Shown: positions 1 through 64,000, numbered from the stretch's first letter. The stretch: DNA of 64,000 bases from an uncultured Methanomicrobiales archaeon (GCA_963815625.1 CAWFHG010000004.1:14667-78666); one strand, 5' to 3'. The notes: generated from the sequence alone by a model not told the origin. Numbers and translations are program-made.

Positions 1-347
1 TCCCGGATTGTGACACCATGACCTCGTTAAAGGGAGTAATGGTACCCAATGCACCTGAATGTTTCAGCATAGGTTAAAAATCGGTGATACTCTCTCACTA
101 ATGATCTGACCTTCCGTTACAAATAATGATAAAAGTGCTTTTCCGATCTATCCCTGTATCGGGAACATCACCGGACTTTAATGAATTCTGCAACAATCCT
201 TTTTATCCTCTTAAACATAATAGAATACAGAAGTTTTTTCCAAAGAGGAAATGATGTTCATTGTGTTGCTAATAACACCACAATGTTAAATATCACTCCG
301 GGAAAATAATACTGGTATTTGTTACTATTTCAATAGGTGTAAATCTC

Positions 348-626
348 ATGAAAATGCCCGCCAAATTTAAGACCTACTGCCCATTTTGCAGGAATCATCA
401 GGAGCACGAGGTCGAGAAGGTAAAGAAGAGCAAGACGACCGGGCTCCACTGGATTGACCGGCAGAAGGCACGAAGAGGCCATGTCGGGAATATGGGGAAA
501 TTCTCAAAAGTACCCGGTGGGGATAAACCGACCAAGAAGATCAATGTCCGTTACCGGTGCAAGACCTGCGGAAAAGCACACCTTCGCCCGGGATACAGAA
601 TTGCGAAATTTGAACTGACGGAGTGA
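348..626 (+). CDS. rpl44e: 50S ribosomal protein L44e
   Basis: 92-aa basic ORF with two CxxC pairs (CPFC, CKTC). The [13 protein letters not shown] and [11 protein letters not shown] stretches are typical of L44e. It is the first gene of the conserved archaeal L44e-S27e-aIF2alpha-Nop10 string. Confidence 0.9.
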
Positions 627-634
627 GATTACAA

Positions 635-823
635 ATGGTACGTCAGCACAGGGAAAACAGGAGTACGTTTATCAAGGTCAAGTGCCCGGACTGCGAAAAT
701 GAGCAGCTGGTCTTTGACAAGGCATCCACGAAAGTGGACTGTGTCGTCTGCGGAAAAGTGCTCGCCGAGCCAACTGGTGGCAAGGCAGGCATCCAGGTTG
801 AAAAACTTGCAGAATACAAGTGA
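635..823 (+). CDS. rps27e: 30S ribosomal protein S27e
   Basis: Lies within ORF 623..823. The in-frame ATG at 635 gives MVRQH. CPDC...CVVC zinc ribbon followed by PTGGKA, as in S27e. Confidence 0.9.
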
Positions 824-832
824 GTGCCGTAT

Positions 833-1621
833 ATGAAAGGTGAAGAGTGGCCGGAGGAAGGGGATCTCGTCGTCTGCACGGTCCAGCATGTAAAGGACTT
901 CGTTGCATTCGTCTCACTCGATGAGTATAACGGACGCGAAGGTCTGATCCCAATCTCCGAGATCGCGACGGGGTGGATCAAGTACATCAGGGACCACATC
1001 AGGGAAGGCCAGAAGGTGGTCTGCAAGGTCCTCCACGTCGATACCGCCCGTGGCCATATCGACCTTTCATTAAAGGATGTTAACGAGCACCAGCGCAGGG
1101 AAACAATCAGGGAGTGGAAAAACGAGTCGAAGGCCAGCAAGTGGATCAGTTTTGCTGCTGAAGCTTCCGGCGGCTCTGCAGATGAAATTGAGTCTGCATT
1201 ATACAAAAAATACGGGGACCTGTATACTGCGTTCGAAGATATCGTCATGAACGGTGCAGGCGTAGTCGCGGAACTCGGGCTCCCGGGAACGACTGTCGAT
1301 GCACTGGTCGCCGTTGCCAGGGAGAACGTCAGGATCCCGAAAGTCACGGTTGCCGGAAATATTATCCTCACTTCCCCGAAGCCGGATGGCGTTAACATTA
1401 TCCGCCGGGCCCTCCGGAGTGCCGAACCAAAGATCCCGGACGTGGAGATAGAACTCACCTATATCGGTGCACCGGCCTACCGGATCAAGGTCACTGCCCC
1501 GGATTACAAGACCGCGGAGAAGGCAATCGAAAAGGCCGCAAGCGCTGCGATTGGCGTGGTCGAACGGGCTGGCGGCGAAGGCAAGTTCGTTAAGAAGCCA
1601 AAATCCGGTAAAAGTGCATGA
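833..1621 (+). CDS. eif2a: translation initiation factor aIF-2 alpha subunit
   Basis: N-terminal S1/OB domain (GDLVVCTVQHVKDFVAFVSLDEY...GLIPISE) followed by aIF2-alpha-like middle and C-terminal domains. ATG 833 is preferred over GTG 824. The stop overlaps the next start (ATGA at 1618-1621). Confidence 0.9.
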   Translation: MKGEEWPEEGDLVVCTVQHVKDFVAFVSLDEYNGREGLIPISEIATGWIKYIRDHIREGQKVVCKVLHVDTARGHIDLSLKDVNEHQRRETIREWKNESKASKWISFAAEASGGSADEIESALYKKYGDLYTAFEDIVMNGAGVVAELGLPGTTVDALVAVARENVRIPKVTVAGNIILTSPKPDGVNIIRRALRSAEPKIPDVEIELTYIGAPAYRIKVTAPDYKTAEKAIEKAASAAIGVVERAGGEGKFVKKPKSGKSA

Positions 1622-1767
1622 GCGGTCATATCAGGCGTTGCGACAAGGACAGGACCTATACTCTTAAAAACCAGTGTCCTGTCTGCGGTGACGCAACGAG
1701 GACCGCCCACCCGCCACGTTTTTCACCAGAAGACAGGTTTGGAAAATACCGGAGACTGGTTCAAAGA
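1618..1767 (+). CDS. nop10: H/ACA RNP protein Nop10 (reads through without a stop into the PAC2 ORF)
   Basis: MSGHIRRCDKDRTYTLKNQCPVCG...PPRFSPEDRFGKYRR is the Nop10 zinc ribbon plus C-terminal helix. There is no in-frame stop before the PAC2 ATG at 1768. A TAA in the +1 frame lies at 1778-1780. Confidence 0.75.
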
Positions 1768-2523
1768 ATGGAAGATATAACAATCCGCTTTCTTGATGAT
1801 TTTTCCGAAGATGAGGTGAAATCACCCATCCTTATTGAAGGATTACCCGGGATCGGGCATGTCGGGAAGCTGGTGGCCGAGCATATCATCCATGAGCTCG
1901 GTGCAAAAAAGATCGCACAGATCCATTCGATATATTTTCCTCCCCAGGTGATTATCGGGGAAGACAGTGTAATCCGACTCGCAAATAACGAAATTTTTTT
2001 CTACAAAGATGATTTGCACCAGATCCTCTTTCTGGTCGGTGATTTCCAGAGCACTTCAAACGAAGGGCATTACCTCCTTGCAGGCCAGTACCTGGAAATT
2101 GCAGAAAAATTGGGTGTCCGCCGGATCTATACCCTCGGCGGTTTCGGGGTTGGCCACCTCGTGGATGAGCCCCGTGTGCTCGGAGCGGTAAACCGGGCTG
2201 AGTTAAAAGAAGAAGCAGCAGAGGCCGGAGCGGTCTTTGACAACGGTGAACCTGCAGGCGGAATTATCGGCGCAGCAGGGCTTCTCCTTGGCCTGAGTGC
2301 ACACCGTAATATCGATGGGATCTGCCTGATGGGAGAGACTTCCGGGTACCTCGTTGATCCCAAGAGTGCTACGAACCTGCTGAAAGTCCTCTCATCCCTT
2401 ATCGGTATCGATATCGATGCAACGACACTCGTTGAACGGGGAGTAGAAATGGAACGGATGGTCCAGAAACTTATCGAAGGCGAACAGGGCATTCAGGACG
2501 AGGAATTGCGATATATCGTTTAA
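1768..2523 (+). CDS. PAC2 (proteasome assembly chaperone-like, DUF75/COG1938) family protein
   Basis: ILIEGLPGIGHVGKLVAEHIIHELGAKKIAQIHSIYFPPQV is typical of archaeal PAC2/Pba-type proteins. It holds the usual position after nop10 in this conserved gene string. Confidence 0.75.
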   Translation: MEDITIRFLDDFSEDEVKSPILIEGLPGIGHVGKLVAEHIIHELGAKKIAQIHSIYFPPQVIIGEDSVIRLANNEIFFYKDDLHQILFLVGDFQSTSNEGHYLLAGQYLEIAEKLGVRRIYTLGGFGVGHLVDEPRVLGAVNRAELKEEAAEAGAVFDNGEPAGGIIGAAGLLLGLSAHRNIDGICLMGETSGYLVDPKSATNLLKVLSSLIGIDIDATTLVERGVEMERMVQKLIEGEQGIQDEELRYIV

Positions 2524-2633
2524 AGTGGTCCGGGGACCTGGGATATGAACTTCTACCGGATCAAAAAAAATACCCCGGTCAGGACTTCTCTTCAAGAAAA
2601 GGTATTTCGGATTTTGGACATTTATCCAGACTC

Positions 2634-2642
2634 TTTTTTTTT
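2634..2642 (+). terminator. oligo-T run (T9) downstream of the PAC2 gene
   Basis: Uninterrupted T9 about 110 nt after the stop at 2523. Archaeal RNA polymerase terminates at oligo-T tracts. Confidence 0.3.
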
Positions 2643-2837
2643 AATTGATTATTCAGACAGATTCAGACTCTGCAATTCCCTGAAATTTCGGGGTGCATAT
2701 TCAGGATGACCCCGGGTCCAAAACAGGTATTGGAATGGGGCATAGTGGTCATAGTGGTTTGAGTTAAACCTCCATTTAGATGGCCACCCTTTATTTATTA
2801 GAAAAATAGTTCGAAAAGAGGATATGCCCCCGGGTAC

Positions 2838-3860
2838 CTATGCACTGATCCTGCCTGCGATCTGTCCCTGTGCATTGTAAAGCGAAGCGGTATCACCCTG
2901 CGGGTTCCAGAAATCCGTGCCCTGCGGATAATAGAGTTCATTTACCGAAACCATCCCTTCCTTCCCGAAATACACTGTCAGGGTTGAATACGGGTTAAGC
3001 ACGTAGGTGAAGGATGATCCGCCGCCCAGCGGGAAATCGATAAAGGTAAGGGCATCTCCCCGGCTATTCGTTATCTTCCATCCTGTCATGACCACCGGTG
3101 TTGTTCCCGTATTCGTTATCCTCACATACTTTCCCTGCAGGTTCAGTTCTGTTAACGCTATGGCGTTTGAACCCGAAACGTCACTGCCTGTTGTAGGTGT
3201 CACGGTGGGGACTGTCGGTGTTGTAGATGGTATATAATAAGGAGTGGCAGGTATAGTTGGTTTTTGCGTAGCGAAACGGTCGCTGTATGAAGGCACGGGC
3301 AAAAATGTAACAGGGGTTGTCACTTCTCCTCCCGGCGCCGGTGAAAAGGTCGGAATTACCGTCGGCATTCCTGAAGGTATATAATATGGCGTTGGTGGTA
3401 CGGTAATCGGGTTATCTACCGGAAGGACCGGCTGTGTTGTCGGAAGTGGTGTTATCGGAATGGTGGGGATTACCGGGACATAGCCATTGGTGCTATAACT
3501 TTTAAAGAGTCTGATCCGGTCTGCCTGGCTGAGAGTCGTTGGGTACGTGGCAGTTTGTTGCTTTGCAATCATCTTGCCCCATGCGATAATCTGGTCCTGT
3601 GAAGCGGGAGTGAACCACGCAGTATCATCCGATGGCACGTAAGAAGGTGTTGGTACAGTCCCTGTGTCACCAGGCACGGTCCAGAGATCCTGCGAAGACC
3701 CATGAAGCCATTCCAGGATCTCGTCGAGCGAATCCGGCCTTAACCAGGAACTATCATCACTTGCACAGACCGGCACAACTAACAGACCAAAAAGGAGGAT
3801 ACCGAAGATCAGGCCAATACGGGCCCTTGTAATCATTTTCATTTTAAAACCTCGTGTCAT
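2838..3860 (-). CDS. secreted Pro/Thr-rich protein with C-terminal lamin-tail domain (LTD)
   Basis: N-terminal signal/TM segment (ARIGLIFGILLFGLLVVPVCA), internal duplicated motifs and a P/T-rich linker. The C-terminal roughly 110 aa (LTELNLQGKYVRITNTGTTPVVMTGWKITNSRGDALTF...GDTASLYNAQGQ) follows the LTD pattern. Confidence 0.7.
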   Translation of the reverse strand: MTRGFKMKMITRARIGLIFGILLFGLLVVPVCASDDSSWLRPDSLDEILEWLHGSSQDLWTVPGDTGTVPTPSYVPSDDTAWFTPASQDQIIAWGKMIAKQQTATYPTTLSQADRIRLFKSYSTNGYVPVIPTIPITPLPTTQPVLPVDNPITVPPTPYYIPSGMPTVIPTFSPAPGGEVTTPVTFLPVPSYSDRFATQKPTIPATPYYIPSTTPTVPTVTPTTGSDVSGSNAIALTELNLQGKYVRITNTGTTPVVMTGWKITNSRGDALTFIDFPLGGGSSFTYVLNPYSTLTVYFGKEGMVSVNELYYPQGTDFWNPQGDTASLYNAQGQIAGRISA

Positions 3861-4102
3861 TTCATGAAATACCTGATTATTGACATTAATTTTCGATAGT
3901 AACCTCTGGGTAGCGGTACTACTAAAAACCTCTTAACATGGCAGTATTTCAACCTGAAACAATAAAAATTGGGGCAAGGCATAATTATATATACCAAATA
4001 TCTAAAAAAAAAGAAAAATCAATACAGAGTCCGTACGAATTAATCAAGGCCGATCCGGTACTGTTATGAGCCTTAATGTTCTGGCAGGTATCAATCTGTA
4101 TT

Positions 4103-5248
4103 ATGCAGGTGAATGCAGACCTCCACATCCATTCCTGTTTTTCAATGGCCACTTCGCCGGGGATGGTTCCCGGGAACCTCATCGGGGCCTGCGTGACAAA
4201 AGGGATTACCGTCCTTGGCAGTGGCGATGCACTTCATCCTGGATGGCAGCTCCTCTGGAAAGACTATCTTGACAACGACGCCGGGATCCTTGTCATCCCT
4301 ACCGCCGAAGTTGAGGACCTGGACAGGGTTCACCACCTGATTATGATGCCGGATTTTTCAGGATTTTCGGAGCTCCGCTCATCGCTCCTCCCGTTCAGCA
4401 AAGATATCGTTACCGGGGGCAGACCTCACATACGACTCGCCGGCAGCCGGATTGCAGAACTGGTCCACGATCTCGGGGGCATGATCGGTCCGGCACATGC
4501 ATTCACCCCGTGGACCTCGCTTTTCGCATATTTTGACCACCCTGGCGAGTGTTATGGTACGGAAAAAGTGGACTTCCTTGAACTCGGCCTGTCAGCCGAC
4601 AATTCCTACGGAGCGGCAATCCCCGACCTGTATGATATTCCTTTTATCACAAATTCCGATGCACACAGCCCCGACCCGGCAAAATGCGGGCGGGAGTTCA
4701 CAAGGTTGTCCCTGAAAAAAAAGACCATCGGGGGTGTGCTCTCGGCAATAAAAGGCGGCAATATCGGGATGAATGTCGGGTTTTTTCCGGAGGAAGGTAA
4801 ATACAACCGCACTGCCTGCACCCGGTGCTATGAGCAGTATACTTTGGAGCAGGCTGAAGAGTTCCACTGGCGATGCCCGAAGGATAAGGGATTGATCAAG
4901 AAGGGGGTACGGGACAGGGCGGAAGAACTCTCCATCGGGACTCCGGTAAAACGGCCACCCTACCTCCACATGCTGCCGCTCGGTGAGATAATAAGAAATG
5001 TCCACGGTACCTCGTCAACAACCACAAAAAAAGGTCTTCGGATCTACAACCAGCTGATTTCAATATTCGGCAACGAAATTGCAATCCTCACTTCTGTTCC
5101 GGTACCTGATATCAGGGAGTATGACAACAGGATAGCCGATGCGATCGATGCATTCCGTGAAAGCCGGATTTCATTCAACCCTGGTGGGGGCGGGCGTTAT
5201 GGGACGTTTACACTCCACGCCCCGGAGCATGACCGGGTAAATCCCTGA
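4103..5248 (+). CDS. endonuclease Q (PHP-domain, TIGR00375 family)
   Basis: ADLHIHS start, GPAHAFTPWTS, FLELGLSAD, NSDAHSP, zinc-finger segment CTRCYEQYTLEQAEEFHWRCPKDKGLIKKGVRDR, and NPGGGGRYG near the C-terminus. These are all hallmarks I recognise from Pyrococcus EndoQ. ATG 4103 is chosen inside ORF 4076..5248. Confidence 0.8.
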   Translation: MQVNADLHIHSCFSMATSPGMVPGNLIGACVTKGITVLGSGDALHPGWQLLWKDYLDNDAGILVIPTAEVEDLDRVHHLIMMPDFSGFSELRSSLLPFSKDIVTGGRPHIRLAGSRIAELVHDLGGMIGPAHAFTPWTSLFAYFDHPGECYGTEKVDFLELGLSADNSYGAAIPDLYDIPFITNSDAHSPDPAKCGREFTRLSLKKKTIGGVLSAIKGGNIGMNVGFFPEEGKYNRTACTRCYEQYTLEQAEEFHWRCPKDKGLIKKGVRDRAEELSIGTPVKRPPYLHMLPLGEIIRNVHGTSSTTTKKGLRIYNQLISIFGNEIAILTSVPVPDIREYDNRIADAIDAFRESRISFNPGGGGRYGTFTLHAPEHDRVNP

Positions 5249-5350
5249 AACCGGTACCGGGATACCAGGGGGTTTACGGAAAATTAACCTTCGAGGGTGG
5301 TCCATGTTCGTGGGTAACTATTATTGGAGCTGCAGGACAATTTGATCAGG

Positions 5351-5525
5351 ATGTTGAAGGTTCACCGGGATATTTGTGGCTACTGCGGTTGCTGCGTATC
5401 GGTCTGCAAAGAGGGGGCGCTTGAACTGATTGACGCGTACCTCGAAGTTGGACCTGGATTGCACGGACTGCGGTGTCTGTGCGAAGGCATGTCCGGTCGG
5501 GGCGCTGGAGGTCGAACGCGAATGA
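5351..5525 (+). CDS. 2x[4Fe-4S] ferredoxin (frameshift near 5449)
   Basis: First cluster motif [11 protein letters not shown] is in the ORF 5324 frame. The second motif [12 protein letters not shown]...ALEVERE-stop appears only in another frame after an extra G at GAAGTTgGACCTG. The stop TGA at 5523-5525 overlaps the ATG of the next gene. Confidence 0.7.
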
Positions 5526-6717
5526 AGAAGCATTACGACCTCCTGATGATCGGGGGAGGGCCGGCGGGCGCAATTGCCGCGAGGACTGCTGCAAAGGCAG
5601 GACTTTCTGCCTGTATCGTTGAGAAACGACCGGCAATCGGGGCTCCCGTGAGGTGTGCCGAAGGAATCGGCATGGAAAGCCTGCAGAATTTGTCGAACCC
5701 AACCCCTGTTTCATCTCCGCCGAGATGCAGCGGGCTGCCCTCGTTGCACCAGACGGCACGACGATGATGCTTGACTCGCAGTCGGCAGGCGGAAAAGTCG
5801 GTTATGTCCTTGACAGGAAGGTCTTTGACCGCGAACTTGTCTGGCAGGCCGCCGAAGCCGGTGCAGACGTGGCAGTCAAGACACGGGCAAGTGCACCGAT
5901 AATGAATGACGGAAAAGTCTGCGGTGCGACACTGGAATGCGGCGGGACAAAGACCGATGTAATGGCTGACGTCGTCGTTGCAGCGGATGGCGTGGAGTCG
6001 AAATTCTCAAAATGGTGCGGAATCGACACGACAGTGCCGCTCAGGGAGATCATGTCATCGGCACAGTACATCGTGACCGATATCGATATCGATCCTCATT
6101 GCACGGTATTCTGCCTCGGAAATAACGTGGCCCCCCAGGGATACCTCTGGGTATTCCCGAAAGGTGACCGCACGGCAAACGTCGGTATCGGGATCAGCGG
6201 GATAAAAAGTGGGAACGGTCACCGGGCAAAGGACTATCTTGACAATTATATCGCCTCAAAGTTTCCCAACGGAAAGACCATCGAGTGGATTGTCGGGGGA
6301 GTATCGGTATGCAGGCCGCTTGCCTGTACGGTTGCGGATGGCCTTATCATCGCGGGTGATGCGGCACGTGTTGTTGACCCGCTTACAGGGGGTGGCATCT
6401 ACAATGCCATGTACACCGGCGACCTTGCAGCCAAGGTTGCAATCGACGCGATTGAAAAGGGGGACACCAGCAAAGCAGCCCTCATGCCCTACGACACGCA
6501 GTGGCGGGAATCGAATATGGGAAAGACCATCGAGAGGAACTACCATATCAAGGAATACATGATCGGCCTGACGGATGCGAAACTGAACGCGATCATCCAG
6601 ACTGCCACATCTATCAACTTAAAAGAGTTCTCAACACTCCAGCTGGTAAAAGAGCTGATCAAGAGGGACCCGAAACTCATATTCGAACTTGCGATTTTAA
6701 AAGACCTCATAAAATAA
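5522..6717 (+). CDS. geranylgeranyl reductase family flavoprotein (digeranylgeranylglycerophospholipid reductase-like; frameshift near 5683)
   Basis: FAD-binding N-terminus [24 protein letters not shown] and RCAEGIG lie in one frame. The continuation [25 protein letters not shown]...[18 protein letters not shown]...[15 protein letters not shown] lies in ORF 5653..6717. Confidence 0.8.
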
Positions 6718-6948
6718 TTTTCCTTTTCTTCGGATTCAGCCAATAGGATTACTTTCCAGGCTTTTAGAACACGGGATTATCATCCTGCCATACTGTACGA
6801 TCCTTCTCATGCCAGTTCCTGCCACCGAAACCACCTAAAATAAATAACATCATATCAGTAATCATGGATTTGATGAAGAAATGGGGCATTATCCTTAAGG
6901 CTTTGGTCATTGTCCTCGTTCTCCTCGGGGTGAGGACTTCTGATTATT

Positions 6949-7644
6949 ATGGCCGGGTATGATACGGTGCCGATCAACCCGGTCGTGGGTGCTTTTATCA
7001 CGGGGGCGATATTCACTATTGCCGTAATTTTTACCGGAACATTCACCGATTTCAAAGAAAGCGAGAAAATTGCTGGCGAAATGGCTTCAGCACTCAAGGC
7101 AATTTATAATGATGCGATCGTCATCCCTCTCGCTGACGAGACCCCCCTCGTGACCATGAGGAGTCACATCCGGGCACTCTTAAACACGATCAATGCATCC
7201 TTCATGGAAAACAAATTCAACTCCCGTGCAATCAACCATGCGATGGACATTGTAACGGATGATATCAGGGTACTGGGCAAATTAAACGTGGCCCCCCCGA
7301 CTCTGGCGAAACTCAGGGTCGAGCTGGGTGCCCTTGACAAACTTGTCAACCGTGTCGATGTGATTACCAGGACTGAATTTATTCCGGCAGCCTATGCAGT
7401 AGCCGAGATTGCAACTGCGGCCGTGATCCTCGTGATGCTCTTTATCAAAAATGACCCCTATCTCGAGGGGTCGGTAATATTTGTGTTTCTCAGCCTGATG
7501 CTCATTGCCCTGGTCCTCCTGATCAAAGACATGGACAACCCCTTTGAATTCCACCAGGGAACGAGTGCCGATGTTGATGTTGAAACACTTCTTAAACTCG
7601 GGACATACTTCGAGGAGAGAGAAGCGAATCTTCTGAAGGATTGA
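6949..7644 (+). CDS. integral membrane protein, possibly bestrophin/DUF4239-like
   Basis: TM segments at both ends and a DNPFEF motif near the C-terminus that recalls the ENPFG motif of bestrophin-like channels. An upstream TM-encoding ORF starting at ATG 6864 in another frame may be the true N-terminus, which would imply a frameshift near 6935-6949. Confidence 0.45.
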   Translation: MAGYDTVPINPVVGAFITGAIFTIAVIFTGTFTDFKESEKIAGEMASALKAIYNDAIVIPLADETPLVTMRSHIRALLNTINASFMENKFNSRAINHAMDIVTDDIRVLGKLNVAPPTLAKLRVELGALDKLVNRVDVITRTEFIPAAYAVAEIATAAVILVMLFIKNDPYLEGSVIFVFLSLMLIALVLLIKDMDNPFEFHQGTSADVDVETLLKLGTYFEEREANLLKD

Positions 7645-7851
7645 AAACTAACCTCCCCCGCCACGTTACCGGACCGATAAACCCACCCTGGTTTTAGCAA
7701 ACCCGAAACCGGGACCTGGAAGTTATTTTTATCGTAAGTGGTAGTGCCCGGGACCGGGATGGTCGGCAGCCCATAAGACACGGGCGATTTCCCGGCCGAT
7801 CATTCATGCCGGTCGATGTACCTAAAATAGAAGGCCCGGTCATTATTGATT

Positions 7852-8313
7852 ATGCAAGGTTACCTGGTACTCTTTTGCCTCCTGTTGGTGACGGCCCTTC
7901 TTTTAAGTGGCTGCGGGCTGCTTATTAAAGACCCGAAGATTGACGTAAAAAATGTTGCTTTGCAATCCCTCGACCTTTCCAACATCGGCCTGCTGGTAAC
8001 GCTGAGTATTGACAACCCGAATCTGCTCGGAATCAATCTTAAGTCGATAAATTTTGACATATACTATCAGGCGGGAAGCGAATGGGTTTTCATTTCGCAT
8101 GGCGAGGGAGGAGGTCTCAATGTTAAACCAGGGATGAATGAAGTGACCATTCCGGTAAATATTAAGACTTCCGCAATTCCGGGTGCCGTTCTCGCTACAC
8201 TTGCCCGTGGCGAGATCACCCTCAGGGTCAATGGTACGGCATCACCGGATTTCTTCGGTATTTCCCCGCAAATCCCGTTCTCGAAGGTTACTACCATCCC
8301 TATGAAACTATGA
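7852..8313 (+). CDS. LEA_2 / NDR1-HIN1-like (water-stress and hypersensitive-response domain) lipoprotein
   Basis: Signal peptide ending in lipobox-like LLSGC. An all-beta domain follows, with VKNVALQSLDLSNIGLLVTLSIDNPN...INFDIYY, typical of LEA type 2 proteins. Confidence 0.7.
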   Translation: MQGYLVLFCLLLVTALLLSGCGLLIKDPKIDVKNVALQSLDLSNIGLLVTLSIDNPNLLGINLKSINFDIYYQAGSEWVFISHGEGGGLNVKPGMNEVTIPVNIKTSAIPGAVLATLARGEITLRVNGTASPDFFGISPQIPFSKVTTIPMKL

Positions 8314-8566
8314 GGTAACACCAGGAAACAAAAGGCTAAAAAACTGGTACATTCACTTTTTTAAAATACAAACTGCCGGTTTTTTTCCAAAGGACAGAAC
8401 AATCTTCCGCAGGTAACTGGCTACCAGATCCTGGTTTATGTCGTCTTTTATCCAGGATATACGACACCCTGCCAGGTATTTCCGGTATTATCCGCCGTTC
8501 GGGTCAGAGGGGGAGTTTGTAGAAATTTCAAGTAGGTTAATATTTGATCTGCCGAAATATGTACCA

Positions 8567-8746
8567 ATGACAACGCACCACTCGCCAAAGGAATCAGAAA
8601 CACCCTCTCACCTTGAAGAAGAATATTCGGAAAGGAACGAGGTCACGCCGTCAGGAATAAGCTCCAGGAACCAGGCAAAAATTGCAGCGGTCATCCTTGT
8701 CATCATGGTCACGACGACCGGAATGATTTTCTTCGGGCTTATCTGA
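8567..8746 (+). CDS. small tail-anchored membrane protein (hypothetical)
   Basis: Internal ATG of ORF 8438..8746, preceded by the TATA-like TTAATATTT about 25-30 nt upstream. Acidic N-terminus and one C-terminal TM helix. Confidence 0.25.
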   Translation: MTTHHSPKESETPSHLEEEYSERNEVTPSGISSRNQAKIAAVILVIMVTTTGMIFFGLI

Positions 8747-8852
8747 GTACCGGATACAATCTTTTTTTTACCTGGGTTCTGCGGATCCAACCTCGGTACA
8801 TGGATGGGGATTACACCATGCCAGTATTCAAATATCTTGCTCCGGGTACCAA

Positions 8853-9501
8853 ATGAGTATGTTCTGCGGGGTGGACGAAGCAGGCAAGGGGGCAGTGCTC
8901 GGCCCGATGGTCGTCGCAGCAGTGGCCACGGATCACGAAGATCTCCTCCCCGGTATCGGTATTAAAGACTCGAAGCAACTGTCACCGGAGAAGCGGACCT
9001 TATTCTATGAAGAGATCGCCGGCACCTGTTCCGTCGCACTGCGGGTGGTGAGCGCAGCGGAGATCGATTCAGGCAGAAAGTCCATGACCATGAACGTAAT
9101 GCTCGCCCGACTGCATGCGGCTGTTATAACAGACCTCGTACCCGACTTTGCATACGTCGACGCATGTGATGTTATCGCGGAGACGGTACGGTCACATGGT
9201 AACGAATTTCCTGGGTTGTCAATGCCATGTCAGGGCGGAACACCATGCCGACGAATCATTCCCGCTCGTATCGGCCGCAAGTATCGTTGCAAAAGTGATA
9301 CGGGACAGGGAAATTGAGGCACTTGCTACAAAATACGGCGATATCGGAAGCGGTTACCCGTCTGACCAGCGAACCGTCGACTACCTTTCCGAAGTAATCA
9401 GACGTTCAGGAAAACCACCTGTGTTTGCCAGGTCCAGCTGGAAAACGGTGGAGAAGATGATCTCGGAGAAAGAACAGGCGAGCATTCTGGATTTCTCCTG
9501 A
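8853..9501 (+). CDS. rnhB: ribonuclease HII (frameshift near 9176-9186)
   Basis: GVDEAGKGAVLGPMVV and DSKQLSPEKR lie in ORF 8853. AEHHADESFPLVSAASIVAKVIRDREI...GSGYPSD lies in the overlapping ORF 9148..9501. Together they make a complete RNase HII. Confidence 0.85.
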
Positions 9502-9563
9502 TTATCCCGGGGGAACATCCCCGAAGGCAACCTTCCACATCATTATGTAGCTCGCCATTCCAT

Positions 9564-10870
9564 ATGTATAGAATGAACTGGTTGCTGATCCTCGTCCTGT
9601 TGATCGTTATTTACGCAGCCGTGGCACTTATCATCTATACAAAAAAATTATTCACGGACCATATTGCTTTTTACGGCCCGATAATGGCAATAAAAAGCAG
9701 TAAGACTGCATTTTTTGACTGGTTCACCCGGATAAGCCCGATTTTGCGTATTTATGGCTCGGTCGGCGTAATCGTTGTCGTTGTGGTCTCTGTCCTCATT
9801 ACATTCCTGCTCTTTTTCGCCTTACAATATACCCTTGTACTCCAGCCCGAACCAACCGGGATTTACAAGCCCCAGAATATCCTCCTGCTGCCGGGGATCA
9901 ATGAATACGTTCCATCGACGTTTGCCGTCTGGTTTGCATTCGTGCTGACGATCGCGGTCCACGAATTCGGTCATGGGATCCTCTGCCGTGTTGAAAACAT
10001 CAGGGTAAAGGGTATCGGAGCCCTCATTGCCGTCATTCCGATCGGTTTTTTTGTCGAACCTGACGAGGAGGAACTCGAAAAGGCAAAAGGAATGCCAAAA
10101 ATGAGGATGTTCGGAGCAGGCATCATGAATAACCTCGTCGTCGGTGTGATCTGTTTTGTCCTCCTTATTTTTGTCATGGGGGCAGCCGTCCCCACGGATG
10201 CACCGGTCGTCCACGGGGTCTACCAGAATTACTCGGCATTCACTGCCGGGAGTACCTCAGGACTCCACTGATCACCGCGGTGAACGGGGTCCCTGTTGCG
10301 ACACGTGACCAGGTGAGTGAGATCCTCAACGCAAGTCATCCCGGAGATATTACCGTGTTGCAGGTGCAGAAAGACAGCATCGTCGACGATTACACGCTCA
10401 ACCTTACCGCCTGGCCGGCGGAACTGGGGCCTCACTCATCCGGGTTTATGGGAGTCGTCTATTATGACGGAACCCAGGTCATCGATACCGTGAGGAACAT
10501 GTTCTCCCCTATCGGCTTTCTCCGCCTTATCAGTGTACCGTTCGACATGACCGCGGGAGGGCAGTACATGAGGGTCCTTGCCTTCGAAACCCCGGATACC
10601 GGCTATTATACTGTGCCATATCCCGAAATTTTCTGGGGTACCGTGCACCTCCTGTTCTGGTGTGGGTGGATCAATATCAATGTGGGAATATTCAATGCAA
10701 TTCCGATGGTCCCGCTTGATGGCGGTTATATCCTTAAGGAAGGTGTGGCGAGACTGTTCAGCGGAAGAAAAATTGAGAAATATGCGGGGTTTGTGGCCAC
10801 ATCCATCAGCACCATCATGCTGGTGATCCTCGTATCAATTGTAGCGCTCCCGTATCTGCTTCATATTTGA
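9564..10870 (+). CDS. site-2 protease family (M50) membrane metalloprotease with PDZ domain (frameshift near 10250-10262)
   Basis: HEFGHGILCR (HExxH) in ORF 9564. The PDZ-like segment AVNGVPVATRDQVSEILN and NAIPMVPLDGG (the second metal-ligand motif) are in ORF 10280..10870. Confidence 0.8.
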
Positions 10871-11059
10871 AAGTTTATCCCTATTTTACCAATGGCAGAG
10901 TCACTACCGATGCAACATATTTTCCAATTCTGGTATGTGCTTCTCTGGAAAAAAAGATATTAGACACCTTAATCGGGGAAATACACCCTGAATTTCACCA
11001 GATTTCCAAACAGCGTATCCCGGTGATTTTAAATAAATAACTATCGTACAGATTACCGT

Positions 11060-11663
11060 ATGATTAACCAGATAATAGGGAAAATCAGGGGATTTCTACT
11101 TCAGCCGGTAGAGACATTCCAGAAATCGAGGGGAGACGATGCTGCTCCGGTAATGGCCTATTTTGCTGTACTCCTCATTTTCTACGGACTATTAAGTGCA
11201 ATTGTCAGCGCTGCCGGGGTCATGATGAACCCTGTGCCATCCTTGCTGAAACTCGGGCTCGGTACGGCAGATCCTGTAGTTACATTTTTCACGGTACTGT
11301 TCAGCGTAATCATTGGCTGGTTATTCCTTCTCCTGATATGGGGATTATGGCTTCACGTCTTTTCCTACATCGCAGGAGCCAGGAAAGGCATCATGGAGAC
11401 CGAAAAAGCAGTGATTTACGGCACCACACCCTTCTTCCTGCTTGGGTGGATACCGGTTATCGGTATGATAATTGGTGGAATATGGGCCATCATCCTCACA
11501 ATAATCGGGCTCCGGGAACTGCACCAGATCACAACCGGGAAAGCTCGTTCTTGCCTATGTTCTGGCACTGGTAATTATATTCGTCATCCTGTTGCTGATA
11601 GTCGGGTGGCTCGTAATTGCACTCATGTCCGGGATGAACCCGTCAAATGTAATGAATTACTGA
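11060..11663 (+). CDS. Yip1-domain membrane protein (frameshift near 11545)
   Basis: Multi-TM Yip1-like protein. After TTGKA the sequence continues in another frame as LVLAYVLALVIIFVILLLIVGWLVIALMSGMNPSNVMNY-stop (TGA 11661-11663), directly followed by a T10 run. Confidence 0.7.
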
Positions 11664-11671
11664 TCAATTCA

Positions 11672-11681
11672 TTTTTTTTTT
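11672..11681 (+). terminator. oligo-T run (T10) after the corrected yip1 stop
   Basis: T10 begins 9 nt after the reconstructed stop. This supports the corrected reading frame. Confidence 0.35.
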
Positions 11682-11711
11682 CAAGGGATACAACTTCAAC
11701 ATCAGAAAAGA

Positions 11712-12565
11712 TTACCTGCAAAGTTTCGCGACGAGCGAACCTTTTGGAACACCGACATCATCTGCAATGGGTTCGCACTTGACCGACATAAGATACGCGA
11801 TCGGGGGAAGGTCTTTTTCGATTGAGAGCGATTCGTAATTTGCCATTCCTTTTGATATGACGAGTGTGCAGCGACCGAGGGCCTCTTTGAGGACAGGCGG
11901 GCATAGATCGAGTCGTACCCCAGCTCGGTTCCGCAACCGGTTGTTGTTACAGCGGTTACATAATTATCGAGACCGAATTCATGAACTTCCACCATTGTTG
12001 CATCATTCAGGATCGGTGCATCCCTTACGACGAGAGTAATCTCCGACCCGTTATCATGGAGATATCTGAGGAGAAGACGGTCAAATATAATTTCTCCGCA
12101 ATTATCTGTAAAATAAACCACCTTTTTTGTTAACGGAAGGATCATTTCAGTATCGTCAATGGTCAGACCCTTCGAAAACATTGTCCTGAAGAATTCATCG
12201 AAATTTTCCGTGACGTGGTGACTTTTTACGCCATAATCATACGTATTCCCGATGATCGACGCGAGAACGATGTCGCGGAAGTTAATAAGTGCCGGTTCAA
12301 TGCGGTCGCAGACGGATAGTGCCTCGATATTGCTCTGTTCCTTCAAATCCTTAAACGGATCCGGGTTATTAAGCATTCCATAGGCATGCCGGTGGACGGC
12401 ACTTGCAATCTGCGGGTGGCTCACGGGATCAAAACGTATCTTTGAGAGGAGGTCTGCACACGAACCCACCGTTTCTTCGGTAAGGCCGGGTCCCGCAGCA
12501 GAGAGTTTACATTCAAGTGCCACCCTGGAAAGAAGACAGTCAAAACAACGGTTGTCGAGTTTCAT
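11712..12565 (-). CDS. DUF89 / ARMT1-like damage-control phosphatase (frameshift in the C/G run at 11917-11920)
   Basis: N-terminal CFDCLLSR and YFTDNCGEIIFD in ORF 11702..12565. The C-terminal VISKGMANYESL...YLMSVKCEPIA is in ORF 11712..11936. Confidence 0.8.
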
Positions 12566-12605
12566 GCGTGAAAATCCTGCATCGCACTATTGAAAATTGA
12601 GTAAA

Positions 12606-12680
12606 TGAGGCCACTGCGATTTGAACGCAGGTCAGAAGACCCCCAGTCTCCTAGGATGGTCCAGGCTACCCTATGGCCCC
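12606..12680 (-). tRNA. tRNA-Pro (anticodon GGG)
   Basis: Minus-strand 75-nt cloverleaf: acceptor GGGGCCA/TGGCCTC, T-arm CTGCG-TTCAAAT-CGCAG, anticodon loop CTGGGGG. CCA is not encoded. Confidence 0.85.
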
Positions 12681-12797
12681 GCACTCATATTCATTCGTCA
12701 ATATCCCATATCTATCTTATTGTCCTTGTAAAGTCCATTATTACCTTTTTCTGGCTTGGACTCAACAATGTTGATTTTCCCGCCGGGAGCAGGAGAT

Positions 12798-12992
12798 TTA
12801 CTCGTCGATTTTTTCAACGGTTACGCGCACCCGGTCACCTGCACGCAGGTTATGGCCTTTCAGCACGTCGATATTGAACCAGAGGCATGCAGGGTCGGTT
12901 GATGTGGCGTCCTGCGACATCAGGCAGTCTTTACATTCATTAATATCGGCGATGAACTCAATTTTTGTTTCAAGTTCTGCAATCTTAGTCAT
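12798..12992 (-). CDS. small hypothetical protein (64 aa)
   Basis: Intact ORF with normal composition between tRNA-Pro and the wHTH gene. I recognise no family. Confidence 0.35.
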   Translation of the reverse strand: MTKIAELETKIEFIADINECKDCLMSQDATSTDPACLWFNIDVLKGHNLRAGDRVRVTVEKIDE

Positions 12993-13024
12993 AGCAATGA
13001 AAAAATAGTGGTAATGGGTTATTA

Positions 13025-13276
13025 TTATGCCGACCTTGGCTTTACCATCCAGGTCGTGCTGTTCGAATAGCTCCAGCGGATAATTGATAATTCCTGGCAG
13101 ATTTCTGACAGGATTGCCATATTGGTGCCGACCTCCTTGGACGAGAGGCCGAGTTCCTTCGCAATATACTTTGACTTAAAGTAATGTTTGCCTTTGTTGA
13201 CGCCAAGAGACAGGCATGCAATAATCCTTGCCTGGGTCTCGTTGTACTTATCGGCGATTCGTCGTGTAGACGACAT
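13025..13276 (-). CDS. small winged-helix DNA-binding protein (hypothetical)
   Basis: 83 aa. The segment YIAKELGLSSKEVGTNMAILSE looks like an HTH recognition unit. The gene is followed by about 420 bp of AT-rich non-coding DNA. Confidence 0.45.
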   Translation of the reverse strand: MSSTRRIADKYNETQARIIACLSLGVNKGKHYFKSKYIAKELGLSSKEVGTNMAILSEICQELSIIRWSYSNSTTWMVKPRSA

Positions 13277-13697
13277 GAATCTCTCACCTCCAGAGATATT
13301 GAGCTATAAATTCCTTTCGTATATATAAATAACTATTTTTCTTCACACTGTTTTGAGTATTTTATGAAGAGCAGTTCGACAAAGGACGAATTTTACCGAC
13401 TTTTACATTACGAATGCCTGGGGGTTTTAGTCACATTTCACGGACGTCATATGTAAACATCTCCGTCGGGAGGACACCGGACTCGCGATCCTGATATAAT
13501 CATAAAGCTCGTTTTTGATCGTATTATAAAACCGATTTTCACATTACCTAAGTGACAGTGAATTTAAATCCGTGCGTGAGGTTCTTTCGAATAATATCCA
13601 AGGATAAAATTCAGGATATCCGGATTTGGCCGGTAACATTCATTTCCAAAGACCTGAAATGAAAAATATTTGAATCAGAATAGAAAATTACCGGGAT

Positions 13698-15539
13698 TTA
13701 TGCACCGGTTGATGCCTCAGATATCTTTTGTACAAGGGCCTCGAGGACTTCGTCCCTCATTCCTTCAACGAACTTTATGCTTCCTACGACAAGGTGGCCA
13801 CCGCCACTGATACCGCCGCCCTTAAGCTCGTCTCTCAATTCCCTGACCATTTTCGGGATATTCATCATGACACCCCTTGAACGCAGGACCGCAAAGTCCG
13901 GGCCAAACCCGATGGTTACAACCGGACTCCCCGCATGCTGTCTGCAAAGCCGGTCATGAACCTCCCCTGAGGTCTTGCCGGGAGGTGGGAAGGTGAACTT
14001 GTGAGCATGGATCTCAACATCAAGAAGGAATAAGAGGGCACCATTTTTCAGTTGCCTTTCTTTCACATGGGGCATGCTTGCATTCATCTGGTCGTCAATC
14101 ATGGCATTGGCCCCTTCAACAAGCGTGGCAATGAGCCGCTTGTGCCGCTCCGGGTTGTTCGTCAGGTTCAGGATATCCTTGACCAGTTCCCGCCCGTCGT
14201 TAAACCGGAGCCAGAACTGTTCATAGTCGAGAGCCAGGGCAATGTTTTTGCATTCGTCCTCTGTGTACGAATCCCTGACCAGGTCAAGGAACAGTGCACG
14301 TTCAGGCGCCTCGCTCCGGTCACCCACGCCTGCAATCGCCGGGATATGCCGGATATTGGGTTCAACCGCAGGATTGATGAGCCGTGCCACCTCGGTCCCG
14401 AGCATCCCCGCTGTGATCCCGAAATCCCCACCAACATGATAGGGGTTGACATGTCCGATAAGGAACTGGTCAACAATCTCATCCGGATGGTGGTGGTCGA
14501 TAACAACTATCGGAAGATCGTACACCTGTGCCATACGGTACGCCGGCAGATCCTCCTCGGTCGACCCGTTATCGGTAAGGAGGATCAGGGGCATTTTCTG
14601 CCCGAAACGGACATGGTCCTTCAACGAGAAATCAAGGTCCCGTGTGATGTCCTCAATTTCATAGAACGGGGCTTTCGATGGGGCCCGCTTGAAGAGGAAG
14701 TAATCCGAATCGAAATCTCCTCCCGACTCTCTCAACAGTGTCGTTACCGCCTGTTCGATTGCCACTGCGGAACAAATACCATCTGCATCCGCATGGTGCC
14801 GGAGAATAATCGGCTGGGATGTAAAGACCGCCCGCCGGATTATCTTTGCTATCTTCCGCATCTCGGGCCTGAGTTTCTCAAGTATGGGGCTTGGCACGAG
14901 AAGCGGGATGTCGGGGGGCTCCGAACGGAGGTCCAGCGCCTTGTCGATCCGTTCCCTGCATTCCTGGGCTTCCGGGCCGGTGAGAACCGACAGCGAGTCA
15001 ACCTCTATCTGCAACTGGTTATTGCGCTGCATTACCTCGCCAACAATGCGGACGAGGTCGCCGAGCTCGGCCTCCGGGTACGCACGGACTCCTGCCTCGA
15101 CAAATGCCGCCGCATTTTCTGTCCCTGACTCGTCAACAATGGTGAATATCGTCGGTCCGCTGGTCTGCTTTACCTGCGCGATCTCCCCCTCGATCCTGAC
15201 TGTTCGTCCGATTTTTTTACCCAGCTCTGCCAGGAGTACCGCAGAACTCTTCTTTTCGATGGCCCGCACCTGGTATACCGGTATCACAACCTCTTCGAGG
15301 TCGATATTGCCATTGCTCCGGATCGCCCTGACATGAACCAGGATTGTTTCGCGTTCTTTATGCTCGGTTTTTACATTGCTCTTGTGAACGAGCCCCTTTA
15401 TACGGTCATTCAGCTGGACAAATGTCCCAAACGTGGCGAATCCCTGGACACGCCCCACATATGTCTTACCCTCTTCCACATCGCCAAGGTCACATGTTGC
15501 ACCAAGGCGGTATACAATTATTTCATCATTATTTTCCAT
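13698..15539 (-). CDS. RecJ/Cdc45-like DHH phosphoesterase with N-terminal S1 and OB-fold domains
   Basis: S1 domain (GRVQGFATFGTFVQLNDRIKGLVHKS), an OB segment, then DHH motifs HHADADGICS and VIDHHHP plus a GGGH DHHA1-type motif near the C-terminus. Confidence 0.8.
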   Translation of the reverse strand: MENNDEIIVYRLGATCDLGDVEEGKTYVGRVQGFATFGTFVQLNDRIKGLVHKSNVKTEHKERETILVHVRAIRSNGNIDLEEVVIPVYQVRAIEKKSSAVLLAELGKKIGRTVRIEGEIAQVKQTSGPTIFTIVDESGTENAAAFVEAGVRAYPEAELGDLVRIVGEVMQRNNQLQIEVDSLSVLTGPEAQECRERIDKALDLRSEPPDIPLLVPSPILEKLRPEMRKIAKIIRRAVFTSQPIILRHHADADGICSAVAIEQAVTTLLRESGGDFDSDYFLFKRAPSKAPFYEIEDITRDLDFSLKDHVRFGQKMPLILLTDNGSTEEDLPAYRMAQVYDLPIVVIDHHHPDEIVDQFLIGHVNPYHVGGDFGITAGMLGTEVARLINPAVEPNIRHIPAIAGVGDRSEAPERALFLDLVRDSYTEDECKNIALALDYEQFWLRFNDGRELVKDILNLTNNPERHKRLIATLVEGANAMIDDQMNASMPHVKERQLKNGALLFLLDVEIHAHKFTFPPPGKTSGEVHDRLCRQHAGSPVVTIGFGPDFAVLRSRGVMMNIPKMVRELRDELKGGGISGGGHLVVGSIKFVEGMRDEVLEALVQKISEASTGA

Positions 15540-15612
15540 GCGAAATCCTCGATATTTTCATTCTGCAGATTCCGGTGCAGTGCCGGCGAATTTTCGATAT
15601 CAGATAACAGAC

Positions 15613-16560
15613 CTATCCCCTGAATGGTATTTCGAACATATCAAGATCGTCCGGAACGATTACCTTACCACAAAACCTTTTCGCAGCATCCCTGATATGG
15701 CTTGCTGTGCTGGTATACCGGGAACTGATATGAACAAGGGCGAGTGTGTCTGCCGTCAGTCTCCCTGCAACATCCCCTGCTTCCCCCGATGTCGAATGGA
15801 AGACCTCCCTGGCACGTTCCATTGCAGCATCGTCATACGTCGCATCATGGATCAGGAGGTCGGCATGATCCACCACGGAGATAAGATCTTTTATCACCGG
15901 TCGGGTGTCCCCGGTATACACAACGGCCCTCCCAGGTCGTGGTGGCCCCATCACCTGTTCGGGAGTGATGTTGACCATTACCCCGTCCTTTTCAATTCTC
16001 ACTGGTTCGCCACGCTGGAGGCGCCCAAAGAGTGGACCTGGTGGTATTCCGAGGGCAATCGCCTGTTCACGGTCAAAACGGCCGGGCCGTGGCTCTTCTA
16101 CGAGGGCATATCCAAGGCTTGCCATACCATGATCGGTCGCAAAAGCCCGCACCTGGTACCCTTCGAACATGATGGACACTCCATGGGCAAGTTCCTCTGA
16201 CTGGACCGGGAATTTTACATTAAACCGGCAGAGATGACGAAGTTCCGTCACAAATTCATGGACCCATTCCGGACCATAGATGATCAGCGGTTCTTTCCGC
16301 CCGTTGAACGACAGCGTCTGTACGAGCCCGATGATGCCGAGAAAATGATCGGCATGCCAGTGGGTAATGAAGATGGCGTCGACGGTGAACCCGGTCCTGG
16401 CCCTCATCATCTGCTGCTGGGCCCCTTCGCCGCAGTCGAAAAGTATCGTATCAGACCCTCTCCGGATCATGAAGCAGGGGGGATTCCTCTGCGTGGTGGG
16501 CAGGGCACCGGCAGTGCCAAGGAAATATACCTGCAATGTCTCACCGGCTATACAAACCAC
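15613..16560 (-). CDS. rnz: ribonuclease Z (tRNA 3-prime endonuclease)
   Basis: LGTAGALP, metallo-beta-lactamase motif ITHWHADH, and the length and architecture of short-form RNase Z. Confidence 0.9.
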   Translation of the reverse strand: MVCIAGETLQVYFLGTAGALPTTQRNPPCFMIRRGSDTILFDCGEGAQQQMMRARTGFTVDAIFITHWHADHFLGIIGLVQTLSFNGRKEPLIIYGPEWVHEFVTELRHLCRFNVKFPVQSEELAHGVSIMFEGYQVRAFATDHGMASLGYALVEEPRPGRFDREQAIALGIPPGPLFGRLQRGEPVRIEKDGVMVNITPEQVMGPPRPGRAVVYTGDTRPVIKDLISVVDHADLLIHDATYDDAAMERAREVFHSTSGEAGDVAGRLTADTLALVHISSRYTSTASHIRDAAKRFCGKVIVPDDLDMFEIPFRG

Positions 16561-17322
16561 TTCCTGAACACCGCAAGGCTCTTCTTTCCTTCTTCAAGTG
16601 ACTTTACCTTCAACAACAGCCACGCCGGAATAGTCCTTCCGGACCGCAGGGCCGACGATATCCCATGGTATTGTCCCGGTCCCGAGGGCGAGGTGCTCGT
16701 CGGATATCCCCTGGTTGTCATGGATATGGAGATGCTTTGCATGCTTAAGGATGGGTAAAAATTCCTTCACCCTCCCGACCGTATTGGCATGGCCGATATC
16801 GATCGTGATCCCGATCCCTTCTATGCCTTCGGTCATCCCAAGGATCTCCTCGGGCCTCTGGCAGAGGAACTCCCGTACGCCGATCATGTTTTCAAGGCAG
16901 GCAAGAACACCGCAGTCCGCTGCGACCTGCCCGATCCTGACGAGGGCTTCTTTCTGGAGCTGCCAGGCCTTTTCAGGGAGGAGTTTTCCCACCGGGGACA
17001 TATACCCGGGATGGATAGTCACCCGGTCGGTGAATTCTGCTGCATTCGTGACACAGACGCATATCTGCCTGATGGATTCCTCCCAGATCGGGTGGTTCAG
17101 GGTGGCAAGGTTCAGGTCCCCGTAGGGTGCATGGACCGTGATACCGAGACTGGTGCTCGCGATCGCTTCACGGATATCCTCCCTGTTGGCCGGGTTATCG
17201 AGCCTGTACCGGCCGTCTGCAACGATCTCCCATCCACTATACCCGGCATCCGGGATCCCGTAAACCCATTCGAAGGAATCCCAGACCTTGGCAGATGAGG
17301 AAAAATACGGGGTGATACTCAT
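16548..17322 (-). CDS. sugar phosphate isomerase/epimerase (xylose isomerase-like TIM barrel; frameshift near 16612)
   Basis: HAPYGDLNLA, TIHPGY, LENM and HIHDN motifs. The C-terminus continues in ORF 16548..16742 as VKSLEEGKKSLAVFRKWFV after an extra G (GAAgGTAAAG). Confidence 0.7.
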
Positions 17323-17870
17323 GGTAACTCCTGTACTTTTTCGAGGAGTTCCATTACATGCCGTATGAAGGACTCCAGGCTGCCGTCATTATCGATGCGG
17401 TAATCAGCACCTTCGAGGGCTCTTGAAAGCCCCCATTCCTGTTCACGTTCGTCCCTGGCTTTGAGTGCCCTGCTGTCGAGATTATCATCAGGTCGTCCAC
17501 GGCCGGCAATACGGTGGAGACGTGTCTCGAACGGTGAATCAATCCTGACAAGCACAAACCCGGGAAAACTCTCCCGGAATACACTGGACCTCGGAGTCCC
17601 CCCTGATCCCGTCAACAATCACCAGCCGGTCTTTCTGACTCTTGATTTCCGGGACACAAAGCCGGGCGATCGCGTCCATTCCCTGTTCAGCCCTGATACG
17701 CCCGGCTGTTTCACCAAGGTTCTTATCGGTCAGCGGAAGACCTGCAGTCCTGCACCGCCTTTCGGATCACGTCTCCCATAACAATCACGGGAATGCCCAT
17801 CGATAGTGCGATCCGTCGAGAATTCTCCCTTACCGCTCGCTGGCAATCCAACGATCCCTACTACCTTCAT
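17319..17870 (-). pseudogene. UPF0200-type P-loop kinase-like protein (adenylate/dephospho-CoA kinase-like), three frameshifts
   Basis: The reconstructed protein is MKVVGIVGLPASGKGEFS / RRIALSMGIPVIVMGDVIRK / GLPLTDKNLGETAGRIRAEQGMDAIARLCVPEIKSQKDRLVIVDGIRGDSEV / FRESFPGFVLVRIDSPFETRLHRIAGRGRPDD. Reading it needs three frame changes between 17590 and 17825. Confidence 0.6.
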
Positions 17871-17887
17871 ACGAAATCTCACCTCCC

Positions 17888-18554
17888 TCACGGGTCCTGA
17901 TCCTGACCTAGCCGGTTGAGCGGGTCCGCGATTTTCTTTAACTCACTGCAGGACAACGGGGGGATGTCACCCTGCACACCCTGCTGGATAACAAGGTCTA
18001 CGTCGCTGCATTCGCGGGCGATATACGGGACTTCGTCCTCATATCCCCGGAACAGGGTGATCACAACCTCAAACTCCCGGAGTTTTCCACTCTTGCGGGC
18101 TGCCCTGCAGATCGCCAGTGAGCGTTGGACTTTACCGACGCAGGGGACTTTCATCAGGTTGTCATACCGCTGCCACCGGGCCTTGATATCGAGCGCGATA
18201 CGGTCTACGAGGTTGTTGTTCGATGAGGATTTCGAGGGTATCGGGATACACACCATTCGTCTGCACACCGACAAGAAGCCCCATTTTTTTTACTGCACCT
18301 GCAAGAGCAATCAGGGCCTCTGCCTGCATGGTTGGCTCACCACCGGAAAATACAACCCCGCTGATAAGGAGCCGGGACGACCTGATCATCCCGATGACCT
18401 CTTCCACCGGTCTTAGGTCTTTCCCTGACAGGATCGACGCATTATGGCAGTACGTGCACCGTACCGGGCACCCCCGGAAAAATACCGTGCATACTGCTTT
18501 TCCCCTCCAGTCTACCGTGCTGATAGGGACAAAACCACCGAAGTTGACATCCAT
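17888..18554 (-). CDS. radical SAM anaerobic ribonucleotide reductase-activating-like protein (frameshift near 18218)
   Basis: CPVRCTYCHN (CxxxCxxC) and FSGGEPT in ORF 18162..18554. The continuation NLVDRIALDIKA... is in ORF 17888..18274. Confidence 0.7.
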
Positions 18555-18732
18555 CTCGCGACCCAGAAATCAAATCTTTGCTCAGTAGTATGGCGAAGTA
18601 GTGGTATTCAATGTAGTGAAGTGGCACTGGAGGACGATTTCTCATCACCGGATCATGAAATCCGGGGATTATTTTCCCTGATGGAAATAAATTATGCCCT
18701 GGACAGACATCCATTACAATAGGGAAACGCAA

Positions 18733-19006
18733 ATGACGAAGAAACATTTTACTACGGAAGATGCCAAAGAAAATTGGCAAAGGCCTTGGGATTACCTGGT
18801 CTGCATTTGATGTCGAACAGTTCAGGATGGGCCTCGATGTGGAACTTGAACACGGCCTTGTTGACCCGGCCACCAATGTGACCAATGATGACCCGGTGAT
18901 GACCGGAAAGATCGCGCTTGCACACCTGAACGAGTTCCCTGACTATTATACGCGACTTGATAAAATGGAGAAAGAAGCAGACATTTTCTGGGGAAAGACA
19001 GATTAA
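18733..19006 (+). CDS. DUF5661-like small protein (frameshift near 18769)
   Basis: MTKKHFTTEDAK (ATG 18733) joins KIGKGLGITWSAFDVEQFRMGLDVELEHG of ORF 18761..19006 if one G is removed. The family assignment is from memory of the ELEHG-type motif. Confidence 0.5.
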
Positions 19007-19206
19007 TATTTTCCTGTTTTAATCAATAACCCAGGTTTTTCACGGGAATAAGCCGGCAGATTAACAGAAATCCTGTGGATCCGGTAAAATAGTAAAGTAA
19101 TATTGCGTAAATGTAAAACAACTTTACTTGATCGTTTAACAACCTAAATTTAGTCTGCGATTTTTAAAACAAGCCTTTATCACGTCAATTCCTCAATTAT
19201 GAAGGT

Positions 19207-20485
19207 ATGAGTATGATCAGCGATGCCAGGGCAGGCATCATTAACGAGGAGATGAAGGCCGTTGCAAAGGCAGAGGGCGTCACCGAAGAATTTGTGATGA
19301 GAGGGGTCGCCGGGGGCCACATTGTTATCCCGGTGTCACCGTACCGGAAGGTCAAGATTTGCGGTATTGGTGAAGGGCTCAGGACCAAGGTCAATGCATC
19401 TATCGGGACATCTTCTGACATTGTCGATATCGATATGGAAGTGGAAAAAGCCCGTCAGGCCGAACTTGCCGGGGCAGACACGCTGATGGAGCTCTCAACA
19501 GGGGGAGACTTCGCTGCAATCAGGAAGACGTGTTGTCGACGCCACGACCCTTTCGGTGGGTAGCGTCCCGCTTTACCAGGCGTTTATCGAGGCCGCGAGA
19601 AAAGACGGAGCTGTGGTCCACATGAAGGAGGACGACCTCTTCCGCATCACCGCAGAACAGGCGAAACTCGGGACAAATTTCATGGCAATCCACACCGGGA
19701 TCAACTTTGAGACCATAAAGAGACTGAAAAACCAGGGGCGCCATGGTGGACTGGTCTCCCGTGGCGGTGCATTCATGACGGCGTGGATGCTCCATAACGA
19801 GAAAGAGAACCCGCTCTATTCCGAGTTTGATTATCTCCTCGAGATCATGAAGGAGCACGAGGTCACCCTCTCGATGGGTAACGGCATGAGGGCCGGTGCG
19901 GTACACGACGCGACCGACCGGGCAGCAGTCCAGGAACTCCTGATCAATGCAGAACTTGCCGACAAGGCCCATGCAGAGGGCGTCCAGACGATCGTTGAAG
20001 GGCCGGGACATATCCCGCTCGACGAGATCGAGGCGAACGTGGTACTGATGAAGCGTGTGACGAACAACAAGCCGTTCTATATGCTCGGCCCGCTTGTTAC
20101 CGATATTGCCCCGGGCTACGATGACCGGGTTGCCGCTATTGGTGCAGCCATCTCATCGAGCCTCGGTGCAGATTTCATCTGCTATGTCACCCCGGCAGAG
20201 CACCTTGCCCTCCCAACAGTGGAGGAAGTCTACGAGGGAGTTATGAGTTCCAGGATAGCGGCACATGTCGGGGACATGATCAAACTGAAAAAGACCCGTA
20301 ATGCCGACCTCGAAATGGGCCACGCCCGCCGTGACCTGGACTGGACCCGCCAGTTCCAGCTTGCCATGAATCCCGCACGGGCAAAGGCGATCAGGGCAGA
20401 ACGTTCACCAGCTGATACCGATGCCTGCACGATGTGCGGGGATTATTGTGCGATAAAAATTGTAAATAAAAATTTCAAATTCTAA
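19207..20485 (+). CDS. thiC: phosphomethylpyrimidine synthase ThiC (frameshift near 19527-19531)
   Basis: The two ORFs (19207..19563 and 19556..20485) together give a complete short archaeal ThiC. Motifs include GSVPLYQA, MAIHTG, GIVSRGG-like LVSRGG, EGPGHIPL and the C-terminal CTMCGDYCA cluster motif. Confidence 0.9.
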
Positions 20486-20523
20486 TTTTTTTCAGATCCT
20501 TTCGATATTGCCGGAATAATCCC

Positions 20524-22608
20524 TTAATTCCGGCATATTTTCCCATGGTACTCTTCCCAGCAAACGTGGCGACAGATATTGCCAACTGCTTTGAAAGCAT
20601 CTTCCAGGTCCGGAAAATTCGGGATCCCCGAATCCTTCAGGATCCGGAGCGGTGTCTTCATGGAGTCACCGCCGATCATGCATCCGACAATCATCTTGTG
20701 GGTATTTTTCGAAAACCTGACCAGTTCGTTTGCAACCCGTATCGGGTCCGATATTGCAGACGGCACGTTGATAACGAATGCAATGTCCCAGGCGTCCTGG
20801 TTTTTGATCATTACGTCGAACGTTCTGGCGAATCTGTCAGCCGAAGCGTCCCCGACCATATCAATCGGGTTACGCCGGTTCCAGTTATCCGGGAGAATTG
20901 CATCGAGTTCCTTTAATATGGCCGGAGGGAATTCCACAATTTCAATACCGAACTGTTCTGCATAATCAGATGATAATACTGCAAACCCCCCGGCATTGCT
21001 GATTACGATAGCCCGTATCCCCTTTGGGTACCCTTCGGAGGAAAGTAATTCCGCGGTCTGAAACGCTTCCCTGATAGATCGCACGGGAATAATACCAGAC
21101 TGTAAGAATGCGGCCGTATATACTTCAAAACTCCCGGAGAGTGAACCGGTATGGGATGCAGCAGCTATCTGTCCAATTCTTGATGACCCGGACTTGATGG
21201 CGACGATGGGTTTTTTTGGCGTGACCTCGTTCGCAATCTTCATGAACCGTTTTCCCTGACGGATTTGCTCGATGTACAGGATTACTGACCTGGTATCGGG
21301 ATCGTCCGCCGTATACAACAGGAAGTCCTCGAACGTAAGATCCGCCTGGTTCCCGAGACTTATCACTGCGGAAAAACCAATTTCCTCCGGCAGACTCCAG
21401 TCAACGATAGTAGAGATTATGGCGCCACTTTGCGAAATGAATGCAATATTACCGGGCCTTGGGGATATCGGGTCGAATGTGGTATTGATACCCTGTTGGG
21501 GGAGCATAATACCGAGGCAGTTCGGGCCGAGGATCCGAATGCCATAGCGCCGGGCAATCATTAGCACCTGATCTTCAAGGATCGCCCCGGCTTCCCCGGT
21601 CTCACGGAACCCGGAAGAAATAATGACGACAATCGGAACCCCGATCTTTCCTGCCTCTTCAACTACCTGGGGGACAGAATGCGCTGGAACCACAACGACG
21701 GCGATTTCTACGGGACCAGGGATTGACGAGAGGGTAGGGTATACATCCCGGCCGAGTATCGTCCCGTGCTTTGGATTAACCGGATATACGGAGCCCGGAA
21801 ATGAAAGGAGATTACGCAGTACAGCATATCCGACCTTATCTGGGTCTGGTGAGGCACCGATGACCGCAATTGATTTTACCTTAAACATTTCTGCCGGCAG
21901 AATCTTCTCAGCCACTATATCAGGTATTTCCTCGGTATCGGTAACATAAAACCGGGCATCTACAACACAGGCCCCTTCCTGGTATAACATTACCGGATTT
22001 AGGTCAAATTCGACAATACCCGGACTATCCAGGAACAATCGTGCGACAGACTCAACAAGCACTATCAGCGCCTCGCCATCACGGGCAGGTTCATTCCGGA
22101 ATCCCTTAATCAGGCGATAGGCCTGCAATTCCTGTATCATCGCCCGGATATCGGAGGAACTTACCGGAAGCACACGGATTGAGACATCCCTGATAAGTTC
22201 GACCAGGGTCCCGCCCATGCCGACCGTTATTACTTTTCCAAATGTCGGGTCGATCCTTCCCCCGATAATTATTTCGAGTCCCTTTTCCTTCTGTTCTTCA
22301 ACAATAATGCCCGAAATAGTCGCGAATGGATCGAAGGCCTTTATGTTTCGGTTTATCGTATCGAACGCAGTTTCAGCTTCTGATACCGAGCTGATACCGG
22401 TGATTACACCGCCAGCGTCACTTTTATGGACTACCTGGGGTGAGATTATCTTCATAACAAGCGGATAACCTGTACCTTCTGCAGCGGCACCGACTTCCGG
22501 GAGTGACGTTACAACCGAAAACCGGGGAACGGGTATCCCATGACTTTTCAGCAGCCCGTACGCTTCAGCTTCCGTTAGTAACCTGCGTGTCATCTCAACC
22601 TTATCCAT
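20524..22608 (-). CDS. acetate--CoA ligase (ADP-forming), fused beta-alpha type
   Basis: 694 aa. An N-terminal ATP-grasp domain (YPLVMKIISPQVVHKSDAGGV) is followed by CoA-binding and succinyl-CoA-synthetase-like domains (SIAVIGAS..., GPNCLGI, ISQSGA). Confidence 0.85.
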   Translation of the reverse strand: MDKVEMTRRLLTEAEAYGLLKSHGIPVPRFSVVTSLPEVGAAAEGTGYPLVMKIISPQVVHKSDAGGVITGISSVSEAETAFDTINRNIKAFDPFATISGIIVEEQKEKGLEIIIGGRIDPTFGKVITVGMGGTLVELIRDVSIRVLPVSSSDIRAMIQELQAYRLIKGFRNEPARDGEALIVLVESVARLFLDSPGIVEFDLNPVMLYQEGACVVDARFYVTDTEEIPDIVAEKILPAEMFKVKSIAVIGASPDPDKVGYAVLRNLLSFPGSVYPVNPKHGTILGRDVYPTLSSIPGPVEIAVVVVPAHSVPQVVEEAGKIGVPIVVIISSGFRETGEAGAILEDQVLMIARRYGIRILGPNCLGIMLPQQGINTTFDPISPRPGNIAFISQSGAIISTIVDWSLPEEIGFSAVISLGNQADLTFEDFLLYTADDPDTRSVILYIEQIRQGKRFMKIANEVTPKKPIVAIKSGSSRIGQIAAASHTGSLSGSFEVYTAAFLQSGIIPVRSIREAFQTAELLSSEGYPKGIRAIVISNAGGFAVLSSDYAEQFGIEIVEFPPAILKELDAILPDNWNRRNPIDMVGDASADRFARTFDVMIKNQDAWDIAFVINVPSAISDPIRVANELVRFSKNTHKMIVGCMIGGDSMKTPLRILKDSGIPNFPDLEDAFKAVGNICRHVCWEEYHGKICRN

Positions 22609-22643
22609 GCTTTAGGTATTCCCGGCTCCGGATATGATGGTTC

Positions 22644-23681
22644 TTAATCCAGGTTACCGGTTCTTTTCCACGTGCAGACCAGGTCATGATCCCCTGCCTC
22701 CGGAGGTTCAGTACGACATTCCCGGCTGATCTCCAAAAAAATCCGGCGGTGGATAATTCGCCAGCTGATAATCAGCTGGATCAGATCTCCGGCAGTTACA
22801 TATTCACGACCCTTGAACAAGGAGATCGGGTGCACTTTTGTCTGGTGTTCGATACTGCGTTCCAGTTTTTTTACAACATGCTGGGAGATCTCCCCGTCAA
22901 CAATCAATTGTCCCATCCTGTGCCCATATTGAACGCCCGTCGTAAATTTCAGTGAAAAATCCCGTTCAGACAGCGATAGGATGGAATACAGGTCAAGCGA
23001 GAGGTCGATATCCTTTATGCTTTGTTTCATCCGGTTTTGGGAAAGAGTCACCCGGTAGACGTTACGTTCATCACCGAGGTTACATCCATATTCTGAATAA
23101 TCGATCCCGACGACTGCATCCGCAAATTCTTTCTGGGGCGCAATATAACGTTCGTAATCTGGTTTCCGCTCTTCGATATGCCTCTCTACCTCGGCAGCTG
23201 AATAACCCCTTTTTTTAATATCCCTTTTTTGTTTCCAGTCGTACTTGACTTCCTGGCCTGGGTCTACAAACAGCATAAAGTCGATGTTACTGCGGAGAGC
23301 AGGGGTAAAAAACGTATGCAACCCTTCCAGGATGAGGATCTTTTGTGGAGTGAATGTAACAGGCAGATCAAATTTTCCCGAATCATGGTTGTATACAGGT
23401 TTTTCTATCGACATTCCCTGTTTCAACAGGCCGAGGTCAGATTCAAGCCGGTCAAGACGGTTTGCAGCCGGGTTCAGGGCTGTGATTCCCAGGTTCTTCC
23501 GCTGTTCCCTGTTATAGAGGTGATAATCGTCAAGCGTTATCGTGCTGACGAGGTCGCCCCCGAAAATACTCCGTACACCTTGTGTAAATGTTGTTTTGCC
23601 AGAACCGCTGTCCCCGGCCACACCGATGATAAAAATGTATGGCGATGCTGCAATTGTTTCCTTTAAACCAGTCATGTGCAT
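22644..23681 (-). CDS. prk: phosphoribulokinase/uridine kinase family protein (archaeal-type PRK)
   Basis: P-loop GVAGDSGSGKTTF, LDDYH, EKPVYNH, ILILEGLH. The size and layout match the PRK homologues described in Methanomicrobiales. Confidence 0.75.
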   Translation of the reverse strand: MHMTGLKETIAASPYIFIIGVAGDSGSGKTTFTQGVRSIFGGDLVSTITLDDYHLYNREQRKNLGITALNPAANRLDRLESDLGLLKQGMSIEKPVYNHDSGKFDLPVTFTPQKILILEGLHTFFTPALRSNIDFMLFVDPGQEVKYDWKQKRDIKKRGYSAAEVERHIEERKPDYERYIAPQKEFADAVVGIDYSEYGCNLGDERNVYRVTLSQNRMKQSIKDIDLSLDLYSILSLSERDFSLKFTTGVQYGHRMGQLIVDGEISQHVVKKLERSIEHQTKVHPISLFKGREYVTAGDLIQLIISWRIIHRRIFLEISRECRTEPPEAGDHDLVCTWKRTGNLD

Positions 23682-24001
23682 ATATTAGTATTCTCCTTCG
23701 GTTTTTCAGGCAAAAAAACCCTTCCAAAATTCCAGTCCGGATCCCCAAAACGACAGCCCCGGACCCGGTCCCGTCCAAACATAGTGCGGGGAAACGGAAC
23801 AAATGGTCGATCGGGACATTAACCAGAACATTAATCCCCTTGATTCGGGTTTTTAATTACCGTCGAAAATTGAGGCGGACATTCTGATGGCGATTATAAT
23901 GAACGGATGGAGGTGCAGATCCGCAACTATCCGGATCGCAAAGACACCCGGTTGCAGAAGGCATATTTTAAGCACATCTCCAACAAATTCATGTAACAAC
24001 G

Positions 24002-24577
24002 ATGGCTTGCGAGGAGGGACCAACCAAGGAAGATCTCCGTAACAGGGCAAGGGCGTTGCGGTCCGGGCTCAACGCTGACATGGCTAGGTCATACAGCAGG
24101 TTGATCTGTGATGCCCTCAGTCAGAGAATCAACGGCGGGAAGACTGTCATGGTCTATGTATCAAAACTCCCGGAGGTTGACACGATGCCGCTCATCAGGC
24201 ACCTCCTGCAGGGTGGTGTCAGGGTAGTCGTCCCGATCATCGAACGTGAGACCAGGACTCTCCGTCTCTCCTGCCTCGAAGACCCGGACCACCTTGTTTG
24301 CAGCACTTTTTCGGTACCTGAACCAATCGGTAACGAAATCCCGGTCCGGGGTGAGGACCTGGAGGTTATCATTGTCCCGCTGCTCGCCTTCGACCGGACG
24401 GGACACCGGCTCGGTTACGGTGCAGGGTACTATGACCGGTTCCTCTCTACGTACCCGAAGGCAACAAAAATAGGGGCTGCATTTTCCTGCCAGGAGATAG
24501 GATCGGTACCGGCCGACGAAAATGATGTTGCCATGGACCTGATCGTGACAGAACGGGAAATAATCTCATGCCATTAA
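24002..24577 (+). CDS. 5-formyltetrahydrofolate cyclo-ligase
   Basis: KEDLRNRARALR start and the GYGAGYYDRFL motif. Length 191 aa. A T8 run follows the stop. Confidence 0.8.
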   Translation: MACEEGPTKEDLRNRARALRSGLNADMARSYSRLICDALSQRINGGKTVMVYVSKLPEVDTMPLIRHLLQGGVRVVVPIIERETRTLRLSCLEDPDHLVCSTFSVPEPIGNEIPVRGEDLEVIIVPLLAFDRTGHRLGYGAGYYDRFLSTYPKATKIGAAFSCQEIGSVPADENDVAMDLIVTEREIISCH

Positions 24578-24722
24578 TTTTTTTTGAAAAAAACTCCTTT
24601 AAAAGACAGTTTGCTGTCCGGTTCTGCACGCTGCGGACGAGGCGGGCAGGCATGGTACAACCGTAATTTTTATAACAAAATGGGACTAACTTTTAGTTAA
24701 TATTTACCAGGAGTTAGTTCTG

Positions 24723-27107
24723 ATGCCAAATAAAGATTACGCAGAGGTCGGGGTAAGGGAAGCCGCCCGCGATGACGCCGGACGTGGAATTGCACGAGTA
24801 AGCATTGACGTAATGAGGGCACTCGGGCTGGTCAGCGGTGACGTAATAGAGATACAGGGCAAGAAAAAGGCCACGGCAATCGTCTGGCCGGGTTTCCAGC
24901 AGGATACCGGTAACAGGGTAATCCGGATAGACGGGACAGTCAGGAGCAACACCGGGGCCGGTGTCGACGACACGGTCACGATAAGAAAAATCGAACTCGG
25001 GTACGCAAAGAAAATAATTATTGCTCCTACCCAGCCGATCCGCCTGATCGGGGGAGAGCAGTACCTTCACAGGGTCCTTTCCGGAAGATCGGTGATGGAA
25101 GGACAGAACGTCCGAGTGGATGTTATCGGCAATCCCATGACGTTTGTCATCTCCAAAGTCATCCCGAAAGGGATCGGCATAGTCACTGATGATACCGAGA
25201 TCGAACTAAAAGAGACCGCATACAAACCTGAAGAAGGAAAGCATGAGACATCTGATGTCCATTACGAGGACATCGGGGGTCTGGGACGGGAACTCCAGCT
25301 TGTTCGTGAGATGATCGAATTACCGCTCAGGCACCCGGAAATCTTTGAACGGCTTGGGATCGAGCCCCCGAAAGGAGTACTTCTTTACGGACCACCGGGC
25401 ACGGGAAAGACCCTGATTGCAAAGGCGGTGGCAAACGAAGTTGATGCCCATTTCATCACCCTTTCCGGCCCCGAGATCATGAGCAAGTATTACGGTGAGA
25501 GCGAGGGGAAGCTCAGGGAAGTCTTTGAAGAGGCGCAGGAGAATGCCCCGACGATCATATTCATCGATGAGATAGACTCGATAGCACCAAAGCGAGAGGA
25601 GACGAAAGGTGAGGTGGAACGTCGTGTTGTAGCGCAGCTCCTGTCGCTGATGGACGGACTGAAAGGCCGGGGCCAGGTCATTGTCATCGCCGCAACCAAC
25701 CTTCCGGACTCGATCGACCCGGCACTCCGTCGTGGAGGCAGGTTCGACCGCGAGATCGAGATCGGCATTCCCGATAAGAAAGGAAGGTTCGAGATCTTCC
25801 AGGTGCACAGCAGGGGCGTTCCCCTGGCCGAGGATGTCGATCTCCAGTCATATGCCGATACCACCCATGGATTTGTCGGCGCGGATATTGCGCTCCTCGT
25901 AAAAGAGGCGGCCATGAGGGCACTCAGGAGGATCATCCCGATGATTAAACCTGATGAGGAGATCCCGGCTGAGATCCTCGACGACCTGAGGGTTACCGGG
26001 GGAGACTTCGACGAGGCACGGAAACAGGTCGAGCCAAGTGCGATGCGCGAGGTGCTCGTAGAGATACCTGATGTTACCTGGGACGATGTCGGGGGCCTTG
26101 ATGACGTGAAGAAGGACCTGCAGGAGGCCGTTGAGTGGCCATTAAAGTATCCCTTCGTCTTCGAAAAGCTCCAGACAAGGCCACCGAAAGGTATCCTCCT
26201 CTTCGGGCCACCCGGGACCGGGAAGACCCTGCTTGCAAAGGCGGTGGCACACGAGTCTGAGTGCAATTTCATTTCCGTCAAGGGACCCGAGCTCCTCTCC
26301 AAGTGGGTAGGGGAGTCCGAAAAAGGAGTCAGGGAGATATTCCGAAAGGCCAGGCAGGCATCACCCTCCATTATCTTCTTCGATGAAGTGGATGCGCTTG
26401 TGCCGAAGCGGGGGTCTTATGCGGGTTCATCTCACGTAACCGAGAGCGTGGTCTCCCAGATCCTCACGGAACTTGACGGTCTTGAGGAACTGAAAAACGT
26501 CACTGTTATAGCGGCAACAAACCGGCCCGACATGATCGACCCGGCACTCATGCGCCCCGGACGGCTGGAGCGTCATATCTACGTTCCACCCCCGGATGAA
26601 GAGGGGCGGAAGAAAATCTTCGAAGTATACCTGCGGGATGCCGGTGCGCTCCTGACCGAGGATATCAGTATCGATGACCTTGTCGCACAGACCGACGGTT
26701 ATGTAGGTGCCGACATCGAGGCCCTCGTGCGCCAGGCAAAGCTTGGTGCGATGCGTGACTTTATCAGGGTAATGGCAGATACGAGTGATAAGGAACGAGA
26801 GGACGCCGTAATGAACATCTGCATTACAAGGCAGCATTTTGACGATGCCGCGAAACGCGTCAAGGGATCGCTTGACCGGGACGCCCTCGAAGCAGTCGAA
26901 CGGCAGGCGTGGGAGATGCTCTATAACCATGATCAACGGGCAATCCTTGAAAATGCTCTTGCCATCCTGACGAGGGCCGAACTCCGGAAGGTGACAGATG
27001 AAAGCACAGAAATCCTCCGAAAAGAGGTCTTCACGCCCAAAAAAGATTTCAACGAGATAAAACGGCTCACCAGCCAGCTGGATGGGCTTTTAGAACATAC
27101 CAGATAA
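24723..27107 (+). CDS. CDC48/VCP-type AAA+ ATPase (two AAA domains) with extended C-terminus
   Basis: N-domain ([23 protein letters not shown]) and two Walker A motifs (GPPGTGKTL twice). The roughly 70-aa C-terminal extension ends in LLEHTR, so it lacks a terminal Hb-Y-X motif. Confidence 0.9.
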
Positions 27108-27109
27108 CG

Positions 27110-27571
27110 ATGAGGAATACTATTATGACAGGCGCACCAGATGAAAATTTCAGGGAGATCGGGGAGATCATCCGGAAAATGCTAGAGCAGGCGGGGATGA
27201 GCGATCATCCCGCACCCGTTGTCTTTAACTTCCGGATCTATGTCAACATGGCGCCACCCCAGGACCTGCCTCATAACGGGATCCCCGGGGGAAGTAAAAC
27301 GATAGAACCGGAAGTAGAGGTTCAACAGGTAGGAAACGAGGTGATACTGGCGACTGAACTGCCGGGAGTGTCACCTGATGACGTCAAGGTGATGTTTTCG
27401 GGTTCGACCGTGCATATCAAAGCAGGGGACGGGGAGCTGAAATACCATACGACCGCAGATGTGCCGCCAGCCGAAAAGGATTCGGTAACGGTTTCATTCC
27501 GGCACGGTGTGCTCGAAGTCACCTACCGGGAGCAGATCCGGGAACCCGTTACTTCCGATGAAGCAGAATAA
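27110..27571 (+). CDS. Hsp20/alpha-crystallin-like small protein
   Basis: Starts 3 nt after the CDC48 stop. The alpha-crystallin-like beta-sandwich segment is VEVQQVGNEVILATELPGVSPDDVKV...VSFRHGVLEVTY. Confidence 0.65.
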   Translation: MRNTIMTGAPDENFREIGEIIRKMLEQAGMSDHPAPVVFNFRIYVNMAPPQDLPHNGIPGGSKTIEPEVEVQQVGNEVILATELPGVSPDDVKVMFSGSTVHIKAGDGELKYHTTADVPPAEKDSVTVSFRHGVLEVTYREQIREPVTSDEAE

Positions 27572-28126
27572 CGAGTTTTTCGCCCGGTTTCTCCAAACTT
27601 TTTTTCAGTTATTAAATCCGGGATGAAATTTAATTTTTAATTATCCAGGGCGATCAGCAAAGGCTAATTCTTACAGCGATAAACAGGATTCTCGCAGTGG
27701 AAGGTCTCTATGGGAGTTGATGGCATATATGTAACGGAAATCATCATATTGCCAAAGAAATGGCATTCCATCAGGTCCTGGTAACATAATTTAGAAGGTC
27801 CATGTTAATTCAAACCGGGGTTCGGCTGCCGGGGTATCCGGAAAAAAACAGATTTGGAATTTGACCGCCTTAACGCCGGCCGAGAGGTCCAGGAACCATT
27901 GGGATCGGAGTTGTTTGGTAGTCAGTGAATAGAGCCCTCAAGCCGACCACGGCACCACAGCAGGGAACGAATACCACCTGCAATGGTATTGTGAGACAGT
28001 CATCCCGGGCAAGGATAATAATCCTGATAAACCCCGGGCTCAAAAGACTACGTGATCAGGGGATCCGACTGGATAATCCATGGTCTAGCCAGTTTCGCTT
28101 TATGGCGGAGGATGGGCGGTGCAAAA

Positions 28127-29032
28127 ATGATGCTTAAAGAATTCCTTGACGGCGCAGGGACCGAAAAAAACCTTGCGGAATTGATACTCTTTTTCAGCAG
28201 GGAAGCCCGGCAGGTAAAGAAGGGATTTCTCTCAACGGCCAGGAAAACACCAGCAGATGAAAAGACCAGGAATATGTATGGTGAAGAGCAGATGCCTCTT
28301 GACAAATATGCCGATGAGGTTTTCATCACTATGCTAAGGGAAACCCGGCTTGCCCGGTATATCGCCACGGAAGAGCAGGACAAGATCATCGAAGTTAAAG
28401 ACCCGAAAAACCAATTCGGGGTTGTTATCGACCCTCTTGATGGATCCTCCCTCATTGATGTGAACCTCTGTGTAGGGTCCATCATTGGCATCTATCCCGG
28501 GCATGTTCTCGAAAAGGGGGCAAAAATGGTTGCGGCCATGTATATTCTCTATGGACCCCTTACATCCCTGACGTATACGGTGGGAATGGGGGTTCACGAA
28601 TTTGTCCTGGATGACTCGGGTGAATTTGTCCTTAAACAGAAGGATATTAAAATTCCGGAGGGGAAAATTTTCGCACCAGGGGCCCTGAGAAAGGACTACC
28701 TGCCGGCGCACACACGGTGGATTGAGAGCCTTGAACAGGCAGGCTATAAACTCCGGTTCAGTGGATGTTTTGTAGCAGATGTTCACCAGATACTTCATAA
28801 AGGCGGAGTATTCAGTTACCCAGCGTTTAAGGGCAAGGAAAACGGGAAATTAAGATTATTATACGAGGCAAACCCGATGGGAAAAATTATCCGGGAAGCA
28901 GGGGGGGCAATCAGCAACGGAAAATCGGATATTCTCGAAGTCGTGCCGAAATCCATCGATGAACTGACTCCAATCTACGTCGGAGGCCGGAAAGAGATCG
29001 CGATGATTGAAAAGTATATGGCCCAAGGGTGA
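28127..29032 (+). CDS. fbp: class 1 fructose-1,6-bisphosphatase
   Basis: [22 protein letters not shown] and the C-terminal YVGG motif. ATG 28127 (MMLKEFL) is chosen inside ORF 28052..29032. Confidence 0.8.
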
Positions 29033-29053
29033 GTATACAGGAGTGATCAGGCA

Positions 29054-30193
29054 ATGAAACAGGAAGATTATGGTCCAATTTCTGGTTCAACAATTTTTAA
29101 AGGCATTTCAGGCCAGAAAGCAATTATTATGGCAGCGAACACCCGGATTACGACTGTTGCCAGGGGAATTTTCCAGGCAGCGAAAGATACGGATTCGGCA
29201 GTATTCATCGAACTCGCACGTTCTGAATGTGACCTGAAGGGGGGGTATACCGGGTTAACACCAAAGGATTTCGGGAAAAGAATCGACGCAGCCGCAAAAG
29301 AGGTGCAGTTTGATATCTGGGCCCTTCATGCAGATCATATTACGATCAAAAAGGGAGATTCTGCGGAAATCGACCAGACCAGGCTGTTAATCGACGCCCA
29401 GATCGCCGCCGGGTATACCTCGTTTGCCATTGATGCCTCCCATCTCTTCAATTTTGAGGGAAAAAATGTCAGGGAGGAACTGGAACAGAATATCCGGGTC
29501 ACCACGGAACTGGCGCACTATATCAAATCGGGGATGAAAGGGAAAGATTTCGGCCTGGAAGTGGAAGTTGGGGAGATTGGCAGGAAAGACGGGCAGGGCA
29601 TGGTACTTACCCGGCCTGAGGAAGCGGTCGAATTTATCAGGGCGCTCCAGGCAAACGGGGTTCATCCCCATGTGCTCGCCATAGCTAATGGGAGCACGCA
29701 CGGCCATGTATATGACGACAAGGGGAACGTGGTCGAACAGCTTTCGATCGATATCCCCCAGACAAAAGCTGTTGCAAAAGCACTCCGGGACAATAACTTA
29801 AAGATCGGGATCGCCCAGCACGGTATCACCGGCACTCCGCGGGAGCTTATCAACCAGCATTTCCCGAAAGGAGACATCATTAAGGGAAATGTGGGGACTT
29901 TCTGGCAGGATGTCGTATTTAACACGTTCAAAGTGTATGAACCGGGACTCTACAAAGAAATCCAGGAATGGACACTCGATAAATACCGGGCCGCAAACCC
30001 CGGGAAAAAAGACCGCCAGATCATCGATGGCAACTGCAAATTCGCAATTAAAGAATTTTTTAAGGATATTTATTCGGTTGATGAAGATACCGAAAAGGCA
30101 ATCCAGTCAATGGCTTATGCGGAAAGTCTCGTATTTTTCAAGGCATTTAGCTCGTACGGGACAGCTTCCCTTATACGAAACCGCATCGCCTGA
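29054..30193 (+). CDS. class II (metal-dependent) ketose-bisphosphate aldolase family protein
   Basis: Class II aldolase motifs LHADH, GSTHG and QHGITG. 379 aa. Confidence 0.7.
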   Translation: MKQEDYGPISGSTIFKGISGQKAIIMAANTRITTVARGIFQAAKDTDSAVFIELARSECDLKGGYTGLTPKDFGKRIDAAAKEVQFDIWALHADHITIKKGDSAEIDQTRLLIDAQIAAGYTSFAIDASHLFNFEGKNVREELEQNIRVTTELAHYIKSGMKGKDFGLEVEVGEIGRKDGQGMVLTRPEEAVEFIRALQANGVHPHVLAIANGSTHGHVYDDKGNVVEQLSIDIPQTKAVAKALRDNNLKIGIAQHGITGTPRELINQHFPKGDIIKGNVGTFWQDVVFNTFKVYEPGLYKEIQEWTLDKYRAANPGKKDRQIIDGNCKFAIKEFFKDIYSVDEDTEKAIQSMAYAESLVFFKAFSSYGTASLIRNRIA

Positions 30194-30248
30194 AGTTATC
30201 CACCACAATTTTTTTCTACTGGAAAGAGATTCTATAATGTGATTTTTT

Positions 30249-31346
30249 ATGCCCAAAACAACGGTTTCCGTTATTAAGGCGGATGTGGGAAGTTTTCCCG
30301 GGCACTCCCGCACCCACCCGAAACTCCTGGAGAAGGCCGCACGGCTGCTCAGAGACCAGGAGGGCAAATTGCTGACTGACTCGTTTGTTACGCATTGTGG
30401 TGACGACCTGGAACTGATAATGACGCACACCCACGGGGTGGACAATGAGACGGTCCACAAACTTGCGTGGGACGTATTCATGGAATGCACAGCGATTGCA
30501 AAAAGCATGAAACTCTACGGTGCAGGACAGGACATGCTTGCCGATTCCTTTTCAGGAAATGTCAAGGGGATGGGGCCTGGGGTCGCCGAGATGGAGTTTG
30601 AGGAACGGGGGAGTGATCCCGTCCTGATTTTCATGGCAGATAAAACAGAGCCCGGTGCGTGGAATTTCTTCCTTTACAAGATCTTTGCTGACCCGTTCAA
30701 CACATCCGGACTCGTCATCGATCCGACAATGCACAAAGGATTTATCTTCGAAGTCCACGATCTCTTCGAAAAACGAAGGATCATGTTTCGTTGTCCTGAA
30801 GAGATCTACAGTCTGCTCGCTTATATCGGGGCACCGTCCCGGTATGTAGTCAAGCATGTCTTCAGGAAAGATGGTGAGATCGCTGCATCGACCAGTACAC
30901 AGCGCCTGAGCCTGTTGGCCGGGAGATATGTCGGAAAAGATGACCCCGTCATGATCATCCGTTCCCAAAGCGGGTTACCCGCCGTGGGGGAGGTTATTGA
31001 ACCGTTCTGCACGCCGGTGCTGGTAGCCGGGTGGATGAGGGGATCTCACCATGGACCACTCATGCCTGTTGGTTTGTGCGATGCAAACTGTACCAGGTTC
31101 GACGGCCCGCCAAGAGTCACCTGCCTTGGTTTCCAGCTTTGCAATGGCGAGCTGATTGGTCCGGCTGACATGTTTGATGACCCCGCCTTCGACCGGGTCC
31201 GCAATAAGTGCAACGAACTTGCCGATATGATCCGGGCACACGGCCCATTCGAACCTCATCGGCTCTCCCTGGAGGAAATGGAATATACCACTCTGCCGGC
31301 GGTAGAAAAAGAGTTGGCGTCCCGGTGGGAGCCGATTCCAAAATAA
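30249..31346 (+). CDS. fbp: bifunctional fructose-1,6-bisphosphate aldolase/phosphatase (class V FBPase)
   Basis: The TVSVIKADVGSFPGHS start, MTHTHG, GAGQDML, GMGPGVAE and the length (365 aa) are characteristic of archaeal FBP aldolase/phosphatase. Confidence 0.9.
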   Translation: MPKTTVSVIKADVGSFPGHSRTHPKLLEKAARLLRDQEGKLLTDSFVTHCGDDLELIMTHTHGVDNETVHKLAWDVFMECTAIAKSMKLYGAGQDMLADSFSGNVKGMGPGVAEMEFEERGSDPVLIFMADKTEPGAWNFFLYKIFADPFNTSGLVIDPTMHKGFIFEVHDLFEKRRIMFRCPEEIYSLLAYIGAPSRYVVKHVFRKDGEIAASTSTQRLSLLAGRYVGKDDPVMIIRSQSGLPAVGEVIEPFCTPVLVAGWMRGSHHGPLMPVGLCDANCTRFDGPPRVTCLGFQLCNGELIGPADMFDDPAFDRVRNKCNELADMIRAHGPFEPHRLSLEEMEYTTLPAVEKELASRWEPIPK

Positions 31347-31741
31347 CGAGGGCTTTTCTCCCGCAGTTGGGATTCGTTCGTGAAAAAATAAAGTCTGACC
31401 GGTACGTGAGGGAATCTCCAAGCCGGCATTCAATACGATAATTTTTCGGTTCAAGGGTTCACGTGAGTCTTTCATAATATTTCAGATACCCGGAAGGACG
31501 TCAGCCAATCCCGGTCATGATTCGTAAAGTAACGGGATGGTAGACAGGAGAACGAGTTAATTCCGGAAAATAACCTTAAATCAGTACAAATAGATTTTAA
31601 AAAACGTCAAAATCAAATTTATTAATTTTCCTTTTCACAGTACGGTTATTTTCCAAAGGTTCACAATTGAACTGCCGTAACCAGAATCGTTTCATCATGG
31701 AGAGAGAAACTTTAATTACCTGCCGCCCTAAATTAAGGCAG

Positions 31742-31981
31742 ATGGTTAACGGAATCGTACTTCCCATTAAAAAGGTATTTTCTCTTGTTGATTCGAAAAT
31801 TACCGTAGAAATTAAAGATGATGGGAGAAAATTACAGGGTCGTCTTGTCGCAGTGGATGAGTACCTCAATATCCACATGGAAGAGACAACCGAACTGAAT
31901 GACATCAACCAGCGGGGAAGAAACCTCGGAACCGTTGTGATTCGGGGAAACAATATCCTCTCGATCTCGCCGGTCATCTGA
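31742..31981 (+). CDS. Sm-like archaeal protein (LSm)
   Basis: Sm1/Sm2 motifs (VEIKDDGRKLQGRLVAVDEYLNIHM ... VVIRGNNILSI). ATG 31742 lies inside ORF 31667..31981. Confidence 0.8.
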   Translation: MVNGIVLPIKKVFSLVDSKITVEIKDDGRKLQGRLVAVDEYLNIHMEETTELNDINQRGRNLGTVVIRGNNILSISPVI

Positions 31982-32335
31982 ATGAGTGAACCTATGAACA
32001 ATCCCATCGACGAGGCACTGAAAGTAATACAATCCAAGCCTGAAGGTGTCCTCCAGAGCGAGCTCTGGAAGATCCTTGATGTCGACAGCCGAAAATGCTC
32101 ACGGATCGTAAAGAAACTGATCGACACGGGGCTGATAGACCGGACGGAATTCAAAAAAGATGGGATTAAAACTTATGTCCTCAAGGCGACCAAGCGTCCC
32201 CTGGACCCGTGCCAGATTCTTGCCGGTGAAGAACTGATCCCCTGCATCGGTTGTGAAGAAGAATGTAACGTAATCGAATGTCACCGGCTGATGGACTGGA
32301 TGTATCAGCTTGCGATTATCGAGGTTGAAGAGTAA
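31982..32335 (+). CDS. winged-helix protein with C-terminal Cys cluster (hypothetical regulator)
   Basis: Starts immediately after the Sm stop (TGAATG). wHTH-like GVLQSELWKILDVDSRKCSRIVKKLIDTGLIDR followed by CIGCEEEC...C. Confidence 0.45.
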   Translation: MSEPMNNPIDEALKVIQSKPEGVLQSELWKILDVDSRKCSRIVKKLIDTGLIDRTEFKKDGIKTYVLKATKRPLDPCQILAGEELIPCIGCEEECNVIECHRLMDWMYQLAIIEVEE

Positions 32336-32477
32336 TTTTAAAAGATTTTTACCTTCTTCTGCAGGGATCTCCTGCGAATTTATGTGGGAAAACCAATATT
32401 TTTATTCACCCGGACCATTAGGGCACTTTATTTCTTCTTTTCCAAAAAAACCATTTGTTAATAGTTTATTATCTTTA

Positions 32478-33398
32478 ATGCCCAAGAAAAAAATAGAGGG
32501 GGTCGTTGTGGTCTTCTGCCCGGAATGTGGAAAAGAGATACCTGCAGGTAGCAATTTTTGCCTTTTCTGCGGTTCCAGCCTCGATCGGGTCATGAGATTC
32601 CTTGAGGAGACCAGGATAACCAGGGATAAGGGAAACCCCCATATAATCGGGGACATGACCGACGATAAACAAAAACAGGCGGCATCCTTGGTAGTAAAGG
32701 GAGACGGTTACGCCTCTACAGGTGCCGACGAAGGTGCACTCAAATGTTATACCGCCGCGATTGGCCTTGATCCGTCAAATTACAATGCATGGAACCGGAA
32801 AGCAGAGCTGCTTGTACGGATGGGACGCACAATGGAAGCCCGGATATGCAACGAAAATATTATCCACCTGAAAGGGTCTCCCGTAAACGCTTCCTTACCT
32901 GACAGATCACCGGCCATTCCGGAAATAAACAATCTGACAGAGACCTACATCGGTGGACTTTCAAGCCCCTCGATAAAACTTTCATTTTCGGACGGGAGGA
33001 GCAAGGACCTGGCGGGTGCAGTTGGTACTAATGTCGGCGGTTATGGTATCTACGCTACAGACAGGAGGATATTCATTTTAAAAAACCAGAAACATGTTTT
33101 TGGCTACCCGGAAGGTCCGGCAATCGGCGGTTTCGTTTATGCGGAACTGTTCGGACGGACTATGGACCACAGTAAAAGGACTATCGGGGACCTGGAGGTT
33201 TACAAGGAGATCGAGATCGAAAAGAAGGACCTGCAACAGATTTTCATGAAGAAACCGGTCCTCCTCGCAGGGTACATCTCATTTATAACTAGTGACGGAG
33301 AGATCACGAGACTCAATATCGACCATAAGAATGTGTACGAACCTGTGAGACTGTTAATGCTTAAATTCTGCCCGGAGAAAATACAGATTGTGAAATAA
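32478..33398 (+). CDS. zinc-ribbon plus TPR-like repeat protein (hypothetical)
   Basis: ATG 32478 gives MPKKKIEGVVVVFCPECGKEIPAGSNFCLFCG (zinc ribbon). A TPR-like segment follows (GALKCYTAAIGLDPSNYNAWNRKAELL). Confidence 0.5.
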   Translation: MPKKKIEGVVVVFCPECGKEIPAGSNFCLFCGSSLDRVMRFLEETRITRDKGNPHIIGDMTDDKQKQAASLVVKGDGYASTGADEGALKCYTAAIGLDPSNYNAWNRKAELLVRMGRTMEARICNENIIHLKGSPVNASLPDRSPAIPEINNLTETYIGGLSSPSIKLSFSDGRSKDLAGAVGTNVGGYGIYATDRRIFILKNQKHVFGYPEGPAIGGFVYAELFGRTMDHSKRTIGDLEVYKEIEIEKKDLQQIFMKKPVLLAGYISFITSDGEITRLNIDHKNVYEPVRLLMLKFCPEKIQIVK

Positions 33399-33541
33399 TC
33401 TTCATTGTAAGACAGATGTGGCGCTTGATTAACGTAGGGTTTTCGTCTACCTGAATTCCCGATCCTTCGGGTGAGACAGGCGGACCCGTTGACTAATTTT
33501 CGCAAATGAAAAAAGGTCGGCTCAAATACCAAAAAACTGCA

Positions 33542-33614
33542 TACCCCTGGGCAGATTCGAACTGCCGTCGCCGGATCCAAAGTCCTGCATGATTGACCAC
33601 TACACTACAGGGGT
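33542..33614 (-). tRNA. tRNA-Gln (anticodon UUG)
   Basis: Minus-strand 73-nt cloverleaf: acceptor ACCCCTG/CAGGGGT with A1-U72, D-arm GTGTAGTGGTCAATCAT, anticodon loop CTTTGGA, T-arm GGCAG-TTCGAAT-CTGCC. There is one A.G mismatch in the anticodon stem. Confidence 0.85.
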
Positions 33615-33991
33615 AATTCTCACTACTGCTCCGGAAATTCTCTGGGCCCGGGACAGGAGTCTACCATACATATGCTCCGTTATCGAATAAGAATTTGCAC
33701 TTTTTACCTGCGCTCTTATTGAAATCTCCGAGGTCGGCCGGGATACCCAGGGCATTTTTTTTGTTCTTCAGCCTCCAATCCAATTCTTCCCTTTTATTAA
33801 AAAAGCCGATCTTCACGACTTATTTTTAAAATTAATACGTTATATCCGGATTTTATTGGCATAAAGTAAGGGATCAACCGGCCATGTACCGGTTTAGCCG
33901 GATCCCAAATCATAACGATCACTAACAGGCGGGAATACCGGAATGAAAGGTAAATACCAGGATCTCAAACTCAAAAGATCATAGTTATACA

Positions 33992-34012
33992 ATATAGCAA
34001 CATATGGTTTAT
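33992..34012. repeat. left copy of the 21-bp inverted repeat (ATATAGCAACATATGGTTTAT)
   Basis: Its reverse complement ATAAACcATATGTTGCTATAT matches 40150-40170 (ATAAACtATATGTTGCTATAT) at 20 of 21 positions. Confidence 0.55.
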
Positions 34013-35251
34013 AGCGATTGATAGGTAAAGAATTAAACCGTAAATGGACGCTTTTTTATTATTCTGATATTTAATTTAAAAAAAAATGTAATTGATTCAA
34101 TCCTGGTAAGGCAATAATTACAGGGAATGGTTTGTAAATTTTTTTCGACTTCCGGATCACCATCAAGGCTTTACCCCTGGCCCCGGTTCTCTTAAAAATC
34201 CAACAAGTATCCCTGTCCCGATTTATCCTCAACTTTGTTCATTAATGGTACTCATTCGAGGCCAAATAAGATCATGACCTCATTTCGGAGCAAAATTCCA
34301 GGGAATGCCGGGGATAAAGATGATTTATCACGATCAGGTTGAGAAGAGACTGGATTTTTTGTTTTACTGCCTCTGAAATTGCCTGTTTTTTCGGTGTCCT
34401 TCTATAACCAATTTTCGGCAGGGGACTTAATGTTACCAGGTATCCTGAAGACCCTGCACCCTGAAAGGCTTGACAGTTCCACATTTTTTCATTACAGTAG
34501 ATGACAGATGGTGTTTTTTATCATACCGAGTACCTTCAAACCATCATAGCATGATTTATTCTACGGATTAGTGGTGTGAACAAAACCAATATCAGACTAA
34601 TACAACTCCGCACATTTAAACCTGAAAATAGGAAATACGTAAAACAGGAGAATGTTTCACCTCCCATCTCTGGACTTTCCCCAAGAGATACCTTTCCTAC
34701 AGGGTTTCAATCACAGTGTCCGTAAAAAAATTTATTCTGATTTAGAGACCATTCCTCACCCCAATCGAAGTCGCCAAAGCGGAAGGAGAAAGTCTTGGGA
34801 GCGTGGTAAAATTTTGGAATTCCCTGGATCCGATGGATTTGAGAAACGTTAATAGATTTTTTAGATCCTGATATTTGGGAATTTAGTTGCGATCAATCGG
34901 CTCATCCCCCATATTTCAGAGAAGAACGGTTGGAAATCAAACCAGATTCTATGGCTACGATACGCAATTTTTAGATTCTGCTAAAAAACCCTTCCTGAAA
35001 GCGTATCATTCCAAAGGGGGTTGGGAGAAAACCCTTCTCATCATCGCGTTCCGCGGGAATTTTTGAACCAGGCAGAATGCCTGCATCAGTAACATCAGAA
35101 TAAGTCATGATTTACAGACTATCAATTGCATTCAATAAAATCGTCATTTCAGAATACATTACGACGACCTAATGTGAGATCAGCGTCAAAATATCAGCGT
35201 TAATGAGAATCCATAGAATTCTGCAGTTAGTAATAAGATATCAGAAGAATT

Positions 35252-36232
35252 TTACTCTGCCGGATTATCCTTTTCTGAACCTGAATCATTCTTACCTGTT
35301 CCCTTGTCCTTATCAGTCTTATCCGGCTCGTCCGAAAGCGGGAAATATTGCTGGTAGACACGCTTCCGCTCGTCCAGGTCCGTATGGAGGTAGATCTCCG
35401 TTGTCTTGATCGAAGAGTGGCCGAGGTTTTCCTGGACAACGCGGAGGTTTTTTGACCTGCGGAACAGCTCGCTTGCATAACTATGCCGGATTTTGTGAGG
35501 GGTAATTCCATCGGGGGCATATTTTTCAAACAGGTGCTGGACTGTTCTAGGGGAGATATGGTGCCCCTGCTGCCCGACAAAAAGCGGTCCTTCGATCCTG
35601 TTCCCGATGAAGGGCTCCATCTCCCGGAGCGTCTCCGGATCGACAAAGACAGTCCGTATCTTACCGCCTTTCCCCTTTATCCGGATTGTCTGCTCCTCAA
35701 AATCAATATCCTCGATATTCATATTACAGAGTTCGGATATCCTGACTCCTGTTGCGTAGATGGTCCGCACAATCAGTTTTTCCCTTGCATCAGGAATCGA
35801 GGCAATCAACCGGAGCACCTGGCTGTGTTTCAGGTACCGCAATTCCTGTTCCTTTATTCTCGGCCGCTCAACCCCGAACATGGGATTGGAAGCCAGTGCC
35901 CCCTGGGTATAGAGGAACCGGTAAAAAGAGGTAAGCGTGGAGATCATCCGGTGGAGTGTTTTTGGTTTGTAGTTACGGACCGAGTTCATAAATGTCAGGA
36001 AGTCGGTGAGCATAACCGGCTCCACCTCTACATCAGTGTCGAGGCGGGCATTTGCGTAATCCTTCCAAAGGTCCTGAAGCTTCTCGGGGTTGCTGTTTCT
36101 CCGGAGCCACAGGTAGTAGGCAAATTGTTTTACTACCTGCTCATAGCTGATGATAGTCCGGGGGGAATAATTCCGCATTCTGAGGTAGTATTCGTAGCGA
36201 TTGAGCCACTCCGAGAAATAACCACCCTGCAT
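35252..36232 (-). CDS. tyrosine recombinase / integrase (XerA/XerC/XerD-like)
   Basis: N-terminal SAM-like core-binding domain (YLRMRNYSPRTIISYEQVVKQF). Catalytic motifs ATGVRISEL (R), HKIRHSYAS (HxxR) and LGHSSIKTTEIYLH (H..Y). Unusual Lys/Asp-rich 30-aa tail. Confidence 0.85.
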   Translation of the reverse strand: MQGGYFSEWLNRYEYYLRMRNYSPRTIISYEQVVKQFAYYLWLRRNSNPEKLQDLWKDYANARLDTDVEVEPVMLTDFLTFMNSVRNYKPKTLHRMISTLTSFYRFLYTQGALASNPMFGVERPRIKEQELRYLKHSQVLRLIASIPDAREKLIVRTIYATGVRISELCNMNIEDIDFEEQTIRIKGKGGKIRTVFVDPETLREMEPFIGNRIEGPLFVGQQGHHISPRTVQHLFEKYAPDGITPHKIRHSYASELFRRSKNLRVVQENLGHSSIKTTEIYLHTDLDERKRVYQQYFPLSDEPDKTDKDKGTGKNDSGSEKDNPAE

Positions 36233-37602
36233 GGTCTATTCTTTATTCAGGACACATATAAAGGTTTTGCGTAGAATACCTATTCTGCGCAAGTACGGTT
36301 AGGCGGGAATTGTTACCGGGAGACATCCGAAAATTGTATTCTGATAGGAGTGATGATCTCTTGCACATTCTCCTTTCAACCCATCTGGCCTGGGCAGGGA
36401 GGCCAACCATACAAGTGGAGTCAACGGCCCTGGTGGTTCTGAAATGCCCAAAAAAAACGTGTGGAAAACAAACGATAATACGGGGCCATTATCCGCTCAA
36501 TAACTGCCGTTAACGTCAGGCTTCGATGTAATCCTCATTCAACGGCACAAGGAGGCGTTTTCGGACCTTTGCTCCGTTTTCTGGATCTTTTTCAGCTGTT
36601 TAGAGATGCTACGGCGTCTCCAAAACGGGGTCGCGATGAATTGGCATACTCCGGGTTGCAAAACTGGAGAATTTGAGTACGCGATCATTGTACATTCCGC
36701 ACAGATACCGTACTTGGGGTTAGCTCTCCCTTGTTGGACTCATGGTTAGCAAGGAGAAATATTTTCACTCTTCCAGTCGGCCACCCCGAGTTATGAACCT
36801 AAGCCATATAAGGGATATCTAAGCAAAACAATGGTATTTCAGAAATTGGGGTGGACACTATGAATAATGATTTCCCCGATGAGATCATAGAACATTCTGA
36901 ACGTTCACCTTTAGATTTACTCCTACATTTCAAGGGGAAACTGTTAAACGGGGTAATATAATTTGAATTCTCTTATTCGGGTGTTCCCATCAAAGACCCT
37001 ACAAGGTCATTTCCATACACTGATCCTAAAAATGAATAATCGGGATCAGATGATCCAGATCGCCCTCACCCTCACCATTAATGCAGAAAATCAGCACGAA
37101 ATACTGATTCTTGAAGTCTCATTTCTGGTGCGAAAACGGCGGGGGATCCGCGGTATGGATCAGGTGAGGATATTCGATCGCCAGATTAAAACTGGATTAT
37201 TACACCCGGATATGTCTTCAAAATCGTTTAACTTGGATTTAACGGGAAAAAACGGGAAGTATTTAGTCCCCTCCGGACGTGGGTATTTTCGGGTTTTGAT
37301 TGTCTGGAACCCGGCCGGCCGGATCTTCATCCAGAGGTAAACCGGCCGGAGAAATTTGTCCAGGAAGCGATCCAATTGGGGGGAGCCGGCATAGATAAAT
37401 AACTAAACTAATGGCTTTATTTTTTTAATTAATCATCAATTTTTTACATATCAGTAATTAATAGAGGAGATATATATTAACGAATAAATATAGCATAAAT
37501 ATTATGAAGGTTATCAAAAAGATTGAACGAAATTGGATTTTAATTTTTTTTTAATTATAATTATTGGGTTGAATATTGTCCTAATTTTGAGGGGGATCTT
37601 GA

Positions 37603-37893
37603 ATGATATTGGAATCGTTTTTATTTATTATTCTTTTTTACACTCTCATGGAGATGAAAGAGCAAAGAATATCTGTCTATCAACCTATGCTCATCATTCA
37701 ATCTCATAATTTTTTGAAATTTCATTGGGAGGATACAATAAATGAGCCAGGTGATTTTCATTGTTATTTAAGGGACGAACCATTTGATACAAGTAAATTC
37801 ATGCATGATACACGAATGAAGATACTTAACATTGGATTGGCTTCAGCGAAAAATATCAAAATATGTTGGGATTTCGATTTTAATTTTTTCTAA
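37603..37893 (+). CDS. AT-rich hypothetical membrane protein, probably the first fragment of a longer disrupted ORF (to about 38330)
   Basis: N-terminal TM helix. Downstream frames continue with plausible peptide segments (for example FSFPERENEVIDGIPSLILTIDYEDIANLPHKRNFFD) separated by stops and frame changes. Confidence 0.3.
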   Translation: MILESFLFIILFYTLMEMKEQRISVYQPMLIIQSHNFLKFHWEDTINEPGDFHCYLRDEPFDTSKFMHDTRMKILNIGLASAKNIKICWDFDFNFF

Positions 37894-38381
37894 CCAAAAT
37901 CTCGCCTTCCTAATGGAGTCAAAAATATTTTTCGATCACGGTAGGACTGGTTTTAAAGCCAGTAACGCCATGCACGTTTATGATAATACCTAAAAGACCT
38001 CGATCCTTTTGACTGCATTCTCCCTTTAAACATAAAATCAGATCAAAATTATATTTTAATCCCTCATTTTATAAATTTCATTTTTTGTACTTTATTGCTA
38101 TTAGAGTCTGAAATCTCAACCCCAAATTGACGAGAATATTATAATATTTTCTTTCCCTGAACGTGAAAATGAAGTAATTGATGGAATACCTTCCTTGATT
38201 CTAACAATAGACTATGAAGATATCGCCAATTTACCTCACAAACGGAATTTTTTCGATTAAACCCCAATTACACTATTCTTTAGCAGATGAAGGGTTACAA
38301 TTCGTGGCCCATTAAACCCTTCTGAGGGAATTGTCAGTAGATATCAATGTAACTCAAATTAATTATGAAGGGTAGAACTCT

Positions 38382-38606
38382 CTAAATAAACCTTATACCA
38401 CCTAGTTCATTAATAAAATCTGGTTTTACTATTTCCTTTGCTTCGTTCCCAAGATCTCCAAGACTCTGATTCATCGCAAGCAAATCTGGCTCCTTTTCAA
38501 TTACTTTATGGGAATCTATCGCTCTATTAATTTGTGAAAAAAACATGTAAACCGCAATTAATAGCTGTTTTAATCGCTTATTTTTTGGCTCTGTAGAATT
38601 CCTCAA
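38382..38606 (-). CDS. hypothetical 74-aa protein
   Basis: Intact short ORF in AT-rich DNA. I recognise no family. Its start codon sits inside the 12-bp hairpin at 38597-38638. Confidence 0.2.
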   Translation of the reverse strand: MRNSTEPKNKRLKQLLIAVYMFFSQINRAIDSHKVIEKEPDLLAMNQSLGDLGNEAKEIVKPDFINELGGIRFI

Positions 38607-38705
38607 TCTTAATGAAAATAAAAAATGATTGAGGAATTTTACCGATGTTGTAAAGGATGATTTTAATCTTAATTTCTTTCACATGGTTGCGGTATTTTCG
38701 AGATT

Positions 38706-39488
38706 TTAGACATCATCCGAACCTTCTTTTAAAAACAGAGAATGCAGTTTCGACCAGATTACGACGATGATAAAGATGTTCATCAAATGAAACCTCGCCA
38801 GTTCGCGCGTATAATGCCCCATTATTCGTTTCCGCTTACGTTTTTTGACCGGGATAATTGAAAATGATTGTAAATCATCCCGGATCATTACGGTGAATAT
38901 TTTCTGAATCATAGCCCTTATCCATGACGAAAACATTTGATTTCCTCGTCCTCTGGCATTGTTTGAGTAACTTTTAGCATGAGGAATATCATGGACGGGA
39001 TTTTGGGATATTTTGAATCCAGTAATTATTTGAAGATCGGTATCAACAGAAATGGATGTTTTCAGGAATCTTTTCCTTGTTTTACCGGTTCTCCATGAAT
39101 AATATTGACTAGTGTACGAACTGGTAAATCCGGTCGAATCAATAGCCGCGCATGGGATTCGTTCACCCCAGTCATAAAACAATTTAACGAGCCTATTTAG
39201 CAATCTCTTGAAGGTTATTGAGTTAATTCGTTGGGAAAATTTTTGAAGAGTTGTGAAATGCGGTACTTCGTTTAACTGAATCTGCCCCTTTATTTCGTCC
39301 ATCAAATCCAGAAGTTCAACGGTATCTCGATTGTCTTCTCCAATATATTCCTTCAAAAGGATTAAAAGCAACAATTGGTGCTGATTATACGTCTTTTTAG
39401 AATATTTACAGGAATATCGGGGTATTCTTGATTCTCTGATCACCTGGGTCGCGAGGTCAACAAACCTGATATAATTGTTCGTTGACAA
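38706..39488 (-). pseudogene. IS4/IS5-type DDE transposase, C-terminal half frameshifted or truncated
   Basis: AAIDSTGF (first D) is in frame. The expected DKGYDSE-type and [19 protein letters not shown] segments are recovered only in other frames ([24 protein letters not shown]). I could not identify clear terminal inverted repeats. Confidence 0.7.
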
Positions 39489-40149
39489 TTATATCGGCTC
39501 CTTGGTCTTTGTTAACATAAAAACTTAAGGGGCCCTTGTACCTTAGATCTTTCGGTCGAGGCTATTGATTTTTTAAAAGATAGGATTTCTACAAGGCCAT
39601 TCAATTGATTATTGTTTAAGAAGATCGCTTTTGAAGGAATTCTTTACTAATGTGAACATTAAACCTAAATTTTCAGACAGGAGGGGGTTTCACCTCCTCC
39701 CGAACCACCCCCAATAGGATAATTCCCTGGGGGCAGGATTCTGACAATATTATTAATAAACCAGGGATTCCAGTCCATCCTATATCCTAACCGGGGAGCC
39801 CCATGAGCATTAAGTAATTTAGAATTAACAGAAATCGGAAGATTTTATCAAAAACGTTTCAAAAACAAATAGTCCATGTGTGTGTCATTTTTTTCCTATC
39901 CTTAATTTTCACCCATTCCGAGAAGATATCTTATCTGATCCGCTTGACAAAACTGAGTTGATAATAGTTCATCCTTGTGGTAGAGATGCAAAATCTTAAC
40001 ACATCTCTTTCTGATACAGTGCCGGCCATTGCAGCCTATTCAAACGCCAAATTAGCCCCTAATATTATCCACCAAAAGCCGCGGATTTTAATAATAACCG
40101 ATATTTTAAAGTATTACCCATATTACGCCACAATTCATCCATTTCGTAA

Positions 40150-40170
40150 ATAAACTATATGTTGCTATAT
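40150..40170. repeat. right copy of the 21-bp inverted repeat (ATAAACTATATGTTGCTATAT)
   Basis: See 33992-34012. It lies exactly at the transition from AT-rich island to normal-composition genes. Confidence 0.55.
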
Positions 40171-40252
40171 GGGAAAAGGGTATTTTTGATCCCTTCGGAA
40201 GGCCCAAAATGGCAAATCTTATAATAACCAATCGTATCAAACCGTATTATTA

Positions 40253-40831
40253 ATGGAAGAGACCGTCCGCAAGCCAGAAATCAGCAAATACTCCAAGTTT
40301 AAGAAGGTAGACGGTGCGACCTACCGACGGGTCAACGAATTTCTTAGGAAAAGGACCTACATCACGGCAAGGGAGTGGGCACTCGCGAGACTTTGTACTG
40401 ATTTCAGGACTCGTGGCGGCGCAGAGATGACATTTATCGGCCAGCACCTGCCTGAACTTGTCCCGTTCATGCAGGAACCGTATTCCCCCCAGGCGGTCAA
40501 CCAGGCAAGGAATTCTTTTAAGAAAAAAGTGAACAAAGCGGGTGCCACGTTTTTTTATGGAGCAATGTGCGGGTTCTTTACACCCGATGAACTCGACGAC
40601 ATGCTGTTCGAGTCGAGTGAAGTTGCACGGTTCCTCCTCGAAGTGGAAGGGACATCGCTTGACATCGACGAAGAGATCGATATCGAGGACCGGATCACGA
40701 GGGTCATGAGAGGGGTAGGCGAGGCCGCACGGATCATGCTTGAAAAAAGGGCAGTTGCAGACCTGGCTGAAACCGAGGAAAGAGACAGGCAGAAGCCTAA
40801 TATTCAGTCTGACAACCACTCCGGAAGTTGA
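40253..40831 (+). CDS. conserved archaeal hypothetical protein (possibly DUF5806-like) with acidic C-terminal region
   Basis: 192-aa ORF with normal composition (YSKFKKVDGATYRRVNEFLRKRTYITAREWALARLCTDF). An acidic low-complexity tail continues in ORF 40740..41081 in another frame, so a frameshift near 40830 is possible. Confidence 0.5.
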   Translation: MEETVRKPEISKYSKFKKVDGATYRRVNEFLRKRTYITAREWALARLCTDFRTRGGAEMTFIGQHLPELVPFMQEPYSPQAVNQARNSFKKKVNKAGATFFYGAMCGFFTPDELDDMLFESSEVARFLLEVEGTSLDIDEEIDIEDRITRVMRGVGEAARIMLEKRAVADLAETEERDRQKPNIQSDNHSGS

Positions 40832-41186
40832 ATCCCCTGCAGAAACCGGAGATAATGACGGGTTCGAACCTCATAATCAGCCAACAGACACTGGGGCTAC
40901 GGACTTGGCGGAAAACGAGAATAGTGGCAGAATCGAACCCTTTGCCCAAACGACGGTCCCGGCAGCTGAAAACCTTGTAGAGAACGAGAACAGGGACCGG
41001 GCCGCGTCTCATGCCCGCACGGGTACAACCCCTGAAAATGCTGATGTTGAAAAAACCGAAGAAACAAATCCGGGCAAATGAATAGACCGATACACAATTT
41101 TTTCAACTGATCTCCCCTCGGGTAACCATTTCCTTGGACAGAAAAACATAAGATATTTTACTTGTCGGTTCCCTTTTTGGTAGTAT

Positions 41187-42419
41187 ATGAAAACAGGGGC
41201 TTTTTTTGTTGCCGGATTACTGGTTACCGGGATCATCCTGTGCGGATGCATGGAAACATCATCCGGCACAAAGTCAAAGGACACCGTTATCGGGGCCCTG
41301 GTCCCGCTCACCGGGGATTGGAGCTCAAAAGGAGTAAACTTCAATGCTGCGATAGCCCTCGCGGCAAACGATACTAATGCAAACCTGGCATCAATGGGAT
41401 CCAGTCACAGGGTTCGCCTTTTAGTGGAAGACACCGGGACAGACCCCACAATCGCCTTAGATAAAATAAAGAAATTACAACAGGAAGGTGCCCGGATTGT
41501 CGTCGGTCCTGCCACCAGTGCAGAAATCGCCGCCGTAAAAGACTGGGCGGACCAGCATGGAGTCGTTATCATCGGCTATGCGAGCACATCCCCGGCTCTT
41601 TCTGTTCCCGGTGACAACGTGTTCAGGTTAGTACCGGATGACACACGACAAGGAGAAGCAATGGCCGGGTACCTTAACAAGTCCGTAATCAGGGTAATTA
41701 TCCCGGTAGCCAGAAATGATATGTGGGGTAAAGGCCTGTTAAATGCGACTAAATCCCGTTTCGAACAAAATGGAGGAATTGTTTTGGGCGGTTATTTTTT
41801 TGAACCGGGTACGAGGGACTTCACGCCGGTCCTTACGAACCTGTCGGACCGGATTATTTCGGCACGGCAGCAATATGGTAACAATTCTGTAGGGGTGTAT
41901 GCAATCGGCTTCGATGAAATGGTCCCACTCCTGTCCGGCGCCTCGGTTTACCCGGCCCTTGCAACCGTAAAATGGTTCGGGAGTGATGGTGCGGCAAAAT
42001 CCGATGCGCTGGTAAAAAATGTATCCGCTGCCGGTTTTGCTGAAATTACCGGGTTTTACAGCCCGGTCTACGGAGAAGAGGATGAATCCGGAGGATTCCA
42101 AGATGTTAAACAAAGGATCCAGGAAACGACAGGGGTTGCCCCAGACCCGTATTCCCTTGCGGCTTATGATGCAACGATAATTGCCGCACAGTCGCTCCTG
42201 AATTCGCAGGATACATCGTACGATCAATTGAAGAAAGTTGTCGAATTAACAGCTGGCTATTATTACGGTGTTACCGGGTGGACAAAATTTGTCGAATCAG
42301 GGGACCGGGCATATGCAGTCTATGGATTCTGGACCATCAAAAAAATAAACGGTGTCCCCATATGGGTGCAGGTCGCACGTTTCCGGAGTGATCCCGACCA
42401 GCCGGGCCAATTTACCTGA
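41187..42419 (+). CDS. ABC transporter substrate-binding lipoprotein (type 1 periplasmic-binding fold, Leu/Ile/Val-binding-like)
   Basis: Signal peptide with Cys lipobox-like ILCGC. GALVPLTGDWSSKG, VVGPATS and other PBP1 features. No permease or ATPase genes are adjacent. Confidence 0.75.
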   Translation: MKTGAFFVAGLLVTGIILCGCMETSSGTKSKDTVIGALVPLTGDWSSKGVNFNAAIALAANDTNANLASMGSSHRVRLLVEDTGTDPTIALDKIKKLQQEGARIVVGPATSAEIAAVKDWADQHGVVIIGYASTSPALSVPGDNVFRLVPDDTRQGEAMAGYLNKSVIRVIIPVARNDMWGKGLLNATKSRFEQNGGIVLGGYFFEPGTRDFTPVLTNLSDRIISARQQYGNNSVGVYAIGFDEMVPLLSGASVYPALATVKWFGSDGAAKSDALVKNVSAAGFAEITGFYSPVYGEEDESGGFQDVKQRIQETTGVAPDPYSLAAYDATIIAAQSLLNSQDTSYDQLKKVVELTAGYYYGVTGWTKFVESGDRAYAVYGFWTIKKINGVPIWVQVARFRSDPDQPGQFT

Positions 42420-42695
42420 TTTATTTGGCCGGAAAAATTTAATTTTCCAAGATTTGTTGAATTCCCTCGATGAATGGGATATTTTGGCGAACAGATTGGA
42501 TATCTGATATCTTTTTTTTTCATCCCGGGTATTGCAACAGGTATTGGTATTCATCTGGAGGAAACATCATCTCAACCTGCCGAACTTATTTCCGTTAAAA
42601 AAGGAGATGTACTGATACGCTACAACAGGTAATTCGCAGCACCAGTAATACCTGGACCTGTAAGATAACAGAACCTCCCCGGAGTCAATGGAAAA

Positions 42696-44062
42696 ATGGC
42701 AGTAGAAAAATTACAAAAACGATTGTTCGGGACGAACGGTGTCAGGGGCATTGTCGGAAAGGACATGACACCCGAACTTGTCCTCTCGATCGGTCTCGCA
42801 TTCGGATCGATGCGTAAAGGCCGTATTGCAGTAGGCAGGGACTCAAGAACGTCCGGGGAAAGTCTCGCAAATGCCGTAAAAGCAGGGCTGATGGCAACGG
42901 GATGTGATGTGGTAGATTGTGGCATGCTTCCGACACCGGCCCTCCAGTACATCGTGATGCACCACTTTGATGGCGGCGCGATGATCACCGCCTCGCATAA
43001 TCCCCCGGAATATAACGGGGTTAAAATTATCGAACCTGACGGTACCGAGATGGGAGACGAGCAGACGGTTCTCCTCGAAGAGCGTATATTTTCAAGGAGT
43101 TTCGATATACAGACCTGGGAACATGTCGGTTCCGGGACTATTGCCACCGGGCTGGTCGATTCATATACCGATGCGATAATCCGGTCGGTGCCTGAAAATA
43201 TCGGTAATAATATGTCGGTCGTGGTCGACCCCGGGTGCGGCGCTGCCTCGGTCACAACGCCAAAAATCCTGACCGGCCTTGGGTGCCGGGTATTCTCGAT
43301 TAATGCCCAGGTCGACGGTCATTTTCCCGGTCGTCTCCCTGAACCTTCCCTCGACGGGCTTAAGGGGCTGGCCGATCTTGTCAGGTCGACCGGATCGGCG
43401 TTCGGGGTAGCTCATGACGGCGATGCGGACAGGGCAGTATTTGTTGATGAAAATGGCCACTTTATCGAAGAAAACCAGGAATTCGCCCTTATAGCAGATT
43501 ACATCTGCAGCACGAGGTGTGGGGTGGTCGTCACACCGGTCAGTTCATCCCTGCTTGTAGAGACTGTTGTGAAAAAGCACGGGGGATCTGTTGTGTATAC
43601 CCCCGTCGGTAGCATTTATGTAGCCAGGACCATGAGAGACCTTCTTGATAAGGGGGAAAAAGTCGTATTTGGTGGAGAAGGGAATGGTGGTCTAATCTTT
43701 CCCGATCACCAGTTCTGCCGTGATGGGGGTATGACTGCCACGATGATGGTCGCAATTCTTGCCAGTTCAGGGCTCCCGTTATCAAAGCTTATCGATAACT
43801 ACCACGGTTCCATATGATAAAAGAAAAAATCCGGACAGCGACTCCGGAGCGTCTTATCGAACAGCTTAGGAAGTCATGCAAGGGTTATCAGATCGACCTG
43901 ACAGACGGTCTTCGGATAACGAAGGGCGATGCCTGGGCACTCATCAGGCCATCAGGAACAGAACCCCTCGTCCGCGTGATGGTGGAATCGTCTGAACCGG
44001 ACTCGGCCAGACAATTTTACCAGGAGATAATGGAATATATCGGCCCCGGTAACAACGTCTGA
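42696..44062 (+). CDS. glmM: phosphoglucosamine mutase / phosphohexomutase (frameshift near 43798)
   Basis: FGTNGVRG, active-site TASHNPPEYNGVK and AHDGDADR in ORF 42696. The C-terminal domain (RPSGTEPLVRVMVE) is in ORF 43814..44062. Confidence 0.85.
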
Positions 44063-44453
44063 ATGATTTAACTCTTTTCCAATCCCTGAATCCGGGGCAT
44101 TCATCCGTACTTTTGAAAATATGAATCAGATCCTGGTTTTTCCGATCGGTTCTCCGGATGAACTCAAAAGAGAAACTCTTATATGACATTTGTCTTAACT
44201 CAAACTGTTATACGACCATTGAATTACGTGTGGTTGTTTCCACCAGGATCGGAGTCTCGGAACATGGACATTTTCATGCAGCAGTGCGATATTGCCCGTT
44301 TGATGATTTGGTATGAGGAAACACCATCCTGCCACCACCCGGAATTCTTTGCAATGGGGGCAGATTTTTAGTGCATATTCAAAGACTAAGAACAAATAAT
44401 TCCTTGCCCGGAGACCGGATCCCTGGTAATGAAGAAGATCTGGCCCGGAGAAT

Positions 44454-44735
44454 ATGAGAATGCAGACAATAGAGATCCATGTATCGGGAAAGGTCCAGAA
44501 AGTCGGATTCCGGAGTTGTGTTAAACGAATTGCACAGAAACTTAACATTCGTGGCGAGGTGATGAACCTTCCGGACGGTTCGGTCCGTATTCTCTCAACC
44601 GGAGAAAAAATTGTCCTTGATAAGTTTATATCTATGATATATGGTTGTCCGCGTGCGGTAATCAGGGATATGAAGACAACAGACCTGGAATTTCAGGAGT
44701 TTAACGAGTTCTCCGTAATCAAACCAAATATCTGA
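44454..44735 (+). CDS. acyP: acylphosphatase
   Basis: VSGKVQKVGFRSCV and GEVMNLPDGSVRI motifs. 93 aa. Confidence 0.85.
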   Translation: MRMQTIEIHVSGKVQKVGFRSCVKRIAQKLNIRGEVMNLPDGSVRILSTGEKIVLDKFISMIYGCPRAVIRDMKTTDLEFQEFNEFSVIKPNI

Positions 44736-45190
44736 TGAAGAATTGTTATTATTATTAATCATTGGCTCTTTCTCGCTTTTTCTTTATCATGTCCATGATT
44801 GATTTAATAAAAAGAATTCATGTTTTCAGTATTCCGGTGTTTTAAAAAAATTACGAGAGTCTAAAATCAATTTAATAAAGTTAAATCAGCCAGATATTAC
44901 TCATTTCTGTTTAAATTCAAAAAGATTCCACATTTTTTTCCTCCGGGTCTTCTGCACACATACTCTATTATAAACCTTATATTGCTATACAATATTGCTA
45001 GCCGCTTAAACACCGACGGGACGTTCTTTTATTAATAGTATGAACGATTTTTACCAAAACCAGTCCTGGATTATAAAATGCGTCCTTGTCGGCCACTGAG
45101 GGTAGTACAAGTACAACGAAAATTGGTTGTAATCGACACCAGGTCATATAATAACTGAAAAAAATCGGATCAATAAAAAAGGTGGAATTT

Positions 45191-46116
45191 TTACCGCTCA
45201 ATGATGTAATCTGTTTTTTCCAGTAGAGACTGGCGCAGGGTTGCCACCTGACGATCAATGAGATCCTGGTTAATGGTTCCATGGAAAAGTTGGATCAGTT
45301 CTTTCATGCAGGGGTCAGAAAGAATACACCGGGTGGGGCCGCGCTCGAAGTCCTGCTCGAGGAGATCCTCCCTGACGAACCTGATTGCTTCCCTGTCAAT
45401 CATGTCTGCCTTAAAGGGTTCCATGATATCATAGACTAGAGCTGATTTGCCACGGTTCAACATGCCGATATCGGGATCAAGACTGGCCCCGGTTACTGAG
45501 AACATAACATTCCCAAATAACATTGCATAACCAAATGCGAATATCGAATTGACAGGATCGTGGTATGGCCTGTCAGTCCGCCGCCTGAACCCAAACTCAG
45601 GGGGAGTGCGCGTGAAAGGACTTCGTAGTACATATCGTTAGTCAGTCGCTCGATCCTCCGGATCTCGCTGATTTTGATGAGATATTCCAGTTCATCAAAC
45701 GCATTTGAAAAAATTTGTAATTCTCCTTCATAAAAAAGTTCACTGCCCACAATTTCACCAAGTCTCCCGATAAGGAGGGTTTTGGATTTCATTGAGGCCC
45801 TTGCTATCGAAACAGCATAACGATAATTCGGTTCGTCCTTCTGGATTTTTGAAAATTTCTCCTCATCCTTGCTATCGAACGGACGAATTGTTCCAATTGG
45901 TTTACCATCAGCTTCAAAAAATGATAACCGGGCCCCTTTTTTCACAAGGTTCGCTATGGCAGGTGTATGGAGGGTATGGCCACCAATGATCAGGAGATGA
46001 CGTATTGACTCAAGCGGGTATTCCTCGGTTATTCCTTCTTTTTGCACGAACAATGTGTTCCGTGTCGATTTGATATGGGCACCAAAACCGGCCACTACAA
46101 GCCAGGGGACATCCAC
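45191..46116 (-). CDS. cas1: stand-alone Cas1-like integrase homologue (frameshift in the G5/C5 run at 45600-45604)
   Basis: N-terminal beta domain (LVVAGFGAHIKSTRNTLFV...SIRHLLIIGGHTLHTPAIANLVKKGARLSFFEADGKPIG). After frame repair the C-terminal domain reads IERLTNDMYYEVLSRALPPEFGFRRRTDRPYHDPVNSIFAFGYAMLFGNV...SLDPDIGMLNRGKSALVYDIMEPFKADMID, which follows the Cas1 consensus. Confidence 0.8.
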
Positions 46117-46522
46117 GTGATTCCTTTCCTAAAAAGCCAGTATTCGAGCCTCTATAACTATTAAAAACGTGACACCAATAAATTAAGGCATCGTTTTTTT
46201 ACATTGATACAATCGGTTACTGCTGACAGGAGATTATGTAAAAGAACAGTCATTAAATCGGAAGGACAAATACCACTGCGACGTGTGTCCCCGCAATTAT
46301 CTGAAGGGAGGAGGATCGGTTACAGAATCGTGCCATGGTTCCATTAACACCATGCCGTGTTTTGACAACCTTATATACACGCCGCGATAATATTGTTTTG
46401 AGATATAACCGAAATCCGGCAGGATTTGAGCAGGAAATTTTGGTTCGGTGATAGGATGAGAATCCGAATAACATCCGGGAGATCGTTTGAACTCAGATCG
46501 GTTCCGGGAGGAGATGCAGGGA

Positions 46523-47812
46523 ATGTTCTGGGATGAAGGTAAAGAAACGCTGGCGCCGGATGAACTGGCAATACTCCAGCTGAAACGACTGAAAAAAACG
46601 TTGAAAAGTGCTCAGAATATAGAATTTTACCGCAACCAGTTTTCTGAATCTGGGATCAGGGTATCTGACATCCGGACACTCGAAGATGTCAGGAAACTTC
46701 CTTTTACAAAGAAACAGGATCTCAGAAGCGGTTATCCCTTTGGATTTCTGGCAGTACCGCTTAAACATGTAGTCAGGATACATACAACTTCCGGGACAAC
46801 CGGTAAACCGACAGTAGTCTGCTATACCAGGAATGATCTGGAGGCCTGGTCGGAGCTTATCGCAAGGAATATGACGATGATCGGACTTGGGGAAAATGAC
46901 GTATTCCAGAATATGGTTAATTATGGCATGTTTACCGGTGGCCTGGGATTCCACTACGGTGCTGAAAAGATCGGGATGACGGTGATCCCGAGTGCAACGG
47001 GTAATACAACACGACAGATAGAAATGATCCAGGATTTCGGGGTTACAGCAATTCATTGTACACCAAGTTATGCAATGCATCTGGCAGAGGTTGCAGAGGA
47101 ACGACATGCAGACCTTCCTTCTTTGAAAACCGGGATCTTTGGAGCCGAACCATGGTCTGAATCGATGAGATCGGAGCTCGAAGAAAAACTCGGGGTGACG
47201 GCGTACGATTCTTATGGCCTTTCAGAATTATTCGGGCCTGGAGTTGCATTCGAATGCACGGAAAGGAACGGTCTTCATATCTGGCATGACTACTACCTTG
47301 TCGAGATAATCAATCCGCAGACAGGAGAAGTACTGGATAGCGGGGAGCGTGGGGAACTCGTCGTAACACCCCTGTTAAAGGAGGCTATGCCATTGCTCAG
47401 GTACCGGACAGGTGACGTTACCTTCAGGATGGAGGATGGGTGCCTGTGCAGGCGTATGCCGAAGATCGGAAGAATTACGGGTAGAAGTGATGATATGCTT
47501 GTAATCAGGGGAATAAACGTCTTTCCATCACAGATTGAACATGTTCTTCTTTCCATGCCAGAGGTTGGAAACCAGTTTATGGTATACATCGACCGGGTCA
47601 ACCACCTTGATGAGATGTCAATCGAGGTCGAGATGAACCGTGAGTATTTCCATGGTGAACTCCAGGACCTCGCAAGGATCCAGGCGAAAGTCGTAAAAGG
47701 CCTTCGGGATGTGCTTGAACTCCGGACATCGGTAAAATTGGTCGAACCTGGTTCCCTCCCGAGGTTTGAAGGGAAAGCAAAAAGGGTAATCGATCGAAGA
47801 GGTGACATGTAA
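46523..47812 (+). CDS. phenylacetate--CoA ligase family adenylate-forming enzyme (PaaK / coenzyme F390 synthetase-like), copy 1
   Basis: MFWDEGKETL start about 10 nt after GGAGGAG. HTTSGTTGKPT P-loop, YGLSE, and PRFEGKAKRVIDRR at the C-terminus. Confidence 0.85.
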   Translation: MFWDEGKETLAPDELAILQLKRLKKTLKSAQNIEFYRNQFSESGIRVSDIRTLEDVRKLPFTKKQDLRSGYPFGFLAVPLKHVVRIHTTSGTTGKPTVVCYTRNDLEAWSELIARNMTMIGLGENDVFQNMVNYGMFTGGLGFHYGAEKIGMTVIPSATGNTTRQIEMIQDFGVTAIHCTPSYAMHLAEVAEERHADLPSLKTGIFGAEPWSESMRSELEEKLGVTAYDSYGLSELFGPGVAFECTERNGLHIWHDYYLVEIINPQTGEVLDSGERGELVVTPLLKEAMPLLRYRTGDVTFRMEDGCLCRRMPKIGRITGRSDDMLVIRGINVFPSQIEHVLLSMPEVGNQFMVYIDRVNHLDEMSIEVEMNREYFHGELQDLARIQAKVVKGLRDVLELRTSVKLVEPGSLPRFEGKAKRVIDRRGDM

Positions 47813-47814
47813 CT

Positions 47815-49116
47815 ATGGTGATGTGGGACCCGACAATCGAGCAAATGCCGAAGGAAGATATCAGGAAACTCCAGTACCGCCTGCTGAAGACCCTTGTGAA
47901 CCGGTTATATAGCTTTTCCCCATTTTATCATGACCGGATGAAACAGGCAAAGATCCATCCCGATGACATAACCACTCTTGCCGACGTTAAAAAACTCCCT
48001 TTCATGTACAAGGCGGATCTTCGGGATAATTACCCGGACCAGCTTTTCACTGCCACAAGGGATGAGTTGGTCAGGTACCATGTTTCATCCGGAACTACCG
48101 GAAAACCTACCGTGGTCGGATATACCGCGCATGATCTTGATAACTGGACCGTCTCGCTGGCCCGGGGCCTTGTCTCGTGCGGGCTCGGCCGGGGCGACGT
48201 GATACAAGTGAGTTATGGGTATGGGTTGTTCACCGGGGGACTTGGGCTTCACTATGGTGCGGAAAGGATTGGGGCCACCGTCCTACCGACAAGTGTCGGA
48301 AATACCGAGCGGCAGATCGAACTCATGCAGGACCTACATGCGACCGCAATCTGTTGCACACCTTCATATCTTCTCCATATGGGAGAGGTCGCAGAGAAGA
48401 TGGGCATTAGTATCAAGAAAGACACGGATCTCACGACCGGCATTCTTGGTGCGGAGCCATGGACCGACCTGATGCGGTCCCGGATGCAGGAATGGCTGGG
48501 AATCAGGGCATATGACATCTATGGGACCAGTGAACTTTCGGGTCCGATGTTCGTTGAATGCACGGAGCAGAAAGGATTCCACATATGGTCCGACCTGGCC
48601 CTCGTCGAAGTGCTCGACAAGGATACCGGAGAGACAATGGCGCCTGGGGAAAGAGGGGAACTCGTAATCACAATGCTCCAGAAAGAAGCACTCCCGATGA
48701 TCAGGTTCCGGATAGGGGATGTATCCGTCCTTGACGAGGAGCCCTGTGCATGTGGGCGGACCCATCCGCGTGTCCGGCGCATCCAGGGAAGGGTTGATGA
48801 TATGCTGATTATCAGGGGAATCAATGTCTTCCCATCCCAGGTGGAACATACTCTGATGTCGATCCCCGAAGTAGGGCAGCACTTTCAGATCGTGGTCGAT
48901 CGCCGGGGCGCGCTTGACGATATGCTCGTACGGGTCGAGATCTCAAAAGATGCATTTTCAGACAAAATCAACGACCTGATGCAGATCAGGTCCAATGTAG
49001 AGCACAAACTCCGTAATGCCCTTAATGTTAGCGTAAATGTTGAACTGGTCGAGCCAGGGTCACTACCCCGGTTCGAAGGAAAATCAAAGAAGGTTATTGA
49101 CAGGAGGAATCTGTAA
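47815..49116 (+). CDS. phenylacetate--CoA ligase family enzyme, copy 2
   Basis: Paralogue of the preceding gene (HVSSGTTGKPT, YGTSE, PRFEGKSKKVIDRR). It starts 3 nt after the copy 1 stop. Confidence 0.85.
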   Translation: MVMWDPTIEQMPKEDIRKLQYRLLKTLVNRLYSFSPFYHDRMKQAKIHPDDITTLADVKKLPFMYKADLRDNYPDQLFTATRDELVRYHVSSGTTGKPTVVGYTAHDLDNWTVSLARGLVSCGLGRGDVIQVSYGYGLFTGGLGLHYGAERIGATVLPTSVGNTERQIELMQDLHATAICCTPSYLLHMGEVAEKMGISIKKDTDLTTGILGAEPWTDLMRSRMQEWLGIRAYDIYGTSELSGPMFVECTEQKGFHIWSDLALVEVLDKDTGETMAPGERGELVITMLQKEALPMIRFRIGDVSVLDEEPCACGRTHPRVRRIQGRVDDMLIIRGINVFPSQVEHTLMSIPEVGQHFQIVVDRRGALDDMLVRVEISKDAFSDKINDLMQIRSNVEHKLRNALNVSVNVELVEPGSLPRFEGKSKKVIDRRNL

Positions 49117-49118
49117 CC

Positions 49119-49554
49119 ATGGAGGTAAAGGACTATATCATCAGGCAGATCTCGGTTTTCTCCGAGAACAAACCGGGAAGGCTGGCATCCATAGCAAAGG
49201 CATTCCAGGAGGAAAAAATAAACATCCTCGCGTTTTCCATCGCAGAGGCTGACGGGTTCGGGGTCGTACGGGCACTTGTCAACCACCCCGACAAGGCATT
49301 TAAGAAACTTACGTCTCTTGGCTATAACGTGGCGTTCACAGACGTGATCGCAGTAAAAATGAAGGACCAGCCAGGAGGTCTTTTTGAGATTGCCAGAGCT
49401 TCTGGGTGAGGCTGGGATTAATATGGAATATGCCTATGCCTATTCCGGAAAAGAAGCCGCAGTCCTGATTATCAGGGTCGACCACGTTGATGAGGCCGTC
49501 AGACGCATCCTTACCCAGGGTGGAACGCTGATAGAAGCGAAAATCTTCAGCTGA
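49119..49554 (+). CDS. ACT-domain protein (frameshift near 49398)
   Basis: Two ACT-like halves. ISVFSENKPGRLASIAKAF... is in ORF 49119. LLGEAGINMEYAYAYSGKEAAVLIIRVDHVDEAV... is in another frame, ending at TGA 49552-49554. It starts 3 nt after the second ligase gene. Confidence 0.7.
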
Positions 49555-49577
49555 TCGTTACATCAGCTGGATCCGGC

Positions 49578-50871
49578 CTATCTCTTTTTCTCCCATTTAG
49601 AAAGTGCCGAGACCTGGGAGAGGGTGCTGCCCCGGCGAATCTCTTCCCTGATCCGCTCTTCCGTCTTTTTTACCTCGAGGGCACGGCGGGCAACCTCGTA
49701 GGCACGTTCTTTCGGGACCACCACAACCCCGCTCTCGTCCCCTATTATCCAGTCTCCCGGCCTGACGGTCTGCCCGCAGCATGAGATCTCTGCATTAATC
49801 TCCCCAAGTCCCTTGGGTTCACCGGCATTCGGGACCGTTGCCCTTGCAAAAACCGGGAACTTTAACCGCCTAATATCGTCAACGTCACGGACGGCACCAT
49901 CGATAACGACTCCCGATACTCCTTTTGTCATGCAGCTCATCGTGGCAAGTTCTCCCCAGGGGGCAACATGGGTCCCGGCATCATTATTGATCACGATTAC
50001 ATCTCCTGGCATCGCCTTGTCGATCGCTTCGACAGGTTTGGCCCAATCCCCTGCAAATGTCTGTACGGTAACCGCCTGCCCGATCATTTTCACGTCTCCA
50101 CACAAGGAAAAAATGCCGTTCATGGCCCCCTTCCGGTGCATCGCGTCGGAGATGTTAGGGGATGAAACCTTTTGGAAGATGTCACGGACACTCTCGCTGA
50201 CCGTGGATGCCGATGGGATTGTATCACCAGGCGAGTCAATTGAAGACCTTATCAGGGAGGTGCTGGTTTTCACGTCTGCAGAACGGGTTATCCACCCGCC
50301 AATAATGACGATATCGGCCCCCGACCTGACGGCTTCAGTTGCAGTGGAACTGTCAAGACCGCCGGCAACAGCGATGGGAACGGTAATACTTCCAACCAGT
50401 GAGACAAGGAGGTCGAGGGAACTTTTGCCGACCATCTGCTGGTCGATCCCAACATGGGCCACAATGATATCGATACCAAGATCCTCAAGTTCTTTCGCCC
50501 TGGCTCACCGGATTCCTTGTATTAATCAGGTCCGCCATCAGCCTTACCCCGAATGCAGAAGCGGCCCTGACGGCATCGGCAATGACTGTATCGTCGGCGT
50601 CACCGAGCAGACAGATGATGGTCGCACCTGCCTTCGCTGCCATTTCGACTTCCATCGCACCGGTATCGGCAACTTTCATATCGGCGACGATGGTCCGGTC
50701 CGGGAACTGTTCTGCAAGGGCACGGACTGCAGCCATACCCTCGCTTTTAATGAGGGGGGTTCCGGCTTCGATCCAGTCAGCCCCTCCCAGAACGGACTCT
50801 TTCGCAATTACAAGTGCCCGGTCCAGTTCTAATAGATCGAGCGCCACCTGCAGAACGGGCTTGTTCATCAA
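49578..50871 (-). CDS. hps: 3-hexulose-6-phosphate synthase fused to an RraA-like domain (frameshift near 50510)
   Basis: The OMP-decarboxylase-fold HPS N-terminus ([16 protein letters not shown]...[13 protein letters not shown]...ADMKVADTG) continues as [22 protein letters not shown]...VAGGL...GADIVIIGG. An RraA/demethylmenaquinone-methyltransferase-like domain follows ([13 protein letters not shown]...PGDVIVI...[24 protein letters not shown]). Confidence 0.8.
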
Positions 50872-51053
50872 AGAGGAATGTGAAGTGAGTGATGTTAAGA
50901 CTTACTGGGATCGGGATATTTCCAGGATTTGTTGTTCTTCGTACAGGGGAACAATAAGGCCGGAGGTGGCCGCAACTTCCATGAGATGCACAGTTCGACT
51001 GGATTTACAAAAAGATATCAATAGGATCCCGAAAATCCCACTTTATCTGGTGT

Positions 51054-51561
51054 TCAGTCCTCACCAAAGTAGTCCAGGAAGGTAATAGTACGGATATCCT
51101 TCTTCTCGGGGAGAGTAACATCCGCTGCAAAACCAGCAGGCAGGATGGAGACGAGGGCATATGATTCAGGCACCTTAAGTAGTTTCCTGACAGCTTCGGC
51201 GTAGTCCTTTTTTTCACCGGCGACCCAGCATGAGCCGACACCGTAAGACTGGAGCGCGAGGATCATATTTTCTGTGGCTGCGCAGCAGTCCTCAAGATAG
51301 TATTTAGCCGACCTTTTCACCAAATATTACAAAGCAGACCGGGGCGTCGGCGATAAATTTTCCATTATCGGTCAGTCCTGCCATTTTTTTCTTCAGGTCC
51401 GGGTCAGTGATTGCTCCGAAAAGCCATGGCTGGACATTCATGGCAGTCGGTGCAAGTCTTGCACATTCGAGGACATCCCTGATGATCCATTCCTCAATTT
51501 TCGTGTCTTTAAATTTCCTGACACTATGGCGGCACTTGATTATCGTCGTACCAAGGTTCAT
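51054..51561 (-). CDS. nitroreductase family protein (frameshift near 51310)
   Basis: RHSVRKF and APTAMNVQPW in ORF 51304..51561. AATENMILALQSYGVGSCWV is in ORF 51054..51323. Confidence 0.75.
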
Positions 51562-51633
51562 GAAATCCCATTGGTCCTGTCTTTTAAAAAAGGTTAGTAA
51601 ATGTTGGGATGTTTTCTTTCGGTCAAATAAAAA

Positions 51634-52581
51634 TTAATGTTGGCCTTTCCATGAAAGGCAGATAAGGCCTGCACCTATACTGACAATTACAAGGATTGCC
51701 CCGGGGGCAGGGACCGTCGTTCTCGATACCGGAACGGTGGTTTGAGTAGTTGGGATGTTTGTTGTTAGTGGGGGGCTTGTCAACGATGTTACAATCCGGG
51801 TTGTTACAACGGTTGTAACGGGCAGGGAAACAGGCACCCTGGTTGTAACGGGTGCAGGCGGCGTGGTCTGCACCGGTTTAATGGTTGTTGGCGTCAATGA
51901 AGAGGTAATAAGTGGGTTTATACTCTGGATCAACAGGTTTCCGGGAGGTGTAACCGGCGTAATCGTTTTTCCCGGCACATTATAGTTATCATTCATGCTG
52001 TTTGCGTTGCACTCAGCCCAGACCGAATAGGTCCCCGATGAATAAGACCCGGTGCTCCATACAGGACCTGTGGAATACGGTGATGTCCCGACAGGAATAT
52101 CCACGAGGCTGGTACCTGAAACCGAGGAATATTCCGCACCATCCGGAGATCGGATATGGATTGTCACCGGTGCACCAGCAACATTCCGGTTTGCCATCTG
52201 GTAGATGTTAGATACAATACGGAAACCGATCTGGTCCCCTTTGGGCACCCAGCGAGTTGTCCCGACTACCTGGAAGTCGAGTGACTCATCGTATATCTGG
52301 AGGGTCAGGGTGGGATCTTCCACGTAGAATGCAAGTTTTCGCCCGGGAAAGGTATACCATGGCCCGGTTTTCCCAATAAATGACGATGGCGCAATATAGT
52401 AGGCCCTGGCATCGTCAACCACGAAGGTCGTTGTCGGCGCCCCTGTCTGAACATCTGCATTGCCAAACCATGCTATCGTGGATCCTGTCGTAACACCGGT
52501 TTGGCGTATGTCGAGCCCCTCCTCTCCAACAAAGGCGGTTCCACCCAGGGGAATCGTATTAAGAGACGCTACAGCAGGCAT
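51634..52581 (-). CDS. cell-surface protein with Thr/Pro-rich stalk and C-terminal TM anchor (DUF3821-like)
   Basis: A globular beta-rich domain, then a T/P/V-rich stalk ending in PAPGAILVIVSIGAGLICLS plus a short basic tail. This looks like a PGF-CTERM-type sorting signal. A signal-peptide-like stretch (KFCFIACIFAITFLA) precedes the ATG in frame without a start codon. A GTG at 52642 in another frame suggests an N-terminal frameshift. Confidence 0.6.
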   Translation of the reverse strand: MPAVASLNTIPLGGTAFVGEEGLDIRQTGVTTGSTIAWFGNADVQTGAPTTTFVVDDARAYYIAPSSFIGKTGPWYTFPGRKLAFYVEDPTLTLQIYDESLDFQVVGTTRWVPKGDQIGFRIVSNIYQMANRNVAGAPVTIHIRSPDGAEYSSVSGTSLVDIPVGTSPYSTGPVWSTGSYSSGTYSVWAECNANSMNDNYNVPGKTITPVTPPGNLLIQSINPLITSSLTPTTIKPVQTTPPAPVTTRVPVSLPVTTVVTTRIVTSLTSPPLTTNIPTTQTTVPVSRTTVPAPGAILVIVSIGAGLICLSWKGQH

Positions 52582-52894
52582 TGCAAGAAATGTTATCGCA
52601 AAAATGCATGCAATGAAACAGAATTTATATAAGGTCTTTCACGAATCTCACATCCAGAAATTCTTCAGCAGGTTTATTGTTTATTGGTACTGACTGGATA
52701 GTCCAGCATCGAGATAAACATTCTTCTACCGGATCTTTAGGAGGGGGTGCGCAACCCAATTGATCGTCGTCGTTATTTTTATCTATCCTATTTTGAGGTA
52801 ACAATTCGTAAAAAGGGAAAAATTGAATTTTATTCCGGTTGGAACATTTAACCGGATCAAACAGTCCACTAAAAAATAGCAGAGTGGTCGGGTC

Positions 52895-54098
52895 TTAACC
52901 GAAAAGGGAGGTAATGGCAGTCCACATGTTACCGAAACCCTGGGTAATAATTACACCGGGGTCAACATGGAGGATCGGGATAATGAAGAAGATGTACGCA
53001 AAGGTTCCAATCGTGCTCCCCACATTTGCCATCGCTGCAACGATGACCACGCGGAACAGCGGGATTTTCCACATTTCGGTAAAACTTTCTGCTTCGAAGA
53101 TCCGCTTGAAGTCCGATGGGGCAGGTTTCCGTATCTTTGCTTCGACAATTGCAGCAGAACCAGCCCGCTGCGATTAATGGATTTAATGCAGTAAACCACG
53201 ACACAGCAAATCCTGTCAGTGCAGAAAGCGGGTGACCTTTCGCCGCAAGGGTGAAAACTGCCGTAAGCGCCCCATGGATGACAACCCAGTAAATCAGCGC
53301 CATGGCGAGGACCTCCCATCCCGACACCCGAAAATGCAATCGCCGCGAGAAACAGGGCAAATACAAGGGTGACCCCGATACCGAATATTTTTCCCCACGG
53401 CACGGGTTTGATATCCTTTACAAGATCCTCTATCGGGGGAAGCGTTTCAGGCGCATCAAGGAACTTTTTCACGCCTTCAACATGACCGGCACCGATAACA
53501 ACAAGGACTCGCTCGTAATTCTTCAGGAGACGGATAATCTGGTCTGCAAGATATGCATCACGTTCGTCGATGAGGGCCCTGGCTCCGTTCGGGGAGAATT
53601 TACGGAACTCGGCCATCGCCATCTCCATGACATCCTGTTTCTTGAGTTCTTCGACGTCAATTTTCTCATCACCGGTACTCAGGACAGAAACGGCGAGGAT
53701 GTAGACCATCCTGATCTTCTCAAAGAGCGACAGGGCATGCCAGAAACGGTGGAGCGTGATACGCAGGTCCCTGTCGATAAGCGCGATACCGATCACCCCG
53801 CGACTCTGCCTCACTTATTGCCGCTTTCATCTCTGCACCGGGTTCAACGCCGACGTCCAGACCTACCTTACGCTGGAGATAGGATAGTATCCACTGTACA
53901 AGGAGCTGATTGAAGTTACCTGCCTCAATGACCTCAGAAACATTCCGGTGCAGCAGCCTGTTTTTTCACGGCTGCATACCGGGGTGGATCAAGTTCCACT
54001 GCGATTACATCGGGATTAAACTCCAGGACTGCCTCCCGGACCTCTTCGATACTTTTCTGCGAGACGTGTGCTGTCCCGACAATTCTTACTTCACTCAT
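52895..54098 (-). pseudogene. TraB/pheromone-shutdown family protein, at least four frameshifts
   Basis: [20 protein letters not shown] start at 54098. The middle is in ORF 52951..53814 (IALIDRDLRITL..., VVIGAGHVEG). The TM-rich C-terminus is spread over two further frames and ends FGNMWTAITSLFG-stop at 52895-52897. Confidence 0.65.
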
Positions 54099-54315
54099 AT
54101 ATTTATCCTGGATCCCGTAACATCGACCACAAACAGGACCGTCACATTATTGGTGGCAGACTGTTGGTGTATTCCCTCACGATATATTCTAAAGCTGTTC
54201 CAGCATGCTATCTCTCATAAGGACCATTTCACGCAGTTCAGCTCCTGATCACAGCCTGATAATGCCGTCCTCGCCCTGACAATTGCGGTCCATAGAAATC
54301 CTGACGGATTACTTA

Positions 54316-54876
54316 TCAGGATTGCCCGAGCGTTATCTGGTTGAAATTTTCGTATACGAGGCGCCCATTCTCACTGTGACTCACCTCGGGGTGCCACTGG
54401 AGACCGTATATCTGCTTTTCCGGGAGCGCTAAAGCTTCATTTCGACATATCACCGATTGAGCGAGCCTGGTGAACTCCCGGCGGGACCGTAACAACTTCG
54501 TCGGCATGGGATGCCCATACCCGGATTTTTTCCGGGTACCGGAGAGGATCCCGTCATTCTCTATGATCTCGATGTCAACCGCACCATAACCCCCTGACCT
54601 GCCGGGTTCAACCTTCCCGCCAAATGTTGAAGCGATTACATGGAGTCCAAGGCAGATACCTAGGACTGGAAGACCTAGTTTGCAGTATTCGCTGCAGTTA
54701 CCGGCCCTCTCTATCGCCGGCCCTCCACCGAGGACAATTCCCCTGCAGGAGCCGCTTACTTCATCCGGGGGGGTGGTGTTGTTTATCATGACCGAGTCAA
54801 TATCGAGATCACGAAGCATCCGCTGGATCAGGTGGTTAAACTGACCAAAATTATTGACTACATAGATTGGGAGCAT
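54316..54876 (-). CDS. guaAa: GMP synthase (glutamine-hydrolysing) subunit A, class I amidotransferase
   Basis: GICLG nucleophile elbow and GLQWHPEV. An internal roughly 22-codon out-of-frame stretch lies between about 54475 and 54537. The alternative frame there reads the expected PEKIRVWASHADEVVTVPPG. Confidence 0.8.
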   Translation of the reverse strand: MLPIYVVNNFGQFNHLIQRMLRDLDIDSVMINNTTPPDEVSGSCRGIVLGGGPAIERAGNCSEYCKLGLPVLGICLGLHVIASTFGGKVEPGRSGGYGAVDIEIIENDGILSGTRKKSGYGHPMPTKLLRSRREFTRLAQSVICRNEALALPEKQIYGLQWHPEVSHSENGRLVYENFNQITLGQS

Positions 54877-54916
54877 TCGCGGTAAAAGTTTGGTCGCCGG
54901 GGATGATAAGTCCTGT

Positions 54917-55927
54917 TCAATGGTACCTGCTTACGGTCGAAAAGATCTTGTGTCGGATACCTTCGGTCGTGAACCCCTGGAGGTTTGCAAGGAACATCGC
55001 TCCCCCGGCACCCATCCCTTCCTTCACCTCGCCAATGCAGTATCGTGCAAGGCCCGGGTGCCCGATTTCTCCAAAGCCGGGGTCGACAGAGTAAATTTTC
55101 GCACCAATTGCCTGTCCCATGCCCGTAATGTCTGCCCCGGGGTCGTTCCTGACATAGCAGGTCATAGCGATGCCGGGCACCTCTTTTCCCATTGCTTTCA
55201 ATATCGCAGCAACTGCGAGCATCTGGGTTCCCCCGGCAAGAAGCACGTTTCTTCTGCAGCCGCTGACAATCCCCGCGGCAGCCACCATCATCGGGTCACC
55301 GGTAACCCGGACAATCTCAAGGGGGTGTTCGGGATTAAATGTCCCAGCCCTCACTCGAACAGCATCCCAGATCTGTTCCTTTGTGTCAACAGGGTTTGTC
55401 ACGTAACTGCTGCTTACGCGGGCAGGGTAACCGAGAGCCCGTAAAACGCAGAGCGCGGTTGTTGTTCCTCCGGGAACACACTCCCCAAGAACAAGGAGAT
55501 CTGAATACCCCGATAATAGCCGGCCCACGGACTCGCCTTTTGAAAAAATATCCTTAGCCCCGGGCACGGCATCCGAATACCTTGGGTCTTCGCCAGGGAA
55601 TCCGTAGAGATCAAGACAGGGAACCGTCGGGGTATGCACAAGCCCTGCATTAATAAAAAGCGGGGTCATTTCAAGGAGTTCCATGACGGCCCTTGTAATT
55701 GTCGCGGGTGTCGGGCAGCCGGTAGGAGTATTTGGCCGGACTGGCATGCTGGTGATGGTCCCGTTCGTAATCAGCTCGGCATCGAGAACCGGTGTGAGAA
55801 GGGTTTTCTCCGCGGTCGGCCCTGCACCGGAAACACCTGGGACCGCGGAAAGCATGGTGTTTGCCAGGATACCAACAAAAAGTGGGTTATCTGCTCTTTT
55901 CAACCCGTGAGGGGTAACAAATGCCAT
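54917..55927 (-). CDS. CobT-like nicotinate-nucleotide--dimethylbenzimidazole phosphoribosyltransferase homologue (UPF0284/TIGR00303)
   Basis: ATG 55927 (MAFVTPHGLKRADNPLFVGILANT) inside ORF 54917..56224. GECVPGGTTTA and GGTQM motifs match the archaeal CobT-like family. Confidence 0.7.
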   Translation of the reverse strand: MAFVTPHGLKRADNPLFVGILANTMLSAVPGVSGAGPTAEKTLLTPVLDAELITNGTITSMPVRPNTPTGCPTPATITRAVMELLEMTPLFINAGLVHTPTVPCLDLYGFPGEDPRYSDAVPGAKDIFSKGESVGRLLSGYSDLLVLGECVPGGTTTALCVLRALGYPARVSSSYVTNPVDTKEQIWDAVRVRAGTFNPEHPLEIVRVTGDPMMVAAAGIVSGCRRNVLLAGGTQMLAVAAILKAMGKEVPGIAMTCYVRNDPGADITGMGQAIGAKIYSVDPGFGEIGHPGLARYCIGEVKEGMGAGGAMFLANLQGFTTEGIRHKIFSTVSRYH

Positions 55928-56101
55928 TCTTAATACCACCTGATGGACGAAATGTGCCTCCGCCCCGTATACCTTTACTATCACGGGCTTTTTTATCTTC
56001 AAGGTATCCCGGGAGAATCGGACAGATTCTGTCCAACGAAAAAATGATACCCTGACTTGTAAATCGCACTCTATAATTACAGGCGGGAGAACTACTATGT
56101 A

Positions 56102-56545
56102 ATGTTTGAAATTGAGCAGCGCCTGCTTGAGAAAGGAGTGACCCCGGGCGCAATCGTCGACAGTGCGATGGAGTTGTACGTCGGACATGGGATGGATCCT
56201 GAAGAGGCACGTACCGTGCTGCACATGAAAATAACGAAGAACTTCAGGGACCCGAATGTCTCATCCCTGCTGCTTGGGGCCATCCTCCTTGAAGACGAAC
56301 TTTACTGGAAACGGAAGAACTCAGAGATTAAAGACGACCCGGTCTTCCTGCTTTCGGATGAGATAATTGGTATGGCAATAGCCGAGTGCATCGGAGGCAC
56401 CTATGCCAGGTTTGAATTCACCCGCTACGACCAGAAAAAGCCAGGGATCCTCGGGACTCTCGGTCCGTTCCTTGATGATGCCGTTGCCGGCCTGATTGCA
56501 GGATGTACCTCACGCCTTTATACAGAATGTTTTGAATGTGCCTGA
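56102..56545 (+). CDS. cobZ: PgpA-fold phosphatase, CobZ-like (alpha-ribazole-phosphate phosphatase candidate)
   Basis: PgpA-family features (GPFLDDAVAGLIAG). It is located between the cobT-like gene and cobS, as for Methanosarcina CobZ. Confidence 0.6.
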   Translation: MFEIEQRLLEKGVTPGAIVDSAMELYVGHGMDPEEARTVLHMKITKNFRDPNVSSLLLGAILLEDELYWKRKNSEIKDDPVFLLSDEIIGMAIAECIGGTYARFEFTRYDQKKPGILGTLGPFLDDAVAGLIAGCTSRLYTECFECA

Positions 56546-57253
56546 AATCGATTCATCGCCCTGTTACAATTCTGCACGGTCTTACCACTCGGTAAAGCGC
56601 AGGAATTTGAGTACTTTGCAAAAAGGACATGGTTATATCCCGTTGCAGGTTACATAACAGGAGGATTCGCAGCCCTTGTATCCTTCTGGATAGCAGATCC
56701 TGCAATCGCAGCGGCGGTTGCAATTGCCGGTCTTCTCCTTATAACAGGATGCAATCATTTCGATGGCCTCCTCGACCTGGGTGATGGCCTGATGGCTCAC
56801 GGGGGAAGCGAACGACGTATCAGCGCCCTCACTGACCGGCAGATTGGCACCGGTGCATTTGCCCTTGCTATCTCAATCGTCCTGATAACATGGGCAGGTC
56901 TGCAGGCTGCATATCCCATCATCTGGGTCCTTATCCTGTCGGAGGTGTGTGCTAAATTTTCAATGGTCGTTCTCACGGTGTCGGGCATACCATTCCGCAA
57001 GGGGATCCATGCATATCTCCATGAACAGAGTCATCCCGCGTTTCTGATTTACGCCGCCATTCTCTGTATACCCCTTGCGTTTTTACCAGTTTCACCCCTG
57101 AAACTTGTTGCGGCAGCAGTACTCATGGTTGTCGTACCAGTTATCCTGCTTGCAGTCTCCACAAAAGCTTTTGGCGGGGTGAATGGCGATGTTGTCGGTG
57201 CCTCAAATGAGATAACCAGGGCCTTTGTCATTATAGCGGTCGTATTAATCTGA
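56536..57253 (+). CDS. cobS: adenosylcobinamide-GDP ribazoletransferase (cobalamin synthase; frameshift near 56548)
   Basis: ATG 56536 overlaps the cobZ end. After 4-5 codons the frame changes to RFIALLQFCTVLPLG...ITGCNHFDGLLDLGDGL...TDRQIGTGAF, which is the CobS signature and continues into ORF 56792..57253. Confidence 0.8.
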
Positions 57254-57325
57254 AAATCGAAAATGCCTGGATTAGCCTGAACTATCATACAGTTTAAGAA
57301 CGAGACAGGGGTAAGAGTGATCAAG

Positions 57326-58201
57326 ATGAAACGTAATACCGAGGTACACATGAAGGGTGGTGTCATTACCGAGCGGGACGCGGACTTCTGCACCGTCCGT
57401 ACAAGAATTCCAGCAGGTATTGTTACGTTGGGGCAGGTCCAGGGAATCGCAAAAATTATGAAAAAGTATGGTAAGGACATGATCCACCTTACTACCCGGC
57501 AGACGATCGAGATCCCGCATGTGAACCCGAAAGTTCTCCCAAAACTCGCAGTTGACCTTGAAAAGAACGGCACACCAATAGGATCCGAACGGGATGAGGT
57601 AGTGAATATTGTCGCCTGTCCGGGTCTCGAACGTTGTGTTTTTGCCAATATCGATTCCGGTAAACTGGCAAAGATGATCGATCAGCGATTTTTCGGCAAG
57701 GAAATGCCGGTGAAGGTCCGTATTTCCATCTCGGGGTGCCCGAACGGCTGCACGAGCCCGATGCTCAATGAGATCGGCATCAGCGGCAGAGTTGACCCAC
57801 TGAGGACACCGGGACTCTGTACAGGCTGTGGCAGTTGTGTGATGTATTGCCGTGAAGATGCCATCCGCATTAAAAACGGTATATCTGTGCTCAATGAGGA
57901 CCTGTGCATAAGCTGTGGCACCTGTGTGCGGTCTTGTCCCTTCGAACTCCTGAAATCAAAAGGTACCCGTTACCTGGTGACTGTCGGGGGGAGGAGGGGG
58001 CGGCACCCGCATATCGGCCGGGAACTAATCTCACTTTCGGATCCACAGGATGTCGTCGATGTGGTCGAAAAAGTTGTAACATGGATATACCGGAGAGCAT
58101 GGAGTGGCAGGCACCTTTACGAGCAGATGGATGAACTTCAGTTTGAGCAGTTTAAAGATGAGATTATGTCAAAAGCTGCGGTAACGAAAGATGCGAACTG
58201 A
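57326..58201 (+). CDS. small sulfite/nitrite reductase-like protein with ferredoxin insert (Dsr-like protein)
   Basis: Nitrite/sulfite reductase fold elements (TTRQTIEI, CPGLERC, SGCPNGC) plus two CxxCxxCxxxCP motifs (CTGCGSCVMYC, CISCGTCVRSCP). Confidence 0.7.
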   Translation: MKRNTEVHMKGGVITERDADFCTVRTRIPAGIVTLGQVQGIAKIMKKYGKDMIHLTTRQTIEIPHVNPKVLPKLAVDLEKNGTPIGSERDEVVNIVACPGLERCVFANIDSGKLAKMIDQRFFGKEMPVKVRISISGCPNGCTSPMLNEIGISGRVDPLRTPGLCTGCGSCVMYCREDAIRIKNGISVLNEDLCISCGTCVRSCPFELLKSKGTRYLVTVGGRRGRHPHIGRELISLSDPQDVVDVVEKVVTWIYRRAWSGRHLYEQMDELQFEQFKDEIMSKAAVTKDAN

Positions 58202-58220
58202 TACGGGTATCATCAGTGAT

Positions 58221-58520
58221 TCACCGGTACCGGCTCTGGTACCCTGCACCTGTATCATCATCACATTCAATCGCATCGCCGTCCCTGACAAGCAGGTTGA
58301 ACTGGAGGGCTGCATTCAATAGTCCTTCATCATCTGCAGTCCCCCGCCGGATGTCATTCAAGACTTGTTCCTGGGGTGAAGGGTAGAGACGCGACCCCAT
58401 GCGGACGCCCCTGCAGTGTTTACAATATCCGCAGTAACGATATACTGACAATATTCCTGTGCTGCATTCAACTCTCACGTCGCTTTTTTTTTCATCCCGG
58501 TGCATCGACAATGTCTTCAT
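58221..58520 (-). CDS. Cys-rich hypothetical protein
   Basis: 99-aa ORF with a YCGYCKHC cluster. No family recognised. Weak support. Confidence 0.25.
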   Translation of the reverse strand: MKTLSMHRDEKKSDVRVECSTGILSVYRYCGYCKHCRGVRMGSRLYPSPQEQVLNDIRRGTADDEGLLNAALQFNLLVRDGDAIECDDDTGAGYQSRYR

Positions 58521-58694
58521 AGCTACCCGTGAGATACATCATTTCGTGATATCACTCTGCCGGTTTACTTGGAAATCAGGGGAATTGCCGCCATTCGGGC
58601 TTATCGAAATGATTAATATAGATGCGTCTCCAATAAGTAATACTCGCATAAATAGGCTGTAGAGAGACAGTCCCATATTTATCGGAGGATGGTT

Positions 58695-59973
58695 ATGGCA
58701 GCTGAGAAGCCTCACATGAATCTGGCAGTGATCGGACACATCGACCACGGGAAGTCTACTACCGTAGGTCGGATGATGTTCGAGACTGGAGCTGTACCCG
58801 CGCATATTATCGAGGGGTACCGTAAAGAAGCCGAATCTAAGGGAAAGGCAACATTCGAGTTCGCCTGGGTTATGGATAACCTGAAGGAAGAGCGTGAACG
58901 TGGTATCACTATCGATATCGCACACAAGCGGTTCGATACACCGAAGTTCTACTTTACCGTCGTGGATTGTCCAGGGCACAGGGACTTCGTGAAGAACATG
59001 ATCACCGGTGCATCACAGGCCGATGCCGCAATTCTTGTTGTCGCAGCAGCCGATGGCGTAATGGACCAGACCAAGGAGCATGTCTTCCTTTCAAGGACAC
59101 TCGGTATCACCCAGCTTATTATCGCCATCAACAAGATGGACGCGGTTAAGTATGATCAGAAGACGGTTCGAAGAAGTCAAGAAAGATCTCTCGGCACTCC
59201 TCTCGATGGTCGGGTACAAACCTTCGGAAATTCTCTTTATCCCCATCAGCGCTCTTGGCGGCACAAATATCAAGGTTAATAGTCCTGAAACGCCGTGGTA
59301 TACTGGTCCGGCACTCATACCGGCACTCGACACACTAAAAGAACCTGAAAAACCCACCGACAAGCCATTCAGACTCCCCATCCAGGATGTATACAGTATT
59401 TCCGGTATCGGGACTGTCCCGGTAGGTCGTGTTGAAACAGGAATCATGAAGAAAGGCATGAAGGTATCCTTCCAGCCCGCGAACAAGGACGGGGAAATCA
59501 AGTCCATTGAGATGCACCACGAAGAAATTCCACAGGCATTGCCAGGCGACAACGTCGGGTTCAACGTCCGTGGTATTGGAAAGGGTGACATTCGTCGCGG
59601 TGATGTGTGCGGTCCGGCCGAATTACCACCAACAGTCGCTGATGAATTCACAGCACAGATCGTCATTCTCCAGCACCCAAGTGCCATCACGGTCGGGTAT
59701 ACACCGGTATTCCACTGTCATACCACGCAGACAGCATGCACATTCGTGGAGCTGAAAAAGAAACTTGACCCACGTACAGGGCAGACCAAGGAAGAGAACC
59801 CGACATTCCTGAAATCAGGAGATGCGGCAATTGTCCAGATCAAGCCCACCAAGCCGATGGTCATTGAGAACGTAAAGGATCTCCCGCAACTCGGAAGATT
59901 CGCCATCCGTGATATGGGACAGACGATCGCAGCAGGCATGTGTATTGCGGTCCAGCCCAAACAGATGAGATAA
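58695..59973 (+). CDS. tuf: translation elongation factor EF-1 alpha (frameshift near 59163)
   Basis: [17 protein letters not shown] and NKMD in ORF 58689..59279. After KYDQK the sequence continues as RFEEVKKDL... in ORF 59080..59973 (inserted A in CAGAAGaCGG). The second ATG (58695) is 7 nt after GGAGG. Confidence 0.9.
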
Positions 59974-60000
59974 TATCAATACATTTTTTGGTGAAACGAT

Positions 60001-60309
60001 ATGCAAAAAGCCAGAATACGCCTTACAGGCACAGATTTCAAGAAAGTAGAGATGGTATGCAACCGTATCAAGGAGATCGCTGAACGCACCGGCGTGAATC
60101 TGGCTGGTCCAATTCCCCTCCCGACAAAGAAACTGGTAGTCCCTATCAGAAAAAGCCCGGATGGGGAAGGGACTGCAACATGGGACCGCTGGCAGATGCG
60201 TGTCCACAAAAGACTGATCGATATCGATGCGGACGAACGTGCACTCCGCCAGTTGATGCGCACCCAGGTCCCGAAAGATATCGGCATTGAGATCGTTCTT
60301 GAGAGCTGA
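60001..60309 (+). CDS. rps10: 30S ribosomal protein S10
   Basis: [10 protein letters not shown]...THKRLIDI pattern, 102 aa, directly after tuf as in most archaea. Confidence 0.9.
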
Positions 60310-60317
60310 GGGACGGC

Positions 60318-62108
60318 GTGTCAGCCGCCACTTTTTTTTCCGGAATAACAAAAAGGCTCTCTTTTGAGAGATGTTTTCTTTTAATTCTCATCCTCACCAT
60401 CATACTGCGGTTTGCATTCCTCGACCTGAAATTGTTTCACCACGACGAGGCAATTCATGCATGGTTCTCGTATGAGCTCGTAACTAAAGGGGTATATGCC
60501 TACGATCCAATGTACCACGGACCGTTGCTCTATTACCTGACCGCCGGTATGTTCTGGTTATTCGGCCAGTCAGATCTTATTGCCCGCCTCCTCCCCGCAC
60601 TGTTTGGAACCCTGCTTATACCGCTAGTTTATTTTATTTACCGGCTCGGTTATCTCGATAAACGGCAGGCACTCGTCGCTGCATTATTCATTGCAATTTC
60701 CCCTGACCTGGTCTATTTCTCCCGGTTCCTCAGGCACGATGTATTCCAGCTCTTTTTTACCCTGCTGATCCTGGTTGCCCTGCTGTATTACCTGAATTCA
60801 GGGAAACTGCGGTTCGCATTGTTTGCGGGAATCGGGGTTGCAGGGGGGATGGCCCTCAAGGAGGACATGCCGATATTCCTCCTGATCTTCCTGGTATTCG
60901 GGCTTTATCTCTTGGCCACTAAAAAGATTGTGTTGCCTAGGACATGGAAACGGGACGCTTTTTTGGGCCTCCTACTCGCGGTTGCAATTCTTTCAATATT
61001 GTATTCCTCCTTCGGAATGCATTTTGAGATCCTTGAAACGGGATGGATCAATGCCTATAACCACTGGACAGCAATGTCCAACCAGTGCCGTATATGCGGC
61101 CCATGGTTCTTCTATATCCTCCTGTTCCTGCTTTACGAGGTCCCGATTTTTATTTTGGCAATCGTTGGTATTGTCCAGTTTGGAGTTAAAGGGGGGCGGC
61201 TGAAAAACAGTATAACTGCATGTGTCGGGTACTTCAACCGTATTACAAATCGGCAGGTACCCGCATCTTCCACTCACGATCTCGTCGGGATCAGTATCAG
61301 CCAACTGCAAGAGAGCGTACAGACCAGAGCAGTTGCTAAAGACAAGCGGGATGATTTTTTTGTGTTCTGCCTGTTCTGGCTGGTAATTTCACTAGCGGCC
61401 TATGCGGTTATCGGGGAGAAAGTGCCATGGCTTATTATCCACCAGTTATTGCCGATGATCTTTGTCGCTGTCTACATGATGACGAAAAAGAAGACGATCA
61501 TCGCACTTGTCGCCTGCGTGTTCCTCATCGTCATGACATGGCATGTCGCTTTCGTCCCTGCAGATATTAACGAGCCGATCGTCCAGGTCCAGAACTCGGA
61601 AGATGTCCGGACCATCCTGAAAATAATCGATGCATCGGATGTTGTTATCATTGCATCAAAAGATTACTGGCCGTTGCCATGGTACGATCGTGGCCATGGA
61701 TGGGATAAGGTACGGTTCTATGGAGAGATCCTCAATACCTCCGAGATCTACCGTCAGCTGCCGGATATGGTCATCACCCATGACCTTGAGAGTTACCCGG
61801 AGCTAGAGGGCTACCACAAGAGGACCTACAAATTGTCGTACTGGTTCTCGGTCATCGACAACCAGGACAGGATTCCGGAGTATTATTTCCTGCGTGACGG
61901 AAAAATGGGGAGTATAAACCTCGATATCTTTACCAGAATCGGGACAAATGCCGATGAAATGATGATGAATTCCCCGGAAAGTGGTAATAGTACATGGAAA
62001 TTTTCGCTAACAACGGGTTCGGGAATCCCAAAGGGGGATCCCGTGCCACTTATTTATCCCAATCCCTTGTCCAACCTGACCAGAATATTCAACAGTCATG
62101 GTGTTTAA
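60318..62108 (+). CDS. large polytopic membrane protein, PMT_2/GT39-like glycosyltransferase fold (TIGR03663-like)
   Basis: HHDEAIHAWFSYEL motif near the N-terminus and more than 10 predicted TM helices, followed by a soluble C-terminal domain. Only a GTG start (60318) is available in frame, so the start is uncertain. Confidence 0.65.
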   Translation: MSAATFFSGITKRLSFERCFLLILILTIILRFAFLDLKLFHHDEAIHAWFSYELVTKGVYAYDPMYHGPLLYYLTAGMFWLFGQSDLIARLLPALFGTLLIPLVYFIYRLGYLDKRQALVAALFIAISPDLVYFSRFLRHDVFQLFFTLLILVALLYYLNSGKLRFALFAGIGVAGGMALKEDMPIFLLIFLVFGLYLLATKKIVLPRTWKRDAFLGLLLAVAILSILYSSFGMHFEILETGWINAYNHWTAMSNQCRICGPWFFYILLFLLYEVPIFILAIVGIVQFGVKGGRLKNSITACVGYFNRITNRQVPASSTHDLVGISISQLQESVQTRAVAKDKRDDFFVFCLFWLVISLAAYAVIGEKVPWLIIHQLLPMIFVAVYMMTKKKTIIALVACVFLIVMTWHVAFVPADINEPIVQVQNSEDVRTILKIIDASDVVIIASKDYWPLPWYDRGHGWDKVRFYGEILNTSEIYRQLPDMVITHDLESYPELEGYHKRTYKLSYWFSVIDNQDRIPEYYFLRDGKMGSINLDIFTRIGTNADEMMMNSPESGNSTWKFSLTTGSGIPKGDPVPLIYPNPLSNLTRIFNSHGV

Positions 62109-62670
62109 TTCCTTTTCCAGCGACCCATACCCAGATATTGTAGTTTTTAGGATTGTTGATGTTCTGATGAAACCAATGAATAATCAATAAACCGGGGATG
62201 GTCATTTCCGAAGAAAAATAAGACAGCCTCGCGTTGGACCTCAGCTTTCTGCAATTCTCTTAAAAAACTTATAGAAAACCAGGCCATTGTTTAAAACCTG
62301 CAGTTTAAAAAAAGCCGCGTATAAAACCAGGAGAGGTTTCACCCCTTCCTGAATTCATATATTAATGATAAAACTTTTGGATCCAAAGTTCAACAGTTTA
62401 TCTCCCGAAAATTTTGGAGATCGCAAAGACTGTCCCCAACCCTGTCGTGGTTGGCAATGTGGCCTGGGCGGGGCCTGGAGACCATGATCAGATTTTGGAA
62501 TAGATTGAGCTTCGAAATAGATTTCAGAGCATTTCAATAAAAGCCAAGAATCTGTAAATACTGTATTTTGGGGTGGCAGGCTATTATGCAGATTTTTAAA
62601 ATTCGATCCATCTCAGATCAGGATTAGAATTCTTAAACTATTTACAAGGACTGTTACATCATAAAAAAAT

Positions 62671-63847
62671 TTACGCAAGTTCATCCCAGTCATTCTGCCT
62701 GCGTCGATAAATTATGATGCCGATTACGACGACAACCGCAATAACGGCAATTATGGCGATATAGATGAGGATGCCGGCCAGCCCGCTTGCTGCACCTCCA
62801 AAGATACCACCGATCCCTTTCGTTACGGAATCCATCGGATTGGCCTCACCAATATCTTTTCTTAATGCAAGGGCCGCATTATAACTCTCTGTTGCCATGT
62901 CTGATGACTGTAATGCCTTATCCTTTGCACCGGAAAAATCGTTTTTCGGCAGTAGGTCGTTTGCTTCCGATAACAGATCTGCAGCCCGGTCCCGTTTTTG
63001 AATGATAGATGCAAGCCGGGGATCATTTCCCATACTCCGATTAACTTTGAAATACGTAATGAGGTCATCTGTCTGGTCAATTGGTGTTTGCGCTGCGTTA
63101 ATGACCTGTTGCGCTATTGACCTGTCCAAAGCAGTCTGACCATCTTTTAACAATACCTGTGCATTATTCAGGTAGGTTTGTGCTGCTGCAAACGAGGAGG
63201 CTTTATCGGCATTCTGGATTGCCGTGTTAGCGGCGGAATACTTCTCCATTGCGGCTGTTGTATCGATCCCAGCCTGGGCCTTTTCATCGATTAACGCCCG
63301 GAATGTCGTGAGGGAAGTTTTTACATCGGATACTGCCTTGGCTTTGTCCCCTGGATTTATTATGTAACGCTCCTTGATCACTTCACTGCCGGCAACTGCC
63401 TCAGACTTGCTACTCAGTTCGGCAACACGGAGTAATGGTCTTATTCCCTGACGCCGTTACTGTTGGGACTTCCCCATTCAGGGTGACACGCATGGACAAT
63501 TCCCTTTTTGAAGGGTACGAAAGGACCCACCCATTAATGTTTAAATTTCGTCCATTTGCAGTAACAGCAGGGTTTGGATTACCATCGAGTGATGTGATAT
63601 ACGACCACTGACCGTTTTCCAGATCAGTTGACATCGTAAGCGTTTCCTCGCTGGGGAATGTTTCTCCGCCTGACGAAGTAAAATCGATAACAAAAGACAC
63701 AGTAACAGGATTCGGCGGGGTCTGGCCCGAAACGAGATCCCCGGTCGGGGTTATGGCAATGTTTTTTACACTTATCGAGGCAGATGCAGCGGTGATTCCT
63801 GCAATAAGAATTATCAGGATTATAAGGCTTGTCTTCAATGTACTCAT
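62671..63847 (-). CDS. membrane-anchored extracellular protein (hypothetical; frameshift near 63430)
   Basis: ORF 63410..63847 has a signal peptide and a beta-rich domain. ORF 62671..63381 has a helical domain and a C-terminal TM anchor. They join through LLRVAELSSKSEAVAGSEVIKERY in a third reading. Confidence 0.55.
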
Positions 63848-63863
63848 ATAATACGGCCCTCAC

Positions 63864-64000
63864 TCAAACAGGGGTTCAATTGACTCCTGTTCGAACATTG
63901 TTGATTTTTGACCTCTGTCAGGCTTGTACACGTCATCTTTTGTCTCTTTGGCAATTTCAAGGAGTTCCCTGATACGTGGTGCGTTCCCGATACTCGCAAG
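63864..64000 (-). CDS. 3-prime end of an unidentified gene (partial at window edge)
   Basis: Open frame from the window edge to a stop at 63864-63866 (…ELLEIAKETKDDVYKPDRGQKSTMFEQESIEPLFE). Confidence 0.3.

Follow-up and report, generated by a model that had tools for sequence, protein, structure and literature searches.

The gene at 45191-46116 of the 64-kb stretch of archaeal DNA analysed here (called the window) is the local ortholog of the already described Cas1-solo group 1 and carries the active-site defect already described for that group. The comparisons presented below are best explained, in our judgement with a probability somewhat better than even, by a vertically inherited, single-gene Cas1 derivative of the Methanomicrobiales that would have a non-catalytic role in DNA binding or as a scaffold, the break in its reading frame being an assembly error. 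Both CRISPR adaptation and casposons rest on Cas1 as their integrase. In the present case a whole archaeal order has long maintained, at a single locus and under strong selection, a derivative that lacks the catalytic site; it would exemplify the recruitment of an integrase to another cellular role. The question of what group 1 does dates from 2013. What is added here is one ortholog and, from the comparison, universal synteny, unconstrained catalytic positions, a set of family-specific invariant residues and a conserved upstream motif. These comparative facts would not surprise a CRISPR specialist, and the function is not revealed by them.

The gene and its product

The gene is located on the minus strand and has a GTG start at 46116. 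As given, it consists of two overlapping ORFs, 45493-46116 (207 aa, starting with the GTG) and 45191-45523 (110 aa), whose frames join at a run of five Cs on the gene strand. Addition of one C to this run yields a 308-aa protein reading ...YYEVLSRALPPEFGFRRRTDRPYHDPVN..., in agreement with the preliminary description of the locus, which had proposed the loss of one nucleotide from a C run and a product of roughly this length. The repaired protein matched the Pfam family Cas_Cas1 (PF01867) end to end (profile positions 1-281 of 283, E 7.1e-51, 173.5 bits with a cut-off of 22.3) and the NCBIfam model TIGR00287 (cas1) with 142.3 bits, the cut-off being 71.7; none of the subtype-specific cut-offs was reached. 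An AlphaFold2 model, predicted from a 30-sequence alignment of the family, had a pLDDT of 92.1 and a pTM of 0.91. When this model was used in a Foldseek search, the top 50 PDB matches were all Cas1 or casposase (TM 0.81-0.86). Judged from the profile match and the predicted structure, the gene encodes a full-length Cas1 homologue with the complete two-domain Cas1 fold (N-terminal beta and C-terminal helical domain), and the earlier impression that the Cas1 consensus runs through both domains was correct. The features of the locus are collected in Table 1.

Table 1. Features of the cas1-solo locus and single-base indels private to the window (window coordinates)
Feature	Position	Strand	Remarks
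cas1-solo (group 1) gene	45191..46116	-	308 aa after one C restored; Pfam, NCBIfam, AlphaFold2, Foldseek, group-1 identity
G5 run (C5 on gene strand), one base missing	45600..45604	.	relatives read CTx-CCx-CCx-GAG (Leu-Pro-Pro-Glu)
Codon AAC, Asn221, catalytic His position (E. coli Cas1 H208)	45455..45457	-	alignments to solved Cas1 structures
Codon GAG, Glu156, catalytic Glu position (E. coli E141)	45649..45651	-	retained in window subclade
Asp230 codon (45428-45430) and Glu233 codon (45419-45421)	45419..45430	-	Asp230 invariant in family and canonical Cas1; Glu233 variable across family
Conserved upstream motif AACGATG-NN-TTAAT(Y)	46181..46195	-	14-nt motif, 65 nt before GTG start
Divergent intergenic region, cas1-solo to paaK operon	46117..46486	.	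two conserved blocks in window clade
acyP (acylphosphatase), convergent downstream neighbour	44454..44735	+	immediately downstream, convergent in 85/85 loci
Two PaaK-type AMP-forming ligase genes (46487-47812 and 47815-49116)	46487..49116	+	divergent from cas1-solo; conserved context
Indel in glmM	about 43796		deletion, single base
Indel in cas1	45600-45604		deletion, single base
Indel in ACT-domain gene	about 49393		insertion, single base
Indel in OMP-decarboxylase/RraA fusion	about 50501		insertion, single base
Indel in nitroreductase	about 51312		insertion, single base

Relationship to Cas1-solo group 1

In an exhaustive search of 50%-identity cluster representatives, full-length members of the family scored between 190 and 349 bits, whereas all other matches, which were canonical Cas1 proteins 23-32% identical to the window protein, did not exceed 100 bits. 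Likewise, a neighbour-joining tree built from 30 family and 83 canonical sequences, which is a distance tree only and from which casposases were left out, set the family apart as one bipartition in all of 100 bootstraps. The window protein can be aligned over 273 residues without a gap, and with 44% identity (E 3e-96), to the group-1 member of Methanosphaerula palustris (gi 219852754), whose sequence was taken from the supplementary alignment of Krupovic 2014 (PMC4046053). Taking into account the Pfam and NCBIfam matches, the fold, the identity to the M. palustris protein, the clade in the neighbour-joining tree, the score gap and the literature, we assign the gene to group 1. The stand-alone Cas1 homologue noticed in the preliminary description thus belongs to a clade apart from CRISPR-linked Cas1.

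A passage of Krupovic 2014 (BMC Biol 12:36, PMC4046053), citing Makarova 2013 (Makarova, Wolf & Koonin, Biochem Soc Trans), describes Cas1-solo group 1 as exclusive to Methanomicrobiales and without evidence of horizontal transfer. In the same paper the group is reported to lack a complete active site, its data set comprises 8-9 genomes, and the supplementary alignment contains members from Methanospirillum, Methanoregula, Methanosphaerula, Methanoplanus, Methanoculleus and Methanocorpusculum. No functional follow-up on group 1 was present in a 2023 review or found in literature searches. The window gene is likewise without linked CRISPR or cas genes, has an incomplete tetrad, comes from Methanomicrobiales and displays no sign of horizontal transfer, and its product has the signatures PWLxVxGFGAHIKST, EIRRxxRLxxDMYYE and FRRRTxRPxxDPVN in common with the group. 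Nothing essential sets it apart; it represents a new ortholog, which stems from an uncultured lineage resembling Methanoregulaceae. The differences are in detail: the clade of the window protein has Asn for the His and keeps the Glu, most of the family instead has His for the Glu, and a few close relatives of the window protein have a nominal E-H-D-E set, which is absent from the 2014 data set of 8-9 genomes.

Catalytic positions and selection

The catalytic tetrad of canonical Cas1 is Glu-His-Asp-Asp/Glu (E141, H208, D218 and D221 in the E. coli protein). In phmmer alignments to proteins of solved structure, the GMLN of the window protein was opposite GFLH of A. fulgidus Cas1 (4N06), SYLH of P. 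furiosus Cas1 (7EI1) and GFLH of Synechocystis Cas1 (7CR6), so that the catalytic His is replaced by Asn221. With these three structures and 83 canonical representatives as reference, the catalytic set of the window protein is E-N-D-E (Glu156, Asn221, Asp230 and Glu233). The Asn in place of the catalytic His, previously seen by eye, is therefore confirmed by proper alignment, which does not restore a His at this position.

All 83 canonical representatives have E-H-D-E/D (E-H-D-D in one case), whereas a complete tetrad was present in none of the 30 family sequences compared. Among 81 species-level sequences of the family, 24 residue combinations occur at the four catalytic positions (HHDE, HHDD, SHDG, ENDE, HNDE, NSDD, YSDS and others), the residues seen there include L, Y, F, S, G, K and R, and only Asp230 is invariant. 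The entropies at positions 156, 221 and 233 are 1.79, 1.68 and 1.43 bits, respectively, as compared with 1.32 bits for the median site. The Glu at position 156 is kept in the subclade of the window protein, but most of the family has His, Ser, Asn, Tyr or Leu there. The statement that the acidic residues are retained is correct for the window sequence itself (E156, D230 and E233) but cannot be extended to the family, in which position 233 is Gly in 9 and Ser in 1 of the 81 species.

Within the window subclade (80-91% identity) position 221 is encoded by AAC (Asn), CAC (His) or AAA (Lys), or is Tyr, via single-base changes; as a consequence of this switching, a few close relatives (L010, L012, P0007, P0009, P0015 and P0018) are nominally complete E-H-D-E proteins. 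This variation looks like neutral wandering, and not like a conserved catalytic residue. Constraint on the positions of the catalytic Glu, the His and the second acidic residue has been lost across the Cas1-solo family. The altered or lost integrase chemistry suggested in the preliminary description gains support from the finding that three catalytic positions vary at least as much as the average site over the 81 species while the tetrad is intact in 83 of 83 canonical proteins; the role outside adaptation that was suggested with it is supported as well.

The CRISPR-associated Cas1 proteins 4N06, 7EI1 and 7CR6 have the same two-domain fold as the window protein (TM 0.81-0.86) at 22-32% sequence identity, and they have the core motif residues R180, P184, D187, N190, Y197, G218, D230 and D241 in common with it. 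The window gene differs from them in its E-N-D-E tetrad and in having neither cas2 nor an array near it in the window. The group-1 family differs from them not only in the unconstrained Glu, His and second acidic positions but also in a 4-residue deletion just after the His position, common to all members (30 family sequences compared with canonical ones), in an invariant Arg (Arg154) in place of the Gly of the canonical G-x-E-G, which precedes the catalytic Glu by two residues and is present in 80 of 83 canonical sequences, and in which residues of the N-terminal domain are invariant.

Strong purifying selection acts on the gene as a whole. Pairwise dN/dS values among nine close orthologs were between 0.06 and 0.14, and the terminal branch of the window sequence is no exception (dN about 0.04, dS about 0.66, ratio about 0.06). 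The structural core of Cas1, with its conserved motifs facing the DNA, is kept in the family (Q92, Y163, R180, P184, D187, N190, G196, Y197, G218, L227, D230 and D241). In addition, about 38 positions reach a conservation of 95% or more among family members but not among canonical Cas1 proteins, many of them in the N-terminal beta domain (W5, G10, F11, H14, K16, G46, H47, F67, E68, D70 and P73). This family-specific residue pattern suggests a new function rather than decay.

The likeliest alternative, although in our view an improbable one, is that nuclease or integrase activity persists on the basis of an altered active site, consisting of Glu156, Asp230 and Glu233 with Asn221 in the window clade and having His156 for the Glu in most of the family. 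It would agree with the invariance of D230, with the acidic residue at position 233 in most members, with a His at either 156 or 221 in about 80% of the species and with the occurrence of full E-H-D-E in 2 of the 81 species and in several metagenomic relatives; an alternative catalytic residue set for group 1 was in fact mentioned, as a less likely possibility, in PMC4046053. It is harder to reconcile with positions 156, 221 and 233 being more variable than the median site and with the 24 combinations, among which there is no fixed alternative set, while canonical Cas1 is invariable at the catalytic positions (83 of 83). According to a passage of PMC4046053 that cites the original literature, alanine at any of the four positions abolishes the activity of E. 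coli Cas1, and D230 is conserved in every Cas1 for structural reasons as well. As a counterpoint to lost catalysis, the window subclade keeps Glu156, Asp230 and Glu233 and includes the few full E-H-D-E relatives, so in this subclade a residual metal-dependent activity of Cas1-solo is possible.

Origin of the frameshift

Eight close relatives of the window protein (80-87% identical) are all in frame and 308 aa long, with Leu-Pro-Pro-Glu at the site of the frameshift (e.g. CTCCCCCCGGAG). The cas1 frameshift is one of five single-base indels, located within 8 kb, that are private to the window in comparison with at least five related species and that each split a conserved gene (Table 1); they comprise two deletions and three insertions and are not all in homopolymers. 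Apart from this one lesion the cas1-solo copy is free of internal stops and colinear over its full length with the intact 308-aa orthologs, and the further inactivating lesions that would mark a degraded remnant, a possibility raised in the preliminary description, were not found in the gene. The five private indels, the intact relatives and the low dN/dS of the window branch together make an assembly or sequencing artefact the best reading of the frameshift, and a very probable one.

That the gene is a true pseudogene, inactivated recently, we consider quite unlikely. The reading frame is certainly broken in the sequence as given, and the neighbouring genes are broken too, which could be a sign of genome decay. 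This interpretation is, however, at variance with the single lesion in an otherwise stop-free, colinear gene and with the ratio of about 0.06 on the window terminal branch. Moreover, the other broken genes include glmM and the OMP-decarboxylase fusion, which we take to be core housekeeping genes, and the single 1-nt indels that break them are lacking in at least five related species, which fits assembly error better. The window probably derives from an error-prone assembly with single-base indel errors, and apparent pseudogenes elsewhere in it need caution. Programmed frameshifting was also considered and was rejected, every relative being in frame at the cas1 site.

Distribution and synteny

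A search of 5.8 billion proteins yielded 857 relatives of the window protein. The best 120 of these were nearly all 308-310 aa long, and those with a named source were from Methanoregulaceae or Methanoregula. When one genome per GTDB species was scanned, relatives were found in 239 genomes; among the best 80 of the 239 species matches, which include Methanoregula, Methanolinea, Methanoculleus and unnamed MAGs, 77 were titled as Methanomicrobiales taxa, two only as Methanobacteriota, and the remaining one was a contig of 2.5 kb. On this contig (L075, CAYLVY010000275.1), binned as 'Draconibacterium' (Bacteroidota), the family member has the typical paaK/cas1/acyP order; it is probably a mis-binned methanogen contig and not a case of horizontal transfer.

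On the acyP side, cas1-solo is followed by acyP, glmM and genes for a periplasmic binding protein and DUF5806, and on the other side there is a divergent paaK-paaK-ACT operon. The identities of the neighbours (glmM, acyP and the two PaaK-type ligases) were derived from orthology to annotated loci and agree with the housekeeping genes recognized before. When the synteny was compared across Methanomicrobiales, all 85 loci, ranging from Methanoregula to Methanoculleus, had the order paaK (divergent), cas1, acyP (convergent). This order is maintained down to Cas1 identities of only 47-53%, the neighbouring PaaK proteins being about 80% identical. The identical synteny in all 85 loci is strong evidence that the Cas1-solo locus is vertically inherited and not mobile. 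The convergent acyP is conserved context and not an operon partner of cas1-solo. The neighbour genes in the window are about 90% identical to those of Methanomicrobiales/Methanoregulaceae MAGs, which places the host of the window in this group.

In Methanoregula sp. SKADARSKE-2 (L005/L025, CP121470.1, around 281-302 kb), whose 1.95-Mb genome contains IS elements (rve, IS110), paaK1 and glmM of the locus have been lost or fragmented, and an intact 309-aa cas1-solo still adjoins acyP. This retention hints that cas1-solo is not dispensable.

Surroundings of the gene in the window and in related loci

No CRISPR array was found in the 64-kb window by Tandem Repeats Finder, Rfam or a k-mer spacing scan. 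In a PADLOC scan of 80 non-overlapping window ORFs, Cas1 models were the only cas models among the 25 families listed, the remaining listed matches being generic AAA-ATPase/helicase-type models accounted for by the Cdc48 gene; 7 further, weaker families all had E values above 6e-5. The earlier statement that the 64 kb contain no array, cas2, cas4 or effector gene is in line with these scans, and no complete CRISPR-cas locus to which the gene could belong lies within the window. The four window ORFs of about 600 aa or more encode a RecJ/DHH-type protein, an ADP-forming acyl-CoA synthetase, Cdc48 and a PMT-type glycosyltransferase, with no PolB among them, and no inverted repeats bracketing cas1-solo were detected in the window; the gene is thus not part of a complete casposon, as had been suggested before. 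A permissive Rfam search of 44650-46550 for structured RNAs gave only chance-level matches (E of 0.5 or more).

The related loci provided the same picture. There was no CRISPR array in the 85 loci (about 1 Mb), and no cas Pfam family among the neighbours of representative loci. The sole repeat match in the 85 loci, at 9677-9977 of L036, an uncultured Methanomicrobiales chromosome, was rejected as a CRISPR: it is a head-to-tail tandem repeat of 57 nt (5.3 copies, 93% matches) between glmM and DUF5806.

A gene for a tyrosine recombinase (Phage_integrase family, E 4e-35) is located at 35255-36235 on the minus strand of the window, at a distance of about 9 kb from cas1-solo. Orthologs occur on the corresponding side in all three related loci that reach that far (the P0005 contig, L001 and L003/L004), so the enzyme is likely a chromosomal recombinase of the Xer type that has been conserved, and not the mark of a prophage.

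It is very improbable that the protein is an adaptation Cas1 acting in trans for a CRISPR-cas system elsewhere in the genome. Our view is limited to 64 kb of this genome, and some Methanomicrobiales also carry a canonical Cas1, as illustrated by Methanoregula formicica, which has both a group-1 and a canonical Cas1 in the alignment of PMC4046053. Against such a role stand the lack of cas genes near the representative related loci and of arrays in the 85 loci and in the window, the fixation of the locus by descent, the lack of constraint on the catalytic positions and the separation of the family from all CRISPR-linked Cas1 proteins.

The casposase of A. boonei (6OPM) is, like the product of the window gene, a stand-alone Cas1 homologue not linked to CRISPR (TM 0.84), but casposases keep all four catalytic residues (PMC4046053), are patchily distributed and belong to mobile elements that encode PolB and have terminal inverted repeats, whereas the window gene is immobile, alone and catalytically degenerate. 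That it is a casposon remnant encoding a decayed casposase can hardly be entertained: the structural similarity to 6OPM is as high as to CRISPR Cas1, but PolB, terminal inverted repeats and other element genes are missing from the window, the tetrad is incomplete, the chromosomal position is the same in 85 of 85 loci across genera, and group 1 and the casposases (group 2) fall into different clades of the published phylogeny (PMC4046053).

Possible role

In the explanation that we prefer, a vertically inherited and non-catalytic Cas1 derivative, the Cas1-solo protein would have given up its function as a spacer or casposon integrase. It would instead serve a housekeeping process specific to this lineage, binding DNA or acting as a scaffold without catalysis, probably as a dimer. 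For a protein with the Cas1 fold, DNA repair, recombination or chromosome handling would be the most natural guess. The gene is monocistronic, and its expression would depend on a conserved promoter or operator of its own. The proposal of a DNA-binding or scaffold role is drawn entirely from the predicted fold and the pattern of conserved residues; acyP and paaK, which are not co-transcribed with cas1-solo and are metabolically unrelated, give no functional clue. It is conceivable, but in our opinion rather improbable, that the invariant N-terminal residues H14, K16, H47, E68 and D70, with W5 and F11, form a new metal-, ligand- or partner-binding site and that AACGATG-NN-TTAAT is an (auto)regulatory operator. 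Group-1 Cas1-solo would then be a neofunctionalised protein and more than a dead integrase; if true, this would be a second, independent domestication of Cas1, for a cellular function unrelated to immunity or transposition.

Upstream motif and intergenic spacers

With two mismatches allowed at most, the motif AACGATG-NN-TTAAT was detected upstream of cas1-solo in 80 of the 81 species, which belong to different genera; its distance from codon 1 is mostly 70-79 nt. In the related loci, about 1 Mb in total, it was encountered a single time per locus and at no other place, and the window likewise has one copy. The motif probably serves cas1-solo as a promoter or operator. The possibility that the motif represents a mini-ORF (ATG-NNT-TAA) was rejected: the variable bases would be at codon positions 1 and 2 and the fixed base at position 3, the reverse of a coding pattern. 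In Methanoregula there is a second, weaker block (GGnAGTAATTAGAT) about 20 nt downstream of the motif.

The spacer between cas1 and acyP is about 450 nt long in the window clade and divergent, except for a conserved 21-nt block, TATAGCAAYATAWGGTTTATA on the cas1 strand, at 44969-44989 of the window. In Methanoregula this spacer is lacking, and cas1 and acyP almost meet at their 3' ends. The 21-nt block is TATA-box-like and could serve a small transcript antisense to acyP or cas1.
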